Part shown: positions 1 through 31,491 of the stretch, one piece after another
How the letters are laid out: every line of letters begins with the position of its first letter
How positions within the stretch are numbered: the stretch's first letter is position 1
Origin: Abditibacteriaceae bacterium
GTDB lineage: Bacteria > Armatimonadota > Abditibacteriia > Abditibacteriales > Abditibacteriaceae
Assembly (NCBI GenBank): GCA_031372065.1
Contig: JANMKN010000219.1
Coordinates: 1-31,491, forward strand
DNA length: 31,491 nucleotides
Reading direction: 5' to 3'
Made by a program: the position numbers and the translations under genes
The notes under the pieces: model-generated
What the model was told of the DNA's origin: nothing
What the model saw: only the letters and a program-made list of their open reading frames with translations
Database searches by the model: none

Positions 1-140
1 ACGTTTGTTTGCTTGGTTGCATGATGACCGAAAAATCCGCATCCGCGACGAAAGGCGCTCCGATATTCACAAGGGACTCGTCTCCTTTGCTGCCGCACTC
101 ATCTGTTTGGCCGCTTTGTAATTCTTTTATTTAGGAACTC
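1..140 (+). mobile_element. 3' end of an IS5-family insertion sequence (IS427/IS1031-like), truncated by the window edge
   Basis: Frame 2..121 reads RLFAWLHDDRKIRIRDERRSDIHKGLVSFAAALICLAAL*, matching the IS5 transposase C-terminal pattern ERxFAWLxxxRRLxxRxERxxxxH. It is followed by a putative right end (...TATTTAGGAACTC, 140) and TTA (141-143), a TNA-type target duplication candidate. Confidence 0.85.
2..121 (+). CDS. IS5-family transposase, C-terminal 39 aa (partial)
   Basis: Manual translation; stop TAA at 119-121; below the ORF-track length cut-off. Confidence 0.85.
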   Translation, partial: RLFAWLHDDRKIRIRDERRSDIHKGLVSFAAALICLAAL

Positions 141-149
141 TTAGGTGTT

Positions 150-3023
150 TTGCTACTCGAAAATGCAGTGCAAGCCGCGCCCGTCGCGTGTGTTTCATCG
201 GCGTTGCAATTGGCAGGCAGTGTTTCCGCCGGAGGCGCGGTGGCGACGGTTGCAACTACGCAAGTCGCGTCTCTCTCGCAAGGAGTTTTAAAAGCCATGC
301 TCATCAACCAAATCAAAACCGGTGTTGTCGCCTCGCTTGCTTTCAGTATCATGGCCGCGTCCACAATTAAAATCGCGCACTACGCGATGGCGGCGCGCGT
401 TTTAACCCCATCCCCGGCCCTTCCCCTTGAAACGGCAAAAAGGGGAAGGGAGAACAACCCCTTACTCCTTGAAAAAGTAAGAATTAATTCGGAGCAAAAG
501 GGCTTAAGACACCCTTCCCCTTCGCCGTTTCAAGGGGAAGGGCCGGGGATGGGGTTAAAACGCGCGCCGCGCATTCTTCTGGCGCAGCCAACTTTGCCGA
601 TTAAGCTAGAAGAAAAACCCGCCGAAGCGCCAAAACTCGCCGCGCCGCAGGAAAAACCGGCCAAAATCGCCGATGTGATGCCGCAAGAAGGCGAAATCGC
701 CGTCGAAGGCCCGCTGATTGCCGTCAACAATGGGCGTTTCATCGTTGATGTCACGTCTTACACTTTGCCCAATGGAAAAGTGAATGCGGTAAATCCACCG
801 AAGCCGAAGGCGATTATTTTTAGCGAGAAAACGCCACTTCATATTCGCGGCGCGAAAACGCCTGTGAAATTAAGCGAATTAAAACCGGGAGGTTTTTTAC
901 GCGCTGTCGGGCCGGATAAAGGCACCGGCGAACCATTGCCTGCGCGCGATATTGCGGTGTGGGACATCACTTTGCAAAGCCCTCCACCAAGCGCGCCCCA
1001 AGCGCCAATTATCGAAACCGTTGATGATGCCGATATGCCGCCCGATGCCGAAAAGCGGCCTTATGAAAATGTATTCGCCGAAGGCGATTTTCAAAACGGC
1101 ATGGCGGGCCGCATTCCACCCGGTTGGACAGTAAGTCCCGGCATCAAAGCGCGTGTGCAGGAAAAAAATGGCAAAAAATGGTTGGCAATGACTAACGATG
1201 CGCCTCAAAATTGGGGCACATTGCGCCTTAATATTCCGATTGCGCCCGATTGGAAACGTGTGCGCGTTTCGGCGCAACTCAAAACGAAAAATCTAAAGAA
1301 CGTTACCGAATGGTGGCATACCTCGCGTTTGGATTTCAATATTCTGGGCGACAAAGGGCAGGTTCTGAGTTATGGGCGTGGCTTGAATCTCTGGGATAAC
1401 AGCGATTGGACGACGCTGCATAAATTTATCGTCATTCCAGAAGGAGCCGCGAGCCTGTCGCTCGAACCGGGATTTTTCAATTCCACTGGCGAATTATTGA
1501 TTGATAACATCCGCATTGAGGCCAATGTGCCCATCGAAGCGCGTCCAATTCGAGATGGTTTTCCCGAAGGCACTTTTGAAAAAATCGAAGGCTCCAGTTG
1601 GCCCGAAGGATTTGAGCCGTGGATTCCCGAAACGCTGAAAATGCTGGAGGAAAATGGGAATCATTTCGCGCGCCTGACGGCCAAGCCACCGGGACAGACA
1701 AGTGGCTTGGATGGTCGCTTTGCATTGCCGCCCGCATGGAGGCGCGTCAAAGTAAAGGCGCGCGTTCGTCTGACTAATTACACGCGGGGGCCGAAAAATT
1801 GGGAAACCGCAAAAATTGGCGTCGTTGCCGAAGATGAAACCGGCCAAAATGCTGGTAACAATTTGAAACCTGCGGAAATTATACCTTCCGAAAATTGGAC
1901 AACTGTTGAAATCACTAATCCCGTTCCCAAAGGTGCCACCATTTTGAATGTCAGGCCTCAACTCTCCAATTCTATTGGCGTGTTGGATGTGGATGACCTG
2001 ACAATTACCGATACCTCCAATGAAGAACCGCCACACTTCGTTATTACACCCGACTTGCCCGGCGGGCAGTTTGAAGATTTAGATGAAAAAGGCTGGCCCA
2101 AAGGCTGGATCAAAGAAGCGGGCCGGGAGGAAATGTTTCAGGTCGGGCAGGAAAACGGCAATCGCTTTTTGCGTTTGAGTAGCCCGAAACCGTATTACGC
2201 GGCGGCCAAAGCCCGCTTTAAGTTGCCTGCGAATTGGCAAGCCGTGAAAGTAAAAGGGCGCTTGCGCGTCAAAAATTTAGTGCGTGAAAGCAACACAGAA
2301 GGCTGGAAAACCACGCGCCTCGGCTTTATTTTTCAAAACGCGCAAGGCGCACGCGTGGGCGGTTTCTTGCCTTCACTGGAACTTCATGCCGATTCTGATT
2401 GGCAGGAACTCGAAGTCAAATCCGATATTCCACGCGATGCGGTTTATATCGAACTCGCCGCCGTTTTGCAAAACAGCGGCGGCATTTTCGATGTTGACGA
2501 TTTGAAAATCGAACAAGCCACACCCACCGTGAACCTCGCGCCGATTTACGAATGGACGCGCGCTTTTCCCGAAGGCACTTTTGAATTGCAAGAAGAAAAC
2601 GGCGCGCCGCTGCATTGGACAATGGATAATCGCGTGCAGATTCTGCAAGAAGACAACAACAAATTCTTGCGAATTACGGGCGAAAATATCCGCGATACAA
2701 TCTTTGTTTCAGGCGCGTGGAAAATCAAACCCGACTGGAAACGCGTGCGCGTGCGTGCCCGAATGCGCGCCGCCAATTTGCGCAAAGGTGCCAGCCCGTT
2801 CGACGGCGCGCGATTACAAATTTTGTTTTTGAACGATAAAGACGCCCTTATTAATCCAGTCCTCGCGCCGCTGGAACTGAAAACCGATTCCGACTGGAAA
2901 GATTTGCAAACTGTCGTTGAGATTCCACTCGGCGCGACAAGCATCAAACTTTTGCCATCCCTTTCGCGCAGTAGCGGCCTTTTCGATGTGGACGATGTGT
3001 TAATTGAGCCGCTAACAGAATAA
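150..3023 (+). CDS. 3' part of an IS-interrupted gene: probable C-terminal extension of an ECF sigma factor (Ala-rich linker, TM helix, DUF5666-like domain, four CBM4/9-like galactose-binding-fold repeats)
   Basis: The frame continues directly from the IS junction (TTA GGT GTT TTG = LGVL at 141-152), and the TTG at 150 is an unconvincing start. ENAVQAAP...SQGVLKAMLINQIK resembles the post-sigma4 linker of PVC/Armatimonadota ECF fusions. Four ~165-aa repeats begin (F/L)xEGxFE-like (~1065, 1560, 2055, 2565) and end GxxxIDDxxI-like. Confidence 0.75.
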   Translation: MLLENAVQAAPVACVSSALQLAGSVSAGGAVATVATTQVASLSQGVLKAMLINQIKTGVVASLAFSIMAASTIKIAHYAMAARVLTPSPALPLETAKRGRENNPLLLEKVRINSEQKGLRHPSPSPFQGEGPGMGLKRAPRILLAQPTLPIKLEEKPAEAPKLAAPQEKPAKIADVMPQEGEIAVEGPLIAVNNGRFIVDVTSYTLPNGKVNAVNPPKPKAIIFSEKTPLHIRGAKTPVKLSELKPGGFLRAVGPDKGTGEPLPARDIAVWDITLQSPPPSAPQAPIIETVDDADMPPDAEKRPYENVFAEGDFQNGMAGRIPPGWTVSPGIKARVQEKNGKKWLAMTNDAPQNWGTLRLNIPIAPDWKRVRVSAQLKTKNLKNVTEWWHTSRLDFNILGDKGQVLSYGRGLNLWDNSDWTTLHKFIVIPEGAASLSLEPGFFNSTGELLIDNIRIEANVPIEARPIRDGFPEGTFEKIEGSSWPEGFEPWIPETLKMLEENGNHFARLTAKPPGQTSGLDGRFALPPAWRRVKVKARVRLTNYTRGPKNWETAKIGVVAEDETGQNAGNNLKPAEIIPSENWTTVEITNPVPKGATILNVRPQLSNSIGVLDVDDLTITDTSNEEPPHFVITPDLPGGQFEDLDEKGWPKGWIKEAGREEMFQVGQENGNRFLRLSSPKPYYAAAKARFKLPANWQAVKVKGRLRVKNLVRESNTEGWKTTRLGFIFQNAQGARVGGFLPSLELHADSDWQELEVKSDIPRDAVYIELAAVLQNSGGIFDVDDLKIEQATPTVNLAPIYEWTRAFPEGTFELQEENGAPLHWTMDNRVQILQEDNNKFLRITGENIRDTIFVSGAWKIKPDWKRVRVRARMRAANLRKGASPFDGARLQILFLNDKDALINPVLAPLELKTDSDWKDLQTVVEIPLGATSIKLLPSLSRSSGLFDVDDVLIEPLTE
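390..570. repeat. Large palindromic REP/MITE-like element lying in frame within the CDS
   Basis: 390-436 is a perfect 47-bp inverted repeat of 524-570, extending imperfectly to ~60 bp. Each arm is itself a CCCTTCCCCTT...AAGGGGAAGGG hairpin. Confidence 0.9.
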
Positions 3024-3055
3024 ACTCTGCGCCCTCCGCGTCCTCTGCGGTTAAA
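3024..3055. repeat. Short REP-like intergenic repeat (CTCTGCGCC CTCCGCGTC CTCTGCGGT)
   Basis: Three degenerate 9-bp units immediately after the stop codon. Confidence 0.4.
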
Positions 3056-3063
3056 TATAATAC

Positions 3064-3837
3064 ATGAGTCATTTGCATTTTCAAGAAGCTGGAAGCGGCG
3101 CGCCCTTGGTTTTGTTACACGCCTTTCCCCTGTCGAGCGAATTATGGCGCCCGCAATTGGATAATTTAGCCGATGAACTTCATGTTATCGCGCCCGAATT
3201 GCCGGGTTTTGGCAAATCGCCCGATTTTGAAAGTGACTCATCGGTGGAACACATGGCAAACGCCGTGATGGCGCTTTTGCAGCAATTAAATATCACCGAA
3301 AAAATCATTCTCGGCGGCCTTTCGATGGGCGGTTATACGGCTCTGGCGTTTGCCCGCTTGTTTCCTGAAAGCCTGCGCGCTCTGATTTTATGCGACACCC
3401 GCGCCGAAGCCGACAACGCCGAAGGCAAAGCCAATCGCGACAAAATGATAGCGACGGCCCAAAGCGAAGGCGCCGCGCCGATTGCCGCGCAAATGCTGCC
3501 CAAACTGCTCGGCCAAACCTCGCAAAACGAGCGCGAAAGTGTTGTAAATACCGTTCAAAATCTTGCCTTGCAGCAAAGCCCAACAGCCATCGCCAACGCC
3601 CTGCGCGCCTTGCGTGACAGGCCCGATTCTCTTGATTTACTGGGGCAAATCACTGTTCCCACGCTGGTTATTGTCGGCGACGAAGACACCATTACGCCGC
3701 TTGCGATGGCGCAGACTTTGGCTGATAATATCCCGCAAGCGCAGTTAAAAATTATCCCGCAAGCCGGTCATTTATCAAACATCGAACAGCCGGAAGAATT
3801 CAATCGCGCGATTCGTAAATTTTGCAGAAATCTGTGA
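3064..3837 (+). CDS. Alpha/beta fold hydrolase (PcaD/enol-lactonase-like)
   Basis: LVLLHAFP oxyanion region, GLSMGG nucleophile elbow, VGDEDTITP (Asp), AGHLSNIEQP (His). Confidence 0.92.
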   Translation: MSHLHFQEAGSGAPLVLLHAFPLSSELWRPQLDNLADELHVIAPELPGFGKSPDFESDSSVEHMANAVMALLQQLNITEKIILGGLSMGGYTALAFARLFPESLRALILCDTRAEADNAEGKANRDKMIATAQSEGAAPIAAQMLPKLLGQTSQNERESVVNTVQNLALQQSPTAIANALRALRDRPDSLDLLGQITVPTLVIVGDEDTITPLAMAQTLADNIPQAQLKIIPQAGHLSNIEQPEEFNRAIRKFCRNL

Positions 3838-3844
3838 GGTTACT

Positions 3845-4996
3845 ATGCGATTTTTGATTGGTTTTTTGCTGTTGATAACGGCTTTTGCAGGCGCCAACGA
3901 TGCAGTTGTCACCGGCATCGGCGGGCGCTGGAACTTTATGGATGGAGAGCATTCCCAAGTGCAAATGGTGCGCGAAAAGGTGCAAATAACCATTGGTGAT
4001 GGCGAATTATATCGTGTGGTTGCCGACTTTGTTTTTCGCAATCGCGGGCCGCGCACTGTTGTCACTATGGGCTTTCCCGAAAGCGGCGGCGGCGATATTG
4101 ATTCGCTGCACTTGCGCCACAAAACCGCTTTCAAAAACTTTCAAAGTTGGGTGGATAATCGCAACGTGAGGCTGTGGCGTGCGCCTGCCCACACCACCGA
4201 AAACACTTACGAAGCGTTTTGGATCAAAAAAGTCGGCTTTGCCGCGCATCAAACGCGGCGCGTGCGCGTTTCGTATCAAGCGCCTTTGGGCGTTGCTGTT
4301 GGTGGGCCAAAGGCGGCTTCTTATGTTTTTACCGGCAAAAACTGGCTGGGTGAAGTGGAAGAAAGCGTGCTAATCGTAGATTTTCTGCGTCGCGGCACTT
4401 TTGCCGCCTCCGACGATTTAGCGCGTGACGAATCGGTGCGCAAAGCGCGTCGCGGCAATCATTTTGTGTATCGCTGGAATCATTGGCAAGCCAGCACAAC
4501 TTTCGATTTTAATTTCATGAAAACCGTGCCGGGTTGGTTACAAATTAGCGCTTGGAATATGGATTTGAACATCAACAACGGCCCGAAAACTTCCAAAACG
4601 CAGGGCGCCGATTTTCTGCCCGCCGCGCTTTTACGCGATGGCACAACACTAATTTCGCTGCGCAAAATGGCGGAAATTCTGTCGGTTCACGAGAGAATGA
4701 CGCTGGGCACGCCTGAAAAATATCTTATCTGGAACCGGCGCAGCAACGCCCTGAATTTGAACAGCGAAAGCCATAGTTTCGGCTTTTTGACGGGTCGAAA
4801 AACCATGCAGTTGGACGAAAAACAAAGCATCGTTTTGCCGATGGCGCCTTTGAAATTAACCTCGCGCAACGCGGGGCAAAGCGAAACTTATGTGCCCTTG
4901 CGCCCGCTTTTAAAGGTCTTGGGCGCCGACGCGAAAGTGGACGCCAAGGGGCGCGCTTTGAGAATTATGTGGCCGGTTTATACAGCGAAAAAATAA
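3845..4996 (+). CDS. Secreted DUF4424-like protein with C-terminal copper-amine-oxidase N-terminal (stalk)-like domain
   Basis: Signal peptide; VQMVREKVQI, FVFRN, MGFPE, YVFTGKNWLGEV motifs; C-terminal TLISLR...TYVPLRPLLKVLGA. Confidence 0.7.
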   Translation: MRFLIGFLLLITAFAGANDAVVTGIGGRWNFMDGEHSQVQMVREKVQITIGDGELYRVVADFVFRNRGPRTVVTMGFPESGGGDIDSLHLRHKTAFKNFQSWVDNRNVRLWRAPAHTTENTYEAFWIKKVGFAAHQTRRVRVSYQAPLGVAVGGPKAASYVFTGKNWLGEVEESVLIVDFLRRGTFAASDDLARDESVRKARRGNHFVYRWNHWQASTTFDFNFMKTVPGWLQISAWNMDLNINNGPKTSKTQGADFLPAALLRDGTTLISLRKMAEILSVHERMTLGTPEKYLIWNRRSNALNLNSESHSFGFLTGRKTMQLDEKQSIVLPMAPLKLTSRNAGQSETYVPLRPLLKVLGADAKVDAKGRALRIMWPVYTAKK

Positions 4997-5071
4997 ATTT
5001 CCACTCATTGCTGTGCCGCGCGATTGTGCCTTGCGGTTGCGCTGTAAGCGCGACAAAATGAAAGCAACATT

Positions 5072-5395
5072 ATGAAAGCATCAATGAAAATCTCTGCCAT
5101 TATCACTTTTGTTTACGCCCTTTTAGTTTTTATCGGCGGTATTATGGGCTACAACAAGGGCAGCATGGCTTCTCTGGTCACCAGCACAATTGTCGCGGTG
5201 ATTTTGCTGAACGCCGGCATTGGCCTCAAACGCGATGCCTCGTGGGGCTTTCCCTTAGCTGTCGCCGCCATGATTGGCATGATCGGTTTTGGCATTTACC
5301 GTTATATCGAAACCAGCAAAGTCATGCCGCCCCTTGGCATCGCCGCGCTTAGTTTCGTCGCGCTGCTTGGTGTTTTGCTGACCAAAGGCAAGTAG
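5072..5395 (+). CDS. TMEM14 family small membrane protein
   Basis: YALLVFIGGIMGYNKGSMASL and KVMPPLG motifs; four hydrophobic segments. Confidence 0.85.
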   Translation: MKASMKISAIITFVYALLVFIGGIMGYNKGSMASLVTSTIVAVILLNAGIGLKRDASWGFPLAVAAMIGMIGFGIYRYIETSKVMPPLGIAALSFVALLGVLLTKGK

Positions 5396-5398
5396 TTT

Positions 5399-5470
5399 TA
5401 GTCACAAAAAAGCACAAAAGCCACAAAAAGAAACAAATCTTTTTGTGGCTTTTGTGCTTTTTCGCGGCTA
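5399..5470. terminator. Long palindrome between convergent genes (bidirectional terminator or REP-like element)
   Basis: 5407-5431 is a perfect 25-bp inverted repeat of 5438-5462, built from CACAAAA-type units. Confidence 0.7.
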
Positions 5471-5475
5471 TTATT

Positions 5476-7509
5476 TTACAAACGCAATTGCGCGTCCAAT
5501 TCGCTTTGCGCGGACTGGCGAATATTTGTCATGGCGGCTTCGACTTCGTCTTCGGTCAGCGTGCGTTCGGCGGCGCGAAAGCGCAGGGCAATAGCGATGC
5601 TTTTGTGATTTTCGGGAATGCCAGTGCCCGTATAAACATCGAAAATGCGGGCGTTTTCCAGCAAAGCGCCTCCGGCGCGGCGCACCACAGTTTCCACTTG
5701 CGCTGCCGTGATTTCACTTTTTAAGAGCATTGCTAAATCGCGGTCGCTGGACGGCACGCGCGCAATCGGCTGCGCCGTGCGCGACAAACTGGCGAATTGT
5801 GCCAATGTTTTCCAATCGAGTTCGGCCACTATCGCGCGCGGTTTGAGCGCGTAATTTTCGCGCACATCAGGATGCACTTCGCCGATAATGCCAATCTCTT
5901 TTTCGTTCAAAAACACCTGCGCCGTGCGGCCCGGATGAAAAGACGAATTCTGCGCCGCGCGATAATCGGCGGCGGGCGCGCCAAGAGCCGAAAGCAAGGC
6001 ATCTATGATAGATTTTAAGGCGTAAAAATCGGCGGGCGCTTGATGTTTTTGCCAGTGTGCTTCGCTCGGCGCGTCCAACAGCGCAAGGCCGATTTTTAAC
6101 GGTTCGTTTGGCTGCGCCTCGCCGTTGGAGTGAAAGACTTTGCCAATTTCAAAAAGCCTTGCCCGCGTGCGAGAATTATTCGCCAAAGAATTCAAAAGCG
6201 ATGGCAAAAGACTGGTGCGCAATTGGGTGTAATCTTCCGACAATGGGTTGCGCAGCATGACGGGCGCGGCATCGTCATTCAATCCGGCGCGTTCGGAGGA
6301 CAGGGAATTTTCCAGCGAATAGGTCACAATCTCGTTTAATCCGCAGCCCAACAAAGCCATGCGCGCCGCTTCTTCCAAGCGCTGCGCGGCATTGAGTCCG
6401 GCGCCCGAAACGGCGCTGGTGGGCAAGGTTGTCGGAATTTTGTCGTAGCCGTGAATGCGCGCCACTTCTTCGATGAGATCAATTTCGCGCTCGATGTCGC
6501 GTCGCCACGTCGGAACCGAAACTACGGCTTTGTCGCCCTGATTTTCGACGGCCAAACCGAGGCGCTGCAAGGCCGTCACGATTTCGATTTCGTTCAATTC
6601 CAAACCAAGAATTTTCCGGCAGCGCGCAAAGCGCAATTCGACCTGCGCAGGCGCCACGATTTGCGGATAATTATCGGCCAAACCGGAAGCGATTTGCCTG
6701 CCGCAACATTCGATTAAGAGTTGAACCGTGCGCTCGGCCACGCGCGGGATATTATTGGGGTCAACCCAGCGCTCATAGCGGCGGCTGGCTTCAGAGCGCA
6801 AATTCAATTCGCGCACGCCGCGCCGCACTCGCAGCGGCGAAAACTGCGCGATTTCCAACAAAATGCGCGTGGTCGAATCGGTGACTTCGGAATCCTGACC
6901 GCCCATAATGCCCGCTATGGCAACCGGGCCGCGCGTGTCGGTGATCAGCAAAATTTCCTCGCTCAGTTCGCGCAAAGCGCCGTCTAAGGTGGTGAATTTT
7001 TCGCCGTTTTGGGCGCGGCGCACGATGATTTTTTCGCCGTGCAATTTGTCGGCATCAAAGGCGTGCAGCGGCTGGCCCCATTCGAGCATGACGTAATTTG
7101 TCACGTCCACCACGTTGTTAATCGGGCGCATTCCGGCTTGAATTAAGCGGTTTTGCATCCAGTCGGGTGATGGGCCGATTTGAATGTTTTCGATAATTTG
7201 CGCCGCATACCGCGCGCAATCATCGGCGTTTTCGATTGCAATTTGCACGCGCGCTTCGCCATGCGTCTGGCCCGAAGGCGCGGCAAGATTGAAGTCGTCC
7301 ACTTTCATCGGTTCGCCGCTCATGGCGCTAATTTCACGCGCCAAACCAACCGCCGACAGCCAATCGCCGCGATTGGAAGTGACTTCCAGCGACCACACGC
7401 CGTCTTCATTATTTTCCACGCCAATGCCCGCCATCTCGAAAAGGTGTTCGAGTTCTTCGGCGGCGGGCGTTGTTACAAATTCATTCAACCAGTCGGAAGA
7501 AATTCTCAT
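5476..7509 (-). CDS. pheT: Phenylalanine--tRNA ligase beta subunit (short form lacking the B2 OB-fold domain)
   Basis: EVTSNRGD, B3/4 GMRPINNVVDVTNYVMLEWGQPLHAFD, B5 VPTWRRDIEREIDLIEEVARIHGY, C-terminal FDX-ACB; 677 aa. Confidence 0.97.
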   Translation of the reverse strand: MRISSDWLNEFVTTPAAEELEHLFEMAGIGVENNEDGVWSLEVTSNRGDWLSAVGLAREISAMSGEPMKVDDFNLAAPSGQTHGEARVQIAIENADDCARYAAQIIENIQIGPSPDWMQNRLIQAGMRPINNVVDVTNYVMLEWGQPLHAFDADKLHGEKIIVRRAQNGEKFTTLDGALRELSEEILLITDTRGPVAIAGIMGGQDSEVTDSTTRILLEIAQFSPLRVRRGVRELNLRSEASRRYERWVDPNNIPRVAERTVQLLIECCGRQIASGLADNYPQIVAPAQVELRFARCRKILGLELNEIEIVTALQRLGLAVENQGDKAVVSVPTWRRDIEREIDLIEEVARIHGYDKIPTTLPTSAVSGAGLNAAQRLEEAARMALLGCGLNEIVTYSLENSLSSERAGLNDDAAPVMLRNPLSEDYTQLRTSLLPSLLNSLANNSRTRARLFEIGKVFHSNGEAQPNEPLKIGLALLDAPSEAHWQKHQAPADFYALKSIIDALLSALGAPAADYRAAQNSSFHPGRTAQVFLNEKEIGIIGEVHPDVRENYALKPRAIVAELDWKTLAQFASLSRTAQPIARVPSSDRDLAMLLKSEITAAQVETVVRRAGGALLENARIFDVYTGTGIPENHKSIAIALRFRAAERTLTEDEVEAAMTNIRQSAQSELDAQLRL

Positions 7510-7536
7510 AGTTTTATGGCTTTTGTAGCTCGAATT

Positions 7537-8541
7537 TTAAGATTCCGCCTCGTCTTCGGCATTCAATGGGTAGCAGTTGTAAGGGCCAACATCAAAAACG
7601 CCGATGGACTGCAATTCGCATTCATCCACAAACTGACATTCCACGACATGGATTGGCGTGTCCCAACGTGGCGATTCCATTTGCAGAGCCAATTGTTCAG
7701 CTTCCTCGGCTATGCGTGCGACAACAGAAAAAGATGTGAAAAATCCCATTTCTTCGCCATCCTCATCGGTGAATTCGCCTTTTAACAGCACCTGAAAATA
7801 ACGTGCGGCTTCCGGCAAATCAGGTGTTGTGTCGCGCAATAGTTCTAACGCATCTGAATAAGTCCGCTTTTCCTGCAATGATTCAAGCGCCCATTGATGA
7901 GCGCGTTCAATTTCGCCACATTGCAACAAAGCGCGCCCGCCTTGTTCCCAGAAAACAGCAAAAGATTCATGCTCGTCGCAGTTTTCGTTGCTGATTTCAT
8001 TTTTCATAAAATTGGCGCGCTCCAACACCTGCTCACATTGATTCAAGTTCGCTAAAGTTCGCAAACGAAAGCCTTCAACGCGCCAGCGCAAGGCCGGATA
8101 ATCCTGCAAAAGGTCACCGGAAATTTCGTCGACAATTTGCCATGCCTCTTCGTGGTTCTTCATGCGCCCCAAAACCGTAGCGCGATTGAATTGAAGTGAC
8201 GCTGTTACATCCTCGTCAATATCAAGAGCCAATCCCTGTGCATAACAATCAAGTGCCTCTTCAAAATTGCTCTCATCCGAAAGGCAGTTACCAAGCAATT
8301 CCCAAAGAGGCCATGCCCCCGCCGCTCTGCTAACGCCTTCGCGCAGAATTGCAATGGCCGCTTCTCGATTATCTTGATCTAAATAAATCAACGCTTGAAT
8401 TTCAAAATAAGACGAAAAATGTAACTGTTCCAGTTGCAGAGCTAATTCTTGAGCCATTTCCAGTTCGCCGGAATTTAAGGCTTCAAAGGCACGTTCAGTA
8501 ATTTCAGGTGCGTCCTGGGGATTTAAATTTTCCTCATTCAT
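7537..8541 (-). CDS. Tetratricopeptide-repeat protein, acidic
   Basis: TPR-like helices (WELLGNCLSDESNFEEALDCYAQGLALD). ATG at 8541 is preceded by AAGGA; TTG at 8568 is an alternative start. Confidence 0.8.
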   Translation of the reverse strand: MNEENLNPQDAPEITERAFEALNSGELEMAQELALQLEQLHFSSYFEIQALIYLDQDNREAAIAILREGVSRAAGAWPLWELLGNCLSDESNFEEALDCYAQGLALDIDEDVTASLQFNRATVLGRMKNHEEAWQIVDEISGDLLQDYPALRWRVEGFRLRTLANLNQCEQVLERANFMKNEISNENCDEHESFAVFWEQGGRALLQCGEIERAHQWALESLQEKRTYSDALELLRDTTPDLPEAARYFQVLLKGEFTDEDGEEMGFFTSFSVVARIAEEAEQLALQMESPRWDTPIHVVECQFVDECELQSIGVFDVGPYNCYPLNAEDEAES

Positions 8542-8564
8542 GGTTCCATCCTTCAAGCACGCCG

Positions 8565-9566
8565 TCAAAATTGTTTCAAAAAGCGCAGGTCGTTTTCGTA
8601 GAATAAGCGGATGTCGTCAATGGAAAATTTGATCATCGTCATGCGCTCGATGCCAAAACCAAAGGCGAAGCCGGTGTATTTTTCGCTGTCGTAGCCGACG
8701 TTTTCCAAAACTTTGGGGTGAACCATGCCGCAACCGCCCAGTTCGAGCCATTTGCCGTTGAAAAACACATCGAATTCGGCGCTCGGCTCGGTAAACGGAA
8801 AATAATGCGGGCGAAAACGCGTTTGTAATTTCTCGCCGGTGCCCGTTGCATCGGCAAAAAGCTGCTGCAAAAACTCGGTTAAAGTGCCTTTTAAATCGCC
8901 AAAAGTCACGCCTTCGTCCACTAAAAGGCCTTCGACTTGATGAAACACTGCCGAATGGGTGCGATCTACTGAGTCGCGGCGATAAACGCGGCCCGGCGCG
9001 ATGATTTTAACGGGCGGCGCCTGATTTTCCATGACGCGAATTTGCACGGCGCTGGTTTCGGTGCGCAAAACCAAATCGTCTCCCGCGAAAAGCGAATCTT
9101 TTTCGGCGCGCGCCGGATGATCGGGGCCGATATTGAGCGCATCGAAATTGTAATAATTGGTTTCGACTTCCGGCCCTTCGGCCACGCTGTAACCCAAGCC
9201 GGCAAAAATGCGCACCACATCGTTCCACGTTTGGCGCAGCGGATGGCGGCGCCCAACCGGCAAAGGGGCGCCGGGCAACGTGACATCAATGGTTTCCGAA
9301 GCCAAAGCCGCATCGCGCGCGGCTTTTTTGAGCGCATTTTCGCGTTCATCCAACAAGGCTTCGAGGCGTTCTTGTGCTTGATTGACCAGTTGACCGGCCA
9401 AGGGGCGCTCTTCGGCGGACAGCGCGCCCAGACCGCGCAAAAGGCCTTTTAACTCGCTTTTTTTGCCGGTCAGTTGGGTGCGCGCGTCTTTTAATTGAGC
9501 TAAATCGGCGGCGGCCAAAATGCGTGCGCGCCCGCTGCTTTCCAATTCGTGAATTTGTGCTTGCAT
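8565..9566 (-). CDS. pheS: Phenylalanine--tRNA ligase alpha subunit
   Basis: GRRHPL, NFDALN, HPAR, LRTETS, FHQVEGL, RFRPHYFPFTEPSAE, GFAFGFGIER. Confidence 0.98.
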   Translation of the reverse strand: MQAQIHELESSGRARILAAADLAQLKDARTQLTGKKSELKGLLRGLGALSAEERPLAGQLVNQAQERLEALLDERENALKKAARDAALASETIDVTLPGAPLPVGRRHPLRQTWNDVVRIFAGLGYSVAEGPEVETNYYNFDALNIGPDHPARAEKDSLFAGDDLVLRTETSAVQIRVMENQAPPVKIIAPGRVYRRDSVDRTHSAVFHQVEGLLVDEGVTFGDLKGTLTEFLQQLFADATGTGEKLQTRFRPHYFPFTEPSAEFDVFFNGKWLELGGCGMVHPKVLENVGYDSEKYTGFAFGFGIERMTMIKFSIDDIRLFYENDLRFLKQF

Positions 9567-9592
9567 ATGCGCTTGTCTATCGTGCTTGATTT

Positions 9593-11359
9593 TTAAGGCT
9601 CACGCAGTTTAGCACGCGAATCTTCAAGTGTCTTTGCGCTTTTGGCTTGTGAGAACGGCATAATTTCAATACCGACCAAGCAAATATCATCTACAAACTG
9701 GCCGCCCGGTGACAAATGACGCGCTTGCGACAAAACTTCATCAAGCATCTGATCTACGGGTTGATGCAAGCGCATCGCGATGGCGTGGCGCAATTGTTCT
9801 TCTTCAAAAACCTCGTCATTGTCGCTTTCGATTTCCACGAGACCATCGGTGAAAAGAATCAACACATCGCCCGCATTCAACGGGCGACAAAAGGTTTGGT
9901 ATTGCACATCGGCAATAACGCCCAACGCTGGCCCCGGCTCGCTGTTGTCATAAAGCGGCAGCACAGGGCAGGTGGTTTCGTGGCTTTTGCCGCGATGAGC
10001 TTGAAATGGGCTGGGATGGCCGGCGCTGGCATAACGCAATTCTTGCTTTTCCACATCCGCCACCAAATAAACCGCAGAAGCAAAAAGCGGCGTTTTAGTG
10101 CGTTGCAAAATGGTGTGCAAGCTGCGATTGACTTCGGTGAGCAAACGCCCCGGATCGTGTGCTAATGGCATTAGTTCTTCGATTTGGCCGCGCACAATGG
10201 CGGTGACCAACGCCGAACGCACGCCATGTCCCATCACATCGCAGACAAAAGCGCCCGCTTGCGTTTCGGAAATCAATAATACATCCGAAAAATCGCCGCC
10301 CAAAGTAGAGGTCGGCGCATAGCGGTGATGAAAACGCAGCGCGCCTTCTGCGGGCGAGGGATTGCCCGGAAAACTGATATATTGCTGTGGCAAAAAGGCT
10401 TGCTGAATTTCTCGTGCGAGGTCTAAATCGGCTTCGATTTGCGCATTTTTGCGGCTTAGTTCGTCGTAAGCCTGTTGACGCTCGGCTTCAGCCAACGTGC
10501 GTCGCACATCGGCGCGGCAGAGTAAGCCGGCTGTCCAACTCGTGATGGTTGTAAATACGCCAATCGTCAGCAGCACAAAAAGCGAAAGGCGAAACTCAAC
10601 ATCGTAAAAACCAGCTTGCTGGCCTTTAAGACACAACCAGCCCAGCAAAGCAGGCACCGCGATAGCTGCTGGCACCAAACGCCGCGCTGTAAGATTACCG
10701 GTGCCCACACCGGTCAAAGTCGCCATCGGGCCGCGTTGCGGGCGCGCCATCAAGATGCCGCCCACCAAAAGCAAAAACGTCAGCGCGGTGTGCAGCGCCA
10801 TCGGAATATAAGTCCCGATGCCATAAAATGAACGCGTGCCATAAGCGTAGCCAATCAAGGCCAAAAGCGAGGCCATTGCCGCGCCGAAGGCACAAAACTG
10901 GGCCGGAAAATAACCGCGTTTTGTGCGTTGATCAAGCAAAAAAAGCGCGGCTCCGGTTAGCAAAAAGCAAATTGCCGTATTGGGCGCCATGCGGTTGGGC
11001 TGGCCGGTTACGTCATCTTCCAAACGCGAGGCAAATAAGAGCCTGTCCACGCTCATATCCATATGCAAACCCAGCGAAATCAGCTTCGAAAAAGCAACGC
11101 CCATCACCAATAAAACGCCCAATCGCGCCAGTATTAAGAAGCGCGTTTCACTTTCGGCGCGTTGCCCCAATAACGAAACGCCGCACAGCGCAAAGCACAC
11201 CGCAGTGACGGGGTTCATCGCCACCAGAGTTGGCACGATGCGCTTTAGCAATTCCACGTTGAGCAGCCAGCCCAGCAGCACCAAGGCTGCAATAAGCAAG
11301 GCGCCAAAACTGGCAACAACAGGAAGGCGATAAACGAACCTGGCCAAGATAGATTTCAT
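9593..11359 (-). CDS. Membrane-bound PP2C/SpoIIE (RsbU-like) serine phosphatase
   Basis: N-terminal multi-TM sensor (RMAPNTA, PMALHTALTF); LAREIQQAFLP, GGDF, DVMGHG, SAGHP, LFTDGLVE, DDI. TTG at 11446 is an alternative start. Confidence 0.9.
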   Translation of the reverse strand: MKSILARFVYRLPVVASFGALLIAALVLLGWLLNVELLKRIVPTLVAMNPVTAVCFALCGVSLLGQRAESETRFLILARLGVLLVMGVAFSKLISLGLHMDMSVDRLLFASRLEDDVTGQPNRMAPNTAICFLLTGAALFLLDQRTKRGYFPAQFCAFGAAMASLLALIGYAYGTRSFYGIGTYIPMALHTALTFLLLVGGILMARPQRGPMATLTGVGTGNLTARRLVPAAIAVPALLGWLCLKGQQAGFYDVEFRLSLFVLLTIGVFTTITSWTAGLLCRADVRRTLAEAERQQAYDELSRKNAQIEADLDLAREIQQAFLPQQYISFPGNPSPAEGALRFHHRYAPTSTLGGDFSDVLLISETQAGAFVCDVMGHGVRSALVTAIVRGQIEELMPLAHDPGRLLTEVNRSLHTILQRTKTPLFASAVYLVADVEKQELRYASAGHPSPFQAHRGKSHETTCPVLPLYDNSEPGPALGVIADVQYQTFCRPLNAGDVLILFTDGLVEIESDNDEVFEEEQLRHAIAMRLHQPVDQMLDEVLSQARHLSPGGQFVDDICLVGIEIMPFSQAKSAKTLEDSRAKLREP

Positions 11360-11511
11360 GAGCGTAAATATTACGACGCTGCGACATAATGCAACATAAA
11401 GAGATTGTAACTCTTTATCGTCCAAAAGCCCCACTGTTTTGGTCAAGCGTGAAAGAAAAGCGGCGCATTGTGAAATGTGCCGCCTTTTGGTCGAAGTATA
11501 AAAAAATCAGA

Positions 11512-12168
11512 TTAGGGAGAGGTTTCTGTTGGCTGCCACCAAGTGCCACTCATGGCATGAGGAACGGCGCAGGTCAGGCCGGGATCGGCATTGGAAATCC
11601 ATTTGACATGGCCATCGGTAAAAGTCATGTTCATCCCGTTGACGTGACGTGTCGGATCGGGGTCGAAACGCACATCCGTAAAATTCTTATTCCATGGCTG
11701 CGAGCGATCTACCGATTTAATTGTTTCGTTGAGCAAACAGGTGCGCGCGGGATAAATAATATCGGGTAAGGCGAAAATGTGTATGCCCGATAACCACACA
11801 CTGTAGCCATAATGCCAACCGGCGCGGTGCGCATTGGGACAAGCCTGACTCTGACCGCTTTTCAAGTAAGGAGCGATATCCGTTGACCAAGCGCGAATGG
11901 GCGGCCCCGCGCTGTAAGCGCGCGGCAAACTTTCATCGAAATCCTGCGCATATTGCAAAAAAGCAAGGCCCATCTGCTTGCAATTATTGATGCAACTCGC
12001 GTTTCGCGCGTTTTCGCGGGCGCGGGCGATAATCGGAAACAAAATCGCTGCCAGAAGCCCTAAAACGGCCACAACGACCAGCAATTCCATCAAAGTAAAG
12101 CCCTGCGTGAAGACGAAAATTCTGCCAGATAAGGGGCGTTTGTTAAAAATAAAAGGGACACGACACAT
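11512..12168 (-). CDS. DUF1559 / prepilin-type N-terminal cleavage-methylation and H-X9-DG domain protein
   Basis: GFTLMELLVVVAVLGLLAAILFPIIARARENARNASCINNCKQMGLAFLQYAQDFDE; HVNGMNMTFTDGHVKW. Confidence 0.93.
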   Translation of the reverse strand: MCRVPFIFNKRPLSGRIFVFTQGFTLMELLVVVAVLGLLAAILFPIIARARENARNASCINNCKQMGLAFLQYAQDFDESLPRAYSAGPPIRAWSTDIAPYLKSGQSQACPNAHRAGWHYGYSVWLSGIHIFALPDIIYPARTCLLNETIKSVDRSQPWNKNFTDVRFDPDPTRHVNGMNMTFTDGHVKWISNADPGLTCAVPHAMSGTWWQPTETSP

Positions 12169-12373
12169 TGTAAATCTCCAATAGACAAACGCCCTTGTGT
12201 CTTGTTAGTATTGGGCGGCATTAATGTAAGCGTAGTATGACCCAAGTTACAGTGACATTGCGAGTTTTATAGTGCCTCGCGTCTTGTGCGTGACAAAACA
12301 TCCACGTTCAGAAAAACCTTAATAGAAACTTAGAATCGCTAATTTTATGAAGCGTTCTTTGTTCTTGGTGTGT

Positions 12374-12418
12374 GTCAGCGCGTTCCTTAGCGGAAATTGC
12401 GATGACGAACGCGCTGAC
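12374..12418. repeat. Intergenic hairpin (12-bp perfect stem)
   Basis: GTCAGCGCGTTC (12374-12385) / GAACGCGCTGAC (12407-12418), downstream of dnaB. Confidence 0.5.
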
Positions 12419-12545
12419 GCGTCCACTCCGAGCGGACAAACTATCTTTTATAAAGCAACTCTTTTCAGACTGTTTCTAAGATTAATTGTCTCAACCAACG
12501 GGTCACTAAATAGTTGTGCCGCAAGATTGCCATTCACTTCGTAAT

Positions 12546-13985
12546 TTAATCGTAACCGTGGCCGCCTTCGCGCGCCAAATTGGTAAATCGCGCGAAATCG
12601 GGCTGAAAACCGAGGCGAATGGTGCCTACCGGCCCGTTGCGTTGCTTGCCGATGATAATTTCGGCGATGCCTTCATCGGGATCAGGCTCGGCAGAAACCG
12701 GCTGCTCGCCTTTTTTATACATTTTTTGCTTGTAATAACTGGGACGATAAATAAAGCCCACCAAATCCGCTTCGGCTTCAATGCTCCCCGACTCGCGTAA
12801 GTCCGACAAAATGGGCCGCTTGTCTTCGCGTTGTTCAACAGCGCGCGATAGCTGCGAAAGTGCAATGAGCGGCACTTTGAGTTCGCGCGCCATGCTTTTG
12901 AAAGAGCGCGCGATTTCCGAGATTTCCTGCACGCGATTTTCGTTTTTGCCCGCGAAATGCGCCAGTTGCAGGTAATCCACCACGATAAGGCCCAAATTGC
13001 CATGTTCGGCCATCAAACGGCGCGCTTTGGCGCGCATTTCAAAGGTGCTGGCACCGGGCGTGTCGTCAATAAAAATCGGCGCCTGATACAAATTGTTGAC
13101 AGCGTTGGTCACGCGATGCCAATCGGAATCCTGCAAATAACCGCGCCGCAAATCGCGCGAGTTAATCATCGCTTCCGAACAAATCAGGCGCTGCACCAAC
13201 TGTTCTTTCGACATTTCCAGCGAGAAAATCGCCACCGGCAAACGGTCGTGCAGTGCAATGTGATGCGCGATGTTCATCACAAGCGCGGTTTTTCCCATCG
13301 AAGGACGGGCAGCGATAATCAGCAAGTCGGTGGGTTGCAGGCCGGAAGTAATTTCGTCCAAATCGTAAAAGCCCGTTGAGATGCCGGTTGCTTCGCCTTT
13401 GCGCTGAAACTGGCGCTCAATTTGGTCGTAGGCGTGCATCAAAATCGGTTTTATCGGCGAAAAACCTTCTTTCATGCGCCGCGAACCGATTTCAAAGAGG
13501 CGTTTTTCGGATTTGTCAACTAATTCGTTGACATCATCCACTTCGCCATACGTCCAACCGGCGATTTCTTCTGTCGCGCGGATAATTTGGCGCAGCGTGC
13601 TTTTTTCGCCGACGGCTTTGGCGTAGGAATCCACATTCGCCGAACTGGGACAGGCTTCGATTAACGCAGTTAAATACGCCGCTCCGCCCACGTCGTCCAA
13701 CTGATTGCGGCGACGCAATTCTTCGACGATGGTAATAAGGTCAACCGGCTCGCCGCGATCAAAAAGCGTGAGCAGCGCGTTGAAAATCTTGCGGTGAATT
13801 TCGCGGTAAAAGTCGTCAGCGTTGAGAATTTCGACCACGCGGGCGATGGCATCTCTGTCCATCAGCATGGCGCCGAGCGTGGATTGCTCGCCTTCTAAGG
13901 TTTGCGGCGTGAGTCGTTCGCGCGAGACGGGCCGATTGCTGTGCGCGTCGCGTTGGGGGAAGGGAATGACAGATGCGTTGTTCAA
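12546..13985 (-). CDS. dnaB: Replicative DNA helicase
   Basis: AARPSMGKT Walker A, FSLEMSKEQL, VDYLQL, LSQLSRAVEQREDKRPILSDLRESGSIE, KQRNGPVG. TTG start with AGGAGG RBS; no intein. Confidence 0.98.
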   Translation of the reverse strand: MNNASVIPFPQRDAHSNRPVSRERLTPQTLEGEQSTLGAMLMDRDAIARVVEILNADDFYREIHRKIFNALLTLFDRGEPVDLITIVEELRRRNQLDDVGGAAYLTALIEACPSSANVDSYAKAVGEKSTLRQIIRATEEIAGWTYGEVDDVNELVDKSEKRLFEIGSRRMKEGFSPIKPILMHAYDQIERQFQRKGEATGISTGFYDLDEITSGLQPTDLLIIAARPSMGKTALVMNIAHHIALHDRLPVAIFSLEMSKEQLVQRLICSEAMINSRDLRRGYLQDSDWHRVTNAVNNLYQAPIFIDDTPGASTFEMRAKARRLMAEHGNLGLIVVDYLQLAHFAGKNENRVQEISEIARSFKSMARELKVPLIALSQLSRAVEQREDKRPILSDLRESGSIEAEADLVGFIYRPSYYKQKMYKKGEQPVSAEPDPDEGIAEIIIGKQRNGPVGTIRLGFQPDFARFTNLAREGGHGYD

Positions 13986-14057
13986 TTAACTTCCTCCTGA
14001 GAGCATTTCATGGTGTGGTGTAAGCGACGATTCAGCAACGATGCAGCAAACAGATAG

Positions 14058-14085
14058 AATTTAACCCGCTTTGGCCCGCTTGCAA
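14058..14085 (-). promoter_or_regulatory. Candidate sigma70 promoter for dnaB
   Basis: Minus strand TTGCAA-16 bp-TAAATT, ~70 bp upstream of the start. Confidence 0.35.
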
Positions 14086-14258
14086 ACTCCCGACAAGCGA
14101 AATCCGTTTTGCGTGGTAATGGCCCGTTCTCAATGGGATTGCTTATTTTAACCAGACATTAAGCGTGCGCCGAGAGGCTACGCCGAAAAATTCGCTCCAC
14201 TCGCTTATGAGCAAATTCTGAAAAAATGAAGTTTTCCCTAATGTTATCCATAGGATTT

Positions 14259-14996
14259 TCAGGTTAGGTCGCTTTGAAACACCTTGAGGTCAGGAAAACG
14301 CACGGCGGTTAGCACACCACAAGAAATCGTATCTAATCCGAAAGTATTGTTTTGAATGCACGGCCACGGATGACCAAATTCATCAATGACGGCATTGTCC
14401 CAATGCCCATAAGCGATAGGTTCTACGCCGTAGTAATCAGCGGGAAAACCACGCGCTCCCCAAATGAGGCGCTCTGTTTTTTGCGATTCAACTGCACCTC
14501 CGCCGGGATCAAGGCCACCGTGAGTGCAAACGACTTCGGCAGCGCGATAGTGAGGCTGTAAATCCTTAAAGAAATTCTGATGCGAGGTAGGCATGGCCTC
14601 AAAAAAGAGACCGTAAGACAAAGGAATTGCTTCAAAGAGTAACCGTTCACCAAGACTGCGAATTTCTTCCTCAATGCGCGTGGCGACCTGCACGGAATAA
14701 CTGGCGATTGTGGACAAACCTTCCATGCTCAACAGCCATGAATGGCGGGTGTAATCATGTTTGGTGCGCAGTAGCCATTGTTCGTGATTGCCCATTAATG
14801 TGACAACCTCAAAGTGCGCATTTTCGCGCAGGCGCACAAGATACTCAATGCAACCGCGACTCTCCGGCCCGCGATCAATGTAATCTCCTAAAAAAACTAA
14901 TGTGTCGTTACTGCAAAGTTCAGGCGCGATCTTTTTTATGAGAGAGCGCAGTTCGTTTAAATGACCATGTATGTCGCCAACCGCGATTGTTGCCAT
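14259..14996 (-). CDS. Calcineurin-like metallophosphoesterase (PrpA/PphA-like Ser/Thr phosphatase)
   Basis: GDIHG, FLGDYIDRGPES, LMGNHE, THGG, GHW, GLDT motifs; ATG at 14996 with GGTGGA RBS. Confidence 0.92.
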   Translation of the reverse strand: MATIAVGDIHGHLNELRSLIKKIAPELCSNDTLVFLGDYIDRGPESRGCIEYLVRLRENAHFEVVTLMGNHEQWLLRTKHDYTRHSWLLSMEGLSTIASYSVQVATRIEEEIRSLGERLLFEAIPLSYGLFFEAMPTSHQNFFKDLQPHYRAAEVVCTHGGLDPGGGAVESQKTERLIWGARGFPADYYGVEPIAYGHWDNAVIDEFGHPWPCIQNNTFGLDTISCGVLTAVRFPDLKVFQSDLT

Positions 14997-15012
14997 AATT
15001 TCCACCGACTGT

Positions 15013-15483
15013 TTAATGTAAATACAAACCGGCGGTTTTGAGTTTTTCTTTGTCGCCATCCACGATATTTCCTTGCGCATCGGCGTTGAAACTCAAAGTC
15101 AAAAGCACATCATGGCGTTTGTCATTAAAAACCAGTTTGAAAATGAAAGTTTTGAAGCCGGGCTTGTTTAATTCGCCCATATAAACCGCGCGGTAGCTTG
15201 TTGCCATGCGCTCGCCGAGCGATTCGTGCATTTGCTTGAACAAGATTTCGTCCACATTGGCGCGAAAAACCAGCGTCAAGCCAGCCACGAAACGGTTGTA
15301 ATCGGCGTTTTCGATGGCTAAAAGCAACTCGGTTAGCGACTCTTGCACCTTGGCGTCGGGCAGTTTCAAATCGAGAACTTCGATTTTCGGAGGCAAAGTG
15401 CGCGCGGCGCGTGGCGGCTGCGCCAAAACGTGCGCGACGACCAAGAAAAGTAAGAGTGCGGCGCCAAAAAGTGCTTTTTTCAT
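15013..15483 (-). CDS. Secreted hypothetical protein (paralog of 16036-16458)
   Basis: Signal peptide ending VLA-QPPR; aligns with the neighbouring pseudogene (PKIE, VQE, YxGxx, KLVFxDK). Confidence 0.8.
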   Translation of the reverse strand: MKKALFGAALLLFLVVAHVLAQPPRAARTLPPKIEVLDLKLPDAKVQESLTELLLAIENADYNRFVAGLTLVFRANVDEILFKQMHESLGERMATSYRAVYMGELNKPGFKTFIFKLVFNDKRHDVLLTLSFNADAQGNIVDGDKEKLKTAGLYLH

Positions 15484-15610
15484 AGGTTTTCGTTTTTAGT
15501 AGAACGCCAATTGCGCAAATTGGACGACCATTTTCGCAAATTTTTTGATTAGATAACCCAACTTGCTATCTATTTTACGCTAAATTTTCACGGTTTTGTC
15601 CAAAACCGCG

Positions 15611-15841
15611 CCCCAAATGGGAATTGGGAGACCGAACTTGGCGATTGGGGCGCGGAACATGAGAAGTTCGGCCCCGAACTCGGCAATTGGGGCGCGGAAC
15701 ATGAGAAGTTCGGCCTCCCAATTCCCCTGTGGGGTGCCGAACTTACCGTTTGGGAAGCCCCATTTGCCATGCGCCACGCAGAAGTTGGGATTTCCCAGAC
15801 GGCAACGGTGAATCAGGAAGCCCCTTTTGGCAAAGAGAACG
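15611..15841. repeat. Degenerate 21-bp-period tandem array containing a near-perfect 42-bp duplication
   Basis: 15632-15673 and 15674-15715 match at 40/42; about 11 units in 21-bp register, most beginning CCGAAC/CCCCA/CGGAAC. Confidence 0.75.
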
Positions 15842-16035
15842 CACGCAACGCCGCAAACAAACGGCCCGACTCCAAGGCGTGTATGGCGTGTATTGAATCG
15901 TTCGGCAGGACGGCTACTGAGAGTTGGACTCTTGGCTTAACTCCCACCAAATGGGTGACAACTTGGGTTAGACAGGAAAACATTCATCCAAAAATTTTCG
16001 TAAATTTGCGCGGTTTTGCGTAAGTTGCGTTCTAT

Positions 16036-16458
16036 TCAATGGATTTTGAAGCCGTCCATTTTGCCGTTTTTCCAACCGATTTCGCCCAGCCATTCGTCGC
16101 CTTTGTCGGCAAAAACCAATTTCCACATATAAACGGTGTAGTTTTCACGTTTGATGTCGCCAAAATAGGTGACGTTGTAGCCGTTTTGCAAACGCGGGGC
16201 GCGTTCTTTGACGATATTTTCGAACCACTCTTTTTTGAGGCCCGCTTTGAAATTTTCGGTGCCCAACAGCGCGAAATTGGCGACATCATCGGATTCTTGG
16301 GGTTCGAGAGCACCCTAAAGGTCTTCTTGCACCGCTTTTTCCGGCAAAACGCCGGGCGCCGCTTCGATTTTCGGCGCCGCATGAGGCCCGCGCGGTGGCT
16401 GCGCGAAGCAAACGGAACAAATCGTCCAAATCAACAGAAAAACAAAGCGAATTTTCAT
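16036..16458 (-). pseudogene. Secreted hypothetical protein interrupted by an in-frame TAG
   Basis: ATG 16458 MKIRFVFLLIWTICSVCFAQPPRG...VQEDL, TAG at 16317-16315, then in frame into the 76-aa ORF 16036..16266; full-length similarity to 15013..15483. Confidence 0.8.
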
Positions 16459-16470
16459 CACGCTCACCTG

Positions 16471-17412
16471 CTAACCACTCACTACATTTTCCATTTTCAC
16501 CACTTCAAAATCGCGGCCTTTGAGGCGTTTGAGAGTGTTTAAATCGTCGTCGTTCCACAGCGGGCTGCTGGCACCGGAAACAAACCAATCGCTGCCGTTG
16601 TCGGCCAAAATCATCCCATATTTTTTGAGGGCGCGCAAAATGACTTGCATTGGCGGCGCGAATTTCGAGATGTCGTAATCGGCTTTCAAGCGCACACGCA
16701 TTCCCATCGGCGGCAAATTTGGGTCTTTGCTTTCGCTGGCCCAGTGACGCGCCGGAAAAACATAAGAGCGACGCGTTTTTTTGCAAGTGAAACGCAAGGC
16801 GTGGCGGATTTCTTTCGTTTCAAAAACTTCATCGGCGCGCACCAAACCCGGAAAAATCGGCAATCCGGCGGCATCGGCGCTTGTCCAACCGGCGGGACGC
16901 ATAGCATTGCTTTTTAAATCGAAAATCGCGCCCGAACCGGCGCTCCATTGATTGTCTTTGAAGCGCGTTGAAAACAATTCGTAAAGTTTCCAATTGTCGC
17001 GGTCAACCATCAAAATATGGCGGTCACCATCGGATTCATCTCCACCTTCAATCGGCGGATTCGCGGGAATTGGATACGGCTCATTATCGCTTTCATCGGC
17101 GTATTGAAATTGCACCGGCACTTTGGCCTGCGCGCCGGAAACGGTCACATACGGAATGCCGTAATGCGGATTGTTGCCCCAATCGGGATGAAACGATTTG
17201 CCCTCGCCAATCGAAGCCACATAGTGCGCGGAATTCGCATCAATTGGCAAATGATCAATCGGCGTATTCCACGCGTTGTCATCGGGAAAAGGCCGCCAGC
17301 CGTGAAAACTGGCATTAACGCCCAGATCGGGCTTGATTTTTTCGTTGGGCGCGGCCTGCGAGAGCGCGATGCAAATGCCCACAGCGGCCACAGAAAATAA
17401 AACGCGTTTCAT
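16471..17412 (-). CDS. Conserved secreted hypothetical protein
   Basis: Signal peptide; FPDDNAWN, GIPY, GDRH, WKLYEL, GWTSADAAGLPIFPGLVR, HALRFT, ALKKYGMILADNGSDW. Confidence 0.85.
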   Translation of the reverse strand: MKRVLFSVAAVGICIALSQAAPNEKIKPDLGVNASFHGWRPFPDDNAWNTPIDHLPIDANSAHYVASIGEGKSFHPDWGNNPHYGIPYVTVSGAQAKVPVQFQYADESDNEPYPIPANPPIEGGDESDGDRHILMVDRDNWKLYELFSTRFKDNQWSAGSGAIFDLKSNAMRPAGWTSADAAGLPIFPGLVRADEVFETKEIRHALRFTCKKTRRSYVFPARHWASESKDPNLPPMGMRVRLKADYDISKFAPPMQVILRALKKYGMILADNGSDWFVSGASSPLWNDDDLNTLKRLKGRDFEVVKMENVVSG

Positions 17413-17427
17413 AAATATGCCTTAATC

Positions 17428-18813
17428 TCACTCTGGCTCGGCGCTGCCTTCTAAAATTAGACCGCGCGTGGCGGGGAACTTTTCATACCACAGCGCCAAA
17501 ACTTCGCGCAGATGGTCGGCGTAGCGAAAATGGGCGCCAGTTCCCGTTCGCAATTCCGCTTCGTAGATGAATTTGTCCGCTGTGGTGGTGTGTTCAAAAG
17601 GCAACTGCGTGCCCAGCAAAAACCAGTAAACATAAGACGGCTCGCCTTCGCGCAAAAGTTGCAAAGCGCGCTGGCTAAAGCGCTGCCCGATGCTTTCTAA
17701 ACCTTGCAAAGTTACGCGTGCGATTTTTTCGTTTTCAGGACATTGGTCAAGCGCCGCATAAAAGCCCTGTGGCACCAGCGGGCACCATTTGGTGCCGGTG
17801 CGATGCCGATTCAAATCGCGGATTTCGGCCAAGCCAACTGCCTGCCAGCCAAAGCGCACCGCTGTGCGCCGCAATTGCGCGCCCATCCACGCGTAACGGT
17901 TGTCATGAAATTTTAAGTCGGACGAAAAATCGCCCGCCTCAGAGGGCGCAAAAACCTCTAAAAACGCGCCGGAATCGGCTTCGGCAATCTCATTTACTTT
18001 CTCGGCTAAAGCGCGCGTTTGGGCGTCTTCGAGCGCCATGCCGTTTTGCATCGAATCTCTGGCGACGGCGTGTTTCAAAAGGCGCGGCGCGGCCAGTTCC
18101 AATTCCAATCGAATGGCTTCGCCGAGGTTTTGCGCTTCGCGTAGCGGATGCGACAAAAGGTGCTGGCACAAATTGACCCATGCGCGGGCCGACATCACCA
18201 GCATGACGTTGGTTGCCACCCCGACGGGCAGAAAATTGCGAGCGCGATCAAAGCCGTAATTGCGCCTCATGCGTGCCACGGCTTTGGCGGCTTTTTCGGA
18301 TTCGTCTTCAAGCAGCGATTTCGGAATACGCGCCACATTCGGCTCGCGCGCCGCGATGCCTTCCCACACTTCAACGGCTTGTTCGTAAGCCGCAAACGCC
18401 GCTTCGTTCAAAGCGCGCCATTCGTCGTGCAGATTTCCGGGAATCCCCAAAACATCGGGCGCGATGACGTTATCAATGGCTAAACGAATATAACGCGTGG
18501 ATGATTCCTGCCCACCCGCTGTCGGGCACAAAGTCCACACATGATACGCCAGCCATTGCGACAGGCCATCCATAAACATGGCAACCGGAGCCATGTCAGC
18601 TATGGATTGATGCCCGTAATCCATCATGCGAAATATAGAATCAACCGATTTATCGAGATTATCGGGGTCAATTTTCGATAGAATGGCTTGCAGACCTTCG
18701 TTGTTGCGCGAATAGCGCGCGCCACTGGCGGCGAGTAATTCCGGCGTGAGTGCGGGCCGCCCGGCAGCATCGGAAGCGGGCGTGGGGCGAAGGGCGACTT
18801 GAGTAACTTTCAT
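17428..18813 (-). CDS. thyX: FAD-dependent thymidylate synthase ThyX-like protein with tandem Thy1 domains
   Basis: ARYSR, DYGHQSIAD, QESSTRY, FDRARNFLP in the N-half; RDLNRHRT and YEAELRT...HFRY in the C-half. Confidence 0.7.
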   Translation of the reverse strand: MKVTQVALRPTPASDAAGRPALTPELLAASGARYSRNNEGLQAILSKIDPDNLDKSVDSIFRMMDYGHQSIADMAPVAMFMDGLSQWLAYHVWTLCPTAGGQESSTRYIRLAIDNVIAPDVLGIPGNLHDEWRALNEAAFAAYEQAVEVWEGIAAREPNVARIPKSLLEDESEKAAKAVARMRRNYGFDRARNFLPVGVATNVMLVMSARAWVNLCQHLLSHPLREAQNLGEAIRLELELAAPRLLKHAVARDSMQNGMALEDAQTRALAEKVNEIAEADSGAFLEVFAPSEAGDFSSDLKFHDNRYAWMGAQLRRTAVRFGWQAVGLAEIRDLNRHRTGTKWCPLVPQGFYAALDQCPENEKIARVTLQGLESIGQRFSQRALQLLREGEPSYVYWFLLGTQLPFEHTTTADKFIYEAELRTGTGAHFRYADHLREVLALWYEKFPATRGLILEGSAEPE

Positions 18814-18915
18814 CGGTGATCAGTGGGCAGTTTTCGGTGGTCAGTGTTCGCAGCAAAAGTAGAACGTGCTGCTTTGTCTACCACTAACCACTAACCACTG
18901 ACCACTAACCACCAA
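18814..18915. repeat. Heptamer tandem repeats in a divergent intergenic region
   Basis: CCACTAA CCACTAA CCACTGA CCACTAA CCACCAA at 18881-18915, with degenerate inverted units (CAGTGGG/CGGTGGT/CAGTGTT) at 18814-18848. Confidence 0.7.
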
Positions 18916-18917
18916 AA

Positions 18918-19841
18918 ATGAACCCCCTTTTGCAAATTTCTTACGAAATTATCCTGCCGATTTTTTTGCTGATTGGCATTGGTTACTTGGTGCAAAAACG
19001 TCTGGGCCTTGATTCAAAAACCCTGACGCGATTGAACTTTTGGATTTTCGTGCCCGCGTTTTTGTTTACGGGCATTTTGCATTCGACTATCAAAAACGAT
19101 GAGCTTTTGAAAGTGTTTTTACACTTCGCGCTGCTTTTCGCCACGCAATTCGCCTTAGCGTGGTTTTTGGCGCCGCTTTTTGGCGCGAGTGACCGAATGC
19201 GTCGCGCTTTGACCTCTTCGGTTTTGTTTTACAATTCCGGCAATTATGGCGTGCCCGCCGCGCGTTTGGCCTTTGGCGGACTGGGCGAATCGCTACAAGC
19301 CATGATTATCATGATGCAAAACATCAGCAATTTCAGCATTGGCATTGCCTTGCACGCGGGCGGGCGCGAAGGCAGCAATTGGCGGCAAACACTCAAAGCG
19401 ATTTTTCATCTGCCGATGATTTACACCTTAATCACGGCGTGGGTGTGGCGTTTAAGCGGCGCGCCGGTGCCTAAACCGCTGGACGAAGCATTGACATGGC
19501 TGCGTCAAGGCTTGGTGCCGATTGCCCTGGTGACTTTGGGCGCGCAAATGGCCTCACTCAAATCGCATCGCCTTGGTCTGCCTCTTTTTGGAGCGCTATT
19601 TCTGCGCTTATGCATAGGCCCCGCTTTGGGTTGGCTTTATGTTTTGCTGCTGGGTTTCAAAGGCGAATTGGCGCAAGCCGTCGTCGTTTCGGCCAGTTTT
19701 CCCACAGCGGTCAACTCGGCGCTTTTGGCGATGGAATACGACAACGAACCCGATTTCGCCGCTTCTGTGGTGTTTTATTCAACGCTCGCCTCAGCGGTGA
19801 CAGTTTCGGTTGTGATTTATCTTGCGAAGAATTTTTTGTAA
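18918..19841 (+). CDS. AEC (auxin efflux carrier) family transporter
   Basis: ILPIFLLIGIGY, FVPAFLF, NSGNYGVP, PIALVTLGAQM, FPTAVN; about 10 TM segments. Confidence 0.93.
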   Translation: MNPLLQISYEIILPIFLLIGIGYLVQKRLGLDSKTLTRLNFWIFVPAFLFTGILHSTIKNDELLKVFLHFALLFATQFALAWFLAPLFGASDRMRRALTSSVLFYNSGNYGVPAARLAFGGLGESLQAMIIMMQNISNFSIGIALHAGGREGSNWRQTLKAIFHLPMIYTLITAWVWRLSGAPVPKPLDEALTWLRQGLVPIALVTLGAQMASLKSHRLGLPLFGALFLRLCIGPALGWLYVLLLGFKGELAQAVVVSASFPTAVNSALLAMEYDNEPDFAASVVFYSTLASAVTVSVVIYLAKNFL

Positions 19842-19864
19842 GGCCGATAATTCTGCATCCAGCC

Positions 19865-20851
19865 TCAATACGGGCCGCGAATGTGGTCGGCGACTTCATT
19901 TTCATAGAAAGCGCGCAATTTTTGATGCAGTTCCTTACTTAGCGGCGGCACATCGCTGACAGAAGCGTTCGATTGCACTTGCGCGTGGCTGCTGGCGCCG
20001 GGAATGACGGTGCTGATGGCCTTGAAATCTACAATCCAACGCAGCGCCATTTGCGCCATTGTCATGCCGGCAGGCACCATAGTTTTCAATTTATCGGAAA
20101 GCTCAACGCCTTTTTCAAAGGGCAAACCGGCGAAGGTTTCGCCAACGTTGAAAGCCTCGCCGTCGCGATTGAAATTGCGGTGATCGTCTGTGGCGAAATG
20201 GGTGTTGCTTTTAAACTTTCCTGACAGCAAACCGCTGGCTAATGGCACGCGCGCAATCAAGGCGACGCCTTTGGCTTGCGCTTCGTCGAACAGCGTCGTT
20301 ATGGGCTTTTGCCGAAAAATATTAAAAATAATTTGCAGCGAAGCAAGGTCATCTTGCTGCAAGCAAAGGCGCGCTTCTTCCATTGATTCCACGCTGGCGC
20401 CGAAGCGTTGAATTTTGCCTTCGCTTTTTAAAGTGCGCAGATTTTCGAAGATTTCGCCTTGCCGCAAAACCTCGGTTGGCACACAATGCAATTGCGTTAA
20501 ATCCAGCGATTCAACGCCCAAGCGCCGCAGCGAATTTTCGGTGTGCACTCGCATCGCGGGAAGCGTAAAATTCTCCGGCCAACCCGGATCGCCGCCGCGC
20601 CCCAGTTTGGTGGCAACAAAGACGTTTTCCGATGGTTTTTCGCGCAAAAAGCGGCCAATTAACGCTTCGCTGCGTCCGTTGCCATACACATCGGCGGTGT
20701 CGAAAAAATTCACGCCCTCGGCGAGAGCGGTTTGCAAAATTTCCAGCGATTCGTCTTCGCTGATTTCGCCCCACGAACCGCCAATTTGCCATGTGCCCAA
20801 ACCCACTTCGGAAACGCTGCGCCCCGACTGTCCAAATGCTTTTTGTTTCAT
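19865..20851 (-). CDS. Aldo/keto reductase
   Basis: VSEVGLGTWQIGG, FFDTADVYGNGRSE, VATK, SLRRLG, QLHC, ARVPLASGLLSGK, VIPGA. Start taken as ATG 20851. Confidence 0.95.
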   Translation of the reverse strand: MKQKAFGQSGRSVSEVGLGTWQIGGSWGEISEDESLEILQTALAEGVNFFDTADVYGNGRSEALIGRFLREKPSENVFVATKLGRGGDPGWPENFTLPAMRVHTENSLRRLGVESLDLTQLHCVPTEVLRQGEIFENLRTLKSEGKIQRFGASVESMEEARLCLQQDDLASLQIIFNIFRQKPITTLFDEAQAKGVALIARVPLASGLLSGKFKSNTHFATDDHRNFNRDGEAFNVGETFAGLPFEKGVELSDKLKTMVPAGMTMAQMALRWIVDFKAISTVIPGASSHAQVQSNASVSDVPPLSKELHQKLRAFYENEVADHIRGPY

Positions 20852-20903
20852 GATGATGTATTGAAGAGCGACTCCAATGCCGCGCTCATTTAAACTTTGC
20901 TCC

Positions 20904-21401
20904 ATGAAAATCATGCTCCAAACGCTGTGTCGTTACAACCATTGGATGAACGAAAAACTTTATGAGGTCTGCGCTTCCATGCCCGATGAACTGCGTAAAG
21001 CAGACAAGGGCGCGTGGTTTCATTCGATGCATGGCACGCTCAATCATTTGCTGCTCGCTGACCGCGTGTGGCTGGGCCGTTTTACCGGCGAGCCTTTCGC
21101 GGCGCGCTCTTTGGATGAGGAACTTTACAGCGATTTTCAAACTTTGTGGCAAGAGCGCCGCAAAACCGACGAAGCTATTGCAAAATGGCTGGACGCTTTA
21201 AGCGACGAACAACTTTTAGCGCACTTTTCGTATTGGACGATGACCAATCCGCAGCAAATCACACAGCCTTTATGGGAAGCCACGCTGCATTTGTTCAATC
21301 ATCAAACGCACCATCGCGGCCAACTCACCACGCTGATGGAACAGTCCGGTTACGATTCGGGCGTGACCGATTTACTTTGGATGTTGCGCGAGGAAAAATG
21401 A
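20904..21401 (+). CDS. DinB/YfiT family putative metalloenzyme
   Basis: YNHWMNEKLY, SMHGTLNHLLLADRVWL, HLFNHQTHHRGQLTTL. Confidence 0.93.
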   Translation: MKIMLQTLCRYNHWMNEKLYEVCASMPDELRKADKGAWFHSMHGTLNHLLLADRVWLGRFTGEPFAARSLDEELYSDFQTLWQERRKTDEAIAKWLDALSDEQLLAHFSYWTMTNPQQITQPLWEATLHLFNHQTHHRGQLTTLMEQSGYDSGVTDLLWMLREEK

Positions 21402-22396
21402 GCGACAATAAAAGCATGACACACATGACAAAGCGCACTTTGGGCCGCACGGGGCTGGATGTTTCGATTTTAGGTGTCGGCGGTCATACCTATCCCATCG
21501 GCGATGGGCCGAATGACTTTTGCAATTACGAAAAGCGGGCGCAGCTTATCGCGCATTTGGTGGAAACGGGCGTCAATTATTTCGATACGACATGGCTCAA
21601 CGAAGTGGAATTGTTGGCCGATTCGCTGCGCCGCGCCAATATCCAATCAACTTCTCAAAAACCGCAACACGTTTCGCTGCAATATGTGGATGGAATTTCC
21701 GAGTCCCGCTGGCGGCAAAATTTGCGCGGCGAAGTGGAAAATCGCTTGCGCGTTATGAATTATGACCGCGCACCGCTTTTTATCATGGGCGTGGGCAACA
21801 ACAAGCCGCCGCTTGCAGAAATCAGGTCCGCTGTCGAAGCCTTACACGCTTTGAAAGAAGAAGGTCTGATTCAAAACATCGGCGTTAGCTGTCACGAATT
21901 AACGGCTTTTGAAAATCTGGCGCACGTCATTGAAGAAACCGATTTGCTGGATTACATGATGATCCGCTACAACTGGAAATTCCAGCAGGCAGCAGAGAAA
22001 TTATTTCCCGTAGCGAAAGCGCATAATGTGGGCGTAGTGGCGATGAAAGTTTTCTGTTGGGACTGTGGCCCCGATAACTGGGGACGGCGCATCAGCGTGT
22101 TTGAACCGATTGAAGAAGCAGCCCACCATCAAAATTTGCCAGATTTAAACGCCGCGCAGCGCTCATGGCTTTGGTGCGTGCAAAACGCGCCTTGTGCTAC
22201 CAGTGTGCCGGCCATTAATGCGCGTTGGGAAGCCGATCAGTTGTTGGAAGCCGTGCCATCGCTTGGCGCGGATGTGACAACAAGTGATTTTAATAAATAC
22301 ATCAACCGGCTTTATGATAGTCAGGCGCTGAAAGAATTGGCTGGACGCGCCGAAAGCGCCGCTGTGCGCGAACGCGCGGCGGCTTTGATGCGCTGA
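21398..22396 (+). CDS. Aldo/keto reductase family protein
   Basis: KRTLGRTGLDVSILGVGG, GVNYFDT, IGVSCH, VGVVAMK; ATG overlaps the dinB-like stop (ATGA). Confidence 0.85.
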   Translation: MSDNKSMTHMTKRTLGRTGLDVSILGVGGHTYPIGDGPNDFCNYEKRAQLIAHLVETGVNYFDTTWLNEVELLADSLRRANIQSTSQKPQHVSLQYVDGISESRWRQNLRGEVENRLRVMNYDRAPLFIMGVGNNKPPLAEIRSAVEALHALKEEGLIQNIGVSCHELTAFENLAHVIEETDLLDYMMIRYNWKFQQAAEKLFPVAKAHNVGVVAMKVFCWDCGPDNWGRRISVFEPIEEAAHHQNLPDLNAAQRSWLWCVQNAPCATSVPAINARWEADQLLEAVPSLGADVTTSDFNKYINRLYDSQALKELAGRAESAAVRERAAALMR

Positions 22397-22421
22397 TTAA
22401 CTCCGTTTGCTTTGCCCCAAC

Positions 22422-22901
22422 ATGAACCAAACTCTTCTTGAAGCCACCATCATCATGGTCGTCGGATTTATCGGTTGTTTCATGCCGTTTTTGCCCGGCC
22501 CGCCGATTGTGTGGCTGGGCGCGCTGTATTACGGCTGGAAAACCAATTTCGCTGAATTTGGCTGGCCAACGCTGCTTTTGATGCTGATTTTTGCCCTTAT
22601 TGGTAGCACAGCAGATGTGTGGCTGAGTTATTTTGGCGCCCGCAAAAGCGGTGCTTCGGTGTGGAGTTCGCTTGCGGCTACTATTGGCGGCATTATTGGA
22701 TTGCTCGTTTTTAGTTTGCCCGGTTTGATTATCGGTTCGTTCGCCGCCATTGCGCTGGTGGAATTTCAAATTCACAAGGACTGGGACAAAGTTCTCAAAG
22801 CCGGTTTGGGTTATCTCGCGGGCTATCTGCTTTCGATGGTTGTCCAAGTTATCTCCTGCATCGCTATCGTTGTCGCTTTTATTTTGGCGCTGCGTTTATG
22901 A
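22422..22901 (+). CDS. DUF456 (YqgC-like) membrane protein
   Basis: GCFMPFLPGPPIVW, GARKSGAS, GGIIG, PGLIIGSF motifs. Confidence 0.88.
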   Translation: MNQTLLEATIIMVVGFIGCFMPFLPGPPIVWLGALYYGWKTNFAEFGWPTLLLMLIFALIGSTADVWLSYFGARKSGASVWSSLAATIGGIIGLLVFSLPGLIIGSFAAIALVEFQIHKDWDKVLKAGLGYLAGYLLSMVVQVISCIAIVVAFILALRL

Positions 22902-25219
22902 TTATGAAATTCTTCGCTCTGCTCTTTTCGCTCGCTTTGCTTCAATCATCTTTCGCTCTGACTGCGCGCGTTGAAACGACCAATGGCGTGCCGCGCATTT
23001 TGATCAATGGCAAGCCGGCACGCGCCCGTATGTTTTGGGGTGGGCCGGGTTCAACTCCGCTGAAAATCGGCGCGGGGCGTGAAGAACGTTTTGAATTTGT
23101 CGCTTCGGACAGCGCCGCTAACGGCACCATGCATTTTCGCTTCGGTCAAACGCCGGGTGAAATTATTGTGGATGATATTCGCGTTTTCGATCTAACCGAT
23201 AACCGCGAAATTTTAACGAGCGATTTTGAAAACGGCGCGGATAGTTTCAGCAAAGGCTGGAATATCTGGCCGCCGCCCACGCAAAATAATGTCGGCACCA
23301 TCGAGGTTGTGCCGGGGGCGGGGCGCGATAAATCTGCCGCTTTGCGCATTCAATTAAAAGCGCCCGCCAATGGGACTTGGCCGGATTTTCATATTTATCA
23401 CAACGCCGATTTGCCGCTGGTCGAAAACCATCGTTATCGAGTCAGCTTTTGGGCGCAAGCTACGCCCGCGCGCGATTTAATCGTCGCGTTTTATCGGCCC
23501 GGCACCAGTTACACGCATTTGGGCGGACCAAAAGGCGCTTATCAAAATCAAATTCAATTGGCGGCGCAGGCGGGCATCAATTTCGTAAGTTTTCCGGTTG
23601 GCTTGCCGTGGCCCGAACCGGGCCAAAACGCCGATTGGAACAGCGTGGATGTGGCGTGCCGTCAGGTATTAAAAGCCAACCCGAATGCGCTTCTCATTCC
23701 GCGCATTCCGATGGACCCGCCATCGTGGTGGTGCCAAACGAACCCGACGGATGTGATGCAATGGGAAGACGGCGCGCATGGCGACTTTGCTGTGCCCGCT
23801 TCGCTGCTTTACCGGCGCGAGGCAGCAGCACGTTTGACGGCTTTAATCGAACATCTCGAAGCCACTTTTGGCGATCACGTCGCAGGTTATCATCCCGGCG
23901 GGCAAAACACGGCGGAATGGTTTTACGAAGGCACTTGGAAGCAATCGCTCAACGGCTATGCGCCCGCCGATTTAACGGCGTGGCGCGCGTGGCTCCATCA
24001 AAAATACGTTAGTGATGCCGCCTTGCAAAACGCGTGGCACAAAACCGAAATTACACGCCTTGCAGCACCAGTTCCCACACCGCAAGAGCGCCACGCCGCG
24101 CCCAATGGCATTTTGCGCGACCCACAAACGGAGCAGCATTTAATTGACTGGGCGCAGTTTCAGCAGGAAGCGATGGCCGATTGCGTTCTGGATTTAGCGC
24201 ACGCGGCACGCATGGCATCGCGCGGGCGCAAATTGGTGTTGTTTTTTTATGGCTACAGTTTTGAATTTGCGCCTGTGCAAAACGGCCCGGCGACTTCGGG
24301 ACACTACGCCTTGCGCCGCGTTTTAAACAGCCCCAACATTGATATTTTATGCTCACCGATTTCCTATTTTGACCGCGCTTTAGGTGGCAGCGCGCCAACT
24401 ATGACGCCTGCGGAAAGCATCGCTTTGGCAGGCAAACTCTATCTGCGCGAAGACGACACGCACACTTATTTGGCGAGCGGCGATCAGCCCGGCTCGACAG
24501 ATCACGTTGCCACCATCGAAGAAACCAATGCCGAACTCTCGCGCAACGTGGCACAAGAAGCGACGCGTAATTTCGCGTCGTGGTGGATGGATTTAGGCTC
24601 CAGCGGCTGGTTCAACGATGCGCGAATGTGGCAACAAATGCAGCGCCTTAACGCAATAGATGAAGCGTTTTTGCAAAGCCCGACGCCGTTCACACCCGAA
24701 GTCGCCGCTGTCGTTGACGAACGCGCTATGGCACGCGTCGCCCCCGGCGGCAATGCCGTCACCGGGCCGGGAATTTACGAAGCGCGCCGCGCTTTGGGGA
24801 GAATGGGCGCGCCTTATGGTCAGTATTTGTTGGATGATGTTCTGGCCGGGCGCGTGAAGGCAAAACTTTATGTGTTTTTGAATGCGTGGGATTTATCGAA
24901 CGATGAGCGCACCAAATTACAAAAAACTTTGCGAGGCGCCACGACCATTTGGCGCTCAACAGATGCGCCGCCTTTGACTTCTCAAGCGTTGCGAAGCGCG
25001 GCAAAACAAGCGGGCGTGCATCTTTTCACGCAAAGCGATTGCAATGTTTACGCGAACCGAAATTTTTTGGCGTTGCACGGCTCGCAAGATGAGCCAATCG
25101 AAGTAAATATCGGGCAAAAAAGCGAAATTGTCGATGTGCTAACGAACCAAAAAATCGCCGTCGGGCCGAAGTTTGTTTTGCCGCTGAAAAAGGGCGAAAC
25201 GCGCGTTTTGAAGTATTGA
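22898..25219 (+). CDS. Secreted GH42-like (beta-galactosidase-type) glycoside hydrolase with CBM4/9-like insertion
   Basis: Signal peptide; GYHPGGQNTAEWFY, WRAWLHQKY...LQNAW, DILCSPISY, EDDTHT; inserted SDFENG...YRVSFWAQA domain. Confidence 0.72.
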   Translation: MIMKFFALLFSLALLQSSFALTARVETTNGVPRILINGKPARARMFWGGPGSTPLKIGAGREERFEFVASDSAANGTMHFRFGQTPGEIIVDDIRVFDLTDNREILTSDFENGADSFSKGWNIWPPPTQNNVGTIEVVPGAGRDKSAALRIQLKAPANGTWPDFHIYHNADLPLVENHRYRVSFWAQATPARDLIVAFYRPGTSYTHLGGPKGAYQNQIQLAAQAGINFVSFPVGLPWPEPGQNADWNSVDVACRQVLKANPNALLIPRIPMDPPSWWCQTNPTDVMQWEDGAHGDFAVPASLLYRREAAARLTALIEHLEATFGDHVAGYHPGGQNTAEWFYEGTWKQSLNGYAPADLTAWRAWLHQKYVSDAALQNAWHKTEITRLAAPVPTPQERHAAPNGILRDPQTEQHLIDWAQFQQEAMADCVLDLAHAARMASRGRKLVLFFYGYSFEFAPVQNGPATSGHYALRRVLNSPNIDILCSPISYFDRALGGSAPTMTPAESIALAGKLYLREDDTHTYLASGDQPGSTDHVATIEETNAELSRNVAQEATRNFASWWMDLGSSGWFNDARMWQQMQRLNAIDEAFLQSPTPFTPEVAAVVDERAMARVAPGGNAVTGPGIYEARRALGRMGAPYGQYLLDDVLAGRVKAKLYVFLNAWDLSNDERTKLQKTLRGATTIWRSTDAPPLTSQALRSAAKQAGVHLFTQSDCNVYANRNFLALHGSQDEPIEVNIGQKSEIVDVLTNQKIAVGPKFVLPLKKGETRVLKY

Positions 25220-25256
25220 ATTTTTGTCGTTCTATAAAAAAGAGTTTTGGAGAATT

Positions 25257-27932
25257 ATGCATCTCTTTCGCATCGTCACAATTGTCTGTTTTTTGCTTTG
25301 CCTTTGCGCCACTGTTTTCGCGCAAGAGTTGCCGCAGTTCGATTTTTCGCGGCTCGGATTCGTAAGCCAATGGAACGCGGCGCATGATATTTCTAAAATC
25401 GAAAGCGGCGCCGAAGGCATGGTCATTTCGATTGGCGGCAACGACCCGTATACCTTCGGCCCGCCGCGCGATTATCCTGCCAATGTGCCGCTGTGGCTGA
25501 CGGTGCGTATGAAATCGGACACCGAAGGCGACACGCAAATTTTCTATTTTACCGATGGCCCGCGCGAAGAAAATTCGGTGCGTTTTACGGTGCCGCAAAA
25601 TCAATGGACAGAAAAGCGCATCGCCGTGCCGCCTTTAGCAAAAGGCACGCGCCTGCGCCTTGACCCGCCGGGCACCAAAGGCCAAGCGACGATTGCGTTC
25701 ATGCGTTTTTCGCCGCGCATTTTGCTGCAAGAACCAGCATGGCCGCGCCCGACAACGCCGGATGTTCAGCAAGGTGCTTATACACTGAAAAGCGGTAACT
25801 TAATAATCAAAAGCAATGCTCTATTTGGTCAGTTTACACTCGCAATCAATGGACAAGATATGGCGATAGGTCTAAATTGTCCGCAAATTGGCTACACAGT
25901 AAAAAATGGATTGCATTGGTTAGATTTTTCTCAAAAAAGGCACAACAAATGGAGTATGGAAACTGACGGCACTATAAGGATCAGACATTCAAAACAAGAC
26001 GAAGATGGTGCTTATTGGGGCTGGACTCAAACTTTCAAAGCGGGCAAATTACAGGGCACGATTGAAGTGCATTCAGAGGTTACGGTTAGTCAAAACCGCG
26101 AAATTGTTTTCTTGCCGATGCTCACTATTTTGCCCGGCGTCGGTTCGTTTGGCGAAAAGAAAACGCAGGCGATTTTTCCCGGTTTGGAATATCTGGATAA
26201 CGAGCCGAGCAGCAGCGAAGCCGATATTCGCGGGCCGCAATCGAAAAGACAAGTGTCAGATAGTGTAAAAAACACACTTCCGATGATGGCGGTGCAAAAC
26301 GGCGAGAATTATATCGGTTTGGCGTGGCGAGAAGACGAAAAAAATCCCGACAAATTCAGTGCGCTTTTCGATTCGCCGGATCGCCTTTTCGGTTCGGGCG
26401 GGCACGTTATGGGCCTGCTTTTTCCCGGTTCGGACGGCGAAAATCGCGTCGAAGGCAGCCTTTTGCCGTATCAGGGCGAAACGCTCAAAGCTGGCGTGCC
26501 GCTGACGTTGAACGCTCTCATTTTCGGCGGGAAAGGTGACAGCGCCGTTGATGCCGTGAAGCAATTTGTGGCGTGGCACGGCTTGCCGAAAATTCCCGAT
26601 GCGGGCACTTTTGAAAATTATAACGCGCTGGCCTCGGCGGGTTGGCTTGATTCCAAAATCCGCGAAGGAAATTTGTTTCGTCATGCGTTTTGGCCCGGTT
26701 TCGAGGCCAAAACTGCCGCTGATGCGCCACTTTTGATGGAATGGCTGGCGCAACAAAATTCGCCGCGCGCTGGGGAACTAAAAACCGTCGCACAAAGCGC
26801 TTTGGCGCAAGTGAAACCGCAAGATTATAATGCCTCCAACGTTTCGCACGTCACTTATCCCGTGGCGGCGTTGGTTTATGGAGGCGTCGAACAAAACGCC
26901 GCGCGCGCCGCGCAAAATGCGCGTAATTTGTTGAAGCGTTTTGATGAAAACAACCGCGTGCTTTATCAAAAGCGGCCCGATGGCGGCGACTTGGGCACCA
27001 CGCATTTCGCGCCCGATGCCAACGGTTTAACCGCGCAAGTTGTCGAGTCGCTTTTGGAAAACGCGTCATTTTCCGGCGAGCAGGATTTGATTGACGAAGG
27101 CCTCAAAAAACTGCGCGCTTTGGACAAATTTAGGAACACGGTGCCGCGCGGCGCGCAGACGTGGGAAGTGCCGCTACACACGCCGGATATTTTGGCTTCG
27201 GCGCATTTAGTAGCCGCTTACACGCGCGGCTACGAATTAACCGGCGAGGCGCACTTTTTGGAAATGGCGCGGCATTGGGCGTGGACGGGCGTGCCGTTTG
27301 TTTATTTGCGCAATCCGACAGATAAAAATGTCGGCGCGTATAGCACCATTGCCGTTTTGGGCGCGACGCAATGGGCCGCGCCGGTGTGGTTTGGTCAGCC
27401 TGTGCAATGGTGCGGTTTGGTTTACGCCGATGCGCTTTATCGCTTGGCGCCTTATGATCAAACTGGCCCGTGGAAAACGTTGGCCGATGGCATCACAGCG
27501 GCGGGCATTCAACACACATGGAAGCAAAAAGACAAAGAGCGCGTGGGCCTTTTGCCCGATTATTATTTGCTGCGCCCACAAATGAGCAGCGGCCCCGCAA
27601 TTAATCCCGGCACCATGCAGACCAATGCCGTGCGCTTGTTCAACAAACCGGCGCTCTATGATTTTCGTGTGCTAAGCCAAAGTGGTTTGCTCGTTCACGC
27701 GCCGGGCGCGATTAGCGAAGTCAAAGAAAGCAAAACCGGCGCGCAATTCAAAGTGATGGGCTGGACGGAAAAACCATATTTCGTTTTAATCAACGGCTTG
27801 AAAAGCACGCCACAAATCCGCATCAACAATCAAGCTGTGACATTAGCCGCGCCGCATCAATTCAACGCCGAAAAAGGCCGTTTGATCTTAAATTTGCAAG
27901 GTGCGCCGACGGTTGAAATTAGCACGAATTAA
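25257..27932 (+). CDS. Large secreted hypothetical protein, probably glycan-active (possible C-terminal helical-barrel domain)
   Basis: ATG 25257 with GGAG RBS and signal peptide; N-terminal LRLDPP beta-sandwich-like domain; PRGAQTWEVPLHTPDILASA, GYELTG...YL, PVQWCGLVYA. Confidence 0.8.
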   Translation: MHLFRIVTIVCFLLCLCATVFAQELPQFDFSRLGFVSQWNAAHDISKIESGAEGMVISIGGNDPYTFGPPRDYPANVPLWLTVRMKSDTEGDTQIFYFTDGPREENSVRFTVPQNQWTEKRIAVPPLAKGTRLRLDPPGTKGQATIAFMRFSPRILLQEPAWPRPTTPDVQQGAYTLKSGNLIIKSNALFGQFTLAINGQDMAIGLNCPQIGYTVKNGLHWLDFSQKRHNKWSMETDGTIRIRHSKQDEDGAYWGWTQTFKAGKLQGTIEVHSEVTVSQNREIVFLPMLTILPGVGSFGEKKTQAIFPGLEYLDNEPSSSEADIRGPQSKRQVSDSVKNTLPMMAVQNGENYIGLAWREDEKNPDKFSALFDSPDRLFGSGGHVMGLLFPGSDGENRVEGSLLPYQGETLKAGVPLTLNALIFGGKGDSAVDAVKQFVAWHGLPKIPDAGTFENYNALASAGWLDSKIREGNLFRHAFWPGFEAKTAADAPLLMEWLAQQNSPRAGELKTVAQSALAQVKPQDYNASNVSHVTYPVAALVYGGVEQNAARAAQNARNLLKRFDENNRVLYQKRPDGGDLGTTHFAPDANGLTAQVVESLLENASFSGEQDLIDEGLKKLRALDKFRNTVPRGAQTWEVPLHTPDILASAHLVAAYTRGYELTGEAHFLEMARHWAWTGVPFVYLRNPTDKNVGAYSTIAVLGATQWAAPVWFGQPVQWCGLVYADALYRLAPYDQTGPWKTLADGITAAGIQHTWKQKDKERVGLLPDYYLLRPQMSSGPAINPGTMQTNAVRLFNKPALYDFRVLSQSGLLVHAPGAISEVKESKTGAQFKVMGWTEKPYFVLINGLKSTPQIRINNQAVTLAAPHQFNAEKGRLILNLQGAPTVEISTN

Positions 27933-27941
27933 AAGCCCGCT

Positions 27942-28114
27942 CCTCGGCTAATTCGCGCTTTGGGTTTGCGCCTATCGGCCAAGGGCAAAAGTAAGATGCT
28001 GATTATCGGGGCTGCGATGAGAAAACTGTTGCATATTGCTTTCGGCGTTCTTAAAGGAGGGCCGAAAAATAAAAAAGACAAGAGGTCGTTTTACCCCTTG
28101 TCAACATAGTCTCT
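27942..28114 (+). mobile_element. IS110-family (IS621-like) remnant: transposase C-terminus plus right end
   Basis: Start-less frame 27933-28109 reads ...LIRALGLRLSAKGKSKMLIIGAAMRKLLHIAFGVLK..., typical of an IS110 transposase C-terminus. It ends in TTGTCAACATAGTCTCT (28098-28114), fused to a half attC. Confidence 0.8.
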
Positions 28115-28122
28115 TGTTGGGC
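28113..28122 (-). repeat. Half attC (R'' box and part of spacer only)
   Basis: CTTGTTGGGC is identical to the end of attC 28418-28427; the rest is replaced by the IS110-like right end. Confidence 0.75.
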
Positions 28123-28329
28123 AGCAAGTCGAAGCATTCGAGATTGAGCCGCCGCAGTGAGCGAACCCACGAGCTTGAAGTTGCGGCTGAACCACGTGAG
28201 CGAGTTGACGCGGTTCCACATCCAGCTACGCCACCAACTCAGCGTTGAACAAGCTCAGCAAAGCTGAGCTTGACCTTCAATTTCTGCTCAAGACGCTCAG
28301 CGAGCAGAAGCCGCGCGCTTGCGGGCCAA
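28116..28329 (-). other. ORF-less, highly structured gene cassette
   Basis: Ends are complementary (11/13) like other cassettes; carries the cassette leader GCGCGCGGCTT; no self-contained ORF in the track; several hairpins. Confidence 0.7.
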
Positions 28330-28427
28330 CGACCAAGCTCACCCGCCGCCGGAAGCGCAGAGACCGCAGCGAGGAACGAGCGTAGGGAACGAAGCTGTAG
28401 GCGGTCGGGTGCAGCGCCTTGTTGGGC
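28324..28427 (-). repeat. attC site (104 bp)
   Basis: Minus strand GCCCAAC aaggc GCTGCAC ... GTGAGC ttggtc GTTGGCC. Confidence 0.93.
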
Positions 28428-28476
28428 CGCTTGTCTGACAATTTTGATTGCCATTGTATTGCTTACAGGGCGCGTC

Positions 28477-28722
28477 TTACGAATTACCCCAGGGTGGAAG
28501 CAGAAATACTAAAACAAACCCAACCAAAACTAAAATAACGCTAACCATTATCTCGACTTGATTGCCAGATGTTTTCCCACTTCGTTTTTTCAAATTGCTG
28601 TAGATAAAGAGACCAAGCACCAGCAAAACAGCCAAAACGAGATCTGCGGAAAACCAGACCTCGCTCCAAGTCATCAAACCCTGATTTGGAAAGAAAAATG
28701 GAAAGTGGAATGGGCTGAACAT
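28477..28722 (-). CDS. Cassette gene: small two-TM membrane protein
   Basis: 81 aa, two hydrophobic helices, fills the cassette between two attC sites. Confidence 0.7.
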   Translation of the reverse strand: MFSPFHFPFFFPNQGLMTWSEVWFSADLVLAVLLVLGLFIYSNLKKRSGKTSGNQVEIMVSVILVLVGFVLVFLLPPWGNS

Positions 28723-28745
28723 GATTGTGCTTGACCTAAGTTAAA

Positions 28746-28774
28746 AGTATCGCTACCAACAACGTATCGCGCAA
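28746..28774 (-). promoter_or_regulatory. Cassette-borne sigma70-like promoter
   Basis: TTGCGC (28774-28769)-17 bp-GATACT (28751-28746). Confidence 0.6.
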
Positions 28775-28777
28775 GCG

Positions 28778-28881
28778 GCCCAACGACCAAGCTCACCCGC
28801 CGCCGGAAGCGCAGAGACCGCAGCGAGGAACGAGCGTAGGGAACGAAGCTGTAGGCGGTCGGGTGCAGCGCCTTGTTGGGC
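28778..28881 (-). repeat. attC site (104 bp)
   Basis: GCCCAAC...GTTGGGC; 28780-28881 is identical to 28326-28427. Confidence 0.93.
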
Positions 28882-28908
28882 TGCTTGTAGAAATGTTTTG
28901 GAAGCGGT

Positions 28909-29451
28909 TTAACCCGCAGCAAAATCAACGTGCCATTTCACGACCTTCCATCGCCCCGCCTGTTTCTTGAGTTCAATGCTGCTTTGGGTAAGAGAATTCT
29001 CCCATTTAGAGTCACTCCCCACGAGACCCCATCCCTGAACGCGCCACTGAATGCGTTCATCGCTAAGAGACTTAAATTTAGTCAAGCTAATTCTTTCAAC
29101 ATCAACGCGGCGCTTTGGGTCGTGTGAGTGCCGCCACTTGCTTTCTGTCCAAGCTGGATACACATTGAAACCTTCACGACGAAAAGCGGTGATGAGTGCA
29201 GCCGGTGTGACTTCACGACGCGATTCGTCAAAAGCCTCTATGAAGATGGGGGATGTGCGTTTTCCTGATTTGCGAGCTTCGCGCATCTCGTAACGGTAAT
29301 GGGAACTGGAACTACGGTAAAAGAGATAGTAGAAAGCATCTCTGCATGCTGCACGTTTCTCCCTGAGAGTAAGACGTGCGGATTTCTTTTCCGCAACTGA
29401 TGTCGCTGTGGAGAATGATAAAAGAATTGCACAAATGCAAAATAATCTCAT
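28909..29451 (-). CDS. Cassette gene: secreted basic hypothetical protein (180 aa)
   Basis: MRLFCICAILLSFSTATSVA signal peptide. ATG 29469 is an alternative start; the TTG at 29511 lies in the attC core. Confidence 0.78.
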   Translation of the reverse strand: MRLFCICAILLSFSTATSVAEKKSARLTLREKRAACRDAFYYLFYRSSSSHYRYEMREARKSGKRTSPIFIEAFDESRREVTPAALITAFRREGFNVYPAWTESKWRHSHDPKRRVDVERISLTKFKSLSDERIQWRVQGWGLVGSDSKWENSLTQSSIELKKQAGRWKVVKWHVDFAAG

Positions 29452-29505
29452 GCTTCCCAATTGTATCATTATTCCTTTTGCTCCGCATCCAAGCCGCGCG
29501 CAGCC

Positions 29506-29613
29506 GCCCAACGACCAAGCTCACCCGCCGCCGGAAGCCGGAGCGCAGTGGAGCGAGGCACGAGCGGAACGGAGCGCAGGCTGTAGGCGGTCGGGTGCAG
29601 CGCCTTGTTCTGT
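29506..29613 (-). repeat. attC site (108 bp), non-canonical R'' ACAGAAC
   Basis: ACAGAAC aaggc GCTGCAC ... GTGAGC ttggtc GTTGGGC. Confidence 0.92.
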
Positions 29614-29624
29614 CGCTTGTTGAC

Positions 29625-30431
29625 TCATTTCGGCAACTCGTCTGCCGAGCCTAGAAAGGCTGGCCCACAATCCGGCGGCAAGCAACTTACGATGTAATCT
29701 ACTATCACGGAAGCGTTTCCTCTCGCGAGTGTTTTGCCATTGTCATCCTGAACTTCGTATTGTGATTCAGCGCCATTCGACACATCATCTGGACGGCTGG
29801 CAGGAATGATAAACGGGCAAGGAACCAAAAATGGATAGCCAGTGCATTGACTAAAACCCAAACGGTTCATGCTGGTAAAAGGCATTAGCTTTCCCAAAAT
29901 GGGGTGAGAATGAGCCGTCTGCACCACTGATGCGAGAACTGAGAAGAATTTATCTTCAACTACTGTTTTGTGAAGTCTCTCCCACTTTTGTTCGACATAA
30001 ACTGCTGCGCCAGCAACGTAAGCATCGGCGGCTTCGGAAAACTCTACAAACGGAAATTGTTGTTTCAATTGACGTGGCGCGGTGTTTTGCCCTATCCAAG
30101 CATCCAACAGTTTCGCCGCCTCTTCCGGCGAGGAAGTATTGACGTGTCCGAGACAGACGCCCCTGTCCCAAAAGTCCAAGAGAAAAAGCCGTTCCATTAC
30201 AGCCACTGTCGGCTGTGACATTCGGGTTTCACTTCGCACAAAAGCCCAACAGCTACATTGTCCATCCGTTGTTGTATCTTTACCATCAACTTTTAGCGTG
30301 GAGCCTATTGCATCAAGGTGAAGTTGCAGCAGTTTTCGCAGACTGCCTTGTTCTTTCAAATCAGGATAGCGCAGATTTACGAACTTATTGTTGCTTGTTA
30401 AATCGTGGTATTCATCTAATGAATCGCTCAT
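29625..30431 (-). CDS. Cassette gene: DUF6193-like protein (268 aa)
   Basis: YPDLKEQGSL, ERLFLLDFWDRGV, LMPFTSMNRLGFSQCTGYPF, LPPDCGPA resemble the DUF6193 family (recognised from memory); ATG 30431 with AAGGGTG RBS. Confidence 0.75.
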   Translation of the reverse strand: MSDSLDEYHDLTSNNKFVNLRYPDLKEQGSLRKLLQLHLDAIGSTLKVDGKDTTTDGQCSCWAFVRSETRMSQPTVAVMERLFLLDFWDRGVCLGHVNTSSPEEAAKLLDAWIGQNTAPRQLKQQFPFVEFSEAADAYVAGAAVYVEQKWERLHKTVVEDKFFSVLASVVQTAHSHPILGKLMPFTSMNRLGFSQCTGYPFLVPCPFIIPASRPDDVSNGAESQYEVQDDNGKTLARGNASVIVDYIVSCLPPDCGPAFLGSADELPK

Positions 30432-30447
30432 TTTGTCACCCTTGCTT

Positions 30448-30476
30448 AGTCTCGCTTTCAGCAAAGCCGCGCGCAA
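30448..30476 (-). promoter_or_regulatory. Cassette-borne sigma70-like promoter
   Basis: TTGCGC (30476-30471)-17 bp-GAGACT (30453-30448). Confidence 0.55.
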
Positions 30477-30479
30477 GCG

Positions 30480-30552
30480 ACAGAACGACTGAGTTCACCC
30501 GCCCCGCAAGGAGCCTGCGACTGTAGGGGTCGGGTGCAACGATTTGTTAGGC
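30480..30552 (-). repeat. attC site, short form (73 bp)
   Basis: GCCTAAC aaatc GTTGCAC ccgacccc...ggggcgg GTGAAC tcagtc GTTCTGT. Confidence 0.92.
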
Positions 30553-30741
30553 GGCGGTTGATGCCTTTTTCCTTCTGTTCACGTAGGACACATAGGCGTG
30601 CTTTGGCACCCAGTCTCGCCACGCATCATAAAAAACTTTTTCATGTTCAATGATAGTCGCGCGTTCGTCCTCTTTCAGAAGGTGGTCAACTGATGAGTTA
30701 TGATGAATTTGTTCAAGCACGTCCTCGCTTATTGCCCTCAC
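30547..30741 (-). CDS. Cassette gene: small hypothetical protein (64 aa)
   Basis: AGGAGG-5 bp-GTG start; stop TAA lies within the R'' box (GCCTAAC), a typical cassette layout. Confidence 0.65.
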   Translation of the reverse strand: MRAISEDVLEQIHHNSSVDHLLKEDERATIIEHEKVFYDAWRDWVPKHAYVSYVNRRKKASTAA

Positions 30742-30770
30742 TTCCGCCTCCTGCCAAGTTTTGCGACGCC

Positions 30771-30872
30771 GCCTAACGATTAAGCTCACCCGCCGCCGGA
30801 AGCGCCAGAGTGAAGCGAGGAACGAGCGAAACGGCGGCGCTGTAGGCGGTCGGGTGCAGCGCCTTGTTAGCC
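30771..30872 (-). repeat. attC site (102 bp)
   Basis: GGCTAAC aaggc GCTGCAC ... GTGAGC ttaatc GTTAGGC. Confidence 0.93.
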
Positions 30873-30916
30873 TGCTGTTGGGGACTTGCAGATGCGGCTT
30901 TGATGTTGAGCCGCTA

Positions 30917-31309
30917 TCATTTTGATGCTCTGCCCTCTTCCTGCGAAACGATGAACTCGTCTAATTCATCCCATCGTTTATTATTCTCTGGCACATTGGC
31001 ATTATCAAACTTCCAGCAACGGCTGAAAGTATCGCCAAGTTCCTTATTTCCACCTCGAACGAGTGCAGCCGTTTTCTCGAAGTATTCGTCAAAGTGGCAT
31101 TCCAAAATATGCTCCAAGATGCAAGTCGCAATGGCTGTTCTTACATCCTCGTTTTCACTTGAACCCCACTTGACCACCAGCGGCCAAATTACCTCCGGCG
31201 CGTGTTCACAATGACCATGTTCACCCAATGCGATGACCGCTTGCCAACGTGTGTGTTCGTCTGGCGAACCTATCTCCTTATCTATTTTCTCCAAGTCAAG
31301 TGAGATCAT
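30917..31309 (-). CDS. Cassette gene: small acidic HEAT-repeat-like protein (130 aa), probably leaderless
   Basis: SPDEHTRWQAVIALGE and SENEDVRTAIA HEAT-like motifs; ATG 31309 lies 6 bp after a -10 box. Confidence 0.78.
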   Translation of the reverse strand: MISLDLEKIDKEIGSPDEHTRWQAVIALGEHGHCEHAPEVIWPLVVKWGSSENEDVRTAIATCILEHILECHFDEYFEKTAALVRGGNKELGDTFSRCWKFDNANVPENNKRWDELDEFIVSQEEGRASK

Positions 31310-31315
31310 ATTTTG

Positions 31316-31344
31316 AGTATGACACACAGCAAAGTATCGCGCAG
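31316..31344 (-). promoter_or_regulatory. Cassette-borne sigma70-like promoter with extended -10
   Basis: CTGCGC (31344-31339)-17 bp-CATACT (31321-31316), preceded by TGn. Confidence 0.62.
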
Positions 31345-31346
31345 CA

Positions 31347-31454
31347 GGCTAACGCCAAGCTCAGCCGCCGCCGCAGGTAGCGACCAAGCTAAAATTACCC
31401 GACACGCTTTAATTTGCCAGAGCTTCGGCGGTCGGTTGCAGCGCCTTGTTAGAC
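31347..31454 (-). repeat. attC site (108 bp), divergent central loop
   Basis: GTCTAAC aaggc GCTGCAA ccgaccgccg...cggcggcgg CTGAGC ttggc GTTAGCC. Confidence 0.9.
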
Positions 31455-31491
31455 GGCGGTTGGTGACTTTTGCATCCAGTCCGAGAATTGA
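31449..31491 (-). CDS. Possible 3' end of the next cassette gene (partial)
   Basis: Open frame ...QFSDWMQKSPTAV* with TAA in the R'' box. Confidence 0.4.
   Translation of the reverse strand, partial: QFSDWMQKSPTAV

Follow-up and report, generated by a model that had tools for sequence, protein, structure and literature searches.

Which element closed the integron array found here, and how its last cassette lost most of its attC, are the questions raised by the window, which is the whole 31,491-nucleotide stretch analysed and the whole of contig C2 of an Abditibacteriaceae genome (G000; assembly GCA_031372065.1, contig JANMKN010000219.1). A first-pass annotation had described one IS110 element, inserted at a CT within the terminal attC and later stripped of its left part by deletion. 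The target stands, and deletion is still the simplest reading, but two elements are involved and not one: the remnant is, as judged from its sequence, a dead fusion of two different IS110-group elements (lineages A and B), each targeting another spot of the same attC. The features of the locus are as follows; R'', L' and attI are established box names, assigned here from position, and the label attI-like refers to position and layout alone.

25224..27932, plus strand: host gene, a 902-aa ORF without Pfam match; its stop codon abuts the remnant and it marks the distal end of the array
27931..27949, plus strand: possible third scrap, left arm of a terminator hairpin, 16/19 identical to a lineage-B right end in genome G002
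27944..28055, plus strand: lineage-A IS110 transposase C-terminal coding fragment, without start and without catalytic residues
28058..28114, plus strand: lineage-B IS110 right end, with left-donor arm ATAGTCT (28106-28112) and CT core (28113-28114)
28067..28102, minus strand: terminator-like hairpin (10 pairs) and T run within the right end (pattern match and fold, z -1.97)
28115..28122, minus strand: leftover of the terminal attC, comprising right target half TGTT (28115-28118) and R'' box (28116-28122)
28115..28330, minus strand: terminal cassette, 216 bp, without a clear ORF (three-frame translation) and with no complete attC of its own
28324..28427, minus strand: intact attC 1, with lineage-A core CT at 28338-28339 and lineage-B core CT at 28418-28419 (both read on the plus strand)
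28778..28881, minus strand: intact attC 2, both lineage-A and lineage-B targets present
29506..29613, minus strand: intact attC 3, both lineage-A and lineage-B targets present
30480..30552, minus strand: intact attC 4, short type, both targets mismatched
30771..30872, minus strand: intact attC 5
31347..31454, minus strand: intact attC 6, near the contig end

The remnant forms the distal end of an integron whose cassettes lie on the minus strand. Six intact attC-like repeats follow it within the window, and the window's end overlaps contig C351 by 141 exact bases. Past this overlap C351 carries five more attC sites, giving 11 intact attC in the joined array, together with an attI-like site and a full-length intI (C351:2964-3899; TIGR02249, 419 bits against a cut-off of 265) located beside the attC array on the opposite strand. 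A second, broken intI is found at C218:1-600; the region upstream of it shares 95% identity with the one upstream of the main intI. As annotated at first pass, GCAGCGCCTTGTT is kept in 5 of the 6 intact attC sites of the window, and the CT at 28113-28114, the TGTT and the R'' box are in register with the R''-proximal end of intact attC, the junction ATAGTCT-CT-TGTT corresponding to GCGC-CT-TGTTGGGC at 28414-28427. Three-frame translation of the terminal cassette (28115..28330) gave no clear ORF. Orthologues of the host gene are 79-85% identical in G001 and G002, and in G001 an unrelated convergent ORF directly follows the orthologue.

The start-less frame at 27933-28109 (plus strand) translates to ...KGKSKMLIIGAAMRKLLHIAFGVLK... 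and is indeed an IS110 transposase C-terminus: it matches positions 311-341, the last 31, of the IS110 model NF033542 (E 0.0043), a score far below the curated cut-off, as expected for a 31-residue piece. A Pfam search of the same frame returned nothing. Positions 27944-28055 are 94/112 identical to a full-length lineage-A copy in G018, with alignment scores of 152 against lineage A and 36-49 against lineage B, and the peptide is 84% identical to lineage A (DNA and protein) and 58% (protein) to lineage B. The adjoining stretch 28058-28118, consisting of 57 end bases and four target bases, is 60/61 identical to an intact lineage-B copy in G003, while 28058-28114 had no significant match among three lineage-A reference ends (p 0.7-0.9). 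Neither score, that of 28058-28118 or that of 27944-28055, was reached by any of 200 shuffles. The derivation of peptide and right end from one element, as first proposed, is not upheld by these identities. The reading frame stays open across the A/B joint and stops at 28107-28109. The stretch 27931-27949 might conceivably be a scrap of a third element: none of 200 shuffles matched the G002 lineage-B right end, which is of another end type, as well as it does, and four other references gave no match. The remnant cannot move by itself, because it holds no bridge RNA and no catalytic domain. A Logan contig from another assembler covers 27500-28119 without differences, although it may come from the sample of origin and is then not independent support. 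In the best-matching run, X1, the contig stops at 28119 and 28120-28327 are without cover.

The owner of the right end is found intact in the same-genus genome G003 as an element of 1,260 bases with an intact 340-codon gene, splitting an attC exactly at GCAGCGC-CT-TGTT. This left junction recurs in lineage-B copies with frameshifts in G002 and G006 and in a truncated copy in G011, and three further lineage-B left ends in G003 lie at the same site. The flanks of full-length copies restore the target GCAGCGC-CT-TGTT, already proposed from the window, and the guides of these copies spell it. The donor of lineage B is ATAGTCT-CT-CATA, distinct from that of lineage A and IS621. In a protein search of 401 genomes of the phylum, in which any match at E<=1e-40 occurred in 25/401 genomes, lineage B was limited to the host family. 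The left-junction pattern at 2 mismatches was, phylum-wide, as frequent in the control as in the signal; viral contigs gave 0 matches to the left junction, and a scan of genome contigs gave 4 loci, all of them copies already in the set.

Lineage A uses the other side of the attC. For its copies, 12 left and 10 right junctions listed sit at the L'-box CT, at the far end of the attC from R'', and its listed right ends are of the ACAGTAT, ACAGCAT or ACGGTAT type. Its relatives within G000, on contigs C109 and C45, both lie in attC at AAG-CT-CACCC in the L' box. The expectation that full-length relatives would occupy the R''-side CT is borne out for the owner of the right end and fails for the relatives of the coding fragment; tBLASTn with that fragment, the check proposed at first pass, would have led to the L'-box CT instead. 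On the plus strand the lineage-A site precedes the lineage-B site within the attC, which is the order of the window pieces. Double hits do occur: in G006 a single attC has a footprint of lineage A at L' together with a complete lineage-B element at its R''-side CT.

Several further copies deserve description. The C109 (2581-2038, minus strand) and C45 (11457-11740, plus strand) copies have internal deletions with the target loop still readable and have in common an extra stretch, placed at the same transposase codon; the C45 copy is also interrupted by an inverted-repeat element. A lineage-A copy on a metagenome contig (L032, 1259-1179, minus strand) is deleted from within the target loop to the right half of the target; the deletion endpoints share sequence, and a short left-end stub is left in an otherwise whole attC. 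Close lineage-A relatives in G009 (L007, L027), G016 (L009, L028, L110) and G012 (L019) lie at non-attC sites with guides altered to match, the G016 site being a palindromic repeat. At C211:2796 (plus strand) in G000 a lineage-B-type right end meets, at CT, the half of an attC that belongs to the lineage-A target, a hybrid that is either a cross-reaction between the lineages or a deletion between two similar ends. Finally, a long-type IS110 element in G008 (L014, contig C2 of that genome; 458 codons, own donor) splits an attC at the R''-side CT used by lineage B. It is about 25% identical to both lineages, its guide matches 14/15 (p 0.015), and its position in the tree is unsure (long branch).

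The non-coding ends of these elements are unequal, with 190 bases on the left and 62 on the right in lineage B (G003), and 208 and 37 in lineage A (G006). The left end had been named at first pass as the place for attC guides, and these are present there. The target loop of lineage B holds GCAGCGCC (8/9) and AACAAG (6/6) in all four left ends, so that its guides match the R''-side site at 14/15 in 4/4 left ends, with 0/200 shuffles per copy as good; against the L' site they are at chance level (p 0.15-0.93). The donor guide tracks the donor arm, which is ATAGTCT in two copies and ACAGTCT in one. Lineage-A guides match the L' site at p<=0.05 in 10/12 left ends, while in seven relatives with non-attC flanks the guides match their own flanks at 8-9/9 and neither attC site. 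Consensus folds give a two-stem layout, with target loop and then donor loop upstream of the transposase gene, and contain compensatory changes in 11/27 pairs of the lineage-B target loop (5 sequences, two of them identical) and in 15/33 pairs in lineage A (10 sequences). The lineage-A donor loop is closely like that of IS621. An Rfam search of the putative bridge-RNA regions matched no family. The left-end RNA is predicted to be a two-loop bridge RNA with guides to target and donor.

Membership of the IS110 rather than the IS1111 group, as first annotated, is supported by the longer left non-coding end, by the lack of sub-terminal inverted repeats (exact inverted matches between the two terminal 45-base stretches reach at most 6 bases in lineage B and 7 in lineage A) and by the transposase tree. 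Full-length A and B proteins match PF01548 and PF02371 above cut-off and conserve all of D11, E60, D102, D105 and S241. They are 46-47% identical to each other; identity to IS621 is 41% for B and 44-46% for A, that to ISEc11 is 25-27%, and the closest solved structures are those of IS621 and ISCro4 (PDB 8wt6, 9t56). In a quick tree of 52 rows, which holds no named attC-targeting IS1111 member, A, B and IS621 fall in one fork (24/52 rows, SH-aLRT 93), apart from a fork of ISEc11, IS5075 and three relatives (support 100). The plasmid hits listed likewise included no named attC-targeting member of the IS1111 group. The nearest tree relatives of lineage A have non-attC targets, and the nearest relative of lineage B combines an A-type donor with a left flank that is not attC. 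Forcing the nine A and B rows together was rejected (p-AU 2.7e-9; 28 rows, quick tree), with the groups named by target before the tree. By this test lineages A and B are not one clade, so that attC targeting arose at least twice and, given also the distant G008 element, probably three times. The origin of both pieces, both targets, the guide matches and the group membership are all read from sequence.

The first-pass annotation missed that such orphan right ends are a pattern across the genome and the family. A profile of the right ends of 14 relatives, taken on the element side, gave 20 hits in G000 at E<=5, against 1 in the reversed genome, and the target half TGTT follows 17 of the 20. G000 holds about 17-20 orphan right ends, each at a cassette end. 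No left end or other attC half was found near any of 16 examined (two had short flanks). The G000 assembly yielded no lineage-B left end and retains 17 perfect lineage-B targets; with its 410 contigs it may lack repeated full-length copies. Among 27 family genomes, the right-junction pattern gave 30 matches in 11 genomes (control 0) and the left-junction pattern 7 matches in 4 genomes at <=1 mismatch, with 4 more, unchecked, at 2 mismatches (control 2). The 18 right junctions in relatives comprise 3 full copies, 3 cut by contig ends and 12 orphans. Some of these orphans occur in genomes of 2-10 contigs, and in some relatives a piece of the transposase gene, or of the attC, survives to the left of the right end. 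Mirror cases, in which the left end is kept, are found in G011 and at G003:C172.

The orphan ends keep about 17-204 bases, and their left boundaries vary, often lying just outside the hairpin, as deletions would give. On the cassette strand, a strong hairpin plus T run is present at 16/20 orphan ends and in 10/150 random windows at a threshold of -14 kcal/mol (-7 kcal/mol was too lax, with 20/60 controls); as the hairpin belongs to the element end, its frequency is not independent evidence. In the window the hairpin proper is predicted at 28102-28077, facing the cassette transcript. Many capped cassettes have no intI in their vicinity and begin with an attI-like sequence that is one of a recurring set of three. 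At 3/5 tested loci the genes flanking the block are adjacent in one same-genus genome each, with gaps of about 57, 18 and 40 bases there, against about 2.0, 2.0 and 0.64 kb in G000; at the other two, C28 and C317, the flanks lie apart in all three relatives. Beside several capped cassettes, at C277:5360-6540 (plus strand) and C277:20495-19215 (minus strand), and also on C317, C28, C365 and C19, an attI-like site is followed by short tandem repeats and these by an ORF of about 235 codons, which has no Pfam match and points away from the cassette as intI would. These three parts together are possibly an integrase-free cassette platform. Two-gene capped cassettes adjoining orphan ends on C16 and C175 (both minus strand) resemble type II toxin-antitoxin pairs.

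The reading favoured here, with a probability of about 0.8, is RNA-guided insertion into attC followed by ordinary deletion of the left part, with cassettes of broken attC persisting and the hairpin perhaps kept as a terminator. Two IS110-group elements, each with a left-end bridge RNA, would have entered the attC at the distal end of the integron, both in antisense orientation relative to the cassettes. Lineage A would have taken the CT of the L' box and lineage B the CT adjoining R'', so that A preceded B on the plus strand. One deletion would then have fused the 3' end of lineage A's transposase gene to the terminal 57 bases of B with loss of the intervening DNA, and another would have cleared the whole stretch from the host gene up to the A fragment. 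The last cassette would be left with R'' only, unable to be excised by the integrase and so locked in place, and the hairpin could end the array transcript. The same history, repeated, would yield the other orphan ends, in which cassettes with broken attC stay. We infer the order of these events, deletion as their cause, the locking and the termination. Three observations sit uneasily with this account. Loss in the orphan ends is one-sided, where plain deletion predicts no such clean bias; the blocks whose flanking genes are neighbours in a relative (3/5 loci) need a separate placement step; and the terminal cassette has no clear ORF, so selection for a cassette gene cannot explain the window locus.

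The first two of these observations count in favour of a rival in which the recombinase itself makes or uses the orphan ends: their perfect left-donor arm and core could recombine with intact attC targets, given transposase and bridge RNA in trans, and so trim or swap cassettes, or blocks could have moved to new intergenic sites as partial or expanded circles. The one-sided loss of left ends (30 right- against 7 left-junction matches), the blocks between adjacent genes and the B-type right end on an A-site target half at C211 all fit such a role, and half-match recombination and re-inserted partial circles are described for IS621 and other IS110 elements in the available parts of 10.64898/2026.08.31.748434 and 10.64898/2026.08.14.744561. 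It is nevertheless considered unlikely, as the left boundaries are scattered and mostly without a CT core, the left target half expected from insertion of a circle or circular cassette is missing, and the proximal ends of scattered cassettes are integrase-type junctions with attI-like sites; moreover, several loci that keep the hairpin have a decayed donor arm, and the mirror cases keep the left end. Insertion of cassette circles into chromosomal donor sites was rejected in the same way, since the predicted left target half and core are not seen at the far end of the cassette. It is correspondingly doubtful that IS110-group recombinases form a second, integrase-independent cassette engine in this family, leaving or carrying orphan right ends as half-donor sites, capping cassettes, swapping or trimming them against intact attC, and helping to scatter blocks of end plus cassette between genes all over the chromosome.

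Less probable again is a single natural hybrid element, with an A transposase gene and a B right end, whose left part disappeared after one insertion. The frame does stay open through the joint to its stop, and the C211 hybrid indicates that ends can be exchanged, yet no full-length hybrid was present among the fetched copies, full or nearly full copies with a B end carry a B transposase, the joint lacks both the closing residues of A and the beginning of the B end, and the A-then-B order is that predicted by a double hit. Barely credible are an insertion of lineage A alone at L', its end set beside R'' by a deletion between the two CTs, and an assembly artefact: the site adjoining R'' does resemble the lineage-A donor, but the end is that of lineage B and unrelated to lineage-A ends, and the contig of another assembler runs through the joint unchanged. 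An interpretation based on the C109 and C45 copies, with the L' CT as the true target and the window joint as a later deletion, was dropped because the right end is that of lineage B.

The window remnant itself is dead, ordinary debris, and the value of the locus lies in its living relatives and in the capping pattern. Through these relatives attC targeting is extended from IS1111-group elements to IS621-like bridge recombinases, at two CT cores of one attC family, and the sister elements with other guides offer a natural set of reprogramming events. If capping is general, IS110 debris would be a main route by which cassettes become fixed chromosomal genes, invisible to attC-based searches. 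The intact G003 element makes it testable how attC insertion affects cassette excision and expression, for which the evidence is called limited in the available part of 10.1101/2024.02.09.579496.

Comparison with known systems places both lineages nearest to IS621 and ISCro4, with which they share the long left non-coding end, the order of target loop and donor loop, the CT core and the conserved catalytic residues; lineage A even has the donor arms of IS621. They differ in target, which for IS621 is given as REP elements in the accessible portion of PMC11208160 and for A and B is integron attC, and lineage B differs further in its own donor, ATAGTCT-CT-CATA, the window copy being a dead fusion. 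In the parts shown of the PMC11208160 supplements, two 9-base target words found no attC-like target. The literature searched, to which ISfinder and most subscription journals were external, gave no IS110-group element at attC, the named attC-targeting IS all belonging to the IS1111 group.

Two other systems resemble parts of this one. Group IIC-attC introns, in the excerpts available of PMC3001079, likewise invade the bottom strand of attC site-specifically, in an orientation opposed to the cassettes and mostly in last cassettes, but they are retroelements with a reverse transcriptase, and have no bridge RNA and no DEDD recombinase. CALIN and secondary-site cassettes (PMC4889954, in the portion available) are similar in that cassettes lie apart from intI in a genome that encodes intI. 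In contrast to these, most scattered blocks of G000 have no intact attC. They carry just an IS end and, proximally, an attI-like site, and would be missed by an attC-based search; genome-wide, G000 gave 19 attC hits on 6 contigs.

A functional parallel is the attC-targeting IS1111 group (ISPa21, ISPst6, ISKpn4 and ISPa25), which, going by the part of PMC11187229 at hand, inserts into attC guided by a seekRNA and antisense to the cassettes. Its insertions are reported near the attC 5' end in the available text of PMC3001079, the side used by lineage B, and its elements are proposed to immobilise cassettes in that of 10.1101/2024.02.09.579496. Lineage A, by contrast, inserts on the L' side, for which no such report was found in the literature searched. 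The IS1111 elements have sub-terminal inverted repeats of 11-13 bp and an RNA downstream of the gene (PMC11187229, same portion), whereas A and B lack such repeats and have the RNA upstream. Lineages A and B therefore act like the attC-targeting IS1111 group in their insertion into attC without being members of it.

Follow-up and report, generated by a model that had tools for sequence, protein, structure and literature searches.

The window (the whole stretch of 31,491 nucleotides analysed, contig JANMKN010000219.1 of an Abditibacteriaceae bacterium) contains the final six of the 12 cassettes of an integron whose intI gene lies on an overlapping contig, C351, that shares 141 bases with the window's end. 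The integrase adjoining the array (C351:2964-3899) is assigned by its profile match to TIGR02249 (419 bits, against a cut-off of 265), and a candidate attI near C351:2648, a GTT with a cassette-type start and no attC arm upstream, is called by position alone. The attC sites were called by two-arm weight matrices. All six in the window have R''/R' boxes and L boxes, and the bottom-strand folds of five circular forms carry two single bulges at a distance of 6 nt, together with an internal loop of 4/5 nt. None of the five cassette genes in the window has a PADLOC match (Table 1).

Table 1. Features of the cassette array in the window
Feature	Position	Strand	Remarks
attC 1 (R'' to R')	31347..31454	-	closes cassette on overlapping contig C351
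Leader 1	31316..31353	-	GTT, 12-bp cassette-closing repeat, CTGCGC 31344-31339, core GCGCGATACTT
Leader 1, candidate -10	31321-31316	-	TG-extended CATACT, 17 bp from CTGCGC
Gene, 130 aa	30917..31309	-	predicted leaderless; weak HEAT-repeat match under Pfam cut-off
attC 2	30771..30872	-	next cassette start 30777: degenerate core (6/11), AGGAGG SD ahead of GTG 30741
Gene, 64 aa	30547..30741	-	SD-led; no family match
attC 3	30480..30552	-	short, 73 bp
Leader 3	30448..30486	-	13-bp repeat, TTGCGC 30476-30471, core GCGCGCGGCTT
Leader 3, box		-	weak GAGACT (3/6 positions equal to TATAAT) at 17 bp; ATG 16 nt on
Gene, 268 aa	29625..30431	-	DUF6193 (PF19692, E 5e-16)
attC 4	29506..29613	-	bottom-strand fold: two extrahelical bases 6 nt apart
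Leader 4	29460..29512	-	CTGCGC 29503-29498, core; box at 17 bp absent
Leader 4, candidate -10	29465-29460	-	TG-extended TACAAT, 32 bp from hexamer
Gene, 180 aa	28909..29451	-	no match in Pfam or PADLOC
attC 5	28778..28881	-	
Leader 5	28746..28784	-	13-bp repeat, TTGCGC 28774-28769, core GCGCGATACGT
Leader 5, candidate -10	28751-28746	-	GATACT at 17 bp; ATG 23 nt on
Gene, 81 aa	28477..28722	-	hydrophobic; Pfam matches all under cut-off
attC 6	28324..28427	-	
Last cassette, without gene	28116..28330	-	full core 28318-28308; -10 absent
R'' of last cassette joined to IS110-family right end	28103..28118	-	apparent insertion into attC, by comparison with the complete G003 copy
IS110-family transposase C-terminal remnant, 49 aa	27960..28109	+	tblastn 50% over 68 aa, E 5e-13, to G003 transposase

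The array ends at an IS110-family element, of which the window keeps only the right end and the 49-aa remnant. A complete copy in a related genome (G003, locus L019) splits the left arm of an attC site, its two ends meeting at a short target core; its transposase matches PF01548 and PF02371 (DEDD), whereas the window remnant alone has no Pfam match. The short site at array ends had been considered as a mini-attC and was rejected, being the end of this element. The available portion of PMC11187229 describes IS110-superfamily elements (the IS1111-attC group, ISKpn4 and ISPst6) at fixed positions in attC; the element here is alike in being an IS110-superfamily insertion in attC.

Cassettes may also move within the family. 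The same cassettes sit at differing places in the genomes of relatives, and 12 solo cassettes were found in the host genome by a search that made no use of the -10. A search for the empty site at three solo loci was clear for one of them.

A common leader past the R' box

The original prediction held that five of the six cassette starts in the window share a stereotyped leader fused to R', and this is borne out both locally, with the core in five of six starts (start 30777 scores 6/11), and across the family. Among 160 non-redundant cassette starts, taken from 16 genomes, 116 have the leader GTT-N8/9-GCGCGCRGCKT after R'; it is found again in held-out metagenomic starts, but at only 1 of 37 starts of other taxa that have the same attC arm. 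By genome, 9 of 11 Abditibacteriaceae have it, as against 1 of the 110 genomes taken from elsewhere in the phylum; a comparison with viral contigs gave no match. The genes that follow are unrelated, with two homologous pairs among 115 proteins.

Three parts make up the leader of approximately 35 bases. The first is a repeat of 12-13 bp that pairs with the end of its own cassette and lengthens the attC stem. In the six window cassettes 12, 11, 13, 7 (10/11), 13 and 5 bases are complementary; the pairing is cassette-specific, with 6.8 of 9 at positions 4-13 against 4.5 when ends are swapped, and no pairing was found past position 13. Such extended start/end complementarity is known from Vibrio, for which a literature search did not find a source. 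As predicted, the nnGCGC hexamer overlaps this repeat, with its first 2-3 bases falling inside. The second part is the GC core, GCGCGCRGCKT, and the third is a looser right arm ending in TG-C/T-GATA, off which two -10 registers can be read: one, 17 bp from nnGCGC, with (G/C)ATA(C/A)T, and the other, 19 bp from it, with TAnAAT. An internal repeat of 15 nt is weakly seen in the leader (lag-15 match 0.37).

Position and strand of the -10 boxes

The strings on which a promoter had been proposed are present on the minus strand: TTGCGC-17-GATACT (28774-28746), TTGCGC-17-GAGACT (30476-30448) and CTGCGC-17-CATACT (31344-31316), the last with TG at -15/-14 and an ATG 6 nt downstream (31309), as well as TGATACAAT (29468-29460), in which TACAAT is followed 8 nt later by an ATG (29451). 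A built-in sigma-70 scan of the window returned none of these among the 5 sites that it found, against 2.5 expected, so the window by itself is not significant. Significance rests instead on larger cassette sets.

A strict -10 occurs in 65 of 131 leaders (21 antisense; 19.5 in shuffles, maximum 36) and in 56 of the 140 metagenomic cassette starts that form the held-out set (21 antisense; 20.9 in shuffles, maximum 35), although the leaders share ancestry and counts across kin overstate significance. It is absent from about half of the leaders (66/131). In other taxa, which serve as a control, it is seen in 1 of 37 starts against 3.7, and in solo cassettes it is seen in 8 of 12 against 2.0. Judged by sequence, these cassettes depart from the canonical promoterless type, with strict boxes at approximately three times the level of controls, and they show the sigma-70 features of a -10 with A-11 and T-7, on the sense strand and well placed before the start.

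Enrichment of the A-11/T-7 pattern at 17 bp in larger cassette sets had been named beforehand as one result whose absence would refute the idea, and it was found twice: a -10 lies 17 bp from nnGCGC in 29 of 140 held-out starts (4.2 expected, at most 11 over 1000 shuffles) and in 14 of 116 non-redundant starts (3.4 expected). The held-out counts by spacing are 29 at 17 bp, 27 at 19 bp, 2 at 18 bp and 4 at 16 bp, and these two peaks rule out a -10 that floats freely relative to the core. Weaker peaks lie at 25-36 bp, and the peak at 32-34 bp in the first set is weaker in the held-out starts (9, 6 and 2).

The leaderless geometry that had been proposed is real. With start codons called by a simple longest-ORF rule, 15 of 96 cassettes have a strict -10 placed 5-8 nt ahead of the first ATG, against 1.9 in shuffles and 44 of 2349 host genes. 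Where an ATG falls 4-10 nt past a strict -10, it is in frame in 29 cases and out of frame in 2 (27 and 0 in the held-out set), a test that is partly favoured by the choice of reading frame. In two pairs of homologous cassettes, TG-n-TACAAT is kept, or TATAAT is swapped for TATACT, while the neighbors change.

It could be argued that the leader extends attC for recombination or structure, or was neutrally inherited from a founder cassette, such that the boxes are inactive passengers and expression comes from Pc and read-through. Several observations fit this account. The core is kept without any -10 in 24 of 116 starts, in all three cassettes that have only an SD, and at start 28330, where both -10 and gene are absent; the core therefore needs some other, or neutral, reason. 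The start/end pairing is cassette-specific, GCGCGC ranks third among over-represented hexamers in the host, and TATAAT-like boxes also lie upstream of the attI-like sites of the solo cassettes. However, the account does not explain the strand asymmetry, the in-frame ATGs 6-8 nt past the box or the boxes at other distances, and composition shuffles are far exceeded, which makes it improbable.

What the candidate -35 hexamer may do

The original prediction of a built-in bipartite promoter survives in part: the leader and the enrichment of a -10 at 17 bp stand, but a single design with a -35 and a 17-bp spacer does not, given the equal peak at 19 bp and a TTG in only 61 of 259 leaders. In its full form, with nnGCGC acting as -35 in a fixed promoter that nearly every cassette would have, this design is given little chance. 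The sharp 17-bp peak in two sets speaks for it, as do the held-out leaders with TTG, which have a 17-bp box in 15 of 35 cases, against 14 of 105 for the others, and avoid 19 bp. Yet among the 259 leaders only 46 have a box at 17 bp, in the 41 with a box at 19 bp the hexamer would be GCGCGC, and the spacing of the distal -10 varies between homologous cassettes. The association of TTG with the 17-bp class (21/44, against 2/39 in the 19-bp class) is confounded with leader length: leaders one base longer but without TTG also favor 17 bp (6/18), and 3 of 9 short leaders with TTG have a box at 17 bp (p 0.06). The two classes differ at -12, where T is found in 10 of 46 boxes at 17 bp and 37 of 41 at 19 bp; compensation by TG is weak (7/22 against 14/24, p 0.085).

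MerR-type promoters have a 19-bp spacer, and the core and right arm might be read as a dyad operator (GCGCGCRGC-N3-GCTGCGTGC) between -35 and -10, bound by a host regulator in a MerR-type manner so that cassettes are co-regulated. Consistent with this are the 19-bp peak, three MerR-domain genes in the host, and a complementarity peak at one register (Watson-Crick 0.39, against 0.26 in shuffles, maximum 0.29). The arms do not covary (arm-swap p 0.16-0.6), the right arm is far less conserved than the left, only 15 of 131 leaders keep 8-9 pairs, and MerR genes match in 12 of 14 control genomes. A hairpin or dyad as a maintained structure finds no support in the covariation test, and the operator as a whole is unlikely.

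The promoters of the host look -10-centered; they favor G at -14 (0.42), and a TTG shows weakly at a spacing of 16-17 bp. They have no enrichment of TTGCGC, which occurs at 0 of 422 with a 16-bp spacing and at 1 of 422 with a 17-bp spacing. CarD was not found in the host, where PF02559 matches a single frame, of 1228 aa, that is probably Mfd, and a search for the primary sigma factor identified none.

The family's leaders are fused to R', and it is probable that about half of them supply a -10 likely to act as a housekeeping-type promoter, often with a leaderless mRNA. Initiation would be driven by the -10 with its TG or G(-14) extension. Only in the 17-bp subclass, which has a poor base at -12, would TTGCGC contribute as a weak -35, while the 19-bp subclass would have a strong -10 and not need a -35. 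Other cassettes would use a -10 further down, at 25-36 bp, some of which probably arrived with the gene, and the remainder would depend on an SD and read-through. Self-promoted cassettes would be expressed wherever IntI inserts them. The sharp peaks and trade-offs may in part be inherited template subtypes, since leaders share ancestry.

Cassette formation is an outstanding question, as stated in the accessible text of PMC8618304. A rigid leader on hundreds of unrelated genes offers a handle on it, as the points where scaffold meets gene can be located. More speculatively, and with the balance of probability against it, new cassettes may arise when a gene is attached to a preformed scaffold of attC and promoter that spans the crossover, with the join at or near the transcription start; genes would then be born self-expressing and often leaderless, and the leader would be a footprint of cassette-making. 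The pairs that looked like donor and cassette gene proved for the most part to be ends of arrays or possibly decayed cassettes, and give no direction of capture.

Relation to known cassette promoters

In the standard integron model cassettes are promoterless and their expression is set by distance from Pc, with cassettes that have their own promoter as exceptions. A literature search did not find a family-wide promoter leader, whereas promoters of single cassettes are published. In the family studied here, most cassettes appear to begin with a promoter scaffold. If so, array order would matter less and an off-platform insertion would be of immediate use, in keeping with the 12 solo cassettes in the host genome. 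The reach of this idea is limited because the family is little studied and the promoters are predictions. In the available part of 10.1101/2022.09.11.507474, off-platform cassettes are reported to be expressed only near a resident promoter; those described here would carry their own.

Cassette-borne promoters are described in PMC8876359 for cmlA, qacE/qacE101, ereA, qnrVC1 and toxin-antitoxin cassettes. These are alike in having an in-cassette promoter and position-independent expression, which is predicted here, but are gene-specific exceptions with longer 5' UTRs. Here a single common leader adjoins the crossover on hundreds of unrelated genes, and the predicted mRNA is often leaderless. Cassette 21 of Vibrio DAT722 has a sigma-70-type promoter that bridges attC at the junction, and its -35 sequence recurs at other junctions (PMC2945992, in excerpt). 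That -35 belongs to the attC of the cassette upstream, and its -10 is unique in the 116-cassette array, whereas here the candidate -35 and -10 are both within the cassette and about half of the leaders have the -10. For Vibrionaceae and Treponema, 10.1101/2023.11.21.568050 reports promoter cassettes that have no gene and make arrays independent of Pc; they likewise provide internal promoters, but are separate and non-coding, with TSSs away from the cassette 5' end. The sedentary chromosomal arrays whose attC sites are homogeneous, such as those of Vibrio VCR type, and CALIN/SALIN share with the present system an IntI over the TIGR02249 cut-off, one-gene cassettes bounded by attC in a single orientation, a conserved attC sequence and scattered cassettes without an integrase; the candidate attI would be a further likeness. 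What sets the present system apart from them is that conservation reaches approximately 30 bases past R' and often ends in a -10.

The leader in the array and across the family

All 12 cassettes of the integron array lie on the minus strand, and six of them begin inside the window, contig C2 of a 6.1 Mb genome (G000). Contig C351, whose start shares 141 bases with the end of the window, bears the integron integrase (TIGR02249, 419 bits vs a cut-off of 265), an attI-like site and six further cassettes. The attC type of the array was found in 14/26 genomes of the same family vs 1/34 more distant genomes, and public records with clusters of its attC arm are labelled Abditibacteriaceae or Abditibacterium.

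All of the strings quoted in the original prediction are present in the window at the positions given for them, and the GC core occupies five of the six cassette starts; the last cassette has the core, without a box or a gene. Seventy stretches around attC matches were fetched from 15 relatives, and calling with two-arm matrices gave 184 attC sites, of which 160 starts were left after a high-score filter and removal of near-duplicates. The core, GCGCGCGGCTT, is matched at 7 or more of 11 positions in 116 of these 160 non-redundant starts, and begins 12 bases (73 starts) or 13 bases (31 starts) from the G of GTT. The attC left arm also turned up at 55 loci in other taxa; 18 of these had no callable right arm, and one of the 37 scored starts reached 7/11. 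The leader pattern was found in 9/11 family genomes vs 1/110 other genomes of the phylum, and the genes behind it are unrelated, with 2 homologous pairs among 115 proteins. A held-out set was drawn from metagenomes with a search pattern that stops upstream of any -10, yielding at least 168 starts, at least 140 of them new and non-redundant, on contigs without taxonomy. The leader is a real, replicated, family-wide feature of the cassette architecture. In cyanobacterial cassette starts (L088, L089 and L149) a CGATCGC-like word stands roughly where the GC core would lie; it may be the host's common palindrome, HIP1.

Across 81 complete cassettes, start and reverse-complemented end of the same cassette agree at 6.8 of 9 positions (4-12), vs 4.5 with swapped ends (maximum 5.0 in 1000), and the excess stops at position 13. 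Five circular cassette forms from the window fold into canonical attC bottom strands with the repeat as an outer stem. The proposed -35 does overlap this closing repeat, as had been claimed, with nTG at the end of the stem. All cassette 3' ends have a second YYAAC motif 8-9 bases before R'' (consensus YYAAC-AGCRGCMY-AAC), often with the stop codon within.

Coordinates of array, leader and IS110 features (G000, genome of the window; other G numbers, relatives; C, contigs of G000; L, stretches fetched from other genomes)
Feature	Location	Remark
Second YYAAC motif, example	window 28878-28895	
Array end	window 27960-28118	right end of IS110-family element and transposase remnant
First two cassettes past attI	G000 C351:2110-2650	similar non-coding 322-bp units
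intI-like fragment	G000 C218:262-594	broken, two stops
MazEF-like pair	G000 C168, about 22800-23520	homologue of G017 cassette; flanked by ~30-base direct repeat and possibly decayed attC arm
Duplicated core unit	L061 near 4801 (G013)	exact 15-base tandem duplication in leader before TACAAT
Complete IS110-family copy	L019:872-2138 (G003)	interrupts attC left arm
Second IS110 end type	C109, C211, L045, L056	in attC right arm
One-cassette units, G000	C53, C55, C125, C168, C211, C228, C277	intI absent nearby
One-cassette units, G000	C317, C326, C356, C365, C369, C402	intI absent nearby

Boxes and start codons

A -10 box was defined by A2, T6 and at least a 4/6 match, and a strict box as TAnnnT with at least 5/6. 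The 17-bp boxes first proposed in the window are all there, but GAGACT is weak as a -10 (3/6 match); a generic promoter scan of the window found none of the quoted promoter-like sites. The predicted enrichment of the A/T pattern at 17 bp from the hexamer nnGCGC is seen in larger collections. Starts from this genome and its relatives have 14 boxes at 17 bp vs 3.4 expected, with 9 at 18, 11 at 19, 11 at 32 and 12 at 33 bp. Among the 140 held-out starts listed there are 29 at 17 bp vs 4.2 expected (maximum 11), 27 at 19, 2 at 18 and 4 at 16 bp.

Strict boxes occur in 65/131 leaders (antisense 21, shuffled 19.5), in 56 of the 140 held-out starts listed (antisense 21, shuffled 20.9) and in starts of other taxa at 1/37 vs 3.7. 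Twelve solo cassettes of the genome were located with a matrix that had been trained on relatives and takes no account of the -10; 8/12 have a strict box vs 2.0. The first ATG follows a strict box by 5-8 nt in 15/96 coding cassettes vs 1.9 when shuffled; the same arrangement is found in 44/2349 host genes. ATGs 4-10 nt past strict boxes are in frame in 29 cases and out in 2, and among the held-out starts listed in 27 and 0; the way the frame was chosen somewhat favours this test.

In two homologous cassette pairs the box is retained and its surroundings are altered. A toxin-antitoxin cassette and its leader-less copy share sequence that begins a few bases before TATAAT, suggesting that some genes arrive with their own -10; the copy may be a decayed cassette. 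The shared leader, repeat, box positions and start-codon geometry are established at the level of sequence, and promoter function of the boxes is likely. They would be working housekeeping promoters, many giving leaderless starts, such that cassettes could be expressed without dependence on Pc, the integron's shared promoter.

The hexamer and the GC core

The background here is the consensus of sigma-70 promoters, together with the extended -10 and the spacer rules of MerR-type promoters. In favour of TTGCGC as a -35, TTG is tied to the 17-bp class of 259 pooled leaders (21/44, vs 2/39 of the 19-bp class), and T at -12 is found in 10/46 at 17 bp vs 37/41 at 19 bp, a pattern that looks like compensation between promoter elements. 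This part of the original prediction is nevertheless confounded with leader length, as TTG almost coincides with a one-base-longer leader. Long leaders without TTG also prefer 17 bp (6/18 vs 18/180); short leaders with TTG have 3/9 at 17 bp (p 0.06, few cases). The pattern could also arise from template subtypes or from a constant distance of 33-35 bases to the crossover. Of 422 strict boxes at host promoters, a fraction of 0.42 has G at -14; TTG shows only a weak rise there, with counts of 19 at 16 bp and 22 at 17 bp vs 6-19 at other spacings, and TTGCGC is not enriched. The -35 part of the promoter reading is uncertain: the case for such a role in the TTG/17-bp subclass is about evenly balanced, and TTGCGC would aid only part of the leaders.

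The GC core is retained in 24/116 leaders in the absence of a -10 and in 3/3 SD-only cassettes, and GCGCGC is common across the host genome. Core and right arm together make up a consensus dyad at a single register (0.39 vs 0.26). The core may serve recombination or act as an operator, and the lack of detected covariation between the dyad arms argues against the operator. Scaffold inheritance is the simplest reading; speculatively, leader and attC would be a scaffold to which genes get joined.

Solo cassettes, IS110 elements and known systems

IS110-family elements hit Abditibacteriaceae attC at the AG core of the left arm, and abutted IS110 ends would give a TTG(T/C)CA-17-bp junction promoter. 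The 16-base IS110 end at which the array stops has 16 occurrences in the genome when one mismatch is allowed; most of them close solo cassettes, which have an attI-like site at the start and a hairpin with a T run after. In the dispersed units the attI-like site comes first, then leader, gene and R'', and last the IS110 right end and the hairpin. The relative G002 lacks the 640-base unit of C228, attI-like arm included, at its matching locus. Upstream of the solo cassettes on C125, C277, C365 and C369, short tandem repeats precede the attI-like sites, and these regions hold divergent genes of repeated unknown families.

In the literature covered (mostly open papers), no lineage-wide promoter leader at R' is reported, and titles and the starts of abstracts name no integron study in Abditibacteriaceae. 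The comparison literature includes PMC11187229, PMC8618304, 10.1101/2022.09.11.507474, 10.1101/2023.11.21.568050, PMC12901181 and PMC8946536. Promoters of single cassettes are on record in PMC8876359, and PMC2945992 describes a promoter that bridges attC, with a -10 that is unique.
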